Shown in pieces: positions 1 through 64,000 of a DNA stretch of 64,000 bases. The notes below the pieces were generated by a model. That model had not been told where the DNA came from. It did not search any database and worked only from the letters and a program-made list of their open reading frames with translations. The position numbers and the translations under genes are program-made. Location of the stretch: positions 1,496 through 65,495 of the forward strand of contig JAZQEH010000013.1 in the NCBI GenBank assembly GCA_045538895.1, read 5' to 3'. The stretch comes from Eubacteriales bacterium. Its GTDB lineage: Bacteria; Bacillota; Clostridia; Oscillospirales; CAG-272. How positions within the stretch are numbered: position 1 is the first letter of the stretch; each line of letters starts with the position of its first letter.

Positions 1-257
1 GCCGCCACTGCACCGGCCTTGCCTATGGCATGACCAAGCTCTTCAGGGGAAACGTCGAGGGCAAGTGCCTGCGTTTTATATGTTTTTGCCTTGTCAGTGA
101 CACGCTTTACCGAGTTTTCGGCGGCCTTTGCCGCATAAACAACAAGGGAAAGCTTATTATCACGCATGGCATCGCACACTATCGGAACTCCCGAAACTAT
201 ACGTCCCGCTTTTTTGCACATTCCGATAAGCGAAAGTGCCTTTTTAATATCCGCCAT
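1..257 (-). CDS. L7Ae/YlxQ-family ribosome-associated RNA-binding protein; C-terminal end cut by window edge
   Basis: Not in the ORF track because it is open to the edge. My translation from ATG 257-255 on the minus strand gives MADIKKALSLIGMCKKAGRIVSGVPIVCDAMRDNKLSLVVYAAKAAENSVKRVTDKAKTYK..., which is L7Ae-like. It lies directly after ylxR, as in nusA-ylxR-ylxQ-infB operons. Confidence 0.7.
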   Translation of the reverse strand, partial: MADIKKALSLIGMCKKAGRIVSGVPIVCDAMRDNKLSLVVYAAKAAENSVKRVTDKAKTYKTQALALDVSPEELGHAIGKAGAVA

Positions 258-258
258 C

Positions 259-528
259 TTATTCCTCTGTCATCGCCGCCTCAAGTGCTTCATATACCTC
301 TACAGGTATCATGCACTTGAACGCTGACTCAAGTCTGTGTGCCTTAATAGCCTTTTTAAGACATGCTACATTTTTACATATATATGCACCGCGTCCGGCA
401 GCACGGGATGTTTTGTCAAGGCTTATCTCGCCGGTGGGAGCCTTAACCACTCTCCAGAGGTCGCCCTTTGCAAAATGCTCGTTACAGCCGACGCATTTTC
501 TCTCGGGAATCTTTTTTATCTTTTCCAC
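259..528 (-). CDS. ylxR: YlxR/RnpM family (DUF448) RNA-binding protein
   Basis: 89 aa with the motifs RKCVGC...GRGAYIC typical of YlxR. It lies immediately downstream of nusA. Confidence 0.85.
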   Translation of the reverse strand: MEKIKKIPERKCVGCNEHFAKGDLWRVVKAPTGEISLDKTSRAAGRGAYICKNVACLKKAIKAHRLESAFKCMIPVEVYEALEAAMTEE

Positions 529-530
529 TT

Positions 531-1553
531 TTATGCCTTGATATCAATTCTGAATCCGGTAAGACGTGCCGCAAGACGTGCATTCTGTCCCTCTTTACCG
601 ATAGCAAGCGAAAGCTGATCAGGGTAAACGGTAACTCTTGCGCTGCGTTCGCCATCAATCTCAACGGACTGTACCTCTGCAGGTGAAAGCGCCTCGCGGA
701 TAAACTCTGCAGGATCGTCACTGTATCTTACAATGTCGATCTTCTCGCCGCAAAGCTCGTCAATAATATTGCCGATTCTTGCACCGCGATTACCGATACA
801 AGCACCGATAGCATCAACGTTTTCATCTCTGGATTCAACCGCAATCTTGGTACGGCTGCCCGCCTCACGTGCGATAGAGCGAACAAGCACGGTGCCGTCG
901 GCAATTTCGGGAATCTCAAGCTCAAACATGCGCTTTACAAGTCCTGCATGGCGACGTGAAAGGGTAACAATGTGTCCCTTTGCTTCGTGGTTTACCTCAG
1001 TGATGTAAACCTTTATGCGATCGCCAACATAGAATGTTTCACCGGGAATCTGCTCTGCCTTGATAAGAGTTGCGTTTGACGTGCCTGTATCAACAACCAC
1101 GTTTCCGCTTACTTCGTCAATCTTAACAACAGTTGCAGTAACGATTTCTTCTCTCTTGGATTCGTATTCTTTTGTAATATTTGCTCTCTCTGCCTCACGG
1201 ATACCCTGAACGATAACCTGCTTTGCGGTAAGAGCCGCAAGACGGCGGAGATTCTTTGTCTTTATCTCGATTTCACAAATGCCGCCGAGCTTATAACGTT
1301 TGTTATGCTCCTTTGCGCCCTCAAGTGTAATCTGAAGATCGGGGTCTTCTACGGTTTCAACGATTTCAAGCTGCTGGAACATTCTAACGGTTTTCTTAAC
1401 GGGATCAATAGCAACACGCACGTTGGAATTACCGTTTCTGTCACGCTTGTATGCACTGATAAGAGCAGCCTCAACCTTTTCAAGCATATATTCCTTGGAA
1501 ATACCTTTTTCTTTTTCTATAAGGTCGAGCGCATCAAAAAATTCAGAATTCAT
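531..1553 (-). CDS. nusA: Transcription termination/antitermination factor NusA
   Basis: 340 aa with an N-terminal domain, an S1 domain and two KH domains (IGACIGNRGARI, AIGKEGQNARLAARLTG). It sits in rimP-nusA context. Confidence 0.95.
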   Translation of the reverse strand: MNSEFFDALDLIEKEKGISKEYMLEKVEAALISAYKRDRNGNSNVRVAIDPVKKTVRMFQQLEIVETVEDPDLQITLEGAKEHNKRYKLGGICEIEIKTKNLRRLAALTAKQVIVQGIREAERANITKEYESKREEIVTATVVKIDEVSGNVVVDTGTSNATLIKAEQIPGETFYVGDRIKVYITEVNHEAKGHIVTLSRRHAGLVKRMFELEIPEIADGTVLVRSIAREAGSRTKIAVESRDENVDAIGACIGNRGARIGNIIDELCGEKIDIVRYSDDPAEFIREALSPAEVQSVEIDGERSARVTVYPDQLSLAIGKEGQNARLAARLTGFRIDIKA

Positions 1554-1583
1554 TTTTCTACCAAAGCCTTTCTTAAAACTATC

Positions 1584-2075
1584 TTAAAAATCGAATACCG
1601 TAGTCATTCGAGATATTTTTTTGTGTTCTATTTCATAAGTATTCTCGCCGACGGTTACGGTGACAATACCGTCATTGATTCCGCCGAGAATACCTCTGAA
1701 TGACTTCTTGCCGTCAATAGCTGCAAAAAGTTTAACCTCTACTTCTTCGCCAGCAAACGCCTCGATATGCTCTTCTGTACGGAGCACACGCTCGATGCCG
1801 GGCGAGGAAACCTCAAGGTGATAAGAATTTTCAATAGGGTCATGCTCGTCAATAACAGGGTCGATTGCACGGTGAACAACCTCGCAGTCGTCAATAGTGA
1901 TTCCGTCCTCACTGTCAATAGTGATACGAAGATACCACTCACTGCCCTCTTTAACGTACTCAACGTCCCAGAGGTAAAAGCCAAGCTGATTTACAACGGG
2001 GAGCAAAAACTCATAAACAGTTTCCGCAATGTTTTTATTACTTGCCATAACAACAAAGAAAGAGTGGCAAGCCAC
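1584..2075 (-). CDS. rimP: Ribosome maturation factor RimP
   Basis: RimP-like sequence (WDVEYVKEGSEWYLRITIDSEDGITIDDC...LEVSSPGIERVL). The GTG at 2075 has a good SD (AAGGAGAG). An alternative ATG at 2048 has no SD but gives the typical RimP length. Confidence 0.85.
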   Translation of the reverse strand: MACHSFFVVMASNKNIAETVYEFLLPVVNQLGFYLWDVEYVKEGSEWYLRITIDSEDGITIDDCEVVHRAIDPVIDEHDPIENSYHLEVSSPGIERVLRTEEHIEAFAGEEVEVKLFAAIDGKKSFRGILGGINDGIVTVTVGENTYEIEHKKISRMTTVFDF

Positions 2076-2207
2076 TCTTTTCTCTCCTTTATCCTTTTAC
2101 AAGCGTAGTTTAACATATATAATGAAAGAAATCAATAGTTTTTTGAAAATTTTATGTTATGTATAAAACTTTCGCCGCACTTTTCGCTATTTTTGGGCAA
2201 ATCTGCG

Positions 2208-2389
2208 TAATTTATTGTTTATGGGAACGATGTCGGAACCTTTTAAGGAAAGGTTCCGACACCTCCAAACCTTTTTGTAAAAAGTATTGTCTGTAGCCAC
2301 GGCTACTTATTAAATATTTTACAGTTTTTCTTTGGTTCTTTCTTCTTAAGAAAGAACGCCTTCGTTACTCTCATAAACATTAATTTATC
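2208..2389 (+). repeat. MITE-like element, shared-TIR family, core A (three hairpins)
   Basis: Ends are TAATTTATTGTTTATGGGA and TCTCATAAACATTAATTTATC, inverted relative to each other. The core is near-identical to 15893-16048 and 44726-44830. Confidence 0.8.
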
Positions 2390-2443
2390 TTATTAATTGA
2401 AAGACGTTTTTTGAACATATCTTCGGAAAGAATGCCAAAAGAG

Positions 2444-2653
2444 TTATATATTTATAATGGTTTTGGCACTGAGCCGGGGTGGCATCTCGCCGCTTTCTAT
2501 TTTGTTCAGACTCCCTATTCCGATTTCAAGAATTTTTGCCATTTTGTTTTTAGAGAATCCATAGTGCTTTCTAAGCCACAATACGTTGTATAGAAAATTT
2601 TCTTCTTCTCTTTTGTATTCTTTATTGAGTAGATTATGCTTCGTGTTTGACAT
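2444..2653 (-). CDS. Small XRE-family HTH protein, possibly frameshifted at its 3' end
   Basis: HTH-like SKNKMAKILEIGIGSLNKIESG. The ORF stops in an ATATATA run. The +1 frame continues YNSFGILSEDMFKKRLSINKIN, which looks like the missing last helix. Confidence 0.55.
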   Translation of the reverse strand: MSNTKHNLLNKEYKREEENFLYNVLWLRKHYGFSKNKMAKILEIGIGSLNKIESGEMPPRLSAKTIINI

Positions 2654-2667
2654 TTTTACCTCCTTTT

Positions 2668-2716
2668 TACATCAAAAAGATGTATTTACGAATATTTTAC
2701 ACCTGTTAGATGTAAA
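2668..2716. promoter_or_regulatory. Candidate operator palindromes between divergent XRE genes
   Basis: TACATC-N5-GATGTA at 2668-2684 and TTTACA-N9-TGTAAA at 2696-2716, both in the 123-bp divergent intergenic region. Confidence 0.35.
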
Positions 2717-2776
2717 CACCAATACAACTAATGAATGTAGAGTAAAATATTATCAATAGCAGCAAGGAGAATAAAA

Positions 2777-2980
2777 ATGTATAGAATAAGGGAATTAAGA
2801 GAAGATAACGATTTAAGTCAAGCAACTGTTGCCAAGGTGATAAAAACTACACAACAGCACTATAGCAAAATAGAAAACGGCAAGTCGGATATTAGCGGAG
2901 AAAAACTGATATTGCTTTCAAAGTTTTATAAGGTATCAACCGATTATATTCTTGGACTTTCTAAAGATACTGATTTTTAA
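2777..2980 (+). CDS. XRE-family HTH transcriptional regulator
   Basis: 67 aa, LSQATVAKVIKTTQQHYSKIENGK...STDYILGL. SD AAGGAGA lies upstream. Confidence 0.8.
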   Translation: MYRIRELREDNDLSQATVAKVIKTTQQHYSKIENGKSDISGEKLILLSKFYKVSTDYILGLSKDTDF

Positions 2981-2984
2981 AAGC

Positions 2985-3019
2985 AAAAAACGACCTCGGA
3001 AATTCCGAGGTCGTTTTTT
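2985..3019. terminator. Bidirectional intrinsic terminator
   Basis: CGACCTCGG-AAATT-CCGAGGTCG flanked by an A-run and a T-run, between convergent genes. Confidence 0.75.
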
Positions 3020-5255
3020 ACTTTATCATCTCAACTGCGATTTTTGCATCCTCGTAGGCAAGTGCTTTGAGTGACTCTATTTTCCTATGCGGAATATCCG
3101 CCTTAAGAGCATGGCTTACTCGCTCGGAGAGCTGTCCGCTTTCAAGCTCGGAAACACGCACGGGACTTTCATACCCCATGTAAGAGAGCATTGAGTCCAC
3201 CTTTTTGTCATACGACACACCTATGAGCGGCTTACCTGCGGCGGCACCGTAGATAAGCATGTGAAGCCGCATCGCAATTACTGCTTCGGCACGGGAAATA
3301 ATACCCAAAATCTCGCTTGCGGTGAGGTTTTCGAGAATTTCTCCCTTTACGCTTGCAAAGGAGTTCACCTTTTCTGAAAGCAGGCGGTCACGGCTTGATT
3401 GCATGATAAGATAAAGCGGCTTTGCGTTAAGGCTTTTTGCAATGCGGTCAACCTCGCTTGCAAAAAGAGAAGCAAAGGTGTCCTCATCCATGCCCTCGAC
3501 CTCCTCACTGCGAAGCGAGGAAAAGCTACGGAGTGACACTGCCAAAAACCTGTCTTGCGAAAAGTTTCGCATAATATAGTCGATACGCTCTGCGGTGGCA
3601 CTCTCAAGAGTGAGCGCAGGGTCGGCAGAAAGCGTGATTTTTGACGTATCAAAACCGAGTGACTTTACGTATTCAATAGACTGCGGTTCACGGAAAGAAA
3701 TTCTGTCGGTATTCTCAAGCGTATCAAGCACGTTTTTTTCATGCTTTTTCCCAAATATAGGACCGACACCGTTTGCATATACGAACACCTTGAGTCCGCA
3801 TTTCTTTGCGAGTTTTATAATAGACGTGTAATAGAAAAGCGAGCGTGACGAGGTGGTATTCTGCAATAGATTGCCGCCGCCGCTTATGAGAAGCTTTGCA
3901 TGCTTCATTTCGGTGAGCATGGCAAAAATATTGAATCTGCCTATGGCACGCACACCGTATTTTTTTGCGTTGCGGCGGGGATTTTTGCAAAAAATTGTGA
4001 TTTTTGCATCGGGAGCCGCCTTGCGTATGTTTTTAATCATTGAGTCGGCTATGGAATCGTCACCTGCGTTTTCAAAGCCGTAGTAGCCGCTTATGAGAAT
4101 GTCGCCATGCTCGTTTGGTGAGTTTGGCGAGAGCGTTTTGTACATTTTCTCATAGTCACGTGCGGTACGTGCGGCAGAAAAATCCTCAAGAATAACCTTG
4201 CGACAGTATGCACCGTATTCTTGTAAGCTACCGCCGTCAAAAAGGGCGGTTATATCACGTATAAGCTTTTCCTCGCTTACGTTTTCGCATCCTCGGCAAC
4301 AGTAGTTGGTTTTGTATGAGATCTCACGCTTTGACGCATCAAAAATACCGATATAACCCTCGTTTCCGCAAACTATGGTAGGCTTTGCACAGCTCATGGC
4401 TTCAAGTGCGGCACGGGATGCCCCCACAAATATATCGCCTGCGGCAATAAACTGAGGTGTATCGGTGCGAAGACCGGGAGTAATGATGATATCCCTTTTG
4501 TATTTTTCTTTTAGCTTTGCAGCGATTTCCTTAACGGAGGTGAGCAGATTTTTCTCTGTCTGGATAACACCGTCACCAACGATAATGATTTCAAGGTCGG
4601 GGTATTTTTCAAGCAACTTTTCAGCGGCATTTACAAGTGCAAGCTGTGCCTTGCCGCGGCTTTCGTCCATGCGGCTTATTGATACTATACGGTGCTTTGA
4701 GTCGGTAAGCTTAAACTCCTCAACGATTTTTGATGCGTCGGCATCGGGCGAAAACACCTCGGTATTTATACCGTTGACGGTGACAAAAATGTTGTCGGAG
4801 CACTGGCTGTAGTTATCAATGAGGTATTGCTTTATGTCCTCGCTTACCGCCATCTGCTTGTCGCCCCAGTTGGCGATTCTTTTCCAGAGAGCGTTGACCT
4901 TGAATACCCAGTGTGCGGTGGTTACAAAGCTGAAATCAAGCTTTTTCTGCAACATTCCGCATACAAATGCAGGTATACGTGCATGTGCATGAACAAGGTC
5001 GTATTTTTCGGTTTTTATGAGCTTTTTTAATCCGAGATACGCCTTTACAACGCTTGTGGGATTCTTGCTTGCAAGCGGCAGCGTTACGTGGCGGATGCCT
5101 GCGGCCTCAAGCATTTCTGCATATTTGCCGCCGGCAGAAGCAACCGTAACGGTATGCCCGTTTTTCTTTAATGCAACGCAAAGCTCGTAAATATGGGTTT
5201 CGGCACCGCCAAAGCCCATTTGCATGGTGGTCATTAAAATATTTAAACTTTTCAT
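3018..5255 (-). CDS. Fusion protein: GT4-type glycosyltransferase (N-terminal half) plus polysaccharide pyruvyl transferase CsaB (C-terminal half)
   Basis: N-terminal half is GT-B/GT4-like (GFGGAETHIYEL..., EAMSCAKP). C-terminal half is CsaB-like (ISGYYGFENAGDD..., LISGGGNLLQNTTSSRSLFYY, YANGVGP). Confidence 0.8.
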   Translation of the reverse strand: MKSLNILMTTMQMGFGGAETHIYELCVALKKNGHTVTVASAGGKYAEMLEAAGIRHVTLPLASKNPTSVVKAYLGLKKLIKTEKYDLVHAHARIPAFVCGMLQKKLDFSFVTTAHWVFKVNALWKRIANWGDKQMAVSEDIKQYLIDNYSQCSDNIFVTVNGINTEVFSPDADASKIVEEFKLTDSKHRIVSISRMDESRGKAQLALVNAAEKLLEKYPDLEIIIVGDGVIQTEKNLLTSVKEIAAKLKEKYKRDIIITPGLRTDTPQFIAAGDIFVGASRAALEAMSCAKPTIVCGNEGYIGIFDASKREISYKTNYCCRGCENVSEEKLIRDITALFDGGSLQEYGAYCRKVILEDFSAARTARDYEKMYKTLSPNSPNEHGDILISGYYGFENAGDDSIADSMIKNIRKAAPDAKITIFCKNPRRNAKKYGVRAIGRFNIFAMLTEMKHAKLLISGGGNLLQNTTSSRSLFYYTSIIKLAKKCGLKVFVYANGVGPIFGKKHEKNVLDTLENTDRISFREPQSIEYVKSLGFDTSKITLSADPALTLESATAERIDYIMRNFSQDRFLAVSLRSFSSLRSEEVEGMDEDTFASLFASEVDRIAKSLNAKPLYLIMQSSRDRLLSEKVNSFASVKGEILENLTASEILGIISRAEAVIAMRLHMLIYGAAAGKPLIGVSYDKKVDSMLSYMGYESPVRVSELESGQLSERVSHALKADIPHRKIESLKALAYEDAKIAVEMIK

Positions 5256-5336
5256 TTCTGCACCCGATTGTTTTAGTTTACAGTTTTATTTTAGCAAAAT
5301 AAAAACGTATAATCAAGTATAAAGATAAATTAACTA

Positions 5337-5365
5337 TTTACAATTTGGTTTACATTTGATATAAT
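5337..5365 (+). promoter_or_regulatory. Sigma-A-type promoter candidate for gdpP operon
   Basis: TTTACA, 17 nt, TATAAT, with TGn immediately upstream of the -10. Confidence 0.45.
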
Positions 5366-5422
5366 ATAATGAAACATTAAAATAGGCTAATTATCTAATC
5401 AATTTGGAAAAGGAATTTTCAG

Positions 5423-7429
5423 ATGAAAAATAAAAACAAAAATGGAATGGGCGATAAGCGTTCTTCGCTGATATCGCTGTGCATAAGCATATTTGCACTT
5501 GTTGTGTTTTTGCTTCTGTTTTCTCTTGACGTTCACATGGCGGTATGCTTTATATCGGCACTGCTGATAATGATTCTGGGAAATGCATTTTACGGCTGGA
5601 TTCTGCACCGCAGAAATAATTACAGCGATGAAAAACTCACAAGCTCACTTGGGCAGATCATGCTTGAAATGGTTATCAAAATGCAGAATCCCATGATAAT
5701 CTGCGACACCATGGGCAAAATCATCTGGCGAAATCTTGCGTTTGCCGCAGTAACCGAAAAGATAGGCTCGGTTATGGGTGTAGGTATTGATTCGATTTCA
5801 TCGGTACAGCTTGACGAGCTTGAGAAAACAGGCAGAGTTGCGGCGGAGCTTTGCGGTCACAGATATATTGTTGACATGCTCAGCTTTAAAACCGATGAGA
5901 AAAAATACTGGTTCCTCATGTTTGATGACCGTACCGAGATTGATGCATTGAATGCGAAAATTGAAAACGAGCGCAGCGTTGTTGCATATGTGGTTATCGA
6001 CAACCTTGAGGAGCTTTCGAGAATCGGTCAGGAGTCTATCAAGCACGAAATCAATACGGTTGATGAGATTCTGCGTGAGTTTGCAAATTCGGTTGACGGA
6101 ATCATCCGTGAATATGACCGTAACAAGTATCTTCTCATTATGAACCGTGCAGGACTTGCAACCTGCCGCAGAAACAATTTTGACGTGCTTGACAAAATCA
6201 GGGACGTGCGTGTCGGCGACCTCGGCATGCCCATAACCGTTTCGATAGGTATAACCGACATCGGCGACTCACTTACCGAGCGTGAGGGCGGTGCAAAAGA
6301 TGCACTTTCGATGGCACTTGCACGAGGCGGCGACCAGGTTGCATACAAGTCCGAGGACGGCATGGTGTTCTTCGGCGGCAACACCCGCCCTGTACAGAAG
6401 GTATCAAAGGTTTCCGCAAAGGTGCGCTCTGTTGAGCTTACCGCAAGAATAAACGTGGCAACAAATGTTATTATCATGGGCCACAGAAATGCCGATCAGG
6501 ACTGCTTTGGCGCATCCGTCGGCGTTGCAAGACTCGCAATGTATTGCGGTGTAAAGCCCTACATTGTTGTAGACCGTGACGATGCAAAGACACAGGATTT
6601 CATGAGCAAATTCGCAAATCTTGCAGAGTATGCAGACGTGTTTGTTGATGAAAACGAAGCAATGAGCCTTATCGAATCCGAAACTCTGCTTGTGGTTGTA
6701 GACGTAAACAACGTTGACCACATGCTGTCGGGCGGTATTGCAATCTCTGTTGACAAGGCGCTTATAATCGACCATCACAGAAAGACCGATTCACGTGTAA
6801 AGCGTGATTGGCTTGCCGAGTATATCGAGCCTTCTGTTTCGAGTGCGTCGGAGCTTGTTGCGGAAATCTTAGAGCAGTCGATAGGTGAGGGTAAACTCCT
6901 TAAGGAGGAGGCAAACGCACTTCTCGGCGGTATCATTCTCGATACCAAGCAGTTTACAAGGTCTACGGGTGCGAGAACGTTCAATGCCGCTATTTATCTG
7001 CGCAGTGCAGGTGCAAATATATATGAATCGGCGGCAGAGCTCAAGAGCGACTTTGAGGAGTTCAGAAAGCAGTCGAAGATAATGTCCGATTTGCTTATCT
7101 ACAAAAAGCGTTTTGTTATTGCCAAGGATGAGCAGTTTGGTGTTCATACCGATACGGTTGCTGCTGCAAAAGCGGCAGAGGCACTTCTTTCTATCAAGGG
7201 TGTTGATGCGGCATTTGCACTTGTCCGTCTTGGAAATGAAACATGCATTTCCGCACGTTCAAATTCACAGGTAAGCGTTCAGCTTATTCTTGAAAAAATA
7301 GGCGGCGGCGGACACCTTGACAGTGCAGGTGCAAAGAGCGACGACCCGCTTGTAGTAACTCTCGAAAAACTTAAAGCAGCCATCGATGAATACATCGAGG
7401 AAACAGACAAAAATAAGAATAATCAGTAA
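5423..7429 (+). CDS. gdpP: Cyclic-di-AMP phosphodiesterase GdpP (TM-PAS-degenerate GGDEF-DHH/DHHA1)
   Basis: Two N-terminal TM helices, DHH motif (LIIDHHRK) and DHHA1 GGGH motif ([10 protein letters not shown]). Canonical position upstream of rplI-dnaB. Confidence 0.85.
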
Positions 7430-7443
7430 CGGAGGATATAGAA

Positions 7444-7893
7444 ATGAAAGTAATTCTTCTCAAGGACGTAAAGGGAACAGGTAAAGCCGGCGAAATCAAG
7501 GACGTTTCGGACGGTTTTGCCCGTAATTTCCTCATTCCTAAAGGAGCTGCAAAGGCAGCAGATGCAGGTGCTATCAGCGACCTTAAGAACAAAGAGGCGG
7601 CAAGACTGCACAAAATAGAAGTGGATAAGGCAGAAGCACGTGAACTTGCGGCACGTCTTGAGGGCATCCTTGTTAAAATCGTGGTTTCTCACGGTGCAGA
7701 CGGACGTCTTTACGGCTCAATCACATCCCAGCACGTTGCCGATGAACTTAAAAAGGTAAGCGGAATCGACATTGACAAGCGTAAAATCGTGCTTGATAAC
7801 CCCATCAAGGCATACGGTAAATATGAGATTCCTGTTAAGCTTTACGGCAGCGAGATCCAGGGTAAGATCAACGTAATCGTAACTGAAAAATAA
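7444..7893 (+). CDS. rplI: 50S ribosomal protein L9
   Basis: [32 protein letters not shown] is a classic L9 N-terminus. Confidence 0.95.
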
Positions 7894-7907
7894 GCGAGGT
7901 ATTTGAA

Positions 7908-9254
7908 TTGAACGGCGATTTTATCAGAAAAATGCCGGTAGCGATAGAGGCGGAGCAATCCGTACTCGGCTCGATCCTTATAAATCCGGAAAGCTTTGAC
8001 CGCATTGCCGGAATTATCGTATCCGACGATTTCTATCTTGAGGAGCATCGCAACATCTTTGAAACGATGAAGGAACTCTATAAAAGAAATAAGGAAATCG
8101 ACGTTGTTACACTTATTGATGCACTTGTGCGTGACGGTGTTTACGATAAAGCAGGCGGTACGGAGTATATAAAGATTATCGCAAAAACCGTTCCTACTGC
8201 TGCAAATATAGTTGACTATGCAAACATAGTAAAGGATAAGAGTGTTTTACGCAGTCTTATCAATGCCTGTGACGATATTTCCTCAGAAGCATATTCAGAG
8301 GCGGGCGAGGTAGAGCATCTGCTTGATGCGGCAGAGCAACGTATATATGAAATTGCAGACCGCCGTGCTTCAAAGAATTTTGAAGAGATCGGTGACGTTT
8401 TGCACCGCGTGTATAAGCATCTTGAACTTATTTCTAAAGATAAAAGTGCACTCAAAGGTACTTCTACAGGCTTTTCGGGAATTGACCGTGTGCTTGTCGG
8501 TATGGGCGACAGCGACCTTGTGCTTGTAGGTGCACGTCCCGGTATGGGTAAAACCTCGTTCTGTCTTAACATCGGTACAAACGTTGCAAAAGCAACGGGC
8601 AAGGCGGTTGCGATGTTTTCTCTCGAAATGTCATCCGACCAGCTTGTTCAGCGTGTGCTGTCGAGTGAGGCGATGGTCGAGAGTAACGCTCTCCGAAGCG
8701 GTAACCTCAGCGAGGAGGACTGGACAAAGCTTGCACATGCGGCAAGTGAGCTTGCCGAGTGTAAGATTCTGATTGACGATACCACAGGTCAGACAATCAT
8801 GTCGATGAAGGCTAAACTCCGCAGAGTTAAAAATCTCGGTCTTGTTATTATAGACTATCTGCAGCTCATGAATTCCGACCGCAAAATCGACAACCGTGTT
8901 CAGGAAGTTGCTGATATTTCACGTAACCTTAAAATCATGGCAAAGGAACTCAACGTTCCGATAATCTGCTGTGCACAGCTTTCGCGAGGCCCCGAATCGA
9001 GAACCGATAAAAAGCCTATGCTTTCCGACCTCCGTGACTCCGGTGCTATTGAGCAGGACGCCGACGTCGTAATGTTTATTTACCGTGATGAATACTATAA
9101 AACAGACAAGCCCGCAGGCGAGGAGCAGCAGGCGGCCAACACCGCTTCGATAATCATTGCCAAAAACCGTCACGGCGGTACGGGTGAAATCAAGGTTGGC
9201 TGGATAGGTCAGTATACAAAGTTCCGTACCATCGACAACGAAGTGGATGCGTAA
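7908..9254 (+). CDS. dnaB: Replicative DNA helicase (DnaB family)
   Basis: EAEQSVLGSILI, Walker A GARPGMGKTSF, and the RSGAIEQDAD motif. Confidence 0.95.
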   Translation: MNGDFIRKMPVAIEAEQSVLGSILINPESFDRIAGIIVSDDFYLEEHRNIFETMKELYKRNKEIDVVTLIDALVRDGVYDKAGGTEYIKIIAKTVPTAANIVDYANIVKDKSVLRSLINACDDISSEAYSEAGEVEHLLDAAEQRIYEIADRRASKNFEEIGDVLHRVYKHLELISKDKSALKGTSTGFSGIDRVLVGMGDSDLVLVGARPGMGKTSFCLNIGTNVAKATGKAVAMFSLEMSSDQLVQRVLSSEAMVESNALRSGNLSEEDWTKLAHAASELAECKILIDDTTGQTIMSMKAKLRRVKNLGLVIIDYLQLMNSDRKIDNRVQEVADISRNLKIMAKELNVPIICCAQLSRGPESRTDKKPMLSDLRDSGAIEQDADVVMFIYRDEYYKTDKPAGEEQQAANTASIIIAKNRHGGTGEIKVGWIGQYTKFRTIDNEVDA

Positions 9255-10578
9255 AATGGAAAATACAAAAAGAAAGTTTCTTGATACGCTTGACAGTTTC
9301 GCCCTTGACGGCGGAGTGCTTGTTGCCTTAAGCGGCGGTGCTGACTCGGTTTGCCTGCTTGACCTTTTTCTGGAAAGCGGCTTTGCATTCCCCGTTGCGG
9401 CGGCTCACCTCAACCACAATCTGAGAGGCGAGGAAGCCTTGCGTGATGAGAATTTTTGCAAGGAATTTTGCGAAAAGCGTGGGGTAAAGCTATTTATAGG
9501 AAGTGTGGATGTAAATGCACTTGCCAGGGAAAGCGGAAAAGGGATTGAGGAAGCGGCAAGAAGTGCAAGATATGAATTTTTGCAGAGCATTCTCAATGAA
9601 AATCATGAGTTTTCATATATTGCAACCGCACATAATAAAGGCGATCTGTGCGAAACGGTGCTGCTTAACCTTGCAAGAGGAACCTCTCTTGACGGCTTGT
9701 GTGCGATTCCAAAACGCAGAGGCAGTATTATCCGTCCTGTTTTGGGCATCAGCCGTGATGAGATACTTGTCTATAACCGTGCAAGAGGGCTTGAGTTTAT
9801 TACCGACTCGACAAATCTTGACACAAAATACAGCCGTAACCGTGTAAGACTTGATATTTTGCCCGAGTTCAAAAAGCTCTGCAACGGCTATGAAGAAAAC
9901 TTCGAGCGTACCGTAGGGTTGCTTCGCCGTGACTGCGATTACTTGAACGAAGAGGCAAAACGGAAGTATGCAGAGGTTGTTTCGCACGGTGCTTTGTACA
10001 CCGAAAAAGCACAGAATATTCACATTTCAATACTTTCACGTATTGTAAAAATGCTGTATAATTATCATGGGGCTATTGATGTAAGCGAGGCTTATATTGA
10101 TGCGATCTGCAAAAAGATATATGCAGGCGACAAAAACTTCAGGATTTCCGTACACGGCTTTACGGCACTTTGCGAAAGAGGCATACTCACCTTTGTTGAA
10201 GAGCTTCCGACGGTGAGCGACTTCTGCTTTGATATTGAAATCGGAAAAAGCGTAAAACTGCCTTTAGGTACGGTTGTTACGCTGACCGAGGAAAAGTGCG
10301 ACGGTGCATATCCGCTTAAGATGGAAGCACTTTCGGGTAAACTTACGGTACGCAGCCGAAATGACGGTGACAGTATAAGAATTTTCAGAAAAACGCACAA
10401 AATCAAACGTGTGATTTCGGACAAAAAGCTTTCCGCAAAGGAAAAATCAAAACTGTTTTTTCTGTGTTCCGACGGAGAGATAATATATTCAAATATACCT
10501 GCCGTGGCAGACAGTGCGTTCTGCCGCACGGGTGACAGATGCATTTATATCACAGTAAAGGAAGAAGACGTTTTATGA
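9247..10578 (+). CDS. tilS: tRNA(Ile)-lysidine synthetase
   Basis: PP-loop ALSGGADSVCLL and the tilS-hpt-ftsH order. Start could be the ATG at 9256. Confidence 0.9.
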   Translation: MRKMENTKRKFLDTLDSFALDGGVLVALSGGADSVCLLDLFLESGFAFPVAAAHLNHNLRGEEALRDENFCKEFCEKRGVKLFIGSVDVNALARESGKGIEEAARSARYEFLQSILNENHEFSYIATAHNKGDLCETVLLNLARGTSLDGLCAIPKRRGSIIRPVLGISRDEILVYNRARGLEFITDSTNLDTKYSRNRVRLDILPEFKKLCNGYEENFERTVGLLRRDCDYLNEEAKRKYAEVVSHGALYTEKAQNIHISILSRIVKMLYNYHGAIDVSEAYIDAICKKIYAGDKNFRISVHGFTALCERGILTFVEELPTVSDFCFDIEIGKSVKLPLGTVVTLTEEKCDGAYPLKMEALSGKLTVRSRNDGDSIRIFRKTHKIKRVISDKKLSAKEKSKLFFLCSDGEIIYSNIPAVADSAFCRTGDRCIYITVKEEDVL

Positions 10579-11123
10579 GCAACGATATTTTGAAAGTCCT
10601 TGTCAGCGAAAAGGAAATTGAGGACGTAACAAGTAAACTCGCATCGCAGATTGACCGTGACTATGCAAACAGCAATGGCAGACTCGTGCTTCTCGGCATA
10701 CTTAAAGGATCGGTTCCGTTTTTAGCGGAGCTTATGAAAAAAATCAAATCGAATCCCGAAATTGAGTTCATGAAGGTTTCTTCTTACGGAAGAGGAACAA
10801 AATCAAGCGGTTCGGTAAAAATCATTCTCGACTGGCAAAGAGAGAACATTGAGGAATGCGACATCATTGTTGTTGAGGATATCATTGACAGCGGAAGAAC
10901 GCTTTCCTATCTTTGTCAGTATTTGAAGCAAAAGGGTGCCAAAAGCGTTAAAACCTGTACGCTTTTGGATAAACCGTCACGCAGAGAGGTTGACTTTGTC
11001 CCCGATTACTGCGGAGTAGAGGTGCCTGATGAGTTCGTTGTTGGCTTTGGTCTTGACTACGACGAGCGTTACAGAGCACTGCCGTACATAGGAGTTCTAA
11101 ATCCCAAGGTTTACGAAAACTAA
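10575..11123 (+). CDS. hpt: Hypoxanthine phosphoribosyltransferase
   Basis: PRPP motif IIVVEDIIDSGRTL. The start ATG overlaps the tilS stop (ATGA). The longer track ORF from 10539 is rejected. Confidence 0.9.
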   Translation: MSNDILKVLVSEKEIEDVTSKLASQIDRDYANSNGRLVLLGILKGSVPFLAELMKKIKSNPEIEFMKVSSYGRGTKSSGSVKIILDWQRENIEECDIIVVEDIIDSGRTLSYLCQYLKQKGAKSVKTCTLLDKPSRREVDFVPDYCGVEVPDEFVVGFGLDYDERYRALPYIGVLNPKVYEN

Positions 11124-11181
11124 AATCAGGATACACTAAACACAGCACTTTATATTCCCGTGCGGAAAGGCTTGGTACTAC

Positions 11182-13185
11182 ATGAATAAAAACTTAAAGG
11201 TGATTATCGGATACGTTCTGGTAATTGCCGTAATTCTGTATGTTGGTGCGAACATGCTCGGTCTTGGACCCGAGGAGGACCCGATATACAGTGACATCAT
11301 CAGTTATTTTGAAAACGGCGAGGTTGAAACCTTTGAGATCTCCGCATCCAACGAGCTTAAAATAACGCTCAAGGAGAAAATCGAGGGTACGGACAAAAAT
11401 AAAGAGGTATACTATCTGCTTCGTGATGCAGGCTACTTTATGGAGAGCATCAAGGAGTATATTGACGGAATGGAATACGATATCCCCGGTGCAAAGACGT
11501 CGTGGTGGGTTGCGTTCGTTCCTTATATAATAATGATTGTCGTTTTTGCATTCCTCTGGTTCTTTATCATGCGCCAGATGAACGGTCAGGGCGGCAAGAT
11601 TGGCAACTTTGGCAGAGCACGTGTTAAACTCGGCTCGGACGAGAAAAAACGTGTTTTGTTCAGCGACGTTGCAGGTGCAGACGAGGAAAAAGAAGAGCTT
11701 ACCGAAATCGTTGAGTTCCTTAAAAATCCCAAGGAATTTGAGAAGCTTGGTGCAAAGATACCCCACGGTGTGCTTTTGATGGGCCCTCCCGGTACCGGTA
11801 AAACCTTGCTTGCAAAGGCAGTTGCGGGTGAAGCAAACGTGCCTTTCTACTCGATTTCCGGTTCCGACTTCGTTGAAATGTACGTCGGCGTAGGTGCATC
11901 CCGTGTGCGTGACCTGTTTGAAACCGCACGCCGTCATCCTGCGGCAATCGTATTCATTGATGAAATTGATGCGGTAGGACGTCAGCGTGGCACAGGTCTT
12001 GGCGGCGGCCATGACGAAAGAGAGCAGACTCTTAACCAGCTCCTCGTTGAGATGGACGGTTTTGGCAACGGTACAGGTATTATCGTGATCGCGGCAACCA
12101 ACCGTGCAGATATCCTTGACCCAGCACTTCTTCGTCCGGGCAGATTTGACCGTCAGATTACGGTTAACTATCCCGACCTTTACGGCAGAGAGGCTATTCT
12201 CCATGTACATGCGAGAAACAAGCCGTTTGAAAGCGACGTTAATTTTGCAACTATTGCAAAAACAACCGTTGGCTTTACAGGTGCAGACCTTGCAAACCTG
12301 CTTAACGAGGCAGCATTGCTTGCGGCTCGCCGTAAGAAGAGCCTTATCGGTATGAACGATATCGAGGATGCCATGATGAAGATTCTCATGGGACCGCAGA
12401 AACGCAGCAAGCGTATTCTTGATAAAGATAAGAAGATCACCGCTTATCACGAGGCGGGCCATGCAATTGCATCAAAAATTGTATGCCCCGAAGAAAGCGT
12501 TCATCAGATTTCTATTATTCCCGCAGGACGTGCGGCGGGCGTTACAGTTACACTCCCCAAGGAGGACTATACACATCTCACTAAAAACGAGATGGAGGCA
12601 CGTATTGTTATGCTGCTCGGCGGACGTTGTGCAGAGGCACTTATTATGGGTGACGTTTCCACAGGTGCGTCAAACGATATCGAACGTGCTACGTCCATTG
12701 CACGCAGCATGGTTACACGCTACGGCATGAGTGATATCCTTGGCCCCGTGGTTTACGGCAACGATCAGCAGAGCGTGTTCCTCGGCAGAGATTTTTCATC
12801 CTCGCAGAGCTACTCGGATAAGACTGCATCCGACATTGATGCTGAGATTCAGCGTATCGTAAAGGGTGCGTACGCAAAGGTTGAAAAAATTCTCAATGAG
12901 AACATGGATAAGCTTCACTTTATCGCCGGATTCCTCTTCAAGAACGAGGTTATGGAAGAGGATCAGTTTGAAGCGGCAATGGAAGCGGAAAATCCTGATA
13001 TGGAGGCCATTGAGGCACTCAGAAGCGAGCGTGCAAAGCGTTCGGAAATGGAGAATGCCGAGGCTAAGAAGCGTCGTGAGGCAGAGGAAGCGGAACGCCG
13101 CAAGAAAGCTGAAGAGGAAGCAGCTATCAAGGTTGATAAGCTTGTCCCAGACAGCGACGATGAACCGCCCGTTCCCAAAGATTAA
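11182..13185 (+). CDS. ftsH: ATP-dependent zinc metalloprotease FtsH
   Basis: AAA Walker [12 protein letters not shown] region, HEAGHA zinc site, Lys/Glu-rich tail. Confidence 0.95.
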
Positions 13186-13195
13186 TATTTAAAAA

Positions 13196-13492
13196 TAGCA
13201 TTGCGTTACAACGCAATGCTATTAAGAGTGCTGACAAACACGTCAGACCGCAAGTAAGAATAAAAGCAAAGCTAATAAATAGAAATAATTTTCCACTTTG
13301 CGTTAAAACAAAATGCGGCAAGGGCATAAAAAGCCCTTGCCGTTACTTGCTTTTTCGGATTTTTGTCTCTACCGTACACATGTACGCCGACGAAACAAAA
13401 ATCCAAAAATCTGCCTGTGTTTCTCAGCCTCTACTCAGCATGATGACTTTGTCATCATGCTGAGTAGCATTGCGTTACAACGCAATGCTATT
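13196..13492 (+). repeat. T element (241 bp, 13224-13464) with flanking 28-bp perfect direct repeats that duplicate the ftsH terminator hairpin
   Basis: TAGCATTGCGTTACAACGCAATGCTATT occurs at 13196-13223 and 13465-13492. The interior matches the reverse complement of 29868-30107. Confidence 0.85.
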
Positions 13493-13592
13493 TTTTTAAT
13501 ATGTGCTGAAAGATGAAAATGTAAGGATTACGTTTCCTGATTTAATTCTTAAATATCATTCTTCCCTACAATGATTTGTGCATAGCCGTAAC

Positions 13593-13767
13593 ATAAATTA
13601 ATATTTATATTATTAAGGCCCCCTTGCCTAAAGGGGGCTGTCGTGCTTGCCACGACTGGGGGATACGTTCCAAAAACATTGAAAACACTGCTTTTTACGT
13701 ATCCCTCCACCGCTAACGCGGTCCCCCTCCCTTTAGGCAAGGGAGGCAATGTAATCAATAATTTATC
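13593..13767 (+). repeat. MITE-like element, shared-TIR family, core G
   Basis: Ends are ATAAATTAATATTTAT and AATCAATAATTTAT. The interior contains GCCCCC-loop-GGGGGC followed by TGTCGTG-CTTGC-CACGAC. Confidence 0.7.
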
Positions 13768-13904
13768 TAATCAACAACCGGCACGGAGTTTGTATATTCT
13801 TTCATCGAATTGCAAGTTTTTCAGAAAACACGTTCACATTTCTTGCAAAAATCAGCAATATTTTCAAAAAATAGCACGTTTTTTGAACTTTTTTTGTTTT
13901 TCTC

Positions 13905-13933
13905 TTGCATTTTTTGAATAGTTATGATAGAAT
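13905..13933 (+). promoter_or_regulatory. Sigma-A-type promoter candidate for the aconitase operon
   Basis: TTGCAT, 17 nt, TAGAAT, about 40 nt upstream of the start codon. Confidence 0.45.
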
Positions 13934-13972
13934 TTTACCATTCACCTTTATATCCCGCAGGAGGACACACAA

Positions 13973-15892
13973 ATGGGACTTACTTTAACCGAAAAAATAC
14001 TTAAATCGCACATCGTTGACGGTGAATTTGTAAAAGGTACCGAAATCGGTATCCGCATTGACCAGACACTCACCCAGGACGCTACCGGTACCATGGCATA
14101 TCTCGAATTTGAGGCTATGGGCATTCCGAGAGTAAAAACAGAGCGTTCTGTTGCATATATTGACCATAACACACTCCAGAACGGCTTTGAAAACGCAGAC
14201 GACCACCGCTTTATCGGCTCTGTTGCGAAAAAACACGGCATTTACTTCAGCCGTCCAGGCAACGGTATCTGCCATCAGGTGCACCTTGAACGCTTCGGTG
14301 CCCCCGGCAAGACCCTTATCGGCTCGGACAGTCACACCCCCACGGGCGGCGGTCTCGGTATGATCGCAATTGGTGCAGGCGGTCTTGACGTTGCAGTTGC
14401 GATGGGCGGCGGTGCTTATTACATTACATATCCCAAGATTGTTAAAATCGAACTTGTTGGGAAGCTTCGCCCTTGGGTTGCCGCTAAAGACGTTATTTTA
14501 GAGGTTCTCCGCCGTCTGTCAGTTAAGGGCGGTGTCGGCAAGGTTATGGAATACGTAGGCGAAGGTGTTAAGACCCTCTCCGTACCGGAACGTGCAACCA
14601 TCACAAACATGGGTGCAGAGCTTGGTGCAACCACATCAATTTTCCCATCCGATGAAATTACTCTTGAATTTCTAAAGGCCCAGGGACGTGAGGACGTTTA
14701 CACACCTCTTTCGGCTGATGCAGATGCAGTTTACGATGAAGAAATCGTAATCGACCTTTCCGCACTCACTCCCATGGCGGCATGCCCTCACTCACCCGAC
14801 AACGTAAAGAGCGTAGAAGAACTCGGCAAGATGAAAATAGATCAGGTTTGTATCGGCTCCTGCACAAACTCCTCGCTCGCCGACATGATGAAGGTTGCCT
14901 ACATTCTCAAAGGAAAAACCGTTCATCCCGATGTTTCACTCTCTATTGCACCCGGCTCAAAGCAGGTACTTAACATGCTTGCCGAAAACGGTGCGCTTGC
15001 CGACATGATCGCAGCAGGTGCAAGAGTGCTTGAAAGTGCTTGCGGCCCCTGCATCGGCATGGGACAGTCGCCGAATTCCGGCGGTATCTCACTCCGCACA
15101 TTCAACCGTAACTTCCTCGGCAGAAGCGGCACAAAAGATGCACAGGTTTACCTCGTTTCCCCCGAGGTTGCGGCTCTTTCCGCAATTAACGGCTACCTCT
15201 CAAATCCCGAAACTCTCGGTGACATGCCAAAAATTGAAATGCCCGAGAAGTTCCTTATAAATGACAATATGATCGAACTTCCTGCCCCCGAAAGCGAGGC
15301 AGACAAGGTAGAAATCCTCCGTGGTCCGAACATCAAGCCCTTCCCCGAAACCTATCCGCTTGAAAACGATATTTCCTGCAAGGTTTCGCTCAAGGTCGAG
15401 GACAACATCACCACCGACCATATCATGCCGGCGGGTGCAAAAATTCTTCCGCTCCGCTCCAACATCCCCGAAATTTCAAAGCACTGCTTTGCGGTTTGTG
15501 ATGAAAACTTCCCGTCCCGTGCAAAGACTTTGGGCAAGAGTGTTATCGTTGGAGGTGCAAACTACGGTCAGGGCTCTTCACGTGAGCATGCTGCTCTCGC
15601 TCCCCTTTACCTTGGTGTCAAGGCGGTTATCACCAAGAGCTTTGCACGTATTCATGCGGCAAATCTTATCAACGCAGGTATTATGCCGCTCACCTTTGTA
15701 AATCCCGATGATTATGACAAAGTCAGCGAGGGCGACGATATCCGCCTCGAAAACGTATTTGATGCAGTTAAAAACGGCAGAATGACCATGACAGTAAACG
15801 GTGAGAGCATCGAACTCGAATGTGCATACACCGACCGTCAGATCGACATTCTCAAAGCCGGCGGACTTCTGCCTTATACAAAACAGAATTAA
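13973..15892 (+). CDS. Aconitate hydratase
   Basis: 639 aa with aconitase Fe-S ligand regions (IGSDSHT, GSCTNSS, CGPCIGMGQ) and a swivel domain. Confidence 0.9.
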   Translation: MGLTLTEKILKSHIVDGEFVKGTEIGIRIDQTLTQDATGTMAYLEFEAMGIPRVKTERSVAYIDHNTLQNGFENADDHRFIGSVAKKHGIYFSRPGNGICHQVHLERFGAPGKTLIGSDSHTPTGGGLGMIAIGAGGLDVAVAMGGGAYYITYPKIVKIELVGKLRPWVAAKDVILEVLRRLSVKGGVGKVMEYVGEGVKTLSVPERATITNMGAELGATTSIFPSDEITLEFLKAQGREDVYTPLSADADAVYDEEIVIDLSALTPMAACPHSPDNVKSVEELGKMKIDQVCIGSCTNSSLADMMKVAYILKGKTVHPDVSLSIAPGSKQVLNMLAENGALADMIAAGARVLESACGPCIGMGQSPNSGGISLRTFNRNFLGRSGTKDAQVYLVSPEVAALSAINGYLSNPETLGDMPKIEMPEKFLINDNMIELPAPESEADKVEILRGPNIKPFPETYPLENDISCKVSLKVEDNITTDHIMPAGAKILPLRSNIPEISKHCFAVCDENFPSRAKTLGKSVIVGGANYGQGSSREHAALAPLYLGVKAVITKSFARIHAANLINAGIMPLTFVNPDDYDKVSEGDDIRLENVFDAVKNGRMTMTVNGESIELECAYTDRQIDILKAGGLLPYTKQN

Positions 15893-16048
15893 GGGAACGG
15901 AAGAATGCAGGAACCTTTTAAGGAAAGGTTCCTGCACCTCCAAACCTTTTTGAAAAAAGATATATGTGTAGCCATGGCTACTTATAAAATATTTTACAGT
16001 TTTTCTTTGGTTCTTTCTTCTTAAGAAAGAACACTCCTATTCTAATTT
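15893..16048 (+). repeat. MITE-like element, core A, fills the aconitase-IDH spacer (left TIR degenerate)
   Basis: A 46-nt run AAATATTTTACAGTTTTTCTTTGGTTCTTTCTTCTTAAGAAAGAAC is identical to the copy at 2208-2389. Confidence 0.8.
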
Positions 16049-16061
16049 AAAGGAACTTACT

Positions 16062-17219
16062 ATGGATAATTATATAAAAAATGCTACCGAGCAGTTTGAA
16101 GTACTGCTCCGTGAACAGATTGCAAGAACAGAAAAAATGGCAGAGCTTTCAAAGCCTGTTGACTACGCTTCTCTTGACACGCTCATTATCGGTGTGTGCG
16201 ACGGTGACGGCATCGGTCCCATCATCTGCAGAGAGGCTGTACGTGTGCTCGAATATCTCCTCAAAGACAAAATAGCAAGCGGCAAGGTTGAAATCCGCCG
16301 CATTGAGGGACTTACTCTTGAAAACCGCATTGCAAAAGAAAAGAGCATCCCCGATGACGTGCTTGCGGCAATCAAGGAATGTCACGTACTGCTCAAAGGC
16401 CCTACCACAACTCCCAAGGGCGGCACCGGTGCAAAGGAGCTTGAAAGTGCCAACGTTGCACTCCGCCGTGAGCTTGACCTTTTTGCAAACGTCCGCCCCG
16501 TATGCGTGCCCGAACTTGGCATTGACTGGACGTTCTACCGTGAAAACACCGAGGGTGAATACGTACTCGGCAGCCGTGGCGTTGAAATTCCCGACGTGCT
16601 ATGTTGCGACTTCAAGGTTACAACCGACCTTGGCACAGAAAGAATCGCACGTGCCGCATACGAGTTTGCAAGAAACAACGGCAAAAAGAATGTATCAATC
16701 GTAACAAAAGCTAATATAATGAAGAAAACCGACGGCAAATTTGCACGTATCTGCCGTCAGCTTGCAGAAAAAGAATACCCCGAGCTTTGCCTTGAGGACT
16801 GGTATATCGACATTATGGCGGCAAACCTCGTCAACCCTGCCATACGCTCAAAATTTGAGGTTTTCGTACTCCCCAACCTCTACGGTGATATCATCACCGA
16901 CGAAGCCGCACAGATTCAAGGCGGTGTAGGCACCGCAGGCAGTGCAAACGTCGGCGGCAGATACGCAATGTTCGAGGCAATTCACGGCTCGGCACCCCGT
17001 ATGATAGAAGAGGGCATCGGCGAATATGCAAACCCCTCCAGCATTTTCAAAGCGGTTGAAATGCTGCTCCGCCACGTTGGTTATGCGGCAGAAGCCGAAA
17101 AACTTGCTGATGCAATGAAAATCTGCACCGCAGACGATGCCAAAGTCAAGGTAACGGGCGACCGTGACGGTGCAACCTGTGCCGAATTTTCGGATTACCT
17201 TTTCGCTACAATTCAGTAA
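16062..17219 (+). CDS. Isocitrate/isopropylmalate dehydrogenase family protein, probably isocitrate dehydrogenase
   Basis: 385 aa, family motifs (NLYGDIITDEAAQIQGGVG). It lies between aconitase and citrate synthase. Confidence 0.8.
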   Translation: MDNYIKNATEQFEVLLREQIARTEKMAELSKPVDYASLDTLIIGVCDGDGIGPIICREAVRVLEYLLKDKIASGKVEIRRIEGLTLENRIAKEKSIPDDVLAAIKECHVLLKGPTTTPKGGTGAKELESANVALRRELDLFANVRPVCVPELGIDWTFYRENTEGEYVLGSRGVEIPDVLCCDFKVTTDLGTERIARAAYEFARNNGKKNVSIVTKANIMKKTDGKFARICRQLAEKEYPELCLEDWYIDIMAANLVNPAIRSKFEVFVLPNLYGDIITDEAAQIQGGVGTAGSANVGGRYAMFEAIHGSAPRMIEEGIGEYANPSSIFKAVEMLLRHVGYAAEAEKLADAMKICTADDAKVKVTGDRDGATCAEFSDYLFATIQ

Positions 17220-17232
17220 AGGAGCGTTTTTA

Positions 17233-18582
17233 TTGTCCACATTTTCCTATATTAACGACCTCGCAAGCAAATGCGTGGAAAACAACAACATTGAAGCCGA
17301 CCAATATACAAAATACGATGTAAAACGAGGACTCCGTGACCAATCGGGAAAGGGCGTGCTTACAGGCCTTACCGAGGTATCGTCAATACACGGTACCAAA
17401 GAAGAAATGGGCTCAAAGGAGTACTGCGACGGTGAACTCCGTTACCGTGGTGTCGATATCCGCGACCTTACAGACGGAATTTCGGCAGAGCATCGTTTCG
17501 GCTTTGAGGAAACCATTTACCTTTTGCTTATCGGCAAGCTTCCGACAGAATCCGAACTTAAAGAGTTCACTTCCCTGCTTGCGGCTTACCGTACGCTGCC
17601 CGAAAACTTTGTGCGTGACATCATCATGCATGCCCCCTCGGATGACCTTATGAATCTGCTCACTCGAAGTGTGCTTTCGCTCTATTCCTACGACAAAAAC
17701 GCAAATGACACGTCAATCCCAAACGTAATGGCACAGTGTCTGCAGCTCATCTCGGTTCTTCCAATGATAACCATTTATTCCTATCACTCATACAACCACT
17801 TTATAAAGGGGCACTCGCTTTTCATCAACAATCCCTCGTCACGCCGCTCCATGGCTGAAAACATTCTGCTCATGCTCCGCCGTGACAAAAAGTATACCGA
17901 GCTTGAAGCACGTATACTCGATATTGCACTCATGCTTCATGCCGAGCATGGCGGCGGTAACAACTCAACCTTTACAAATCACGTTGTAACCTCGTCAGGC
18001 ACCGACACGTATTCTGCAATGGCGGCTTCGCTTTGCTCGCTCAAAGGCCCTCGCCATGGCGGCGCAAACATCAAAGTAACACAGATGTTTGCTGACATAA
18101 AGGAACACATTGAGGATTGGACAAATGAAGAAGAGATTACCGCTTACCTTAACAAAATCCTCGACAAGCAGGCATTTGACCGCAAAGGACTCATCTACGG
18201 CATCGGCCATGCGGTTTACACCATGTCCGACCCACGTGCCATCATTTTAAAGAAGCAGGTTGAACAGCTTTCGCACGAAAAAGGCAGACATGACGAGTTT
18301 GAGCTTTATGCAAAAATTGAAAAAATTGCACCCAAGCTGCTCTATGAACGTCAGCAGGGACGCAAGCCCATCTGCGCAAACGTAGATTTTTACAGCGGTT
18401 TTCTTTATTCAATGCTCGGCATACCCGAGGAGCTTATCACACCTCTTTTTGCGATTGCACGAATCGCAGGCTGGAGTGCTCACCGAATGGAAGAGCTCAT
18501 CAACAACGGCAAAATCATCCGTCCTGCATATATGGGTGTCCAGCCCGACTGCGAATACATTCCGCTTGCACACAGAAAATAA
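17233..18582 (+). CDS. Citrate synthase (classical Si-type family)
   Basis: LHAEHGGGNNSTF, GPRHGGAN and GIGHAVY motifs. TTG start at 17233 sits behind AAGGAG. The longer track ORF from 17164 overlaps icd and is rejected. Confidence 0.85.
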   Translation: MSTFSYINDLASKCVENNNIEADQYTKYDVKRGLRDQSGKGVLTGLTEVSSIHGTKEEMGSKEYCDGELRYRGVDIRDLTDGISAEHRFGFEETIYLLLIGKLPTESELKEFTSLLAAYRTLPENFVRDIIMHAPSDDLMNLLTRSVLSLYSYDKNANDTSIPNVMAQCLQLISVLPMITIYSYHSYNHFIKGHSLFINNPSSRRSMAENILLMLRRDKKYTELEARILDIALMLHAEHGGGNNSTFTNHVVTSSGTDTYSAMAASLCSLKGPRHGGANIKVTQMFADIKEHIEDWTNEEEITAYLNKILDKQAFDRKGLIYGIGHAVYTMSDPRAIILKKQVEQLSHEKGRHDEFELYAKIEKIAPKLLYERQQGRKPICANVDFYSGFLYSMLGIPEELITPLFAIARIAGWSAHRMEELINNGKIIRPAYMGVQPDCEYIPLAHRK

Positions 18583-18583
18583 C

Positions 18584-18617
18584 AAAAAATATGAAGCCAC
18601 CGGGCTTCATATTTTTT
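18584..18617 (+). terminator. Intrinsic terminator after citrate synthase
   Basis: AAAAAATATGAAGCC-ACCG-GGCTTCATATTTTTT. Confidence 0.8.
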
Positions 18618-18618
18618 G

Positions 18619-18647
18619 TTGACATCAATTAATAAAAATGATATTAT
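18619..18647 (+). promoter_or_regulatory. Sigma-A-type promoter candidate for ycaO
   Basis: TTGACA, 17 nt, TATTAT with TGn extension. Confidence 0.5.
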
Positions 18648-18676
18648 AGAATAAATATTATTCAAGGAGAATAAGC

Positions 18677-20497
18677 ATGCCTCATATTGATGAAAAATTC
18701 AAGGACAACTCCCCTGAACAAACCGTTGAAAATATCAAGAGCATTCTTTCCTCAATAGGGATAGAACTAAGCGAAACGTGGACGGATTCAGGAATAGAGC
18801 ATTGCTACAGCTTGCGAGTTAGTGCCGACAATAACTTTCCGGGCACTTATGGCAAGGGCGTTACACCTGCACTTGCAAGAGCAAGCGCATACGGCGAATT
18901 TATTGAAAGATTGCAGACAGGTTTATTCTTATATAAATATCAATCTCTTGAGTCAATTTCCGGTTTGTCAATACACGAATATGCTCCTGACAAAAAATAC
19001 ATGACAAAAGAAGAGCTTGTTCAAAACGGCGAGTGGATGGATCATGTCATCAACACATACAAGGGCAGACTCACACGTGAAGAGTTAGCTGAACAATGTG
19101 CAATATATGCAGGAAGCGAAAAGGTTTTAACCGTTCCGTTTTATAGCTTGTTTGAAGATAAATACGTGTATCTTCCCGCAGATTTTGTCGAGCACATTTA
19201 CTGTTCAAACGGCTGCTGTACCGGCAATAGCAGAGATGAAGCTTGGATACATGCAATGTCAGAGCTGTTGGAACGTCATGCCAACATTCAAATGATAACA
19301 AGCGGAGATGCCGCTCCGGCTATTCCAGACGAAGTTATACAAAAATTCGACAGCGTTTATCATGTTATCACCCGCCTCCGTGAACTTAACTACGACGTTA
19401 CGGTTCTTGACTTTTCCGGTGAAGTCGATTTTCCTATCGTAGCCACACGCATAATCAATAAAAAGGACGGTAGCTACAGAGTAAACGTTGGTGCTGACCC
19501 AATACTCGAAATTGCAATAAAAAGAACTCTTACCGAAATATTCCAGAGCCGCAACATTGAAAGTTTTGCCCAAACTTTAAACTATGGAATGCTGAAAAAA
19601 GCAACAGATGTTAATAAAAAACATAACGTTTTAAACCAGCTTGAAACAAGCAAGGGCAAATTTACCGTTGATTTCTTCAGCGAAGAACTAAAAGCACCAC
19701 GCAAATATAAACCATTTACCGACCATAGCAAAAAAACCAATAAAGAACTGTTGCCCATAGTTTTAAAAATATTTAAAGACATGGGCCGACCTATATACAT
19801 CCGCAACTATTCATTCCTCGGCTTCCAGAGTTATATGTTTGTTGTCCCCGGATTTTCGGAATCTCGCGGCTTAAGACTTAACGAATTCCTTCAGGAATAC
19901 TATTTTGCCGATCATGCAAGCAAAGTATTAAGATACGTAGAAAAAGCAGGCGGTGAGGATTTTGAAGAAGCATTATTGTTCAGACAGATTATTAACGGTG
20001 CTTATTCAAGACAGAACAACTTCGTTTATTTGTCCGGAATTCCGTTTAACGGAGGGGAAGATTCTTTCTATCTTACATATATACACTACGCATATATTTC
20101 TTACAAATTGAACAAAAAAGAAGAATTGCTCCACTTCCTGTCCAAAGCGGCAAAAAAATGCCAGAATCAAAATGCCGATTATGTAAAATGTCTTTCTTCA
20201 TATTTTGAATTCAAAAACCAAGGTATGTCAGATGAACAAATCCTGTGCATATTGAAAAAAACGTCCCCAAACGAAGCGTATGACCGACTTGTAGCCGCCA
20301 TAGAGAATGATTCATTTTTCGACGGTCTGCTCATGCGTTGCAACTTAAAGCACGATGAGGAATGTGAACGGTGCATGTACAAAGACAAATGCCGTCTTTC
20401 CTCCGCTGAAGCTATTATTCAAAAAGCAGGCAAAGTTTACAGCAAATTTACAAACGGTCAGGCAAGAGAAGTTTTCAAACTCGATTTTAAAATTTAA
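18677..20497 (+). CDS. ycaO: YcaO-domain protein, E. coli-type stand-alone architecture
   Basis: N-terminus parallels E. coli YcaO (GKGVTPALARASAYGEFIERL). 606 aa with a helical C-terminal region. No partner or precursor gene nearby. Confidence 0.8.
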   Translation: MPHIDEKFKDNSPEQTVENIKSILSSIGIELSETWTDSGIEHCYSLRVSADNNFPGTYGKGVTPALARASAYGEFIERLQTGLFLYKYQSLESISGLSIHEYAPDKKYMTKEELVQNGEWMDHVINTYKGRLTREELAEQCAIYAGSEKVLTVPFYSLFEDKYVYLPADFVEHIYCSNGCCTGNSRDEAWIHAMSELLERHANIQMITSGDAAPAIPDEVIQKFDSVYHVITRLRELNYDVTVLDFSGEVDFPIVATRIINKKDGSYRVNVGADPILEIAIKRTLTEIFQSRNIESFAQTLNYGMLKKATDVNKKHNVLNQLETSKGKFTVDFFSEELKAPRKYKPFTDHSKKTNKELLPIVLKIFKDMGRPIYIRNYSFLGFQSYMFVVPGFSESRGLRLNEFLQEYYFADHASKVLRYVEKAGGEDFEEALLFRQIINGAYSRQNNFVYLSGIPFNGGEDSFYLTYIHYAYISYKLNKKEELLHFLSKAAKKCQNQNADYVKCLSSYFEFKNQGMSDEQILCILKKTSPNEAYDRLVAAIENDSFFDGLLMRCNLKHDEECERCMYKDKCRLSSAEAIIQKAGKVYSKFTNGQAREVFKLDFKI

Positions 20498-20505
20498 TAA
20501 GTAGC

Positions 20506-20539
20506 AAAGAGCCGCCCGATTTTCGGGCGGCTCTTTTTT
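20506..20539 (+). terminator. Intrinsic terminator after ycaO
   Basis: AGAGCCGCCCG-ATTTT-CGGGCGGCTCT followed by TTTTT. Confidence 0.8.
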
Positions 20540-20545
20540 CTTATT

Positions 20546-20660
20546 CAGTCGAAAACAAGCTTTTCGACTGGTCAGGGGTGGCAAGTCTCGCGACTCCGCT
20601 CTACCGCTCCGCCACCCTTTAAGGTGTTTTAAAGTCGGCGCATGTCCGCCTTTAAAACAT
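20546..20660 (+). repeat. H module: three consecutive hairpins, structural homologue of 24607-24716
   Basis: CAGTCGAAAA-CAAGC-TTTTCGACTG; GGGTGGC-27 nt-GCCACCC; TGTTTTAAAG.CGG...CCG.CTTTAAAACA. Confidence 0.65.
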
Positions 20661-20806
20661 TTCCCTATCCGCAAAGAGACGCCCCGAAATCGGGCGGCTC
20701 TTTGCTCAAATCTTATAAGGGTAAGGATTTCTCCTCATTTTTAATATATCATGTATTAATTTCAAAATCAATGCCAATACCGATACAGTTTTATCAAAAG
20801 CGATAC

Positions 20807-20838
20807 AAAAACGGTTCGCCCGAAAGCGAACCGTTTTT
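20807..20838 (-). terminator. Intrinsic terminator after the SLH protein gene
   Basis: AAAAACGGTTCGC-loop-GCGAACCGTTTTT. Confidence 0.75.
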
Positions 20839-20845
20839 ATTGTTT

Positions 20846-22531
20846 TTATTTCCAGGTCTTGTTGGGAAGGATTGCAGTCCATACCTCATTATAACCGTCT
20901 ACCTGACGAGTAAAGTCATGAGAGTTGGTTGCTTCAAGAACGATGTAGTAATACCATTCAGTACCGTCCATATCAATCCACTTGCGAGTATCAGCGTGGA
21001 GACCTGTTTCGTTTACATGACGCATAAGAACGTTGTTAACGAGAGTCATAGCCTCAGCACGGGTGATGTAGCTATCGGGCTTGAATGTGCCGTCCGGATA
21101 ACCGGTTACCCATGTTGCAACTGCTGCCTTGAGAATATAGGTCTCTGCCCAGTGACCTGCAATGTCGCTGAACGATACGCCGGCAGTATCCATAAGGCTT
21201 GCGAAACGTACCGCCATTGTAGCGAACTCTGCACGGGTGATAGGAGCTTCAGGGTCAAACGTACCGTCAGGACGGCCAACTACGAATCCTCCGTTTGCCA
21301 TAGTGGAAATAGCACTGTTAGACCATCTTTCGGGAGCGATATCACTGAAGTTGTTTTCAAGAGTAAAGAATCCGTCACGGATATCATCACGAAGCAAACG
21401 GTAGAAAATCATGGTTGCTTCTTCACGGGTGATATTGCGGAGAGGACGAACGGTTTCATCGGGATAACCGATAATGTATGCGAAGTGGTCATCGGTAAGA
21501 AGTGTGTCGCTTACCCAGTGACCGTAAAGAGTGATGTCGCTGTAAACATTAAGGCTATCCTTAACAGGCTTGGTAAGAGCACTGTCATAGAACCAGCCCT
21601 GGAGAGTGTAACCGGGCTTTGTGGGCTTGGGAAGCGAACTTTCCTTTACGTTACCTCTTGCATACATCGGGTCAACCTCATCGGTGTTACCGTCAATATT
21701 AAAGGTAATCTTGTATTCTTCAGGCTCACTCTGGCTGCCGCCGGGAACATACTTACGAAGTGTGGTTCTGAACACATCAGTGTCAAAGAATACACGGTCA
21801 GAAGCGGGGTCATAAGTCTTACCCATCTGGAATGCGGTGTAACCGTGCATTTCACCATTAATGGTAAGCGCTGTAGTGAAAGCGTTAGGAACAACACCGT
21901 CTACGGAATAGTTGAGGTTGTTAAGGTAAGTACCGTTCATAACACCGTCGTAAAGTGCCTGCTCCATAATGCCGGGAGTACCGTCATTATCAGCGTCCTT
22001 AATAGCGATGGTGATTGTAACGGTGGTAATGCCGTCCGCAGTTGCAACAGTTCTTGAGGTTTCCTCAAAGAGGTCGTCAACCTCAGGATTAAAGCCTACC
22101 AAATCTCCGGTTACGAGATGTTCCGCAGGAACGGTAAGCTGTTCGGGATATCTGATAGTAACAACGAACTCACCGGTAACAGGCCACTCGTTAAAGTGCT
22201 GCATGAGGTTATTCTTTATTGTAACATTGTCGCCAGCAAGCGTTTCAATAAGGCTGAGACCGTATTCATACCACTCAATAATTGCTCTCTTGATAGGAGA
22301 GGTGTTAAGCACTGCATAGAAATCAACAGGCTGTGTCATCTCATCGGTCTTGAGAGTGAGAGTCTGCTTCCAGTCGTCAGTGCCGCCCTTGCACAAATAC
22401 ATGCCGGTCTGAAGATTTTCAGATTCAACAAGTCCGTTAACCTTTACGGTTGAAGGGGGAACCGCAACGGCCGTTACTGCAAATGCACATACCATAAGCA
22501 CAAGCAGTAATGTGAAAATTTTCGTTTTCAT
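20846..22531 (-). CDS. Secreted cell-wall protein: unknown N-terminal domain, Listeria/Bacteroides-type B-repeat, three SLH domains
   Basis: Signal peptide MKTKIFTLLLVLMVCAFAVTAVA; repeat YKITFNIDGN...GYTLQGWFYD; SLH motifs (FSDIAGHWAETYI...GYPDGTFKPDSYITRAEA). Confidence 0.85.
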   Translation of the reverse strand: MKTKIFTLLLVLMVCAFAVTAVAVPPSTVKVNGLVESENLQTGMYLCKGGTDDWKQTLTLKTDEMTQPVDFYAVLNTSPIKRAIIEWYEYGLSLIETLAGDNVTIKNNLMQHFNEWPVTGEFVVTIRYPEQLTVPAEHLVTGDLVGFNPEVDDLFEETSRTVATADGITTVTITIAIKDADNDGTPGIMEQALYDGVMNGTYLNNLNYSVDGVVPNAFTTALTINGEMHGYTAFQMGKTYDPASDRVFFDTDVFRTTLRKYVPGGSQSEPEEYKITFNIDGNTDEVDPMYARGNVKESSLPKPTKPGYTLQGWFYDSALTKPVKDSLNVYSDITLYGHWVSDTLLTDDHFAYIIGYPDETVRPLRNITREEATMIFYRLLRDDIRDGFFTLENNFSDIAPERWSNSAISTMANGGFVVGRPDGTFDPEAPITRAEFATMAVRFASLMDTAGVSFSDIAGHWAETYILKAAVATWVTGYPDGTFKPDSYITRAEAMTLVNNVLMRHVNETGLHADTRKWIDMDGTEWYYYIVLEATNSHDFTRQVDGYNEVWTAILPNKTWK

Positions 22532-22565
22532 AGTTTTTTCCTCACAAAAATTTATTTAATCTTTT

Positions 22566-23456
22566 TTAATTCAATTTGGAAGTGTACTGATTGGTAAGCT
22601 CAGCGAGTTTCAAATCCTTTTGTTCCTTGTAAACACGCTTGATCTCATCAATGATTACTGTACTTTCGTTAAGTGTTTCAAGTATCTCACGGAGTTCGGC
22701 AAGAAGTGCATCCATAGAAGCATCACACTTTGCTTCAAGTGCCTTGCCCTGCGGAGTAAGATAACTTGTAATAAGTTGCATTTTTCCCTGAAGATTGTGT
22801 TTCTCTTTGGGCAAATCAATGTATTTCTGTTTTGCCATAGCAATAACATTATCGATTTCGTTAAGATATGTAGCACGAAGCAGATATATTTCTGCGATTA
22901 TCTCCTCGATACGTGCACGAAGCTCATCCGCATTTTCGGGCGGCTTCTTCTCTGTCTGAACGGTTGTAACAGTAGTCTCGGCCGTAGTCACCGTAGTATC
23001 ATCGGTTGTTGCAATCACCTCTGTAACATCCGGCTTTTCTGCAGTTGTCACGGTTTCCTCAATCGGCTCGGTAAGCTCGCTTGTCACAACAATTTCATCT
23101 GGCTCTTCAGTAACTACCGATGCAGCAGTAGTTTCAACAGGATATCCCATTATGAGTGCAAGGGCCTGCTCAGGAGTAAGTTCTCCGCTTGCAAGCAATT
23201 TTCTCTCCTCGTCTGTGAGGTCACGCATTGTCACCGAAACGAGTTCGCCAAGCAATTCATTTGTTTTTTTATCGTTTTCCGCCTGCATGGAGTGAATTTC
23301 ATCCTCCGAGTAAGAAATGCCGACAGAAACTATCTGTATATATCTCCAAAAAACGAATGCCGCTATTCCAACAAGCAGAATCAAGGCTGCAAGCACAACC
23401 AGCAAGACGTTTCGGGCAGTATGCTTTTTCTTTATCTCAATAGATTCCGAATTCAA
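22566..23456 (-). CDS. Membrane-anchored protein of unknown function (one TM, Thr/Glu-rich linker, coiled-coil C-terminus)
   Basis: TTG start behind GAGGAGGA. TM is VLLVVLAALILLVGIAAFVFW. I cannot recall a matching family. Confidence 0.6.
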   Translation of the reverse strand: MNSESIEIKKKHTARNVLLVVLAALILLVGIAAFVFWRYIQIVSVGISYSEDEIHSMQAENDKKTNELLGELVSVTMRDLTDEERKLLASGELTPEQALALIMGYPVETTAASVVTEEPDEIVVTSELTEPIEETVTTAEKPDVTEVIATTDDTTVTTAETTVTTVQTEKKPPENADELRARIEEIIAEIYLLRATYLNEIDNVIAMAKQKYIDLPKEKHNLQGKMQLITSYLTPQGKALEAKCDASMDALLAELREILETLNESTVIIDEIKRVYKEQKDLKLAELTNQYTSKLN

Positions 23457-23513
23457 CCTTTATCCTCCTCACCATCCAGAATATATACTGATGGCATATT
23501 AATAGACATATAC

Positions 23514-23542
23514 ATTATATTCGTTTCTTTTCAAAAAGTCAA
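23514..23542 (-). promoter_or_regulatory. Sigma-A-type promoter candidate for the 23456<-20846 two-gene unit
   Basis: Minus strand reads TTGACT, 17 nt, TATAAT. Confidence 0.5.
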
Positions 23543-23563
23543 CAATTTTTATATAATATTTAA

Positions 23564-23593
23564 CAGAAAAGGGCGCAGAAAATCTCTGCACCC
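23564..23593 (-). terminator. Intrinsic terminator after AraC regulator 1
   Basis: Minus-strand hairpin GGGTGCAGA-loop-TCTGCGCCC (one G.U pair) followed by a U-run. Confidence 0.6.
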
Positions 23594-23596
23594 TTG

Positions 23597-24472
23597 CTAA
23601 CCGTTCTTTTTCTTACGGTGTCGGTATTCGTCGGGAGAAATGCCGTTTTTTTTCTTGAAGGAAGATGAAAAATGCTGGGAGCTTGAAAAGTTCAGCACAT
23701 CAGCAATTTCAGCAATGCTATACATATTTTCCTCAAGCATAGAACATGCCGCCTGCATTTTGCGCTGGAGAATATACTGCTTTGGAGTATATCCGTATTT
23801 CTCGCTGAAAATGCTGATAATGTACGATTTGTTAAGATAAAAGTGCTGTGCAATATCATCAAGAGTGATGTTGTATGACAAACCCGAATCTATGTAGTCC
23901 TTTATGCGTTCTGCGGTGCTGACGGTAGCACGTTGTACCTTGCGATGCTCGGTTGCCGCAGTGATTATCATTTCGCACATGACCTTTGCACACTCGGTCA
24001 TAATATCGTCGGAATTGTCAACGTATGCCCTTGAAAGCAGTTCACGAAGTCTTTCAAAATAACCGTGTGTCTTTGAATTCGAAATAACAATGGCACCGTC
24101 AGTTAGACCGTAAGCATTTACAACACCGTCAAGGAGTCTGCCACCTGCATTTATCCAGATCTTCCCGTACGGATCCTCCTTGTCCGAATAATAGAGGTGC
24201 GAGTGAAGTCTGTTCAAAAAATAAAAGTCGCCTTCTCTGACAGTGTAATGCTTGCCGTCGCACTCTATATGCCCTTTTCCAGAAAGCACATATTCAAAAA
24301 CATATATACTTTTTGTATCGTTTTTAACTCTTGTCCGCTCTACGAGATAATCGGCGCAGGGGAAGCTTTCACCCATGCTTTCAACAAAGAAAATACTGTT
24401 TTTGCCATAATCTGCACCCGCACGGTATGTAAAGTTAACAATGCCATGTACTATTCTTGACAAAACAATCAC
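23597..24472 (-). CDS. AraC-family transcriptional regulator (cupin plus HTH)
   Basis: C-terminal AraC HTH (LDDIAQHFYLNKSYIISIFSEKYGYTPKQY...). N-terminal cupin-like domain. Confidence 0.85.
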   Translation of the reverse strand: MIVLSRIVHGIVNFTYRAGADYGKNSIFFVESMGESFPCADYLVERTRVKNDTKSIYVFEYVLSGKGHIECDGKHYTVREGDFYFLNRLHSHLYYSDKEDPYGKIWINAGGRLLDGVVNAYGLTDGAIVISNSKTHGYFERLRELLSRAYVDNSDDIMTECAKVMCEMIITAATEHRKVQRATVSTAERIKDYIDSGLSYNITLDDIAQHFYLNKSYIISIFSEKYGYTPKQYILQRKMQAACSMLEENMYSIAEIADVLNFSSSQHFSSSFKKKNGISPDEYRHRKKKNG

Positions 24473-24588
24473 CTACACTTTTTGTACATTAATTCCATTA
24501 TAAAGCCTAAGCATATGATTTGTCAATAGAAAAATTTATCCCTCCGCCAACCGAAGCAAAATTTATAAAATGTGTAGATGTTAATGCA

Positions 24589-24814
24589 GTAAATTAAAGT
24601 TTTCCTCACTTGAAAATGCAAGCATTTTCAAGTGGTTGCAAAACCGTTCACTCGCGTCTCGCTCACCGCTCGCGGTTTTCAAGGAGTAAAAAAGCCGGGG
24701 AACCCGTCTTTTTTACAGATTTTTAGGCTTCCCCCTTGGGGGAAGCTGTCAGCGGAGCTGACTGATGAGGGGTAGCCGCATAGCGGCGTTTCATCCCATA
24801 AACAATAATTTATC
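24589..24814 (+). repeat. Composite MITE-like element: H module (24607-24716) plus core G (24728-24772) plus right TIR
   Basis: Right end is TCCCATAAACAATAATTTATC. The left end GTAAATTAAAGTTTTCC is weaker. Confidence 0.7.
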
Positions 24815-24827
24815 TACCGTTAAACTC

Positions 24828-24857
24828 GAAAAAATCCACCCGTTTTCGGGTGGATTT
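24828..24857 (-). terminator. Intrinsic terminator after the 662-aa gene
   Basis: AAATCCACCCG-TTTT-CGGGTGGATTT with a U-run on the minus strand. Confidence 0.75.
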
Positions 24858-24861
24858 GTTT

Positions 24862-26850
24862 TTATCTCTTGATCTTGCCTTCGATTTCGTTTAGTCCTTC
24901 ATCGAAGAACGACCAATCGTCATGGAAACGGAGGTTTTCAAGACGGAATGCGCACGGCCATGCAGGCAACCACTGTGAGGGGCTGAACGGAGGTACGCCG
25001 TAACGTCCCCAACGGGTATGGAACACCGCCTCGTCCTGCGAGCCTGCAGGACGGATGCGTCCGTTTATGTACATTGTACCGTCGGAAATGCACTGACACG
25101 CATTGCACCAGAACGCAACTGCTCTTTCTCTCCACTGCTTGAAGCCGGTAATTTCATAGAGTTTAAGGAACGAAAGCACGTCACGGAGAGCATACTGGTC
25201 CATAGCCTGATGAGGTGTGGAAACGCTGGTGGAGCCAAACGTATCGTAGCCCATCTTTGAGATAAGGCAATCAGCAGGATATTCAACGGTATAATACATC
25301 ATCCATGTGCAAAGGTACCATGCAATCTTCTCTGCTCTTTCGACATACTTCTTGTCGCCGGTAATTTCATAGAGTGCGAGTGCATCACGGAGAAGCGGCG
25401 AGGAGGATTCCTTGTCAATACTGTATGTATCAAGTGCACCGGCGGTAGTAAATCCGTCACGCTCAAGTCCCTGATAGTAGAAATCAAACGCCTTTACCGC
25501 ACTGTCGAGGTACTTCTTGTCGCCGCTCTTCTTGTATGCGGTGAGAATCGGGAGAATGAGGAAGCAACCTATTGTACCCTTCTTGGCACGAAGCTCACCG
25601 GCATCATCCCATGACTTTGCAAACGAGCCTTCTTCATCCTGGCGCGCAATCGCAAAATCGCAGATGCTATAAGCAGTCTTAAGATATTCAGGCTTGTCAA
25701 TTCCAGCTTTCTTACAGAGGTCATACGCTTCAAAGAATCCGTCTGCACCTGTACCGAGGTTGCAGGCATCGTTCTGGAAAAGAATCTGTCCGTCAGCGGC
25801 ACGGCGGAACTTTTTACCCATAAAGTTCTTGTAGGTTTCATACATACATTCGCCAAGCGTATAGCGGTCAAGGTCCTCGTCTTTGAGAGCCTCAAAGTCC
25901 ACGTATCTCCACGGGTCATAGTCGATCTTTACGCTGATATGACCTGCATCACGGTGACCGAACTTTATCCATGCATCGTGTGCGTCAATACCAATATCAA
26001 GCTTTTCCTTATCGCCCGTCTTAAGATAGTCCCAGATATACGCATTAGCCATCGAAGCACTCTGACCTACCCAGCCAAGCTCATAGCGATGCTCGTTCTT
26101 CTTATAGGAATACGTGCCGGGATACCACTGTGCACCGGAGGTAAAGCCGCTGAAACCGTTTGCTTCTTTCTGATAGAGGTAACGGCAATATGCAATAGAA
26201 AGACGGTACAGCTCTTCTGCAGTCATCGGAGCCTTGATTGCGTGACCGTAGTAACGCCATGCAAAATCAAGCAAACTGCTGTAACGGTGCTTTGAACCGT
26301 TTTCACAAGGCACGGCAAGAATTATCGCCTCAAAGTCACATTTCGGCTCCATAGTACCCTGAAAAGGCTCGCCCCAGAAATGGCGCTGAAGCGTTCTTGG
26401 CTTTTCCTCTTCGGGGAAAATTACCACGTGAAGCTCACCCTCGTCAACCTTGTAAAGTGAGCAAGCGTTGTTGTCATTTTCCTTTGCCATAAGGGCAAGC
26501 GAAATCTCTGCATTTTCACTGTATGTACAAGAGGGGATAGTACCTCTGTGCGATGCCCATGACCAAGGAGTACCGTCTGTATCACGGTCGCCGATATACT
26601 CTGCAAGAGAGCCCCAGCCGTTACCGTTATAGCTTATCGCAGGAACCATTGTAAACGTAGGCTCACCGATAAGCAGCATCTCCATACGCATACGGTCAAC
26701 GGGGACGTCAGTATGACGCATCCACTTGAACGCACCGTTTTCAATAGGCTCAAAAGTGTCAGTGGCACCGTCTATGCCAAGGATTTTTGCATATTCATTG
26801 CCGTCAACCACAACGGCATGACCGTAGTCGGTCTTTTTGATACTAACCAT
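24862..26850 (-). CDS. Uncharacterised cytoplasmic protein, 662 aa; possibly an (alpha/alpha)-toroid carbohydrate-active enzyme
   Basis: Long uninterrupted ORF with no signal peptide. The C-terminal half is helix-repeat-like (LRDALALYEITGDKKYVERAEKIAWYL). The family assignment is a guess. Confidence 0.6.
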   Translation of the reverse strand: MVSIKKTDYGHAVVVDGNEYAKILGIDGATDTFEPIENGAFKWMRHTDVPVDRMRMEMLLIGEPTFTMVPAISYNGNGWGSLAEYIGDRDTDGTPWSWASHRGTIPSCTYSENAEISLALMAKENDNNACSLYKVDEGELHVVIFPEEEKPRTLQRHFWGEPFQGTMEPKCDFEAIILAVPCENGSKHRYSSLLDFAWRYYGHAIKAPMTAEELYRLSIAYCRYLYQKEANGFSGFTSGAQWYPGTYSYKKNEHRYELGWVGQSASMANAYIWDYLKTGDKEKLDIGIDAHDAWIKFGHRDAGHISVKIDYDPWRYVDFEALKDEDLDRYTLGECMYETYKNFMGKKFRRAADGQILFQNDACNLGTGADGFFEAYDLCKKAGIDKPEYLKTAYSICDFAIARQDEEGSFAKSWDDAGELRAKKGTIGCFLILPILTAYKKSGDKKYLDSAVKAFDFYYQGLERDGFTTAGALDTYSIDKESSSPLLRDALALYEITGDKKYVERAEKIAWYLCTWMMYYTVEYPADCLISKMGYDTFGSTSVSTPHQAMDQYALRDVLSFLKLYEITGFKQWRERAVAFWCNACQCISDGTMYINGRIRPAGSQDEAVFHTRWGRYGVPPFSPSQWLPAWPCAFRLENLRFHDDWSFFDEGLNEIEGKIKR

Positions 26851-26949
26851 TTTTATCCTCCGGAAAACTTATTTCATATTAATTATAGCAAACTTTTCCT
26901 CAAACTCAATGCTTTTCAGATTTAGGTTTATTTTAGGCAACAAACAGCA

Positions 26950-28911
26950 TTAAACTACATCAAAAATGTCAAACTTCACCTCGTCTGCCGCAAGCTTTAC
27001 GCCGCAAACGTCCTGTACTTCGTCTGATACATTGTAAAGCACACGGAGGAGTTTTGTTTTATCTGCGTTGTAATACTCGCCACGCTTAATATAATAAGGA
27101 AGCGGACGTGTATCGATAACGGTAAACGTACCGTAATAGTAGAAATCCTTGTATTTATCAAGACATTCGGTGTGAAATGCAACCATCTTTGAATAGCCCT
27201 CGTCACAACCGATATGGCGGCGACAAACGTAAAGCTCTGCATCAAGGCGAAGTCCCATTACAAGAGCAAACTTCATCTGCTTTGGCGAACTGCCCTCGCT
27301 ATCACGGATACCTCGTGCAGTGCTTATAACCTCGGGGAATGTGTAGCGGAAAAGAGCCGGAAACTGGCTGCTCTTTATCTCGCAATTGCTGTTATTAAGA
27401 CCGCCGTGAATAAACTGTGCGTACGGTGCCGCAACGTCAACCACTATCTCACCTGCAAGCACCTTGCCCTCTTTTTCGCAATATGCCGCAGCCGCTTCAA
27501 AGAATTCACGCTTTGAAACCCATTCTTCATCGACACGGTTGCCGTGGTCATGCTTGTTATTGAAGCAGGGCTGTACGGGTGCAACGCAGTAGCAGTCGGT
27601 GAAAAGGCAATCCGCATCAAAGCTATTAAGCAGCTTAAGCTGCGAAAGTACCTGATTTCTCCAGAGCGATGTGCCTGTGCAGCAAAGCGGGAACTGCACC
27701 GAACCGTACGTAGCACGGAACTCGCCTCTGCCGGGATAAACAAACGATTGGCGGTATTCGTTGCCGTTGATATCAATAATGGCAACGTCCTTGCCGAACT
27801 TCTTGTAATAGTCAATCGAGGGATCCATGAAGTGACAGTTGCACTCAAGAATTATGCGTCCGCCCATCTTCTGAACCTTGTGAATATTCTCGCGGAGCTC
27901 ATCCCATGCACCGTCATACGGCTCTGTGTAAACAGGGTAATTTCTGTCCATGCCCTCTTTCCACCATGCAAAAAGGAAGATGGTATGTATTCCGCTCTTT
28001 GCGCCCTCCTCGTATATATGGGGCAGGTCGGATGCCTTATAATAATCTTCACCGTACTGCGAACGCATTATGATTCTCTGCCAGCCAGTGAGTTCCTTTA
28101 CCCACTTTTCTTTTTTGGGAACCTTGTAGAAGGTTTTCTCTGCCCATGCACGGTAAACGTCTGCACCGTTTCTCCAGTCACCGTTAAGGATGCCCAAAAC
28201 AGTAGGTGCCATTTCAAGGCTCTCACCGGGGCGTGCCATTGGCATATTGTTGACACCAACCATAAGGTTGAGCGGCTTTGCATGTATACGCTGTTTTACT
28301 GTGAGGAAGCACGCTCTTGCCTTTTCGTCATGTCTGCCGACATACAGAAAATGTCCGTTTGACTCTATACCGAACCATCCCATTGTAGCCTTGGGATAAT
28401 GCAGATGCCAGAAAACCTCTCTTTCATCGTGATAATACCAGTTGCGTACCATGCCCGCAAGATATTTCCACGGGTTTTCAACTCGTTGACCGAGACCGTT
28501 TGGCATGTAGATAACGTCATTTTCCTTTTCACCGAAAAGCTCGGTAAAATCCGCAAGCGGACACATGCACTCGTTTATACGTGTAACCTTGGTATTATTT
28601 ACAACACTCGGCGTAAACTTGATAAATCCGTCTTCAATCTCTGCTATAACGGTAAATTCAATATCATAAACGTCGCCGTATTCGCTGACAAGCTTACTGT
28701 AGGAAATGACAAGTTTTCCCTCTTCCTCTTTAACGCTTCCCTTCTGCATGCTCGATATCACCGGAATTTCGGTACGGAGTCCGTCATCGAGGATAAGTCT
28801 GAAGAAATCGGAGCCTTCTGTGGCTTTATCTTCCTTGCCACTGATGAAAAAGGTTGCGTTCTGTGCATCATCGTCAATTCTGAAATTCAAAAATTCTGTC
28901 TTTAGCAACAT
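26950..28911 (-). CDS. Uncharacterised cytoplasmic protein, 653 aa; possibly a TIM-barrel glycosidase-like enzyme
   Basis: Long ORF with no signal peptide. The central region (IHTIFLFAWWKEGMDRNYP..., GGRIILECNCHF) is suggestive of a barrel hydrolase. I cannot name the family with confidence. Confidence 0.6.
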   Translation of the reverse strand: MLLKTEFLNFRIDDDAQNATFFISGKEDKATEGSDFFRLILDDGLRTEIPVISSMQKGSVKEEEGKLVISYSKLVSEYGDVYDIEFTVIAEIEDGFIKFTPSVVNNTKVTRINECMCPLADFTELFGEKENDVIYMPNGLGQRVENPWKYLAGMVRNWYYHDEREVFWHLHYPKATMGWFGIESNGHFLYVGRHDEKARACFLTVKQRIHAKPLNLMVGVNNMPMARPGESLEMAPTVLGILNGDWRNGADVYRAWAEKTFYKVPKKEKWVKELTGWQRIIMRSQYGEDYYKASDLPHIYEEGAKSGIHTIFLFAWWKEGMDRNYPVYTEPYDGAWDELRENIHKVQKMGGRIILECNCHFMDPSIDYYKKFGKDVAIIDINGNEYRQSFVYPGRGEFRATYGSVQFPLCCTGTSLWRNQVLSQLKLLNSFDADCLFTDCYCVAPVQPCFNNKHDHGNRVDEEWVSKREFFEAAAAYCEKEGKVLAGEIVVDVAAPYAQFIHGGLNNSNCEIKSSQFPALFRYTFPEVISTARGIRDSEGSSPKQMKFALVMGLRLDAELYVCRRHIGCDEGYSKMVAFHTECLDKYKDFYYYGTFTVIDTRPLPYYIKRGEYYNADKTKLLRVLYNVSDEVQDVCGVKLAADEVKFDIFDVV

Positions 28912-29018
28912 GGTTTTTCACCTTTCGCAAATATTTTTCTATAACAAAATTACCATAGTTTACATATACGCAACAATCAATATTTCAAAAAACGATATTT
29001 TCGCAATCTTTTAAGATA

Positions 29019-29789
29019 TTATTGCAGTTTGCCCATACCGCTGTTTACCCATTCTCTGGGCGAGCACCCCTCACTGTTTAAAAAGGCTCTGTAAAAATTC
29101 GAATAGGTATCAAAGCCACATTCCTCACCGACTTGTGTAAAAGACAAATCAGTGCTCAATAATAGCTGCTTAGCTCTGGTGATCCGCATTTCGTTTATAA
29201 AGCTGTGAGGTGTTTTCCCCGTCTGTTTTTTAAATGCCTGTATAAAGTAGTTCTCTGTATATCCACAAAGCTTAGCCAGCTCTTTAACGGTATACTTTTT
29301 CTTAAAATCCTCCGATATGACTGCTAAAACCTTATCCGTTATACCTACCTTTATACTGATGTTATACTTTTCAAGTGCCATAAGTATGCCGTATATTACC
29401 GATGCTTTTTCAACCTTGGAAGCACCTGAATATATAAGTTCTTCCATCTTTTTAAAATGCGAAAGAAGCGTTTCTGTATCAAATCTTCCCCTGCACGGGA
29501 GCGTGTGTGTGCTTTTGTAAAAATTCTCTTTAAAATGAATATAGAAAACCAAGGGACAGTCGCATTTCAAATTTCCTTCCTGATGCAGACCGTGTTCCAT
29601 AATGTAGTATTCGCCGGCACCAAGCTCTATGGGCTCACCGTTAAAGGTGAAGCGGAACACACCGTCACACACCATAACCAGAACGTCCTGACTGCAAATA
29701 CGTGTTGTTGCGTGCTCTCCCTCTTTCAGTTGTACAAAAGCCGCCGCAGTCCATACCGGCATTGTATTTAGCGAAAATCCGTATGCCAC
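29019..29789 (-). CDS. AraC-family transcriptional regulator (cupin plus HTH)
   Basis: GTG start behind AAGGGGGTGAGA. AraC HTH is VKELAKLCGYTENYFIQAFKKQTGKTPHSF. Confidence 0.85.
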   Translation of the reverse strand: MAYGFSLNTMPVWTAAAFVQLKEGEHATTRICSQDVLVMVCDGVFRFTFNGEPIELGAGEYYIMEHGLHQEGNLKCDCPLVFYIHFKENFYKSTHTLPCRGRFDTETLLSHFKKMEELIYSGASKVEKASVIYGILMALEKYNISIKVGITDKVLAVISEDFKKKYTVKELAKLCGYTENYFIQAFKKQTGKTPHSFINEMRITRAKQLLLSTDLSFTQVGEECGFDTYSNFYRAFLNSEGCSPREWVNSGMGKLQ

Positions 29790-29842
29790 CCTCTCACCCC
29801 CTTTATTTCAGTATAACACAAATCTGTATTTTTGCAATAAAA

Positions 29843-30132
29843 AATCCCACTCGAAACGAGTGGGATTCAGCCTGATGACAAAGCCATCTGGCTGAGTGGA
29901 GGCTGAGAAACGCAGGCAGATTTTTGGATTTTTGTTTCGTCGGCGTACATGTGTACGGTAGAGACAAAAATCCGAAAAAGCAAGTAACGGCAAGGGCTTT
30001 TTAAGCCCTTTCCCCATTTTGTTTTTAATACGAAGTGGAAAATTATTTGTTCTTATTCCCTTTACTTTTATTTTTACTTGCGGTCTGACGTGTTTGTCAG
30101 CGCTCTGAATCCCACTCGAAACGAGTGGGATT
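29843..30132 (-). repeat. T element (240 bp, 29868-30107) with flanking 25-bp perfect direct repeats that duplicate the ABC-permease terminator hairpin
   Basis: AATCCCACTCGAAACGAGTGGGATT occurs at 29843-29867 and 30108-30132. The interior is an inverted copy of 13224-13464 with a 91-nt identical run. Confidence 0.85.
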
Positions 30133-30136
30133 AATT

Positions 30137-31126
30137 TTATCTTTCTTCACGGAAATATGAAAGTCCAAGACTCTGAGGAGGCTGGCTTTCACGCTTTTCA
30201 CGGATACTTGTAATAACAAGCACTATAATGGTTACAACGTAAGGAAGCATCTTGAGAAGCTCCTGAGCCGCAAAGCTCACGTTTACAACCGACCAGAGGA
30301 TGTAAAGTCCGCCGAAAAGGAACGCACCGAGTATGCCCACGTTAGGACGCCATACCGCAAAAATTACAAGTGCGATTGCAAGCCAACCGCGGTCACCAAA
30401 GCCGTCGTTTGCCCAGATACCCATGTAGTCAACTACGTAGTAAAGACCGCCAAGACCTGCAATCATACTGCCGATACAGGTTGCAACATACTTATACTTG
30501 TTTACGTTGATACCCGCCGCATCTGCGGTAGCAGGGTTTTCACCGACTGCACGGAGATGAAGTCCCACACGTGTGCGGTTAAGCACAAATGCCGCTACAA
30601 GCGCAATTACAACTGCAAGATAAACAAGAAATCCGTGCGAAAGGAAAATATCGCCGAACCAACCGAGTTTTTCTGCAAAGGGAAGATTTGTTTTAAACAA
30701 AATCTTTGTCTGCGGGAACGAAAGCGAGGTTTCGCCCGTACCCGAAAGCTTTGCAAGTGTACCGCCGAAAAAGTTACCGATACCGATACCGAATGTGGTG
30801 AGTGCAAGACCGGTTACATTCTGATTTGCACGGAGAGTAACGGTGAGGAAACAATAAATAAAGCCCATTACAAGCGAGCCGAGAAGCGCACTTACAAAAG
30901 GAATCAAAATCGCAAGCACGGGATTCATCGTATCAACAGAATGTTCATAAAGGAACGCACCCGCCGCACCTGAAATACCGCCAACGTACATGATACCGGG
31001 GATACCGAGGTTAAGATGTCCCGACTTTTCGGTGATGATCTCACCTGTCGAGCCGTAAAGCAACGGGATACCCTGCATTATTGCACGGGGCAAAAACAGA
31101 AGAATCGAAGATAAAAACGCCATCAT
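30137..31126 (-). CDS. ABC transporter permease (BMP/nucleoside-type importer)
   Basis: Polytopic membrane protein in an operon with a second permease, a double-NBD ATPase and a BMP lipoprotein. Confidence 0.85.
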   Translation of the reverse strand: MMAFLSSILLFLPRAIMQGIPLLYGSTGEIITEKSGHLNLGIPGIMYVGGISGAAGAFLYEHSVDTMNPVLAILIPFVSALLGSLVMGFIYCFLTVTLRANQNVTGLALTTFGIGIGNFFGGTLAKLSGTGETSLSFPQTKILFKTNLPFAEKLGWFGDIFLSHGFLVYLAVVIALVAAFVLNRTRVGLHLRAVGENPATADAAGINVNKYKYVATCIGSMIAGLGGLYYVVDYMGIWANDGFGDRGWLAIALVIFAVWRPNVGILGAFLFGGLYILWSVVNVSFAAQELLKMLPYVVTIIVLVITSIREKRESQPPQSLGLSYFREER

Positions 31127-32229
31127 TTTGTTTTTACCTCCTTTTCACGGAATTTGATCTGATAATTAATAAAGAACTCACTGCCGATGATGAAGAAAAT
31201 AATAATACCCGCAATGATGTCGGAGAACGCCTGATTAAGTCCGAGGTCGGTCGCAACCTGACCTGCACCCTTCTGCATAAATACAAGGAGGAACGACGTA
31301 AGAATCATGAATAGGGGATTGAACTTCGCAAGCCACGAAACCATAATTGCAGTAAAGCCTCTGCCGCCGATTGTGTCGGGGGTAATGGAGTGGTCGGAGC
31401 CTGCAACAAGCAAAAAGCCTGCAATACCGCAAAGTGCGCCGGAGATTATCATGGTACGGATAATTACGGTCTTCACGTTTATACCGATGTAGCGTGCGGT
31501 GTTTTCACTCTCACCTACAACGGAAATCTCGTATCCGTGCTTGGAATACTTAAGGTAAATATACACAATAACCGTAAGTGCAAGCACGATAAGAATGCTG
31601 AGCAGATACTTCTGTCCGAAAACCTTGGGGAGCCAGCCTATATTGGTGGCACCGTTGATCATACCGATCTGTCCCGAGCCCTTCGGCACCGCCCAGATGT
31701 TTGCAAAGTATGAAACTATCTGCATTGCAATATAGTTCATCATAAGGGTAAAAAGTGTTTCGTTTGTACCCCAGTGTGCCTTGAAAAATGCAGGAATGAA
31801 TCCCCAGATAGCACCTGCAACAATACTACCGATAAGCATTACGGGAATCATAAGCCAATTCGGAACGGTACCGGTAAGCTTAAGCATACAAGCCGCCGCA
31901 ACGAAGCCGCCGATAAGAGCCTGTCCCTCAGCGCCGATGTTCCAGAATCGCATTTTGAATGCAGGAGTTACCGCAAGTGATACGCAAAGAAGCATCGCAA
32001 GTGCTTGAAGCAGATTCCAGATTCGGTGTGATGAACCAAACGCACCTTTAAACATGGTGGTATAAATATCAAAGGGATTCTCTCCGGTTATAAGCACGGA
32101 AACAACGCCGCTGAAAATGAGCGCTGCGAGAACTGCAACGATTCTGATAAGCCATGACTTCCACCAGACGATAGCACCACGCTTTACAATATGGAAGAGA
32201 GGTTCACGTGTCTTTTCATGCTTTGCCAT
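31123..32229 (-). CDS. ABC transporter permease (BMP/nucleoside-type importer)
   Basis: Polytopic membrane protein. It overlaps the downstream permease by 4 nt. Confidence 0.85.
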   Translation of the reverse strand: MAKHEKTREPLFHIVKRGAIVWWKSWLIRIVAVLAALIFSGVVSVLITGENPFDIYTTMFKGAFGSSHRIWNLLQALAMLLCVSLAVTPAFKMRFWNIGAEGQALIGGFVAAACMLKLTGTVPNWLMIPVMLIGSIVAGAIWGFIPAFFKAHWGTNETLFTLMMNYIAMQIVSYFANIWAVPKGSGQIGMINGATNIGWLPKVFGQKYLLSILIVLALTVIVYIYLKYSKHGYEISVVGESENTARYIGINVKTVIIRTMIISGALCGIAGFLLVAGSDHSITPDTIGGRGFTAIMVSWLAKFNPLFMILTSFLLVFMQKGAGQVATDLGLNQAFSDIIAGIIIFFIIGSEFFINYQIKFREKEVKTK

Positions 32230-33761
32230 TACTTTTCTCCCCCTTCGCTCTGACTCTTGGTCATAAGCAGACCGATTTCTTCTTTAGTGGCGGTTCTCGC
32301 ATCCACAATACCGGTAACTCTACCGCCGCCGATAACGAGAATTCTGTCACAAAGCTCAAGCAAAACGTCAAGGTCTTCGCCTACAAAAATAACGGCTACT
32401 CCCTGCTCCTTTTGCTGATTTAAAAGATTATATATAAGATAAGAGGAGTTGATATCAAGACCTCTTACAGGATATGCTGCCATAAGAACGGTGGGTGCAG
32501 CCGCAATTTCACGACCTACAAGCACCTTTTGTACGTTACCGCCGGAAAGACGGCGAACGGGTGTATTTGCACCCGGAGTTACTACCTCAAGGCGGTTAAT
32601 GATATCCTCGGCAAGTGCTTTAGGCCCTTTACGCTCAAGGAATACCGAATTACCCTTGGAGTAGCTGCGTAGCATCATGTTATCTACAATATCCATATTT
32701 CCTACAAGTCCCATGCCAAGACGGTCCTCAGGCACAAATGAAAGACGTACACCTAAGTCACGTATCTGTATAGGAGTTTTACCGCGGAGGTCATCGACCT
32801 CGCCTGTCTTGGGATTGTAGTAGTAAATGTCGCCCTCATTTATCTTCTGAAGACCTGCAATAGACTCAAGAAGTTCTCTCTGTCCGCTGCCTGCAATACC
32901 CGCGATACCTAAAATCTCGCCTGAGTTTGCAACAAACGAAACATCGTCAAGCACCCTTACGCCCTCACGGTTAAGGCAGGTAACGTCCTTGACTTCAAGG
33001 CGTTTCTGTACGTTCTTGGGCTCGGTGCGGTCAATATTGAGTTCAACCTTTTTACCCACCATCATTTCGGTGAGTGCCATTTCATCAGTTTCAGCCGTGT
33101 TTACAGTACCTGCATACTTACCCTTACAGAGTACCGAAACTCTGTCGGAAAGAGAAAGCACCTCATGCAGCTTATGTGTGATAATTACGATAGCCTTTCC
33201 GTCGCTACGCATATTACGAAGCACCTTGAAAAGCTTCTGCGTTTCCTGAGGAGTAAGCACTGCGGTAGGCTCGTCCAGAATGAGAATGTCTGCACCACGG
33301 TAAAGCACCTTGATTATCTCAACGGTCTGCTTTTCCGAAACCGACATCTCGTAAATCTTTTTGTTCGGATCAATTTCAAAGCCGTACTGCTCGCTGATTT
33401 CTTTTACACGTGCAGCCGCCTTTTTAATGTCATATTTACCGTCATTCTCAAGACCGAGAATGATATTTTCGGTAGCGGTGAAAACATCAACAAGCTTAAA
33501 ATGCTGATGAATCATACCGATACCGTACTTGAAGGCATCCTTGGGCGAGCCGATAACTACCTCTTCACCGTCAATAAAGATCTGGCCGTGGTCGGGATAG
33601 TAAATACCCGCAATCATATTCATAAGTGTGGTCTTGCCGCTTCCGTTTTCTCCGAGAATTGACAAAATCTCACCGCGGTTAACGGTAAGGTCAACGTTAT
33701 CGTTAGCAACAACACTGCCAAAGGTCTTGGTTATACCTTTAAGTTCAATAGCTACGCTCAA
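32229..33761 (-). CDS. ABC transporter ATP-binding protein with two nucleotide-binding domains
   Basis: Walker A GENGSGKTT and signature LSGGNVQKV. 510 aa. Confidence 0.9.
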   Translation of the reverse strand: MSVAIELKGITKTFGSVVANDNVDLTVNRGEILSILGENGSGKTTLMNMIAGIYYPDHGQIFIDGEEVVIGSPKDAFKYGIGMIHQHFKLVDVFTATENIILGLENDGKYDIKKAAARVKEISEQYGFEIDPNKKIYEMSVSEKQTVEIIKVLYRGADILILDEPTAVLTPQETQKLFKVLRNMRSDGKAIVIITHKLHEVLSLSDRVSVLCKGKYAGTVNTAETDEMALTEMMVGKKVELNIDRTEPKNVQKRLEVKDVTCLNREGVRVLDDVSFVANSGEILGIAGIAGSGQRELLESIAGLQKINEGDIYYYNPKTGEVDDLRGKTPIQIRDLGVRLSFVPEDRLGMGLVGNMDIVDNMMLRSYSKGNSVFLERKGPKALAEDIINRLEVVTPGANTPVRRLSGGNVQKVLVGREIAAAPTVLMAAYPVRGLDINSSYLIYNLLNQQKEQGVAVIFVGEDLDVLLELCDRILVIGGGRVTGIVDARTATKEEIGLLMTKSQSEGGEK

Positions 33762-33829
33762 AATTATACCTCCGTAATAACAAGTGTAGGAGAGGCAAAA
33801 TGCCTCGCCTTATATACTTGTAAAAAGAA

Positions 33830-35041
33830 TTAATATGCGTCGTTAAGAAGAGTGATGCCGTCGATTCTTACATCGAAGTAAGGAGCACTGCGGAACTTGG
33901 ATTCATAGAATACGCCGTCCTCGATAACTTCAGTGTCCTTTTCGTATGCAGCATCGGTATCAACGTCTGCAAGGTAGGAATCAAGAGCTACGCCGCCTAC
34001 AGTGAAGGTGGAAGCATCGAATACGTTAACGGTGCCTGCGATAAGAGCAGCCTTAACTTCCTCGATCTTTTCAACAGTGCCTGCAGCTGCAGCCTGAGTG
34101 TTAACATCGGTGAGAAGTACGGACTCAGTGTCAATGGTGCCTGTCCAGTCGTTAGCAACCTTTTCACCCTTTACGAGAGTGTTTACAACATACTCATAGT
34201 AAGGAGCCCAGTTGATTCTGGAAGATACGATAAAGGTGTTGGGGCAAGCTGCTACAGTAGAACCGTTGTAGGAAACGTTAGGAACGCCTGCTTCTTCACA
34301 AGCAGTAGGAGCACCCATGGAGTCAGCATGCTGGCTGATGAGTACGCAACCCTCGTTGAGAAGCTTGGTAGCTGCTTCCTTCTCTGCTGCTTCGTCATAC
34401 CAAGAGCCGGTGAACTGAACCTTCATGGTTACAGAGGGGCAAATGGACTTAGCGCCGAGATAGAAAGAGGTGTAACCGGAGATAACTTCTGCGTAGGTGT
34501 ATGCACCAACATAGCCCATAACAGCCTGTTCAGCAGTAATCTTGCCAGCTTCGATCATTTCGTTGAGCTTCATACCTGCAGCAACACCTGCAAGGTAACG
34601 GCCCTCGTAAATGGATGCGAATGCGTTAGCAAAGTTATCGAGCTTTTCGGTGTGAGCCATAGTACCGGTTGCATGGCAGAACTGAACGGAAGGATATTCC
34701 TTTGCTGCCTGAAGAATGTAGGACTCATGGCCGAAAGAGTTTGCAAAGATGATGTTACAGCCGTCAGCAGCAAGGTCTACTGCTGCTTCGTAGCACTCAT
34801 TACCCTCGGGAATGTTGGTCTTGATAACCCACTGGTCATCCTTAAGGCCGAGGTTTGCAACTGCTTCCTTGAAAGCTTCGATGAAGTTCTTGTCGTAAGT
34901 TGAGTTTTCATCGTGGAGACAGATAAGACCGAACTTAACGTCTTCAACGGAGTTGATGCCGGCTGTTTCTTCGTTTTCACCGCAAGAAACGAAAGCAAAC
35001 ATCATTACTGCAACAAGAACAAGTGCGAGTAACTTTTTCAT
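33830..35041 (-). CDS. BMP-family (Med/PnrA-like) substrate-binding lipoprotein
   Basis: Start MKKLLALVLVAVMMFAFVSCG (lipobox) sits behind GGAGGA. The longer track ORF to 35107 is rejected. Confidence 0.85.
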   Translation of the reverse strand: MKKLLALVLVAVMMFAFVSCGENEETAGINSVEDVKFGLICLHDENSTYDKNFIEAFKEAVANLGLKDDQWVIKTNIPEGNECYEAAVDLAADGCNIIFANSFGHESYILQAAKEYPSVQFCHATGTMAHTEKLDNFANAFASIYEGRYLAGVAAGMKLNEMIEAGKITAEQAVMGYVGAYTYAEVISGYTSFYLGAKSICPSVTMKVQFTGSWYDEAAEKEAATKLLNEGCVLISQHADSMGAPTACEEAGVPNVSYNGSTVAACPNTFIVSSRINWAPYYEYVVNTLVKGEKVANDWTGTIDTESVLLTDVNTQAAAAGTVEKIEEVKAALIAGTVNVFDASTFTVGGVALDSYLADVDTDAAYEKDTEVIEDGVFYESKFRSAPYFDVRIDGITLLNDAY

Positions 35042-35223
35042 TTTCTTTTCCTCCAAATATACCATTTTTGATTTTTTGAGAATTTTCTTCTCTGCATAAT
35101 GGTTCATTTTATTTTACCAAATTATTACTACAATTTACAAGTTACATTTTCGACGAAAATCACACTGCTTTTTTTTGCGTTTTCAACAATTCTTACAATA
35201 CAGTATTTTTTAAACAATACATA

Positions 35224-35252
35224 TTGTAAAAAAACTTAATTTGTGATATAAT
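35224..35252 (+). promoter_or_regulatory. Sigma-A-type promoter candidate
   Basis: TTGTAA, 17 nt, TATAAT with TGn extension. Confidence 0.45.
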
Positions 35253-35284
35253 ATTTTAAATGATTTCAAAAGGAACGTGAAGAA

Positions 35285-35551
35285 TTGAAACTGCCAGTTA
35301 AAATACTCATTACCGTGCTTGTAACACTGCTTTGTGCTTCACTTATGGCATATAGCATTCTCGGTGTAATACTGCTCGGTCCTTCAAAGGATGCAGGACG
35401 CATGCTTTTAACCTCGCTCAACGAGTCGGGTATGAGCTTTGTACCCCGTCTGTACATGAATGAGGACAGAATTGAAGAACTGCTTAATTCATATGATAAC
35501 GGCGAAGTACACGACATAAAAACCGTTACAATAACAACTTCGCATAATTAA
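35285..35551 (+). CDS. Small membrane-anchored protein of unknown function
   Basis: TTG start. The N-terminal TM is ILITVLVTLLCASLMAYSILGVILL. 88 aa. Confidence 0.45.
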   Translation: MKLPVKILITVLVTLLCASLMAYSILGVILLGPSKDAGRMLLTSLNESGMSFVPRLYMNEDRIEELLNSYDNGEVHDIKTVTITTSHN

Positions 35552-35570
35552 TACAGAAACAAGGAACGCT

Positions 35571-36554
35571 ATGAAAGATTTTTATGTAAAACCCGAACTT
35601 GTCGTTGCCGAAACCGACGAAGAGTTTATTGTTTTCGAACCGCCGAAGATGCCTTTCTGGCAAAAACTGCTGATTTATTGCTCGATCTGGCTTGTTCTGA
35701 CATTTATTGTTTCGGTTTTCACGCACTCGGTGTGCAAGCAATATGCAGCAGCACAGCCGGAAACTGCAATAACATCATATATGTCGCTTGCAAAGCAGGA
35801 AATATTCTTTGACGCTATTTCCTCCGCTATGCCCGGGCATGACAATAAATACGAGCCGACATACAGCACCGCAGGCAGAATTGCAAACATGTATACAAGT
35901 CCTCTTTCGTTTGCAAAACTTTCAAACGAATTTACCGAGGAGAATCCCGTTTACATTATCAAACACAACGGTGAAAATATGTTCAAGGTTACGCTCGAAT
36001 ACGGTGACCCGACAGGATTTATGAAATTCCGCGGCTATCGTGTGATGAAAACCGAGCTCGTCAATGAAAACTTATTGACTCTTAACTCCTACAACGTTGT
36101 ATTCTCATCCGACTCGTTTGTTTTTATAAACGAGCGCAAACTTGATTCACAGCTTACAGGCGTGTTTGAGATGTTTGACGTTTTCGGCAATAACAACTAC
36201 TACGGCATTGTACTCAAAGACATGCTGCTTGAACCTAAAATAATGGTTCAACGCTTCAACTACACAAACTATACAACCACAACGCTTGACTGTAAGCGTG
36301 TTGATGATTATTTCATATTCCCATACAAGGGCGGAGAACTCCATACCGTTAAATTCTCGGCACCGTCCGGAGCCACGGTAAAAATTGGCGACAAAGAGGT
36401 TTCAGACTTCTTTATAACCTCTACAGAAATTGTTAACGGCGTAGAAATGAGCGTATACACCGTACCTACCGTATACGGTGAACAACCTGTTACCGCGTAT
36501 ATCAACGAAAAAGAAGTTGAAGTTACCGTAATAGCAAACGAAAATCTCAAATAA
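35571..36554 (+). CDS. Membrane-anchored protein of unknown function (327 aa)
   Basis: ATG start, one TM (LLIYCSIWLVLTFIVSVF), and a beta-rich extracytoplasmic part. I cannot recall a matching family. Confidence 0.55.
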   Translation: MKDFYVKPELVVAETDEEFIVFEPPKMPFWQKLLIYCSIWLVLTFIVSVFTHSVCKQYAAAQPETAITSYMSLAKQEIFFDAISSAMPGHDNKYEPTYSTAGRIANMYTSPLSFAKLSNEFTEENPVYIIKHNGENMFKVTLEYGDPTGFMKFRGYRVMKTELVNENLLTLNSYNVVFSSDSFVFINERKLDSQLTGVFEMFDVFGNNNYYGIVLKDMLLEPKIMVQRFNYTNYTTTTLDCKRVDDYFIFPYKGGELHTVKFSAPSGATVKIGDKEVSDFFITSTEIVNGVEMSVYTVPTVYGEQPVTAYINEKEVEVTVIANENLK

Positions 36555-36592
36555 TAAAAACGAGTCAGCAAAAAATGCTGACTCATTTTTAT
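36555..36592. terminator. Bidirectional intrinsic terminator
   Basis: GAGTCAGCA-AAAAA-TGCTGACTC flanked by an A-run and a T-run, between convergent genes. Confidence 0.75.
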
Positions 36593-37599
36593 TAAAGCAA
36601 TCTGATTCCGTTTTCTGCACAAATACGCACGGTTTCCTCGTCCCAGATGCTCGACTGCACCTCACCGATGTGGGCACAGCCCATAAGCAGCATACAAAGA
36701 CGTGACTGACCGATACCTCCGCCGATAGTGAGCGGAAGCTCATCATTTAAAAGCATCTTATGAAACGGAAGTTCTCTGCGATGGTTACAGCTTGCAATAT
36801 CAAGCTGTCTTGAAAGCGACTCTGCATCTACACGGATACCCATTGAAGAAATCTCAAGCGCATTGTCAAGCACCTCATTCCACAAAAGGATATCGCCGTT
36901 AAGACTCCAGTCGTCATAGTCTGGAGCACGTGTGCCGTGCGGCTTACCTGACTTAAGCATGCCGCCTATCTGCATTATAAACACCGTACCGTACTTGCGT
37001 GTAATCTCCTTTTCACGCTCTACGGGTGTCATGCCGGGATACATGTCCTCAAGCTCCTGAGAAGTTATGAATTTAACGTCACGGTTGATTTTTGTATGAA
37101 GTTGCGGAAAATGCACCTTGAGGCGGTTATTTGTATTGTAAAGTGCATCTACAATAGCACTTACGATAAGTTTAAGGTATTCGGGAGTACGGCTCTCCTT
37201 GGTGATAATCTTCTCCCAGTCCCACTGGTCAACGTAAATAGAATGTATATTGTCAAGCTCCTCGTCACGGCGGATCGCGTTCATATCCGTGTAAAGACCG
37301 TTACCCACTGCGAAGTTATAGCGTTTAAGTGCAAGACGCTTCCACTTCGCAAGCGAATGTACGACCTGTGCATCAACACCGATTGCAGGAACGTCAAACG
37401 AAACAGGACGCTCGTAGCCGTTAAGGTTATCGTTAAGTCCGGATTCCTCTGTTACAAAAAGAGGTGCCGAAACACGTTTTAAATTGAGTGCAGACGAAAG
37501 CTCGCTCTGGAACGTCTGCTTAATATATGCTATCGCACGCTGGGTATCATACTCATCAAGAAGCGGTTTGTACCCCTCGGGAACTATTACCTTGTTCAT
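36592..37599 (-). CDS. asnA: Aspartate--ammonia ligase (asparagine synthetase A)
   Basis: MNKVIVPEGYKPLLDEYDTQRAIAYIK... is AsnA-like throughout. Start sits behind GGAGGCAGAGAA. The track ORF to 37656 is rejected. Confidence 0.9.
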   Translation of the reverse strand: MNKVIVPEGYKPLLDEYDTQRAIAYIKQTFQSELSSALNLKRVSAPLFVTEESGLNDNLNGYERPVSFDVPAIGVDAQVVHSLAKWKRLALKRYNFAVGNGLYTDMNAIRRDEELDNIHSIYVDQWDWEKIITKESRTPEYLKLIVSAIVDALYNTNNRLKVHFPQLHTKINRDVKFITSQELEDMYPGMTPVEREKEITRKYGTVFIMQIGGMLKSGKPHGTRAPDYDDWSLNGDILLWNEVLDNALEISSMGIRVDAESLSRQLDIASCNHRRELPFHKMLLNDELPLTIGGGIGQSRLCMLLMGCAHIGEVQSSIWDEETVRICAENGIRLL

Positions 37600-37627
37600 T
37601 TCTCTGCCTCCTGAAATGGAATAATTT

Positions 37628-37656
37628 ATTATACTGCACATACAAAGCAAAGTCAA
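37628..37656 (-). promoter_or_regulatory. Sigma-A-type promoter candidate for asnA
   Basis: Minus strand reads TTGACT, 17 nt, TATAAT. Confidence 0.5.
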
Positions 37657-37666
37657 GAAATATAGG

Positions 37667-37838
37667 AAAATTAATGTTTATGGGAGTAACGAAGGCTCCC
37701 TCAGACGAGGGAGCTGTCAGCGGAACGCTGACTGAGGGAGGGAAAAAAGTAACAATTAGAACGGTTCCCTCCTTCCGTCGCCTTGCGGCGCCACCTTCCT
37801 CGTCTGAGGAAGGCTTGTTAATGTAAACATTAATTTAC
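37667..37838 (+). repeat. MITE-like element, shared-TIR family, core G (best-preserved copy)
   Basis: Left end is AAAATTAATGTTTATGGGAGTAACGAAGG and right end is GTAAACATTAATTTACC. The interior contains CTCCCTC-AGAC-GAGGGAG followed by TGTCAGCG-GAA-CGCTGAC. Confidence 0.8.
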
Positions 37839-37848
37839 CGCTTAAAAC

Positions 37849-37874
37849 AAAAATCCGCCCCAAGGCGGATTTTT
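37849..37874 (-). terminator. Intrinsic terminator after glyQS
   Basis: AAAAATCCGCC-CCAA-GGCGGATTTTT. Confidence 0.75.
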
Positions 37875-37877
37875 ATT

Positions 37878-39269
37878 TTAGAAATTGAGTTTTTCTTCGA
37901 TGTACGCCTTAAGGTCGCAAATCTTAACTCTTTCCTGCTCCATAGTGTCACGGTCACGAACGGTTACACAACCGTCGTTCTCTGTGTCAAAGTCATAAGT
38001 AATGCAGAAAGGTGTACCGATTTCGTCCTGACGGCGGTAACGCTTACCGATAGAACCGGTTTCGTCGAAGTCAACCATAAAGTATTTAGCAAGCTCTGCA
38101 CGAACCTCCTCTGCCTTGTCAGAAAGCTTCTTTGAAAGAGGAAGAATTGCCGCCTTGAAAGGAGCAAGTGCGGGATGGAGGTGCATAACTACACGAATAT
38201 CGTCCTCGCCAACGGTTTCCTCGTCATACGCTTCAACAAGGAAAGCGAGTGCAACACGGTCTGCACCGAGCGAAGGCTCAACAACGTAAGGTATGTACTT
38301 TTCGTTGGTTTCGGGATCGAAGAAGTCCATTGACTCGCCGCTGTGATTTGCGTGCTGTGTAAGGTCATAGTCGGTTCTGTCAGCAATGCCCCAGAGTTCG
38401 CCCCAACCGAACGGGAAGAGATACTCAAAGTCGGTTGTAGCCTTGGAATAGAAGGAAAGCTCTTCCTGATCATGGTCACGGAGCTTGAGGTTTTCCTTCT
38501 TCATGCCGAGGTCATAGAGGAACTGTGCACAATAATCCTTCCAGAACTTGAACCACTCAAGGTCGGTACCGGGCTTGCAGAAGAACTCAAGCTCCATCTG
38601 CTCAAACTCTCTTGTACGGAAAGTGAAGTTACCGGGAGTGATCTCGTTACGGAAAGACTTACCGATCTGGCAAACGCCGAAAGGCATCTTCTTTCTGGTA
38701 GTACGTGCAATATTCTTAAAGTTTACAAAAATACCCTGTGCGGTTTCGGGACGGAGATAAAGCTCGCTCTTGGAGTCTTCGGTTACGCCCTGATACGTCT
38801 TGAACATAAGGTTGAATTTACGGATGTCGGTAAAGTCCTTTGCTCCGCAATCGGGGCACTCAATGCCCTTTTCTGCGATGTACTGTGCCATCTGCTCGTT
38901 GGTCCAGCCTGCAGGATTATCATTAAGGCCGTTAGCGGCAACGTAATCCTCGATAAGCTTGTCCGCACGGTGACGTGACTTACATGCACGGCAGTCCATA
39001 AGCGGGTCGGAAAATCCGCCTACGTGTCCTGAAGCAACCCATGCTTCGGGGTTCATAATAATAGCGCTGTCAAGGCCTACGTTGTACTTGCATTCCTGAA
39101 CGAAACGCTTCCACCATGCCTTTTTAACGTTGTTCTTGAACTCAACGCCAAGCGGGCCGTAGTCCCAAGAGTTCGCAAGGCCGCCATAAATTTCGGAACC
39201 GGGGAAGATGAAGCCACGGTTTTTACAAAGTGCAACCACTTTGTCCATTGTCTTTTCGGAATTGTTCAT
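37878..39269 (-). CDS. glyQS: Glycine--tRNA ligase (single-chain class II)
   Basis: 463 aa, GlyQS-like throughout ([23 protein letters not shown]...). Confidence 0.95.
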
Positions 39270-39300
39270 TTTTTACTCCTATATATACAATATTTTCAAA

Positions 39301-40326
39301 CTAATTATCAAGATATTCCATTATGTCGGTAATCGCCGCATTGATATTAGGCATACCTGCAACGTTAACAGGGTAATCCAAAGTTACAAAATCAAAGCCT
39401 GCTATCGAGAACACAAGGTCGATATTATCGCTGAGTGCCTCATAGGTAACGTCGGTGCTTGCGTAGGTGCTGATATCCGTGAAAATCGACTTCGCACGCA
39501 CTATATTTGACGGGTTAGCCATTTTCTTTGCAAGCGAGATGAGGAAAGAAAACGTAGTCTTTGTTCTCGTGTTGCCGGAAGCGGGTGCATACGAATCATA
39601 TGAAAGCAATGCTGCAGCAGCCTCTCCGTTAAGCGCGGTTGCACCTGCTTTAAGAGAAATAGTCAGCCCGTTTGCCTCGTCAGTATACTCCATATCACAA
39701 GGAACATTGTAATTAATCGGACCAATTTTGTCAACTATACTTGTAAGAAGCTCAATGCTTGTAAGTGCATAGTAGTCAATCTGTGCTCCGGTTATTGCAG
39801 AAATCTTGTCCTTAAAGACATCGAAACCCATTTCATAATACAAATCGCCAAGCCTTGTTTCACCGCCGTTACATTCAACTCGCATGTAAGAAGGCAGGTT
39901 AACGCACGCAACCGTGCGGGTAACCTTGTTTACGCAAACCAGCATAATCGCATCGGCACTGACTGTTCTGTACGGGTATTCCGGCAGGTCGCCGCCATGG
40001 CCGATAAGCTTTTCGGATGAAGAAAACATGGGGTAATGCGAAGCAATCGACGGATGATAGTCCTTATTAAGACTCGGACGGTAGTCGGTACCGACAAGCA
40101 GAATGTTAAAGGATTCCCCCTCAATCTCGTCATCGGGAAGCGGATTGATCACATCGCCCGAATTATCTGTATCAACAACCTCTAAGGGCTCGGTAGTTTC
40201 TGCCGGCTTTCCGTTTATAAGCTCCAGAATACTCTCCGAAACAAAGCCGGTTATAAAATAAGCACATGTGCCGAATACAAGCAATGCTATTAAAAATGTA
40301 ATGAAAAAATTTCTAAGAGAAATCAA
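39301..40326 (-). CDS. LCP (LytR-CpsA-Psr) family cell-wall polymer transferase
   Basis: TTG start behind AAAGGAGG. N-terminal TM, and FNILLVGTDYRPS with an LCP-like core. Confidence 0.8.
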   Translation of the reverse strand: MISLRNFFITFLIALLVFGTCAYFITGFVSESILELINGKPAETTEPLEVVDTDNSGDVINPLPDDEIEGESFNILLVGTDYRPSLNKDYHPSIASHYPMFSSSEKLIGHGGDLPEYPYRTVSADAIMLVCVNKVTRTVACVNLPSYMRVECNGGETRLGDLYYEMGFDVFKDKISAITGAQIDYYALTSIELLTSIVDKIGPINYNVPCDMEYTDEANGLTISLKAGATALNGEAAAALLSYDSYAPASGNTRTKTTFSFLISLAKKMANPSNIVRAKSIFTDISTYASTDVTYEALSDNIDLVFSIAGFDFVTLDYPVNVAGMPNINAAITDIMEYLDN

Positions 40327-40358
40327 AGCGATCCTCCTTTTATCAGTATTAACATCTT

Positions 40359-40387
40359 ATTATATAACACTTTGCAATTTTTTTCAA
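40359..40387 (-). promoter_or_regulatory. Sigma-A-type promoter candidate for LCP-glyQS
   Basis: Minus strand reads TTGAAA, 17 nt, TATAAT. Confidence 0.45.
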
Positions 40388-40412
40388 TACATAAAAGCGA
40401 TTTTTCCGCATC

Positions 40413-40441
40413 TTGACTATATACCGGCAAAATGATATAAT
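40413..40441 (+). promoter_or_regulatory. Sigma-A-type promoter candidate for the methyltransferase genes
   Basis: TTGACT, 17 nt, TATAAT. The predicted TSS lies near 40448, so the ATG at 40448 would be leaderless. The ATG at 40466 has a GGTGAG SD. Confidence 0.45.
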
Positions 40442-40447
40442 AAAAAG

Positions 40448-41848
40448 ATGAAAGTTGGTGAGCAAATGCTAAAAAAGAACGATATTTTCACCGTCGGAAT
40501 CGAGGATATGAACTTTCTCGGCTTCGGTGTTGCTAAAATTGACGGCATTGCCGTATTCATAAACGGTGCGGTTACGGGTGACGTAGCACGCATAAAGATT
40601 ATCAAAACCGCAAAAACCTATGCAGTTGCAAGAGTTGAGGAGCTTGTTTCAAACTCGTCTGACAGAATAAGCGATACTTGCAAGGTGGCAGCATCCTGCG
40701 GCGGATGTGCGTTTCGCTCGGTCAACTACGAATATGAAAAAGGTCTTAAAGAAAACTTTGTTAAAATGAGTTTTGTCAAGCAAGGCATGCGTGCCGTAAA
40801 GGTTGCACCGCTTACCTATGCAGGGCTTGAAAACTACCGCAACAAAGGTCAGTACCCTGTGCGTAAAAACGCATCGGGCGAAACGGTTATCGGGTTCTTT
40901 GCAGCAAAAAGCCACCGTGTGCTCGACTGTGCGGACTGCAATCTGCAAAACGCTGCGTTTGCACCTATTATTGAAGAAATCCGTGCTTTTTTGAACGAGT
41001 TTGAGGTTAGTATTTACGATGAAGAGAGCGGTAATGGGCTTGTTCGGCACATATACCTGCGTATCGGCGAAAAGACGGGCGAAATCATGCTTTGTATGGT
41101 GCTTTGCGGTGAAAAACTGCCTCACGAAGCTGAGTTTATAAAGCGAATCACAGAAAAGTTTCCTTCGGTAAAGTCGCTGTACGTAAACACTAACACAAAA
41201 GACACAAACGTTGTGCTTGGCGACAAATACCGCCTGCTCTTTGGCAAAGAATATATTACCGATATTCTCTGCGACGTAAAACTCATGATCACCCCGCAAT
41301 CATTTTATCAGGTCAACAGAGATGCGGCGGAATTGCTTTACCGCAAGGCGGCTGAACTTGCAGAATTTTGCGGCAATGAGCTGCTCCTCGACCTCTACTG
41401 CGGTATAGGCTCAATTGGTCTTTCAATGGCAAAAAGCGTGAAAAAGCTTATAGGAATAGAGGTTGTCCCCTCCGCCATTGAGTGTGCAAAGAATAATGCC
41501 GAGCTTAACGGCATCAAAAACGCTTCTTTTTATTGCGGAGATGCGGCAAATACCGAGAAAATGCTTGATGCGGCAATGCAGAGCGAGGGAGAATTTGTTC
41601 CAGATACGGTTATCCTCGACCCTCCGAGAAAGGGCTGTGCCGAGGAATTGCTTGAATATATTTCAAAACTCGGTGTTGAAAAAATAATATATATCTCCTG
41701 TAATAGCGAAACTCTTGCACGTGATGCGAAATTCCTGTGTGAAAACGGTTATAGGATGGGCGAAGTGTATCCGTTTGATTTATTTCCAAGAACAGGACAC
41801 GTGGAGTGCGTGACAAGTTTTAAGAGAAGCGGCAGTGTCCTTTCTTGA
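40448..41848 (+). CDS. 23S rRNA (uracil-C5)-methyltransferase, RumA/RlmD family with TRAM domain
   Basis: TRAM N-terminus, Cys cluster (CGGCAF...), SAM-binding fold and C-terminal HVECV. Start is uncertain (40448 or 40466). Confidence 0.85.
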   Translation: MKVGEQMLKKNDIFTVGIEDMNFLGFGVAKIDGIAVFINGAVTGDVARIKIIKTAKTYAVARVEELVSNSSDRISDTCKVAASCGGCAFRSVNYEYEKGLKENFVKMSFVKQGMRAVKVAPLTYAGLENYRNKGQYPVRKNASGETVIGFFAAKSHRVLDCADCNLQNAAFAPIIEEIRAFLNEFEVSIYDEESGNGLVRHIYLRIGEKTGEIMLCMVLCGEKLPHEAEFIKRITEKFPSVKSLYVNTNTKDTNVVLGDKYRLLFGKEYITDILCDVKLMITPQSFYQVNRDAAELLYRKAAELAEFCGNELLLDLYCGIGSIGLSMAKSVKKLIGIEVVPSAIECAKNNAELNGIKNASFYCGDAANTEKMLDAAMQSEGEFVPDTVILDPPRKGCAEELLEYISKLGVEKIIYISCNSETLARDAKFLCENGYRMGEVYPFDLFPRTGHVECVTSFKRSGSVLS

Positions 41849-41920
41849 GAAGAAAGGACCAAAGAAAAACTATAATAAAGGTTTGGAGAGCGTGAGAACC
41901 TTTCCTTAAAAGGTTCTCAC
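41837..41920 (-). repeat. Core-A element, inverted and internally deleted, fills the spacer between the two methyltransferase genes
   Basis: Hairpins GTCCTTTCTT-GAG-AAGAAAGGAC (this one contains the upstream gene's TGA) and GTGAGAACCTTT-CCTTA-AAAGGTTCTCAC. Confidence 0.7.
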
Positions 41921-41931
41921 AACCTATACTT

Positions 41932-43119
41932 ATGTCTTACGAAAATTTCAAATGTCCCATATACAAAAAATGCGGTGGGTGCCAGCTTGACGTTACTTAT
42001 CCGCAACAGCTTTCTTACAAGCAACGCACCGTTATAAAAATACTCGGCCGCTACTGTCGGGTGTTACCTATAATAGGCATGGACAACCCACTCAATTACC
42101 GCTGCAAGGTAAGCGTTGCATTCGGCTACTCACGTGGTCAGGTAATAAGCGGCATATGGCAGTCCTCAAGCGGCAGAATTGCAAAAACCGACTTTTGCTC
42201 CCTTGAAGACAAACGTGCGGAGCATATTATCAAAGCAATTAAAAAACTGCTTCCCTCTTTTAAGCTGAAAACCTATGACGAGCTTTCGGGCAGCGGCTTT
42301 TTACGCTTTGTAACTATCAGAATCGGCAAGCAAAGCGGCGAAATTCTTGTTGCACTCGGTACCGCAAAAGGTGCTTTCCCTCCGCTTAAAAACTTTATTC
42401 AAGCACTTGTTAAAGAGTGTCCCGAAATTACCACAATCACACGGAACATAAGCACCGACCGCTTGAACCTTTTGCTCGGCAAGGACGAAACCGTTCTCTA
42501 CGGCAACGGCTATATTACCGACAGTCTTTGCGGCTACAAATTCAAGATTTCGGCTCGCTCATTCTTTCAGGTAAACCCCACCGCTACCGAAAAGCTCTAC
42601 TCCACCGCAGTGGAATTTGCAAATCTTAGCGGTGATGAAACCGTGATTGATGCATACTGCGGCGTTGGTACAATCGGAATCATTGCATCGGGCAAAGCGA
42701 AAAGCGTTATCGCCGCCGAGCAAAACAGTGATGCCGCAAAAAACGCCGCCGAAAACGCTCTACTTAACGGCGTCAAAAACTACCGCATTGTTAACGGCGA
42801 TGCAGGAGAGTTCATGGAAGAAATGGCGAAAAACGGCGAAAGTGCCGATGTGGTTTTCACAGATCCGCCACGTGCAGGATGCTCAAAGCAGTTTTTAAAG
42901 TCACTTATAACCCTTGCACCAAGCAAAATCGTTTGCGTTTCATGTAACCCCGAAACTCTTGCAAGAGATTTGTATTTTCTCACTAAAAACGGCTACAAAG
43001 CAGAGAAAATACAACCCGTGGATATGTTTCCTTACACAAAACACGTGGAGTGCGTTGTTTGTTTGAGTAGGGAAAAGGCCGACGACTATATTCGTATTTC
43101 TGTGCATACAAGGACTTGA
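41932..43119 (+). CDS. RNA (uracil-C5)-methyltransferase, RumA/RlmCD family without TRAM domain
   Basis: N-terminal Cys cluster (CPIYKKCGGCQ), SAM fold (DAYCGVGTIG, DPPRAGC), HVECVV, then an atypical short tail. Confidence 0.85.
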   Translation: MSYENFKCPIYKKCGGCQLDVTYPQQLSYKQRTVIKILGRYCRVLPIIGMDNPLNYRCKVSVAFGYSRGQVISGIWQSSSGRIAKTDFCSLEDKRAEHIIKAIKKLLPSFKLKTYDELSGSGFLRFVTIRIGKQSGEILVALGTAKGAFPPLKNFIQALVKECPEITTITRNISTDRLNLLLGKDETVLYGNGYITDSLCGYKFKISARSFFQVNPTATEKLYSTAVEFANLSGDETVIDAYCGVGTIGIIASGKAKSVIAAEQNSDAAKNAAENALLNGVKNYRIVNGDAGEFMEEMAKNGESADVVFTDPPRAGCSKQFLKSLITLAPSKIVCVSCNPETLARDLYFLTKNGYKAEKIQPVDMFPYTKHVECVVCLSREKADDYIRISVHTRT

Positions 43120-43166
43120 GAAAAGGATAACCTGATCGATAACCTATACTTATGGAGGTGTTCTAT

Positions 43167-43481
43167 ATGTTTGACATTACTGTTGATGATGTCCTAAAAG
43201 TTTATGAACAGCTGAAAGACAGATATGATTTGCTCCTGACCACCACCTCTGAACTGGATGAAGGTTTTACTGTGGATTGTCCTATCATTGTAGGTAAAGC
43301 CCATGGACAAATTATCGAATTGTACGAAGACGGTGGTGACTTTATTCTGGATGTGATGGATGCGGAACAAACAAAGGGCACCCACTGGCATCCCAACGAT
43401 GTAGAAGGTGCGATAGGTTATATTGTAGAATTCATGGAAGGTAAATCGGATTACAAAATGTATCCTTTCAAGCAAGTGTAA
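43167..43481 (+). CDS. Acidic hypothetical protein (104 aa)
   Basis: ATG sits behind GGAGGTG. No family recognised. The region looks more AT-rich than its surroundings. Confidence 0.45.
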   Translation: MFDITVDDVLKVYEQLKDRYDLLLTTTSELDEGFTVDCPIIVGKAHGQIIELYEDGGDFILDVMDAEQTKGTHWHPNDVEGAIGYIVEFMEGKSDYKMYPFKQV

Positions 43482-43547
43482 GGTGTTTAAACGAGATATA
43501 ATGTTTGAAATATCCGTTTGCCAAATGCCAATATGATAAATACTTTG

Positions 43548-43607
43548 GTAGACTCCCTACCTAAAGGGACAACTGTGGAGTGTGTTGTGTCACTCGACAA
43601 GAAATAA
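43548..43607 (+). pseudogene. Orphan 3'-end fragment of a RumA-family methyltransferase gene
   Basis: In-frame VDSLPKGTTVECVVSLDKK-stop, compared with VDMFPYTKHVECVVCLS at the end of the 41932 gene. GTGGAGTGTGTTGT matches GTGGAGTGCGTTGT at 13 of 14 positions. A stop codon lies upstream at 43506. Confidence 0.55.
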
Positions 43608-43644
43608 TACAAAAATATAAATCTTAATCGGTCAATATGTTACC

Positions 43645-44016
43645 GTGCCCAAAACATATAGTTTGTACATGCTAAAAAAGAAAAACAAGATTTTCATCAC
43701 TCCCGCAGAAAAGAAATCTGGAGCACATTTTGAATTCCGCTATTCTTGGTTAGAAGAGAATTCTTTATACGTGCCAGTGAGCAAAGACACTATCTTTTTC
43801 AAAGAATACTTTAAGTATTTGGAACCCACAGAAACCCCGGATGGAGGAACAAAATTTGACGGTTGCGGTATAAACTATTATACAAAAAAGCAAGCCAGAA
43901 TAATATTCGAAAGAATACAAACAGATAAGCCCAAAGAGTACATGGTATTGCTTGCTTGGCTTGAAAAATTTTTAGCAGATTCTTCAGAAAACGGATTTTA
44001 TATATTAGGCGTTTAA
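43645..44016 (+). CDS. Basic/aromatic-rich hypothetical protein (about 115-123 aa)
   Basis: ORF has a GTG start at 43645 or an ATG at 43669, with no clear SD. AT-rich. No family recognised. Confidence 0.45.
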   Translation: MPKTYSLYMLKKKNKIFITPAEKKSGAHFEFRYSWLEENSLYVPVSKDTIFFKEYFKYLEPTETPDGGTKFDGCGINYYTKKQARIIFERIQTDKPKEYMVLLAWLEKFLADSSENGFYILGV

Positions 44017-44085
44017 TCAGCTTTGATAGCAAAGCGGATGCTTGTGAACTGCGTAACGCTATGATTTTAGGAGATTAAAAAACAT

Positions 44086-44715
44086 ATGACTAACACCTAC
44101 ATTTTTGATATGGACGGGACGCTTATAGACTCGGTTTATGCACTTGACAATTCAACACGTGCTTTTTTAGACGAGCTTGGCATTGACTATCCCGAAAATA
44201 TCGTTGAAATAATCACGCCTCTCGGATACACCGGTGCGGCGGAATACATACAGTCCCTCGGCGTTGACAAAACCGTTGACGAGCTGACAGATATTATGAA
44301 AAACGGCATGATAAAAGAATACGAGCAAAGCATCCCTGCAAAACCCTTTGCTGTCGAAGTTTTAAAGAAACTGCATGATGCAGGCAACCGCCTTTGCATA
44401 CTCTCTGCAAGTCCGCACTTTTTAATTGACCCTTGCGTAAAAAGACTTGACATTGAAAAGTTTTTTGATCATATCTGGTCTACAGACGACCTCGGCTTGA
44501 AGAAATCCGATACCAAAATCTATTCTGCGGTTGCAGAAGCACTCGGCACCGCCGTTTGCGACTGCGTGTTTGTTGACGACAATCTCACCAACATCAAAAC
44601 CGCCAAAGCCGCAGGCATGCAGACTATTGCCGTGTATGACCTGACAAGTGCAGGAAGTGCCGATGAAATGAAAAAAGCTGCAGACAGGTATATTTATACA
44701 TTTGAAGAGTTTTAG
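44086..44715 (+). CDS. HAD-superfamily hydrolase
   Basis: Motif I is IFDMDGTLIDS. The fold fits the HAD family. SD is AGGAGA. Confidence 0.8.
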   Translation: MTNTYIFDMDGTLIDSVYALDNSTRAFLDELGIDYPENIVEIITPLGYTGAAEYIQSLGVDKTVDELTDIMKNGMIKEYEQSIPAKPFAVEVLKKLHDAGNRLCILSASPHFLIDPCVKRLDIEKFFDHIWSTDDLGLKKSDTKIYSAVAEALGTAVCDCVFVDDNLTNIKTAKAAGMQTIAVYDLTSAGSADEMKKAADRYIYTFEEF

Positions 44716-44725
44716 TAATAATTGT

Positions 44726-44830
44726 CAGAACCTTTTTGTAAAAACAAATTGTCTGTAGCCGCGGCTACTTATTAAATATTTTACAGTTTTTCTTTGGTTC
44801 TTTCTTTTTAAGAAAGAACACCTTCGTTCC
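44726..44830 (+). repeat. Core-A element, truncated (no first hairpin, no terminal TIRs)
   Basis: GTAGCCGCGGCTAC followed by AAATATTTTACAGTTTTTCTTTGGTTCTTTCTTTTTAAGAAAGAAC. Confidence 0.75.
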
Positions 44831-44867
44831 AAAAAAGAGTATCAGCATAGCTGATACTCTTTTTTTA
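44831..44867. terminator. Bidirectional intrinsic terminator
   Basis: AAAAAAGAGTATCAGC-ATA-GCTGATACTCTTTTTTT, between convergent genes. Confidence 0.8.
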
Positions 44868-46121
44868 TTCATTCTCTTTAAGATACTGTGTATACTCCTC
44901 AAGGCACATATCAAGGCGGTGCATTTCACTTGCGTGATAGCGGCCCACAAAGCGATAATGCCACGGCTCAAAGCTGTAACCCGTGATATCCTCCTTACCC
45001 TCGGGGAAACGGAGAACAAAACCGAACTTATAGCAGTTGTTTATAAGCCATGTATAAACCTCCTGCTTTGCAAATCTCTGCGAAGCACTGCCGAGATTGT
45101 GCATGTCAACGCAAAGACCTGTCTGGTGTTCGCTGGTGCCCGGACGTGCAGAATAGGTGTCAACCTCTTTTTGTGCCTGCTCTCTTGACCAATCGGGGTG
45201 TTCAGCCATTTCATTATTCGTATAAACACCGTAGAGGTATTCCTGCTTATCGTATGAACGGTAACCGCTTGTTACCGAAACGTCGGTATATCCGGCAGCA
45301 CGCATTTCAATATAGAGTGCCTGCAATGCCTTTTCTGCGGTTTCTACCATTTTTTCACTTCTGCCATCCTGCCTTACGTTGGTAATCGGCACAAGATTTT
45401 CGGGAATGTACGTTCCGTCAATGGGATTCTCACGGTTAACCAGAATAAGAAATGCGTCTGTATCCTCAGGACACATATATTCTTCAAATTCCGAAATGTC
45501 GGACACAAAGCTGTATGTCGGTGCAACCTTAACTTCATCCGTCGGCTGTGTAACCGGAGCGTCAACACTGCCTGTAAAGCCAACGTCCTCATAATTCGGA
45601 TTTTCCTTAGTGCTTGAATTATACTCGCCGCGAAGCACAGTAAGCGTATTCTTTTCAAACTTTACGTCAATACCCGCCATATTCTCTTTGACAAAATCAA
45701 GCGGCACAAATATACCTCTGCTCTTTACAACCGCAGGTGCAAACATATCATGTGGACGGTCATTTACCGTTGCAGTTCTGTCTCCGTTTGCAAGTAAAAC
45801 TCGCTGCTCCGAATGACGTGCATAGAACACCTTTTCTTCTGCGGTGCCGGTAACCGTCATTTCGCAAATCTTTGCAATATCGTCAAAGCAAACCAAGAGA
45901 AGACCGTTTGAAGAATATGCCTCCTCGCCCGAAAGCTTGTATGTATTGTCTTCTGTGACACCGAAAATATAGGTAACCGCACTGTGCTTTTCGTCAGTAC
46001 CGAAAAAGTCGAGTGCGAAAAACGCAACTACGATTGCGGCAAGCACAAAAAACACTACAAAGAAAACCGTAATCGCACTTGACGAATTTCTGTGTTTTTT
46101 TACCATTCTTGAATTGTTCAT
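44865..46121 (-). CDS. Membrane-anchored D-alanyl-D-alanine carboxypeptidase, VanY/M15B family
   Basis: N-terminal TM. C-terminal M15B motifs (SEHQTGLCVDM, FGFVLRFPEGKEDITGYSFEPWHYRFVG). Confidence 0.8.
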   Translation of the reverse strand: MNNSRMVKKHRNSSSAITVFFVVFFVLAAIVVAFFALDFFGTDEKHSAVTYIFGVTEDNTYKLSGEEAYSSNGLLLVCFDDIAKICEMTVTGTAEEKVFYARHSEQRVLLANGDRTATVNDRPHDMFAPAVVKSRGIFVPLDFVKENMAGIDVKFEKNTLTVLRGEYNSSTKENPNYEDVGFTGSVDAPVTQPTDEVKVAPTYSFVSDISEFEEYMCPEDTDAFLILVNRENPIDGTYIPENLVPITNVRQDGRSEKMVETAEKALQALYIEMRAAGYTDVSVTSGYRSYDKQEYLYGVYTNNEMAEHPDWSREQAQKEVDTYSARPGTSEHQTGLCVDMHNLGSASQRFAKQEVYTWLINNCYKFGFVLRFPEGKEDITGYSFEPWHYRFVGRYHASEMHRLDMCLEEYTQYLKENE

Positions 46122-46129
46122 TTATACCC

Positions 46130-46681
46130 TCACTTTGTTTCTATAACGAAAAAGAACGGAGAAGTTGCTGAATTTACAATATTAACCTTGGTAATACAAT
46201 ACTGAAAACGGCTTATAGTGCTGAAATACTCCTCAAGCATCTCGCCTTCGAGTCTACCCTCCTCATGTCCCGGATAAACTGCAACAAGCAATATAGCATC
46301 GCTATCCATGAGGCTCATCGCACCCTTTACTGCAGCAAGAGTGCTCTCACGCATGGTAGTTACCTCGTGATGTCCGTGACCGGGGAGATAACCGAGATTG
46401 AACATACCTGCCTTGAACTTTTCGCTTATATGGTCAAGCACGTTGGCATGGCTGTCATGAATAAGCGTGTAATTTGAAAAACCGCAGCCCTCAAGACGCT
46501 TTCTGGTTGACTCAACCGCATCTGCCTGAATGTCAAAGGCATAAACTCTTCCATTTTCACCAACGGTGCGGCAAAGAAACTCGGTATCGTTTCCGTTGCC
46601 CATTGTAAAATCCACGGCTACATCGCCCTCACCGAGGTGAGAGCGAATAAAAGCCTTATGCATATCAAGTAAATCTATCAT
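46130..46681 (-). CDS. YtqB/MnmM-like class I SAM-dependent methyltransferase
   Basis: DFTMGNGNDTEFL, VYAFDIQ, NLGYLPG and YPGHEEG, as in B. subtilis YtqB. Confidence 0.75.
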   Translation of the reverse strand: MIDLLDMHKAFIRSHLGEGDVAVDFTMGNGNDTEFLCRTVGENGRVYAFDIQADAVESTRKRLEGCGFSNYTLIHDSHANVLDHISEKFKAGMFNLGYLPGHGHHEVTTMRESTLAAVKGAMSLMDSDAILLVAVYPGHEEGRLEGEMLEEYFSTISRFQYCITKVNIVNSATSPFFFVIETK

Positions 46682-46696
46682 TTTTAACCTACGGAT

Positions 46697-48133
46697 TTAT
46701 TTTTCTATTTTATAAGTTGTTCCCTCTTTGGTGTCTACAAGCACAACGCCCTTTTCAAGAAGCTCTGCACGGATAGCATCCGCTCTTGCATAGTCCTTTG
46801 CCTTCTTTGCTTCGGCACGCTCAACAATCTTTGCTTCGATTTCTGCCGCAAACGCACTGTCTACAGCATCGTCGCTCTGTGTATTTTCACCCTCAAGCGA
46901 TGCCTTTGCACTGTCAACAAGGTCAAGGCCGAGAACGTAGTCAAAGTCCTCAATAAGTGCAAGCTTTGTTGCAGGAGTGGTGTCCGCCTTTAATACGTCA
47001 TAAACTGCGGTAATACCAAGCGAAGTGTTAAGGTCATTGTCAAGTGCCGCACAGAAGCCTGCCTTAAGGCTGTCAAATGCCGCCTTGTCAATTTCGCCCT
47101 GCTCTGCCTTAAGCAAAGTCACGATACGTGCAATAATCTTGTTGTACGCAATAGCCGCATTGTCAAGGTTTTCATATGAGAACACAAGCGACTTGCGGTA
47201 GTGCGACTGCAAGCAGAAAAGACGGTAAACAAGCGGATTGTAGCCCTTGCTTTCAAGCAGAGAAACCGTGAGGAACTCGCCGCTCGACTTGCTCATTTTA
47301 CCCGAATTTGTATTCAGGTGGTGAACGTGGAACCAATAATTGCACCACTTGTGACCGAGATACGCTTCACTCTGTGCAATTTCGTTTGTGTGGTGGGGGA
47401 AAGCGTTGTCGATACCGCCGCAATGGATATCGAGATCCTCACCGAGGTGCTTCATGCTTATACACGAGCACTCAATATGCCAACCGGGGTAACCGATGCC
47501 CCAAGGGCTGTCCCACTTAAGCTCCTGATCGTCAAACTTCGACTTTGTGAACCAAAGAACAAAGTCTGCCTTGTTGCGTTTGTTGCCGTCTTCTTCAACA
47601 CCTTCACGCACACCTACTTCAAGGTCTTCTTCCTTGAAGTCATTGAATACGTAGTATTGTGCAAGCTTTGAGGTGTCAAAATAGATGTTTCCGCCTGCCT
47701 CATAAGCAAAACCCTTTTCAATAAGTCCCTCAATAACCTTGATAAACTCATCAATACACGAGGTTGCAGGCTCAACAACGTCAGGAGTCTTTATATTAAG
47801 CTTTTTGCAGTCTGCAAAGAAAGCATCTGTATAATACTTTGCAATCTCCATTACGGTCTTTTTCTCACGGCGTGCGCCTTTCAGCATCTTGTCTTCGCCC
47901 GTGTCAGCATCGCTTGAAAGATGTCCTACGTCGGTGATGTTCATAACACGCTTAACATCATATCCCACATAGCGAAGATACTTTTCAAGCACGTCCTCCA
48001 TTATGTAGCTGCGAAGATTGCCGATATGTGCATAGTGATACACGGTAGGGCCGCAGGTGTACATTTTTACCTTGCCTGCAGTATTGGGAACAAACTCATC
48101 TCTTTGTCTTGTTAAAGTATTGTAAATAAGCAT
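46697..48133 (-). CDS. cysS: Cysteine--tRNA ligase
   Basis: HIGN and KMSKS motifs, and the zinc site region WHIECS. Confidence 0.95.
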   Translation of the reverse strand: MLIYNTLTRQRDEFVPNTAGKVKMYTCGPTVYHYAHIGNLRSYIMEDVLEKYLRYVGYDVKRVMNITDVGHLSSDADTGEDKMLKGARREKKTVMEIAKYYTDAFFADCKKLNIKTPDVVEPATSCIDEFIKVIEGLIEKGFAYEAGGNIYFDTSKLAQYYVFNDFKEEDLEVGVREGVEEDGNKRNKADFVLWFTKSKFDDQELKWDSPWGIGYPGWHIECSCISMKHLGEDLDIHCGGIDNAFPHHTNEIAQSEAYLGHKWCNYWFHVHHLNTNSGKMSKSSGEFLTVSLLESKGYNPLVYRLFCLQSHYRKSLVFSYENLDNAAIAYNKIIARIVTLLKAEQGEIDKAAFDSLKAGFCAALDNDLNTSLGITAVYDVLKADTTPATKLALIEDFDYVLGLDLVDSAKASLEGENTQSDDAVDSAFAAEIEAKIVERAEAKKAKDYARADAIRAELLEKGVVLVDTKEGTTYKIEK

Positions 48134-48150
48134 AATCTATCTCCAAAGGT

Positions 48151-48870
48151 TTAATTTTCTTCTTTTTCTTTAGCTTCAAGCTTTTTTTCAAGCTCGTAAA
48201 TTCTGCGTTCAACACGGCAGATCTCCTGTGCAACAGGGTCGGGGATATGAACCTGGTCAAGCTGGTCGCCCACCTTGACTCCGTTTATTCTCACTACCCT
48301 TGCAGGTACACCAACCGCAGTTGCCTTTTCAGGCACCGCCTCAAGCACTACCGCATTTGATGCGATTTTGGCACCGTCGCCCACCTTAAAGGGGCCAAGT
48401 ACCTTGGCACCGCTACCCACCATGACATTATTGCCGAGCGTGGGATGACGCTTGCCGACGTCCTTACCGGTACCGCCAAGAGTAACGCCCTGATAAAGCG
48501 TGCAGTTATCGCCAATCTCGGCAGTTTCGCCTATGACAACACCACTGCCGTGGTCAATAACAAGTCCCTTACCAATGGTTGCGCCCGGGTGAATCTCGAT
48601 GCCGGTCAAAAACTTTGCGCCCTGACTTATTGCACGTGCCGTAAACTTATGCCCCTTTTTGTGAAGTGCGTTTGCCACACGATGTAATTGCACCGCATGA
48701 AAACCCGAATAAAGCAGCATAACCTCAAGGTCGCTCGTTGCCGCAGGGTCACGGTCACGGATAGCCGCAACGTCATATTTAACGCTTTCTACGGCTTTTT
48801 TCACGTTTCTCTTTACCTTTTTCAAATCAGGCAAGGTCACATCTATATTAAGCTTTATTTTCTTACCCAT
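48151..48870 (-). CDS. cysE: Serine O-acetyltransferase
   Basis: Left-handed beta-helix hexapeptide repeats (GIEIHPGATIGKGLVIDHGSGVVIGETA). C-terminal charged extension. Confidence 0.9.
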   Translation of the reverse strand: MGKKIKLNIDVTLPDLKKVKRNVKKAVESVKYDVAAIRDRDPAATSDLEVMLLYSGFHAVQLHRVANALHKKGHKFTARAISQGAKFLTGIEIHPGATIGKGLVIDHGSGVVIGETAEIGDNCTLYQGVTLGGTGKDVGKRHPTLGNNVMVGSGAKVLGPFKVGDGAKIASNAVVLEAVPEKATAVGVPARVVRINGVKVGDQLDQVHIPDPVAQEICRVERRIYELEKKLEAKEKEEN

Positions 48871-48898
48871 ATGATACCTCGCAAATCAATTAAAGTTT

Positions 48899-49804
48899 TC
48901 AATGAGGAATCTTCTTCCACTCTTTTTTATCCTTTAATATATTATATAACTCTACATAACTTTCGTGACGGGACTTTTCGATTTCGCCGTTTTCCAGTGC
49001 CGCCACAACCGCACAGCCGTCCTCACACAGATGAGTGCATTTTTTGTATCGGCAATTTCCGAGATGCTTTTCAAATTCGGGGAAAGCGTATGGCAAATCA
49101 TCAACGTTCATAAAATCGAACCGCATGAAATCAAGCATGCTGAATCCCGGTGTGTCAGCAACAAGCCCGCCGAAGGCTTCAAAAAGTTCGACGTGGCGTG
49201 TTGTATGCTTACCCCGTGAAATCTTCTCGCTTATCCCGCCCGTGGCAAGCGAAAGGTCGGGGAAAATTGCGTTAAGCAGTGTGGATTTTCCTATTCCCGA
49301 TGCCCCTGCAAATGCCGCCGTCTTATCCTTTAAATTCTGCATCAAAAAGTCTTTCAAAGCCTCTATTCCCTCTTTGTCCTCAGAACTTAAGGTAAACACG
49401 GTAAAGCCGCTGTTGCGATACAGTGAAGCAAGTCTTTCTCCGTTCTCTGCATCAAGGTCGCATTTTGTGATGACAAACACGGGAATTATGTCCGAGTGAA
49501 CACAAATTGCACTCAGTTTGTCAAGCGTTGCGGGAATAGGTGCAGGCTTTGCCGCCGCCGCAGTGATGAACATATAGTCCACGTTTGCCATCGGCGGACG
49601 TATAAGCAGATTCTTTCGCTCACAGATATCCTCAATGTAAGCGTCACCCTCGTTTTCAATGCGGATAACAACGTTATCGCCAACCTCGGGGGAAATCTGC
49701 TCGTGACGGAATACTCCTCTTGCACGTGCAACGAACATCCCGTCATCGCACTTAACGGTGTATTTTCCGCCTACTCCCTTTATAATCTTTCCGTTTTGCT
49801 TCAT
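48899..49804 (-). CDS. rsgA: Ribosome small-subunit-dependent GTPase A
   Basis: Circularly permuted GTPase (TKCDL, GASGIGKSTLLN) with a C-terminal zinc-finger Cys cluster. Confidence 0.9.
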   Translation of the reverse strand: MKQNGKIIKGVGGKYTVKCDDGMFVARARGVFRHEQISPEVGDNVVIRIENEGDAYIEDICERKNLLIRPPMANVDYMFITAAAAKPAPIPATLDKLSAICVHSDIIPVFVITKCDLDAENGERLASLYRNSGFTVFTLSSEDKEGIEALKDFLMQNLKDKTAAFAGASGIGKSTLLNAIFPDLSLATGGISEKISRGKHTTRHVELFEAFGGLVADTPGFSMLDFMRFDFMNVDDLPYAFPEFEKHLGNCRYKKCTHLCEDGCAVVAALENGEIEKSRHESYVELYNILKDKKEWKKIPH

Positions 49805-49805
49805 A

Positions 49806-51797
49806 TTAATTAAAACGTCCCGTTATCGGATCTTTTTTTGTGGTTGCCGCCGTAGTTACTTCGGGCTTTTCTTCGGTTACCGTAATAGGCTCTTCTGTTA
49901 CAGCAGGCTCTTCGGTAACAATAGGCTCCGTGGTAGTTTCCACGGGTATGTACGGCTCAGGACCCTTTGATACAACAAAGGTTACGCTAAAGCCGATGTC
50001 AACAATGCTGCCGCTTGACGGAATCTGTCCGAAAACGACTCCGGCAGCGACGCTATCGCTATACGCATAGGTAAACGAGGAAGTCAGATCATTTGCCTTA
50101 AGGCTTGCCTCTGCCTCACTCTGTGTCAAGCCGTTGATAAGCGGCACTGTTGAGGTGGTTTTGGGAGGTGCGCCCTTGGACACAACCAGAGTAACCTTGG
50201 TTATACCCTTTGGCACCGAGGTACCCTCTACGGGTGACTGCTCAATAACCTTTCCTGCCGCATATTCCTCGCTGTATTCGTAATATACCGCACTGAAACG
50301 GAGCTTGTCCTTTACAAGCACTTCATATGCCTCAGCCGTAGTCATACCAACAAGATACGGCATATCGGTAACGTCCGCTTCGGAAAGGTCATCACCGCTG
50401 CTCAGAATCAGCGTAACGGTTGTACCTACGGTTACGGTTTCACCTGCAGCAGGGAGCGTAGAAATTACTCTGCCGCTTGAAACGGTTGCACTCGGCTCGT
50501 GTCTGTAATCATACCTGAGTCCCTTTTTGGCAAGGTCAACCTCTGCCTCCATACGGGTTTTATTGAGGTAGTTCTCAATCACAACCTCTTCAATTCCCTC
50601 TCCGATGTAAAGGGTGATCTCGGTGCTGTTCTTGTTTTCACCCGCACTTGGCGACTGTCTTAAAATAATACCTTTTTCTTCTTTAGCGCTTGCAACGTAA
50701 ACTCGCTTTACGTTGAAAAACTCGTCCCTTATCTCGTCCTCGATTTCATCGTAGGATTTGCCAACGTAATCGGCAACCTTAACGGTATGCTCTGCGGTTG
50801 CCGCCTCGCTGAAGAAGATCTCGTTTATAAGCACAACACCGCTTACAAGAAATACAAGCAAAAATGCCGTAACAACGCCGACTATAATGGGCATCATCGA
50901 AGTTTTCTTTTTGCTTTTTGCGGTATTTGTCTGGTGCTTCTGGCGGAAGATAACCATAGGGTTTTCCCTTACCTTCTGCAAAAGCTCTATCATCTGTGTT
51001 GCAGTCTGGAAACGCTTATCCTTATCCTTTTCCATTGCAAAAAGGATAATCTGCTCAAGTCCCTTCGGAATGCTGCTGACAATCTCCGTCGGGGGCTTCG
51101 GCTGCTCGTTGATCTGCTTCAGTGCAATGCTTACAGGGTTTTCGCCGTCAAACGGAAGTTTTCCTGTGAGCATTTCGTAAAGCATAACACCAACCGAATA
51201 AAGGTCGGTACGGCGGTCAATGCCCTTTTCACCTGCCGCCTGCTCAGGGCTGATGTAATAAACCGTACCGATAGCCTTGTCGGTTGCAGTCAGAGTTTTT
51301 GCATCGGGCAACTTTGCAATACCGAAGTCGGTAACCTTTATCTGTCCGTTTTTAAGCAGCATAATGTTCTGCGGCTTGATATCACGGTGTACAACTCCGC
51401 CGATGTGTGCGTGCTCAAGTGCACGCAGAATCTGTATGGTGTATGAAATCGCTTCCTTAACCGAAAGCGCACCTTTACGCTCTATATAATTCTTTAATGT
51501 AATGCCGTCAATGTATTCCATGACGATATACTTATGCTCGCCCTTGACCGAAACGTCAAAAATCTTGACAATGTTGGTGTGTGAAAGCATGAGTACCGCC
51601 TTGGATTCGTTTATAAAACGCTGAACAGATACTTCATCAGAGGCAAACTCCTCTTTGAGAATCTTTACAGCCACAACGGTTTTACGGAAGAGATCGTCCG
51701 CCTCGAAAACCATTGCCATACCGCCAACGCCGACAAGTTTTTTTATAGTGTAACGCCCATCGAGCGTAAGACCGATATAGTTATTATACTGATCCAT
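49806..51797 (-). CDS. prkC: Ser/Thr protein kinase with PASTA repeats
   Basis: Hanks kinase motifs (GVGGMAMVF, HRDIKPQN, DFG), a TM, PASTA repeats, and a Thr/Glu/Pro-rich tail. Confidence 0.9.
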   Translation of the reverse strand: MDQYNNYIGLTLDGRYTIKKLVGVGGMAMVFEADDLFRKTVVAVKILKEEFASDEVSVQRFINESKAVLMLSHTNIVKIFDVSVKGEHKYIVMEYIDGITLKNYIERKGALSVKEAISYTIQILRALEHAHIGGVVHRDIKPQNIMLLKNGQIKVTDFGIAKLPDAKTLTATDKAIGTVYYISPEQAAGEKGIDRRTDLYSVGVMLYEMLTGKLPFDGENPVSIALKQINEQPKPPTEIVSSIPKGLEQIILFAMEKDKDKRFQTATQMIELLQKVRENPMVIFRQKHQTNTAKSKKKTSMMPIIVGVVTAFLLVFLVSGVVLINEIFFSEAATAEHTVKVADYVGKSYDEIEDEIRDEFFNVKRVYVASAKEEKGIILRQSPSAGENKNSTEITLYIGEGIEEVVIENYLNKTRMEAEVDLAKKGLRYDYRHEPSATVSSGRVISTLPAAGETVTVGTTVTLILSSGDDLSEADVTDMPYLVGMTTAEAYEVLVKDKLRFSAVYYEYSEEYAAGKVIEQSPVEGTSVPKGITKVTLVVSKGAPPKTTSTVPLINGLTQSEAEASLKANDLTSSFTYAYSDSVAAGVVFGQIPSSGSIVDIGFSVTFVVSKGPEPYIPVETTTEPIVTEEPAVTEEPITVTEEKPEVTTAATTKKDPITGRFN

Positions 51798-51812
51798 TTT
51801 TATCTCCAGCTT

Positions 51813-52556
51813 TTACTTAAGTTTTGCCACGACTGCCGTTATGTTATCGCTACCACCCGCATCGTTTGCAGCTGCCACAAGCACCCTGCAAAGCTCCTCG
51901 GGAGTTTTGTGCGTTTTACAAAGGGAACACATCTGTGCGTTTTCAACGAGGTTGGAAAGTCCGTCCGAGCAGATGAGCAGCGTTTTTCCCTTATACTGCT
52001 TTTGCTCGATTACCGAAACGTCAACGCTTACTTCCTTGTCAACACCTACCGCACGGGTAATGATGTTCTTTTGTGTACTGTTTCTCGCCTCTTCGGGAGT
52101 GAGCTTGCCTATGTCCACAAGATACTGTACAAACGAGTGGTCACGTGTAATCTGGTATGCGCCATCCTTGTCTATTAAGTATGCACGGCTGTCGCCAACG
52201 TTGGCAACGTACACCTTATCGGAAATACAGAGTGCCGCCACCATGGTGGTACCCATGCCCTCGTATGACTTATCAGCCGAAGCAAGCGAAAAAATCTTGA
52301 AATTCGCACGGTCTGCGGCACTTGCAAGGGCTGCCTGAATAGCCGCAGGCTCGGTTCTGCCGCAATCGGCAAAGAAGCCGTCAAAATACTTTTCAACCTC
52401 ATCACGTGCAATAGCAGATGCGGTTTCGCCTGCGTTGGCACCGCCCATGCCGTCAAAAACGGCAAGAAGCGTTGCATCGCCGTATTCTTTTACAAGGTAG
52501 GTATCCTCGTTAAGTTCACGAACCATACCTACGTCGGTTAAAGCAAAGTAATTCAC
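51813..52556 (-). CDS. prpC: PP2C-family Ser/Thr phosphatase
   Basis: REL NEDT..., DGMGG and SDG motifs. It lies upstream of prkC. Confidence 0.9.
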   Translation of the reverse strand: MNYFALTDVGMVRELNEDTYLVKEYGDATLLAVFDGMGGANAGETASAIARDEVEKYFDGFFADCGRTEPAAIQAALASAADRANFKIFSLASADKSYEGMGTTMVAALCISDKVYVANVGDSRAYLIDKDGAYQITRDHSFVQYLVDIGKLTPEEARNSTQKNIITRAVGVDKEVSVDVSVIEQKQYKGKTLLICSDGLSNLVENAQMCSLCKTHKTPEELCRVLVAAANDAGGSDNITAVVAKLK

Positions 52557-52579
52557 CTTTGTTTCTCCTTTCTCCTCTG

Positions 52580-53632
52580 CTAAACGGCAGAGGTTGAAGA
52601 AGCCTTTCTGCGGAGCTGTCCGCAGGAGGCATTTATGTCAGGGCCGAGCGTGCGGCGTACCGTTGCGGTAAGCCCCATGTCGGCAAGTGTTTTCTGAAAA
52701 TGCTCTATACTACGTCTGTCCCCTTGGGAGAATCCGCTCTCCTTTACGGGATTTACGGGAATCAAATTAACGTGCAAGGCATCACGGGAGCCAAAATATT
52801 TGCGAAGCAGATTTCCTAAAGCCTTTGCATCGTTTTCACTGTCATTCTTTCCTGCAATCAGTGTGTATTCGATAGAAACACGTCTGCCTGTCGCATCAAA
52901 ATAATGCTTAACCGCAGATAAAAGCTCATCCACGCCCCATTTTTTATTTACGGGCATCAACGCACTTCTCTGCTCATCATTTGAAGCGTGAAGCGATATC
53001 GAAAGTGTAATCTGAAAATTCTCTTTTTCAAGCTCGTATATTTTATCCACAAGCCCCGACGTTGACAGTGATATGTGCCTTGCACCTATGTTCAGTCCGT
53101 CCTCGCTTGTGACAAGCTTTAAAAACTTAACTGCGTTATTATAATTGTCAAGCGGCTCGCCAATACCCATCATAACAATGCCGTCAATCCGCTCGCCTAT
53201 GTCTTTCTGTGCCGCCGCAACCTGACCGAGCATTTCGCTTGGAAGCAGGTCACGCACCTTGCCGCCTATTGTTGAAGCGCAGAATTTGCATCCCATTCTG
53301 CAACCTACCTGCGAAGAAATGCAAATAGTTGTGCCGTGCTTGTAAAACATCACAACCGACTCAACGCACTCGCCGTCAGGAAAAGAGAAAAGGTATTTTG
53401 TGGTACCGTCGATTTTACTCACAAGCTTTTGCTCGATTTTAGGTATTCCGCTGTAACACTCGGCAGAAAGCTTTTCACGTAGCGGCTTTGACAAGTTTGA
53501 CATATCGCCAAAATCGACACCGCGGCAAAGCCATGAGTAAATCTGCTTCGCACGGAAACGGCTCTCGCCTATTGAAAGTATATATTCTTCAAGCTCATTA
53601 AGAGTCATGGAGCCGATGTCGATTTTAGCCAT
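52580..53632 (-). CDS. rlmN: 23S rRNA/tRNA (adenine-C2)-methyltransferase RlmN (radical SAM)
   Basis: CRMGCKFC cluster and conserved operon position. Confidence 0.9.
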   Translation of the reverse strand: MAKIDIGSMTLNELEEYILSIGESRFRAKQIYSWLCRGVDFGDMSNLSKPLREKLSAECYSGIPKIEQKLVSKIDGTTKYLFSFPDGECVESVVMFYKHGTTICISSQVGCRMGCKFCASTIGGKVRDLLPSEMLGQVAAAQKDIGERIDGIVMMGIGEPLDNYNNAVKFLKLVTSEDGLNIGARHISLSTSGLVDKIYELEKENFQITLSISLHASNDEQRSALMPVNKKWGVDELLSAVKHYFDATGRRVSIEYTLIAGKNDSENDAKALGNLLRKYFGSRDALHVNLIPVNPVKESGFSQGDRRSIEHFQKTLADMGLTATVRRTLGPDINASCGQLRRKASSTSAV

Positions 53633-53635
53633 AAA

Positions 53636-54934
53636 CTACCTCAATTTAATAAGTCCGATAAAAAATCCGTCATGCTCGCCGTTTGGCAAAAGCGTTACGC
53701 ATCCGTTTTTACTTTCAACCTCGCCGAGCGAAAAATCAATGTATTCAAAATCTTTATGTTCATCGAGGAAACGGTAAAAGTTATCCTCGTTTTCCGCCTT
53801 TGTAAGCGTACACGTTGAATAAAGCATGTGTCCGCCGTTTTTAAGATACTTTGCCGAAGCGCAGAGTATATCGTATCCAAGCGGCGCAAGCTCGCTTATA
53901 AGCGAAGTGCTGTGATATCTTATTTCGGGTTTCTTTGCCATAACGCCAAGTCCCGAACAAGGAACGTCACATATAACAAAATCGCACTTGCCGTGTAAAC
54001 TTTCATCGCTGATGCGTGAGTCACGCTCGGCGGCGGTTATAATGTCTATGCCAAGACGGTCTGCACCTTTGGTAATAAGCGGAAGCTTGCTTGCGTGCAA
54101 ATCGTAACAATGTATCTTTCCTGTATTCTCCATGAAAAGTGCGGCATGAAAACTCTTTGAACCGGGACATGCGCAGGCATCGGCAAGAGTTGCACCCTTA
54201 GTCGGTGCAAGCACGCTTATCGCAATCTGTGATGCCTCATCCTGAACGAAAAACGCATTTTCGCCAAGTACGTCGCAAAGAGTGCGGAAGCTTACGTTTC
54301 CGTGTATCCTTATACCTCGCTCGGCACTTTTGCATCGTCTTGCGGCAAGCCCTGCGCTCTTTAGCTTATCAAGTGCATCCTCTACCGACATAACCAACGT
54401 GTTTACACAAACAGTCATCGGAGGAATCTTTGAAAGGTTTGACAACACCTCTTCTGCCTTTTCCGAAAGATTATCACAAAGAAGCTTTACGGTTTCTCTT
54501 GGGAAAGAATACTTAACAGAAAGAAGAGAAAGTCGGTCACTTGGAAGTGAAATATTATCCTTTTCACGGACATATCCGCGAAGCACACCGTTTAAAAACG
54601 CTCGCTCGCCCTGACTTTTACCGAGTCTTACCGTTTGCGATACTGCCGCATGCGGCGGTATTCTGTCTAAAAACATAAGCTGATAAAGCCCGAGCCGCAA
54701 GGTCATAAGCAGCCTTGCACCGATTTTTGAAGCAGGCTTGCCTGCGAGCTTTTCTATATAATAATCAAGCGTGATACGCCTTTCGGTAACACCAAAAACA
54801 AGCGTTGTTAAAAGTGCTTTATCACGCTCATCACACTCTGCATTGTCAAGAAATGCAGAAAGTGTGAGTGAAACGTATTTATCGTTTTGCTCTGCATCAC
54901 GCAGCAGTGACAGAGCCGTTTTTCTGACATCCAT
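53636..54934 (-). CDS. rsmB: 16S rRNA (cytosine967-C5)-methyltransferase
   Basis: NusB-like N-terminus. DACACPGSK and DVPCSG motifs. Confidence 0.9.
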   Translation of the reverse strand: MDVRKTALSLLRDAEQNDKYVSLTLSAFLDNAECDERDKALLTTLVFGVTERRITLDYYIEKLAGKPASKIGARLLMTLRLGLYQLMFLDRIPPHAAVSQTVRLGKSQGERAFLNGVLRGYVREKDNISLPSDRLSLLSVKYSFPRETVKLLCDNLSEKAEEVLSNLSKIPPMTVCVNTLVMSVEDALDKLKSAGLAARRCKSAERGIRIHGNVSFRTLCDVLGENAFFVQDEASQIAISVLAPTKGATLADACACPGSKSFHAALFMENTGKIHCYDLHASKLPLITKGADRLGIDIITAAERDSRISDESLHGKCDFVICDVPCSGLGVMAKKPEIRYHSTSLISELAPLGYDILCASAKYLKNGGHMLYSTCTLTKAENEDNFYRFLDEHKDFEYIDFSLGEVESKNGCVTLLPNGEHDGFFIGLIKLR

Positions 54935-55620
54935 TATCTGTTACGCCTTGAGCCGTTTACAATCATAACAAGGCGAAGCAGGTTCGCAAGCGATACCGCA
55001 AGTGCCGCAACATAGGTGAGTGCCGCCGCCTTCAGTACCTTTTTAGCACCCTTGACCTCGTTTGCATCAAACGATGAACTCTCAATTACGTTCATCGCCC
55101 TCGATGAAGCGTTAAACTCAACGGGTACGGTTATAAGCTGAAAAACGGTGGAAAGGCTGAATGCAATTATGCCAAGCTCTGCAAGGAAAGGCATGCCAAG
55201 CACGATACCTAAAAGGATAAGCGGCATCGCAAGATTTGAGCCTATATTAGTTGCAGGAATAATCGCTGAACGCAGTTTCATCGGAGCATAGTCCTCTGCA
55301 TACTGCACTGCGTGCCCTGCCTCATGTGCGGCAACACCGATAGCAGCAACGCTGCTTGAATCGTATACACTCTCCGAAAGGCGGATGGTGTTTGTTCTCG
55401 GGTCAAAATGGTCGGTGAGCTGACCGCTTATGCGTTCGATCCGCACACCGTAAACACCGTTTGCCGCAAGCACTCTGCGTGCGCTTTCGGCACCGGTTAT
55501 ACCCATACGTGACATCTGTTTTGAGTATTTTTTAAACGTGGAATTAACATTTGAGCTTGCCCACAGCGAAAGTATAATGGCGGGCAAAACCAAAATTATA
55601 TACCAAGAATCTATAAACAT
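54934..55620 (-). CDS. Membrane zinc metallopeptidase (HExxH)
   Basis: Start is MFIDSWYIILVLPAI (TAATG overlap with the fmt stop). HEAGHAVQ motif. The Cys-rich N-terminal extension of the track ORF is rejected. Confidence 0.8.
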   Translation of the reverse strand: MFIDSWYIILVLPAIILSLWASSNVNSTFKKYSKQMSRMGITGAESARRVLAANGVYGVRIERISGQLTDHFDPRTNTIRLSESVYDSSSVAAIGVAAHEAGHAVQYAEDYAPMKLRSAIIPATNIGSNLAMPLILLGIVLGMPFLAELGIIAFSLSTVFQLITVPVEFNASSRAMNVIESSSFDANEVKGAKKVLKAAALTYVAALAVSLANLLRLVMIVNGSRRNR

Positions 55621-56558
55621 TATTTTGCTCCTAAAATATCTCCTACGGCAATCTGTCTGCCGTTTACAATATCCGCAGCAGCCATTGCCTTTTTGCCCTC
55701 TGGAGTTGCAACCTTGATTACAAGTGTACCGCCCTTTGTGCAAACCGCAATACCGTTTTTGTCGGCACGGATCACCTTGCCGTATTCGGCACCGCTATCG
55801 CCGCACTCGTATTCGGCACGGACAACTTTAAGCAGTTTGCCGTTTGGTAAATAGGTAAATGCAAGCGGAAAAGGTGAAAGACCGCGGATCTGATTATGAA
55901 TAGTATGCACATCAGCGGAAAAATCTATTAAGCAATCCGCCTTTTCGATTTTTGAAGTGTGGGTTGCAAGGCTGTCATCCTGCTTTTCGGGCTTGAGTGT
56001 ACCGTTTTTGGCAGCCTCAACCGTCTTTACAAGCACTCTTGCACCTGCCATACCAAGCTTGTCATGCACGCTTTCAAAATTGTCGTCCTCGGCAATCTCA
56101 ACTTCCTCTTTAATAAGCATGTCGCCTGTGTCCAGCCCCTCCGCCATATACATGGAGGTAACGCCCGTAACCTTTTCACCGTCCATGATAGCTCTCTGCA
56201 TGGGGGCTGCACCACGGTACTTGGGCAGAAGCGAGCCGTGAATGTTGATGCAACCGTATTTCGGAAAATCAAGCACGTACTTCGGCAGAATTTTACCGTA
56301 TGCAACAACCACTATCATTTCGGGGTTAAGTTTTTCAAGCGTTTCGAGAAAAGCTCCGTCACGAAGCGTCTGCGGCTGAAAAACCTCAATACCGTGCTCC
56401 GTGGCATAAACCTTTACAGGCGGAGGAGTCAGCGTATATCCTCTGCCCTTGGGCTTATCGGGCTGTGTAACAACGCCCACAACCTCCTCGCCGCTCTGAA
56501 CAAGCGCATCAAGCGAGAAAAGTGCAAAATCGGGCGTACCCATAAAAAGTATTCTCAT
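55620..56558 (-). CDS. fmt: Methionyl-tRNA formyltransferase
   Basis: MRILFMGTPDFA and HGSLLPKYRGAAP. Confidence 0.95.
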   Translation of the reverse strand: MRILFMGTPDFALFSLDALVQSGEEVVGVVTQPDKPKGRGYTLTPPPVKVYATEHGIEVFQPQTLRDGAFLETLEKLNPEMIVVVAYGKILPKYVLDFPKYGCINIHGSLLPKYRGAAPMQRAIMDGEKVTGVTSMYMAEGLDTGDMLIKEEVEIAEDDNFESVHDKLGMAGARVLVKTVEAAKNGTLKPEKQDDSLATHTSKIEKADCLIDFSADVHTIHNQIRGLSPFPLAFTYLPNGKLLKVVRAEYECGDSGAEYGKVIRADKNGIAVCTKGGTLVIKVATPEGKKAMAAADIVNGRQIAVGDILGAK

Positions 56559-56559
56559 A

Positions 56560-57033
56560 TCAGCCTACCTCGTCGGGGTCAAGATATCTCACAAGGTTGC
56601 CCTTGTCTATAAACAGTTTGCCGTCAAGATGGTCTATCTCATGGCAGAATGCTCTCGCAAGAAGTCCGCTGCCCGTGTACTCAACGGTTTCACCCTTGCG
56701 GTTAAGGGCACGTACAGTAACCTTTGCAGGACGGCGTGTGATGCCCCATTTGCCGGGAACCGAAAGGCAGCCCTCTCCCTCCTCCTGAACACCGATCTCC
56801 TTTATGATCTCGGGATTGATAAGCTCGATAAGTCCGCTTTCCTCGGTTTCAATAACAACCACTCTGCGGAGAATACCAACCTGAACTGCGGCAAGTCCGC
56901 AACCGTTTGCATCACGCATGGTTTCAACCATGTCGTCAAGCAGAGTAAGTATTCTCGGCGTAATCTCAGTTACAGGGCGGCTGATTTTACGCAGAGTTTC
57001 ATCGCCCTCTTTAACTATTTGCAGTTTAGCCAT
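56560..57033 (-). CDS. def: Peptide deformylase
   Basis: GLAAVQVG, EGCLS and HEIDHL motifs. The ATG at 57033 sits behind GAGGTG. The track start at 57042 is a GTG. Confidence 0.9.
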   Translation of the reverse strand: MAKLQIVKEGDETLRKISRPVTEITPRILTLLDDMVETMRDANGCGLAAVQVGILRRVVVIETEESGLIELINPEIIKEIGVQEEGEGCLSVPGKWGITRRPAKVTVRALNRKGETVEYTGSGLLARAFCHEIDHLDGKLFIDKGNLVRYLDPDEVG

Positions 57034-57043
57034 AACATTCACC

Positions 57044-59266
57044 TCAAATTCCCGTGGGGTTTATATCAACACCGCACGTAACACTCTTATATTTAGTCGT
57101 ACCGAACGTGCAGATAACCTCACCGAGCAGCTTCAAAAGTTGCTTTGAGCGGCGGCATTTAAGCACTATTCTCATACGGTACCTTTCGTCTATCTTATAA
57201 ACCGCAGCCTCAAACGGACCGAAAGAAATTATAGGCACATTCTTATACTCGCCTGCGGTTTTCTTTTTCAGAAATTCAAATATCTCCAAAGCACATTTAG
57301 AGCAATCGGTTTCGCTTGCCGATGTCACCGAAAGCACCGCTATATCGCAAAACGGCGGGAAAGTAAACGCCTCACGAAGCTGTATATCACGCTCGTAAAA
57401 GGATTTATAATCCTGCATAGCCGCAAGCCTTATGACCTCGTGCTTCGGATTCATTGTCTGTATAACGGCAACACCGTGCTTCTCGGCTCGCCCCGCACGT
57501 CCTATAACCTGCGTAAGCATCGAAAAGGTTCGTTCACCTGCACGGAAATCGTCCATGTAGAGAGTACTGTCTGCATTAAGCACGCCGACAAGCGTTACGT
57601 CGGGGAAATCGTGTCCCTTTGCAACCATCTGGGTACCAAGCAGAACGTCCGCATCGTGTCTGCGGAATTTTGCAAGCATTTCATCATACGCACTCTTTTT
57701 AGTGGTGGTATCCGCATCCATACGCATGATGCTGCCCTTGAATTTTTCGTAAAACTCCTCCTCCACCTTCTGGGTACCGTAGCCCATAAAGCCGAGATTA
57801 TCGCCCTTGCATGACGGGCATACCTCCGGAATCTTTGAACGATAGCCGCAATAATGGCAAAGGAGCATATCGTTTCTGCCGTGCTTGTGCCTTGTAAGCG
57901 ACACCGAGCAATGCGGACAAAGCACAGCCTCACCGCAATCACGGCAACTCAGAAACGCATTATAGCCGCGGCGATTAAGAAACAGAATCGCCTGATCGCC
58001 GCTATCAAGCGTTTCACTAAGTTTTTCGCAAAGCAGACTTCCGTACGGCGAAAGATTGCCGCCGAGCGCATTCTTGCGGATATCGTCAATATAGACCTCG
58101 GGAAGTCTTGCACTGCCGTATCTTTCGGTAAGCTCCACAAGAGTGTATGTACCGATTTTTGCCTTGTAATAGCTCTCAACAGACGGAGTAGCCGATGCAA
58201 GCAGTAAAAGCCCTTTGGCACGTCCCAAGCGGAATGCCGCAACGTCACGTGCATGGTACTTCGGACTCATATCCGATTTATAGGTATGCTCCTGCTCCTC
58301 GTCAATGATTATCATACCGAGATTTCTCATCGGTGCGAACACCGCGCTGCGGGTGCCTATAACAAGGTCAACCTCGCCTGCATCAATACGGCGGTAGGCA
58401 TCGTATCGCTCCCCTGCCGAAAGTGAGGAATGAAGCACCGCCACACGCTCACCGTAAAATGAGCAGAACAGCGAAACTGTCTGCGGTGTAAGCGAAATTT
58501 CGGGTACAAGGACTATAACGCCCTTGCCGCCTTTTACCGCATGGTCGATCATCGCTTTCATGACACGGGTTTTACCACTGCCCGTAACACCGTAAAGAAG
58601 TGCGCATCGTGCCTCATCAGCATCATAAAGCGAGCAAAGCGTATTGAATGCCTTGGTCTGGTGAGGGCTTAACACATTCTGCTTTCCCGAATCGGCTTTA
58701 ATTGACGCATACGGATTTCTCCACACGTTTTCATACTTCACCTCAGCCGCCCCCTGTGACACAAGTGCTTTAAGCTGAGCAGAGGTTGCACCCGTCTGCT
58801 CATAGAGCGTAGCCGCAGGCGCAAAGTCGGAAGTAAGTGCTTCGTAAAGAGCCTTTTGCTTTTCACCGCGCGGAAAATACTCCTTATCGGTGCGACGCAC
58901 AAAGACCGCTTTCTTTTCATCGCCGCTTTTCAGCGAGGAAAACGGAGGTGCAACCGTGCGAACGGCATCGCCCGTGGTGCAAAGCGTATACTCCTTTAAA
59001 AAGTTGCATACGGCAATCTGCTCCTCCGAAAAGCTGACACGCAGATTAACGTCAATAACGTCCTTTGTGCGGTCACTGTCGCTTGTGTCGGTCACCTCGG
59101 TGACAAGTCCCATCCGCCTTTTGTTGGCATTTGAAAACGGAACAAAAACAATCGAGCCACGGCATACTTTTCCCTGCAAATGTTCGGGAATATGATAATC
59201 AAACGGTCTGTCGAGTGCACTCGGTGCATCGAGCAGCCATACCTTTGCATATGCCGCACCTTTCAT
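57044..59266 (-). CDS. priA: Primosomal protein N' (PriA helicase)
   Basis: Walker A GVTGSGKT, DEEH box, and a Cys-rich zinc insertion. Confidence 0.95.
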   Translation of the reverse strand: MKGAAYAKVWLLDAPSALDRPFDYHIPEHLQGKVCRGSIVFVPFSNANKRRMGLVTEVTDTSDSDRTKDVIDVNLRVSFSEEQIAVCNFLKEYTLCTTGDAVRTVAPPFSSLKSGDEKKAVFVRRTDKEYFPRGEKQKALYEALTSDFAPAATLYEQTGATSAQLKALVSQGAAEVKYENVWRNPYASIKADSGKQNVLSPHQTKAFNTLCSLYDADEARCALLYGVTGSGKTRVMKAMIDHAVKGGKGVIVLVPEISLTPQTVSLFCSFYGERVAVLHSSLSAGERYDAYRRIDAGEVDLVIGTRSAVFAPMRNLGMIIIDEEQEHTYKSDMSPKYHARDVAAFRLGRAKGLLLLASATPSVESYYKAKIGTYTLVELTERYGSARLPEVYIDDIRKNALGGNLSPYGSLLCEKLSETLDSGDQAILFLNRRGYNAFLSCRDCGEAVLCPHCSVSLTRHKHGRNDMLLCHYCGYRSKIPEVCPSCKGDNLGFMGYGTQKVEEEFYEKFKGSIMRMDADTTTKKSAYDEMLAKFRRHDADVLLGTQMVAKGHDFPDVTLVGVLNADSTLYMDDFRAGERTFSMLTQVIGRAGRAEKHGVAVIQTMNPKHEVIRLAAMQDYKSFYERDIQLREAFTFPPFCDIAVLSVTSASETDCSKCALEIFEFLKKKTAGEYKNVPIISFGPFEAAVYKIDERYRMRIVLKCRRSKQLLKLLGEVICTFGTTKYKSVTCGVDINPTGI

Positions 59267-59287
59267 CGTTTTATCCTTTCAAAAAAA

Positions 59288-59554
59288 TCAGTCCTCTGTG
59301 TGTACTATCTTGTATTCGCCTGCGTGGAGCTTTGCCACTGCGTTTCTTACCGCCTTTTCATCACGGATATCCTTGTCGATGAGAGCGGAAATGGGCTTGT
59401 CGGTTTCCTTACGTTCGATAAGCTTTTCGGCATATGCTCTCTGCTCTACGTACTTATCTGTGATAATACGTGCGCATTTTGCAGTTGCAATAACCAGCTC
59501 GTAGCGGTTAAGTTCGTCATTGGTCATTTCTTCTACAGAAGGCTTGTTAATCAT
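59288..59554 (-). CDS. rpoZ: DNA-directed RNA polymerase subunit omega
   Basis: MINKPSVEEMTNDELNRYELVIATAKCARII. It follows gmk. The longer track ORF is rejected. Confidence 0.8.
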   Translation of the reverse strand: MINKPSVEEMTNDELNRYELVIATAKCARIITDKYVEQRAYAEKLIERKETDKPISALIDKDIRDEKAVRNAVAKLHAGEYKIVHTED

Positions 59555-59558
59555 GGTT

Positions 59559-60161
59559 CTATTCTCCCTTGAAATATATATTTTTAAATTCTTTATTGCA
59601 TACCGCCGAAAGCTCCTCTGCACGTGCAAGTGCAAAGAAATCGTCAACGGCATTATTGATTTTACCTGTTTCGTTTATTATGAGATAATCATAAGCATCG
59701 AGGTATTCAAGCTCCTCTTTTGCACGTGCAAGACGGCGGGAAATCGACTCCTCCGTATCTCTGCCACGTGAAAAAAGTCTGCTTCTCTGCTCGTTGACAT
59801 CGGGCGGTGTTACCATTACAAGCACCGCAGACGGGAACTTTTTCTTAATCTGCATAGCACCGTCAACCTCGATTTCAAGTATCAGATGCTTACCCTCGTT
59901 TTCGGCACGTTCAAACTCCGAAACAAGAGTTCCGTAGTAGTTGCCGCAATACTCGGTGTACTCAACCACGCCGCCGTTTTTGATTTTTTCTTCAAACTCT
60001 TCACGGGTTATGTAGTAATAATTGACACCGTTTGTTTCACCCTTGAGTATCGGACGTGAAGTTGCACTTATTGCACATATGTAACTGTCATTTCTGCCGA
60101 TAATCTCAGAAACAAGTGTTCCCTTGCCGCTGCCGGCAGGGCCTGAAATGATGAATACCAT
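59559..60161 (-). CDS. gmk: Guanylate kinase
   Basis: ISGPAGSGKGT P-loop. Conserved position. Confidence 0.95.
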   Translation of the reverse strand: MVFIISGPAGSGKGTLVSEIIGRNDSYICAISATSRPILKGETNGVNYYYITREEFEEKIKNGGVVEYTEYCGNYYGTLVSEFERAENEGKHLILEIEVDGAMQIKKKFPSAVLVMVTPPDVNEQRSRLFSRGRDTEESISRRLARAKEELEYLDAYDYLIINETGKINNAVDDFFALARAEELSAVCNKEFKNIYFKGE

Positions 60162-60431
60162 TTATTCTTCCTCCTCGACAACATCTGTTTCGTCGATTTC
60201 ATCAGCAAGACGGTTTGAAATGGTTTCGGGCTGGGTGGCACTCAGAATTACATGGTCGCTGTCGGTAATGATGATAGCTCTTGTACGTCTGCCACAGGTA
60301 ACGTCAATAATGCGTCCTCCCTCACGTGCCTCGCTCACAAGTCGCTTCATAGGTGCCGAATCGGGGCTGACAAGTGCAACCACTCGGTCGGCGGCTACCA
60401 TATTGCCGAATCCAACGTTGATAAATTTCAT
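60162..60431 (-). CDS. remA: RemA/YlzA family (DUF370) regulator
   Basis: [31 protein letters not shown]...[16 protein letters not shown]. Confidence 0.85.
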
Positions 60432-60440
60432 TGCTAACTC

Positions 60441-61328
60441 CTATTCTATGTTTTGAATCTGTTCTCTGATTTTTTCAAGTTCAGCCTTGATGTCAACCAC
60501 AAGCTTTGCAATGTCAAGGCACTGTGCTTTTGAGCCGATAGTGTTTGTTTCACGGTTGATTTCCTGAAGCAAGAAGTCAAGCTTTCTGCCGCAGGGCTCA
60601 CCGCTTGCAAGAATGTCATAGAAGGCACCGAAGTGGCAGTTAAGACGGGTAAGCTCCTCGTCTATCGCAACTCGGTCGGCATAAATCGCACTCTCGGTAA
60701 GAATTCTCGCCTCGTCAATAACAATATTGTTATCATCAAGCAAACTCTTTATTCTCTCGGTAAGCTTTGCATTGTATGCTTTGATTTCCTCCTCAGAGTA
60801 CTTGGCAATTTTTGCCGCAGTTTCACGGATAAACTCAATCTTTGCCGCAATGTCCTTTTCAATCTTTTCGCCCTCAACGGTACGGGCATTCACAAACTCG
60901 CAAAGTGCCTTGTCAAGCACCTCACGTATCATCTGCCAATCGCCCTCCTCGTCATCCTCGGCACGCTTGGCAGTGAAAACCTCACGGTTCTGTGCAACGC
61001 TCATCACGCTGATATCGTCCTTAAGCGAGAACTCGTCACGCAGCTTTTCAAGTGCGGTTATGTATCCACGTGCATACGCACTGTCAAGTAAAACCTCAAC
61101 CTCGGTATCGGCAAGAGTGTCAACGCCTACATAAATCTCAACCTTGCCACGGCTGATACCGTTCTGCTGTGCATAGGTCTTTACCCTGTCCTCAAGAAAG
61201 CTGTATCGGCGAGGCATACGGACGGTTGCATCAAGATAGCGGCTGTTAACGCTCTTTATCTCAACGGTAATGTCCTTTTCCTCGGTAGTGACTCTTGCTC
61301 TGCCAAAAGCAGTCATACTTCTAATCAT
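60441..61328 (-). CDS. YicC/YloC-family endoribonuclease
   Basis: MIRSMTAFGRA...KSVNSRYLD...EINRETNTIGSK. Confidence 0.85.
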   Translation of the reverse strand: MIRSMTAFGRARVTTEEKDITVEIKSVNSRYLDATVRMPRRYSFLEDRVKTYAQQNGISRGKVEIYVGVDTLADTEVEVLLDSAYARGYITALEKLRDEFSLKDDISVMSVAQNREVFTAKRAEDDEEGDWQMIREVLDKALCEFVNARTVEGEKIEKDIAAKIEFIRETAAKIAKYSEEEIKAYNAKLTERIKSLLDDNNIVIDEARILTESAIYADRVAIDEELTRLNCHFGAFYDILASGEPCGRKLDFLLQEINRETNTIGSKAQCLDIAKLVVDIKAELEKIREQIQNIE

Positions 61329-61392
61329 TTTTATCCTCCGTATTACACTTATTTAGGTACACTTTTCCCATATTAGTATAATATATTAATAT

Positions 61393-61421
61393 ATTATATA
61401 AAATTTTATTTGTAATGTCAA
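61393..61421 (-). promoter_or_regulatory. Sigma-A-type promoter candidate for the yloC...cysS block
   Basis: Minus strand reads TTGACA, 17 nt, TATAAT. Confidence 0.5.
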
Positions 61422-61450
61422 GAAAAATACCGCCCAAATCGGGCGGTATT
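61421..61450 (-). terminator. Intrinsic terminator after traX-family gene
   Basis: AATACCGCCC-AAATC-GGGCGGTATT with a U-run on the minus strand. Confidence 0.75.
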
Positions 61451-61452
61451 GC

Positions 61453-62178
61453 TTAAAATATTATGTCGATAAGGTATAAAACACCGAGGTGAAGCGGATA
61501 AAAAACGTAAAAAGCATACTTGAATTTACGGCTTCCACGCTTGCCGTTATACAGTGCGAGTATCGGAATAGTCAAAAGTGCGAACCAGATATACCAAAGT
61601 GTGCTTCTTAAACAAAGTACAAAAAGTATAAGTCCGATTGCAAATGAAGTCAACTGCTTTCTGCGGTTTGTCGTCACGACCGCGAAAAGCGGCAGAAGTG
61701 CACCGGCAGCACCGTAATCAAAGCTGATTCCAAAATCAAAAAGCGTGTATGAATATGTGCACAAAATATCAAGTACGATTACAAAAAATACGCTCAGCAC
61801 GAAAGCCGTTCCGTAGAAAAAAGTCCTTGCTTTATCAGCACTTTTAAGCGATTTTTCAAAGTCAACATACGCAAAGCAGACAAGCATCGAAAGCGAAAGC
61901 GTGAACAAAATATTCAGGTATACGGAACGTATACCACCGCTTAGTATTTCCTCTGCTGTATATACAAGCTGACATGCAATTCCGAGGGCAAGCATACGCA
62001 AAAAATAGCGTAGTCTGTTCGAAGTGCAGCGAGCACCTTCAGCAACAAAAAATCCGAATATCGGCATGGCAAGTCTGCCTATATATCGCATCCATTCAAG
62101 TTGCGGAAACAGCAAAAGCCCTGCATGGTCAATAAGCATGCTCACACATGCAATGAATTTTAAATTATTAGCATTCAT
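61453..62178 (-). CDS. TraX-family membrane protein
   Basis: LKFIACVSMLIDHAGLLLF and polytopic topology. Confidence 0.75.
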   Translation of the reverse strand: MNANNLKFIACVSMLIDHAGLLLFPQLEWMRYIGRLAMPIFGFFVAEGARCTSNRLRYFLRMLALGIACQLVYTAEEILSGGIRSVYLNILFTLSLSMLVCFAYVDFEKSLKSADKARTFFYGTAFVLSVFFVIVLDILCTYSYTLFDFGISFDYGAAGALLPLFAVVTTNRRKQLTSFAIGLILFVLCLRSTLWYIWFALLTIPILALYNGKRGSRKFKYAFYVFYPLHLGVLYLIDIIF

Positions 62179-62187
62179 AATAATGTA

Positions 62188-62337
62188 GATAAATTATTGT
62201 TTAGGGGGTAACGCACCAACCATGGTAGGGGACGGCGCCTTCGACGTCCCGCATGCACAAAGACAAAACGGGATGTCCAGGGGGCCATCCCCTACCGGTT
62301 TGTGGTTTCCCATTTGCTCTCATAAACTATAATTTAC
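62188..62337. repeat. MITE-like element, shared-TIR family, third core type; fills the ygiQ-traX spacer
   Basis: Ends are GATAAATTATTGTTTAGGGGG and CTCTCATAAACTATAATTTAC. The interior has the stem GGTAGGGGA...TCCCCTACC. Confidence 0.75.
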
Positions 62338-64000
62338 TTTCTCTTTTTATTGTTTCGGGGTGCTTTTTTCTTATCAAAGCCGCCTTTGGCTTTGGGCTTT
62401 CCGATATCTTTTTTCTGCGGTGCATTGACTTTTCTCGGCTTTATCAGGCAGTTAGTACCGTAGCCGATAAGGTCCTCACGTCCGCATTTTTTCAGTGCCT
62501 CAACCACAAGGTCATAGTTCTGAGGCCTGTTATACTGAAGCAACGCTCTCTGCAACTGCTTTTCATGATAATCGGTTGCAACGTAAACCTTCTTGCCGTC
62601 AAGCGGATTTATGCCGGTATAATACATAACCGTTGAGGGGGTACCCGGTGTGGGATAATAGTCCTGCACCTGCTCGGGTGCATAGCCTGCACGTTTTAAG
62701 CAGAGTGCAAGCTCAACCGCACTTGAAAGAGTGGAACCGGGATGACTCGACATAAGATACGGCACAAGATACTGCTCAAGTCCGCATTCGTTTGAGAGTT
62801 CAAAATACTTCTTGCGGAATCTTTCGTATACGTCAAACGAGGGCTTACCCATAACCCGAAGTACGTTGGTATCACAATGTTCAGGGGCAACCTTAAGTTG
62901 TCCCGAAACGTGGTCACGCACAAGTTTTTTGAAAAAATCATCGCTTTTATCAGCGAGCAGATAGTCAAAGCGTATGCCTGAACGGATGAATACCTTTTTC
63001 ACCTTGGGCAGTGCTTCAACCGCCTTTAAAAGTTCAATATATTCTGTGTGGTCTGCGACAAGATTCTTGCAAGGAGTGGGAGCCAGACACTTACGGTTCG
63101 CACAGACACCGTCGGTAAGCTGCTTTTTACATGCACCGTAGCGGAAGTTAGCCGTAGGACCACCGATATCATGAATATACCCCTTGAAATCAGGCATTTC
63201 AGTGATGATTTTAGCCTCACGCACAACGCTTTCTATACTGCGTGAGCGAACCGTTCTGCCCTGATGAAAAGCAAGTGCGCAAAAATTGCAGCCGCCAAAG
63301 CAACCACGGTTATGCGTTATCGAAAAACGAACCTCCTTGATAGCAGGAACTCCGCCGTCCTTTTCATACATCGGATGATAGGTACGCATAAACGGCAGTG
63401 CATAAACTCTGTCAAGTTCCTCCCTTTCAAGCGGTGGCATGGGCGGATTCTGCACCAGAAGCTTATCGCCGTAACGCTCGATAACCGCCTTGCCGTAAAT
63501 AGAATCCTGATTGCGGTACTGTATTCCGTATGCCTTTGCATACACCGCCTTATCGCTCTTCAACTCGTCATAATCAAAGGTTTCAACCGTATCAAAATGC
63601 AGTTTATCCCCCTCTTTGCAGAGAAAAACAGTACCTCGCACGTCACGTATCTTTTTAACCGGAACGCCCTTGTTGAGCAGCTCGGCAATGCGTAAAAGTA
63701 TGTTTTCGCCCATACCGTAAGTAAGGATATCCGCACGTGAGTCAACGAGCAGTGAGCGGCGTACCTTGTTGTCCCAATAGTCATAGTGAGCAAAGCGGCG
63801 GAGTGATGCTTCAAGGCCGCCAAGGATAATAGGCACGTCACCGTATGCCTCACGGATTCGGTTGGAATACACTATACACGCGCGATCAGGACGTCTGCCC
63901 GCCTTGCCGCCCGGCGAATAATAGTCATCCGAACGCTTTTTCTTTGCAGCGGTATAGTGTGCAACCATAGAGTCGATATTACCGGCACTGACCAAAAATC
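62334..64000 (-). CDS. ygiQ: YgiQ-family (UPF0313) radical SAM protein; N-terminus beyond window edge
   Basis: CFGGCNFC cluster and a Lys-rich C-terminal tail. The reading frame is open to position 64000. The track M at 63995 is an internal TTG. Confidence 0.85.

Follow-up and report, generated by a model that had tools for sequence, protein, structure and literature searches.

Two copies of a structured element of about 240 bp were found in the window (the whole stretch of 64,000 nucleotides that was analyzed), each lying between two direct copies of a different terminator hairpin. We consider it probable that they represent non-coding, non-autonomous, MITE-like elements that select their target by structure, inserting at the feet of a palindrome, most likely in its cruciform form, and duplicating the hairpin in the process. 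The element family is real and well supported, and it appears to be undescribed, as it found no match in Rfam or in the plasmid and phage collections.

The first copy is located downstream of ftsH, where the sequence TAGCATTGCGTTACAACGCAATGCTATT occurs in direct orientation at 13196-13223 and again at 13465-13492, the two being identical at 28 of 28 positions. This 28-mer has no third site in the window, and the identity ends exactly at both boundaries. The proximal copy, which starts 11 nt past the ftsH stop codon, is followed by AAGAG, whereas the distal copy is followed by TTTTTAA; hence, the earlier note, which had described a perfect 28-bp duplication of the whole ftsH terminator hairpin with a T-run after the distal copy only, was correct to the base. 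With the element bounded by CAG...CTG (13224-13462), the duplication can be read as a 30-nt palindrome, AATAGC...GCTATT, with one mismatch. The features of this locus are as follows.

11182-13185, forward strand: ftsH, whose terminator is the target; a 667-aa ORF with FtsH_ext, AAA, AAA_lid_3 and Peptidase_M41 domains, and with homologues named FtsH.
13196-13223, forward strand: proximal target duplication, a hairpin without T-run whose predicted energy as DNA is -13.3 kcal/mol; with 13194 as the start, it reads as the 30-nt palindrome.
13224-13462, forward strand: element copy 1, 239 nt, AAG...CTG (the family consensus start is CAG), 91% identical to copy 2.
13465-13492, forward strand: distal target duplication, with the T-run 13493-13497 next to it; an intact intrinsic terminator with a 14-pair stem, flagged as terminator-like.

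The 241 bp between the two TAGCATTGCGTTACAACGCAATGCTATT copies align with positions 30106-29867 of the opposite strand at 91.25% identity over 240 nt. This second copy of the element is likewise found between two exact copies of a hairpin, AATCCCACTCGAAACGAGTGGGATT (29843-29867 and 30108-30132), which is 25 nt long, differs from that of ftsH, and serves as terminator for the ABC permease gene at 30137-31126 on the minus strand.

30137-31126, reverse strand: ABC transporter permease gene (PF02653 BPD_transp_2, E 1.7e-32), whose terminator is the target of copy 2.
30108-30132, reverse strand: proximal target duplication of copy 2, a hairpin without T-run on the minus strand.
29868-30107, reverse strand: element copy 2, 240 nt, CAG...CTG, inverted relative to copy 1.
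29843-29867, reverse strand: distal target duplication of copy 2, followed by TTTTATTG on the minus strand and flagged as terminator-like on that strand.

Thus, it was confirmed that the 241-bp insert is an inverted copy of 29868-30107 (91% identity) bracketed by a different duplicated hairpin, and that the duplicated units at both loci end two T into the T-run, as had been noted before. The two copies have the same orientation relative to their respective upstream genes. Since the 18-nt end motif was seen twice in the window against 0.03 occurrences expected, chance can be excluded for these copies.

The consensus ends of the element are 5'-CAG...CTG-3', with the motif CAG-N6-GACAAA at both ends. 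These ends are also supported by a junction in a third lineage (locus L045), which reads ...GACTCT/CAGCCTG; the last base of the copy in the metagenome-assembled genome (MAG) is mutated there. The copies range from 236 to 242 nt and differ by indels. On the coordinates of copy 1, the parts of the element are the following.

13224-13247, forward strand: left terminal inverted repeat, (C/A)AGAGTGCTGACAAACACGTCAGA, containing CAG-N6-GACAAA; pairs with 13410-13433 (helix 1).
13248-13316: A-rich stretch, the most variable part of the element (36 of 72 columns vary).
13317-13341, no strand assigned: internal GC hairpin formed by GGCAAGGGC, a loop and GCCCTTGCC; flagged at 13315-13343 as resembling a terminator on either strand.
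13357-13404, no strand assigned: long hairpin, whose 10-bp stem carries a 28-nt apex, CTCTACCGTACACATGTACGCCGACGAA (13367-13394).
13410-13433, forward strand: inner right inverted repeat, complementary to the 24-nt left end.
13436-13462, forward strand: right-terminal perfect palindrome, CAGCATGATGAC-TTT-GTCATCATGCTG, 27 nt, each arm being a copy of the CAG-N6-GAC end motif.

Conservation is unevenly distributed over these parts. Alignment columns 112-195, which begin at the 3' arm of the GC hairpin and reach as far as the beginning of the inner right repeat, are nearly invariant; outside the probe with which the copies were fished, only 5 of 62 core columns vary, a difference from the left third with Fisher p = 7e-8. 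The apex CTCTACCGTACACATGTACGCCGACGAA is identical in 12 of 12 aligned copies, including the copy from a Ruminococcus MAG (L008:88-321), which is far more divergent than the others and retains the end motifs. In this divergent copy, 8 of the 12 pairs of helix 5, below the apex, have both partners replaced, with pairing maintained in every case; helix 1 (17 pairs, 97% of cells paired) has three compensatory pairs, and the stem of the internal GC hairpin is kept, partly through compensatory changes. It is to be noted that all of the double-sided changes (17 of 17) come from L008, i.e., from one divergent lineage rather than from many independent events. Between the two window copies, the right-terminal palindrome shows one compensatory change, from A-T to C-G; the predicted DNA energy of its consensus form, -12.6 kcal/mol, falls within the range of the target hairpins. 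The loop of the internal GC hairpin is inverted in the window copies relative to the MAG copies, and the terminator call for this hairpin is more convincing on the antisense strand.

Predicted folding of the element is extremely strong, with z = -17 for the sense strand and -15.5 for the antisense strand, and such modeled folding on both strands fits DNA palindromes as well as it fits RNA structure. Comparison of the listed ORFs revealed no conserved ORF shared between the copies. The possibility of a mobile small RNA gene with its own promoter was dropped, since there is no promoter-like site within the element. An Rfam search of the whole window at the gathering threshold gave no match, and the element region, searched with E values of up to 10, returned only sub-threshold hairpin noise, the best being 27 bits against a threshold of 55 bits.

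Further copies were found with a 22-mer taken from the core of the element, which, in a scan of genomes with each species represented once, retrieved 19 loci, 18 of them in a single MAG, JAZNOM01 ('Eubacteriales bacterium'), and one in the rumen Ruminococcus MAG mentioned above; the element was also found once in the Logan assembly ERR15157016. JAZNOM01 is about 80% identical to the window at the nucleotide level in the dnaB-ftsH region, whereas identity between the element copies of the two organisms is 88-92% (nine full MAG copies). The JAZNOM01 loci lie mostly at contig ends, as is expected of a repeat. The earlier note had asked whether other copies are also flanked by duplicated hairpins, and the answer is that they are: a GC-rich stem-loop adjoins every recovered junction (13 of 13 left and 17 of 17 right), and the left-flank hairpin has a matching right-flank hairpin in 12 of 13 cases overall, 10 of 11 in JAZNOM01. 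Four of the JAZNOM01 pairs are on the same contig; that of L015 is exact, that of L005 has one mismatch, that of L010 has two mismatches in the loop, and that of L011 has five mismatches, and is an old insertion. The other six pairings use flanks from different contigs (L001L = L004R, L006L = L013R, L013L = L009R, L016L = L011R, L017L = L002R and L018L = L019R, where L and R denote left and right flanks). These cross-contig pairs, together with the identical right flank of the L001 and L010 contigs, fit chimeric joins through the 240-bp repeat in a short-read assembly made with k=141. Among the loci examined, the left flank of L012 was the sole one without a partner.

Many of the targets lie between convergent genes. 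A rule by which the element would invariably turn its CAGAG end toward the terminated gene was rejected, most MAG targets being of this convergent kind, and a fixed orientation was rejected as well, since the element in L010 is reversed relative to its co-directional operon.

Evidence of mobility was provided by an empty site. The strict comparison concerns the MAG insertion downstream of a gene for a 288-aa AraC-family protein (L015/L031), and not the two window copies. In a sister strain represented by a Logan assembly (L044), this gene is 99.2% identical, the flank is 98.5% identical over 1718 nt, and the site contains a single hairpin, AGAGTCTGC-GAAG-GCAGACTCT, and no element. The empty site reads ...GAATAAAAAGAGTCTGC-GAAG-GCAGACTCTTTTATTC...CTATCATTCGTA, and the filled site of the MAG reads ...GAATAAAA[AGAGTCTGCTTTCGCAGACTCT]-element-[AGAGTCTGCTTTCGCAGACTCT]TTTTATTC...CTATCATTCGTA, with the same distal flank as in L044. 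Since there is a single hairpin in L044 and two in the filled MAG, the duplication is linked to the insertion, and the element is mobile. Two more distant orthologous loci (L029 and L030; 85-89% amino acid identity) carry one homologous hairpin each. In the third lineage, L045, where the gene is 90.7% identical at the nucleotide level, an element occupies the same position with the same orientation; this is either a shared old insertion that was later lost precisely in the L044 lineage, or a hotspot that was hit twice.

For the window copies themselves, relatives offer only loose empty sites, in which the hairpin sequences differ: the ftsH loci of relatives with about 90% amino acid identity have one hairpin directly past the stop codon and no insert, and the same holds for the ftsH locus of JAZNOM01 itself. 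The nearest FtsH proteins (about 90% amino acid identity) are from MAGs labelled Ruminococcaceae, Clostridia or Eubacteriales, and an exact-protein look-up of the window FtsH and permease returned no record; as no second genome of the window's species is on record, there is no strict empty site for these two copies. Tandem hairpins without an insert were seen at none of the sister-strain and relatives' loci examined. Overall, the matched flanks and the strict empty site support the view put forward in the earlier note that independent insertions each duplicated a complete stem-loop. A sister-strain site without insert, of the kind it looked to, was indeed found, and neither of the two outcomes that it named as refuting was observed.

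The family thus has the features by which MITEs are operationally defined, i.e., small size and non-coding sequence, terminal inverted repeats (TIRs), a target site duplication (TSD) with presence/absence polymorphism, and dispersed copies, with the exception of a transposase-encoding parent IS: no IS with the same ends turned up in searches of the window, of the fetched loci, or of collections of plasmid, phage and viral sequences and JGI metagenomes.

The geometry of the duplications was analyzed in the 12 paired cases, using CAG and CTG as the element boundaries. The lengths were 30, 25, 28, 26, 24, 20, 25, 24, 21-22, 30, 22 and 24 nt, with a mean of 24.9. The duplication is roughly symmetrical: in most cases both ends are equidistant from the dyad of the hairpin, and two or three are off symmetry by 1 nt, the boundaries within A/T runs being partly ambiguous. 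The duplicated unit comprises the GC stem-loop and, from the adjoining A-run and T-run, 0-7 A:T pairs; the palindrome extends 1-4 bp past the duplication at several sites and stops exactly at the duplication ends at others. The target hairpins share no common sequence and all consist of an A-tract, a stem-loop and a T-tract, with predicted DNA energies of -8.9 to -13.3 kcal/mol; the choice of target is based on structure. By a hand tally, the duplication length is negatively related to the length of the GC core (r about -0.6), which is compatible with a ruler component of about 25 bp.

A duplication of this kind implies two strand transfers on opposite strands, one duplicated-unit length apart, followed by gap filling. 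We propose that a transposase acting in trans, and absent from the searched loci, would move the element, and that its target would be the palindrome of an intrinsic terminator (A-tract, GC-rich stem-loop, T-tract), recognized as a structure and not as a sequence. Under an assumed DDE-type chemistry, which is taken by analogy, the element ends (5'-CAG...CTG-3') would each be linked to a different strand, one at either outer foot of the palindrome, and gap filling would then copy the whole hairpin, leaving the element between direct copies of 20-30 bp. The target would most likely be an extruded cruciform, in which the attacked phosphates are neighbors across the four-way junction; both arms extrude equally, which would give a symmetrical duplication, and the branch point could slide within the A/T extension, giving a variable duplication length. 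AT-rich flanks are known to favor such extrusion (C-type cruciform extrusion). The cruciform is the most likely form of the target because the duplication is centered roughly on the dyad and its length tracks hairpin size; it is from this geometry only that we infer extrusion.

The same mobile element could instead be handled by an integrase working on B-form DNA, which would bind the palindrome as a symmetric multimer or ruler and make two cuts some 25 bp from each other with no cruciform, in resemblance to the TnsB-like enzymes of the IS1202 group. We regard this as unlikely, although it accounts for several observations, namely, that the duplications cluster around 25 bp, that shorter GC cores bring more A:T pairs into the duplication (by the hand tally), and that TSDs of 16-28 bp are made by the IS1202 group (PMC10132070). 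The separation of the strand transfers, however, varies by 10 bp between sites and is centered on the dyads, which distance-measuring on B-form DNA explains poorly and attack at the feet of a cruciform explains well; the 20-30-bp range is wide for a ruler, and the duplication ends track the dyad of each hairpin. The ends of the element, CAG...CTG, also differ from the 5'-TGT...ACA-3' ends that accompany the TnsB-like transposase of the IS1202 family, and the long-TSD members of that family have no recognized target preference (PMC10132070). Thus, the TSD length of our element is not unprecedented, since the IS1202 group makes 16-28 bp, and the two share unusually long target duplications, but they differ in the ends and in the clear palindrome target seen here; membership in IS1202 was rejected on the end sequences.

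The single-strand routes are very unlikely. In these, an enzyme of the HUH/Y1 type (IS200/IS605- or RAYT-like), or template switching in replication, would insert the element at a folded hairpin, and the hairpin would be copied during replication. The many conserved hairpins of the element, some of them with compensatory changes, suggest that a single-stranded form matters, and the loops of hairpins are inverted in some copies relative to others, as happens when a palindrome undergoes template switching. Nonetheless, elements of the IS200/IS605 type insert beside a short specific sequence and produce no target duplication, and the present element does not share these features, having long duplications and no common target sequence. 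We know of no single-strand or template-switch mechanism that would leave an exact direct copy of the target hairpin on either side of the insert.

It is highly improbable that a Cas1-type, casposase-like integrase moves the element, in which case the hairpin duplication would be the reaction by which CRISPR repeats are duplicated. The likeness is that two staggered strand transfers occur around an often palindromic unit, which gap repair then duplicates, and that the duplicated unit here is about the size of a CRISPR repeat. In vitro, Cas1-Cas2 integration, including off-target integration, favors sites by cruciform-capable inverted repeats, with palindromes next to AT-rich DNA, and the targets of casposase include a palindrome (PMC5137440). 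However, Cas1 systems use a defined site, leader-repeat or tRNA-adjacent, and a fixed unit length, the characterized casposase producing a fixed 15-bp TSD at a specific site, whereas our element entered many different terminators, at least 12 unrelated sites, with sequence-free duplications of 20-30 bp. The analogy that the earlier note drew speculatively with Cas1 found no support in the 64-kb window, which is without cas1, and no likeness to known casposon ends emerged as far as matches in the plasmid and phage collections could show it.

Least probable of all is a non-mobile element, i.e., a module of structured RNA or of the 3' UTR that travelled along with terminators through recombination: the very strong folding predicted for it (z = -17 and -15.5) and the near-invariant core would suit this reading, but the flanking hairpin differs from copy to copy while being identical on the two sides of each, the sister-strain empty site contradicts it, there is neither a promoter-like site nor an Rfam match, and folding is equal on both strands, as expected of DNA palindromes.

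Returning to structure-targeted insertion at palindrome feet, the closest known system is that of IS1272/TnSha1, which belong to the IS1182 family and are found in staphylococci; ISfinder is said to list TSDs of up to tens of bp for this family. IS1272 and TnSha1 insert into 22-30-bp stem-loops that share no primary-sequence consensus, many of which are confirmed terminators lying immediately downstream of a gene, and a cruciform target has been proposed (PMC4923244, PMC5678879). Our element likewise hits hairpins and terminators without sequence consensus. With IS1272, however, the stem-loop is lost in whole or in part and no duplication arises (PMC4923244, PMC5678879), whereas here the stem-loop is duplicated whole. 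Such an outcome has been drawn, although not observed, as pathway b in Fig. 13 of PMC5678879, in which whole stem-loop duplication results if the ends join the 5' feet of the cruciform. Other members of IS1182 that target palindromes are reported by Siguier et al., as far as that work is cited in PMC4923244 and PMC5678879. The present element is furthermore 240 bp and non-coding, and an IS1182-type transposase was not found in the window or the fetched loci.

Among small bacterial repeats, Correia elements create a 2-bp (TA) duplication. Correia, RUP, bcr1 and SPRITE, which comprise MITEs and terminator-like repeats, are small, non-coding, multi-copy and intergenic, with TIRs and strong predicted structure, and bcr1 makes a 5-bp duplication (PMC3184786). 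Our element is likewise small and has TIRs and strong predicted folding as these do, but duplication of a whole terminator hairpin is reported for none of them. We have not filed the element under any named IS family.

A search for the enzyme was made at several levels. The genes of the window are all housekeeping, among them nusA, rimP, gdpP, rplI, dnaB, tilS, hpt, ftsH, the genes for aconitase, IDH and citrate synthase, and further an ABC transporter, aminoacyl-tRNA synthetases, pknB, rlmN, fmt, def and priA; there was no transposase, integrase or cas1 among the 48 ORFs of the 64-kb window, and a tRNA scan of the window found none. Self-BLAST of the MAG loci, about 110 kb, revealed no second repeat that might be a candidate IS. 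By BLASTN, the element had no match in the plasmid and phage collections, and its 45-nt left end gave only chance matches at E up to 10. In the JGI metagenomes, the core 22-mer had 0 matches, and a degenerate TIR pattern had one chance match, in GC-rich coding DNA. In viral contigs, the invariant apex had 0 matches, and the TIR pattern had 12 matches, all within a conserved phage ORF without flanking hairpins and likewise taken as chance.

We offer tentatively the thought that the enzyme may be an integrase, possibly of an undescribed family, that recognizes extruded cruciforms, i.e., four-way junctions, at intrinsic terminators and attacks both feet, with the internal terminator-like hairpin and the 28-nt apex as functional parts of the element. 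If this is true, such an integrase would be a natural system of structure-guided, sequence-independent integration, and its product, a palindrome duplicated around an insert, would be formally the same as the repeat duplication of CRISPR.

Insertion into a terminator may also affect transcription. The gene-proximal hairpin is left without a U-tract, and judging from the sequence some read-through into the element is likely; at ftsH, read-through through the element is plausible, and the '270-nt structured 3' UTR' envisaged in the earlier note is possible, although the predicted internal hairpin at 13315-13343 may stop ftsH transcripts ahead of the distal hairpin. Transcripts that enter the element would meet either this internal terminator-like hairpin or the distal intact terminator. 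As termination would thus be restored within or just past the element, we infer that it may be tolerated in terminators, even between convergent genes.

These findings have several implications. IS1272/TnSha1, the one well-studied case of hairpin targeting, destroys the hairpin, whereas the sequence data indicate that the family described here keeps it twice. A duplication length that is set by structure constitutes sequence-level evidence for strand transfer at palindrome feet, and it suggests that the integration enzyme recognizes the shape of a hairpin rather than the DNA sequence; the family should therefore offer a clean assay for cruciforms as in vivo targets of transposition. It also provides a concrete case outside CRISPR of an insert with a duplicated palindromic unit, which bears on the origin of the repeat-spacer architecture. 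In practical terms, the copies break short-read assemblies wherever they occur, and for annotation each insertion turns one terminator into a hairpin without U-tract, 240 structured nucleotides and a second terminator. For the element, terminator hairpins would represent safe and abundant landing sites, and for the host, insertions can alter the 3' ends of essential genes such as ftsH.

At the hairpin downstream of the AraC-family gene, the ~240-bp element was present in the metagenome-assembled genome (MAG) JAZNOM01 (locus L031) and in a third lineage ~90% identical to this MAG (L045; Logan assembly ERR15157016), whereas the same hairpin was empty in a sister strain that is 99% identical (L044; Logan SRR27608058). 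Two explanations are open: precise loss of the element, possibly via the direct repeats of 22 nt, or a hotspot that received two insertions in the same orientation.

Comparison of copies revealed that the hairpin loops were inverted while the stems remained unchanged, both in the hairpins of the element and in the target hairpin:

Internal hairpin loop (window 13326-13332): ATAAAAA or TTAAAAA in the window; TTTTTAA in the MAG copies.
Terminal hairpin loop of the element: TTT; AAA in MAG locus L005 (~1686-1688).
Target hairpin loop: GAAG at the empty site (L044); TTTC in both duplicated copies at the filled site (L031).

Judged from these sequences, the inversions look like palindrome loop-flipping by template switching.

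A second family of structured repeats, ~130 nt long, was common to the MAG and the window organism. It is made up of an AAG-loop hairpin, a GC stem and, with complementary A/T runs on either side, the motif G(C/T)CGGCGCATGTCCG(C/T)CTTT. The window member lies within the third direct-orientation hairpin pair of the window, located where the YcaO and SLH genes converge:

L013, 2085-2200: MAG member of the family.
L006, 1-140, reverse strand: MAG member.
Window 20504-20536: first hairpin of the pair, GCAAAGAGCCGCCCGATTTTCGGGCGGCTCTTT.
Window 20537-20670: window member, the insert between the hairpins.
Window 20671-20703: second hairpin, GCAAAGAGACGCCCCGAAATCGGGCGGCTCTTT.

The two hairpins are 82% identical, with the loop inverted between them, and the 134-nt insert that they bracket, which differs from the ~240-bp element, opens with TTTCTTATT and then a CAG...CTG hairpin (CAGTCGAAAACAAGCTTTTCGACTG). 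Another small element may have inserted here longer ago and duplicated the hairpin; at the MAG copies in L013 and L006, no obvious flanking hairpin duplication was found.

In several JAZNOM01 copies of the ~240-bp element, the left and right flanks came from different loci (flanks of L006, L013 and L009), and one flank was common to two contigs (L001:1-138 and L010:1-138). The contigs appear to be chimeric across the repeat, and this assembly should not be relied on for the order of genes on either side of such copies.

Element copies from the window organism were 88-92% identical to those from the MAG (L001-L019 and L026), as opposed to only ~80% nucleotide identity across the dnaB-tilS-hpt-ftsH region, which suggests that the element is under constraint or that its horizontal spread was more recent. 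Its 28-nt apex, CTCTACCGTACACATGTACGCCGACGAA (window 13367-13394 and 29936-29963), was identical in every copy, including the divergent one from a rumen Ruminococcus MAG (L008:~225-252), in which the underlying stem has been almost wholly swapped for compensatory pairs while the apex is intact. The apex could be a binding site for a transposase or a host factor.
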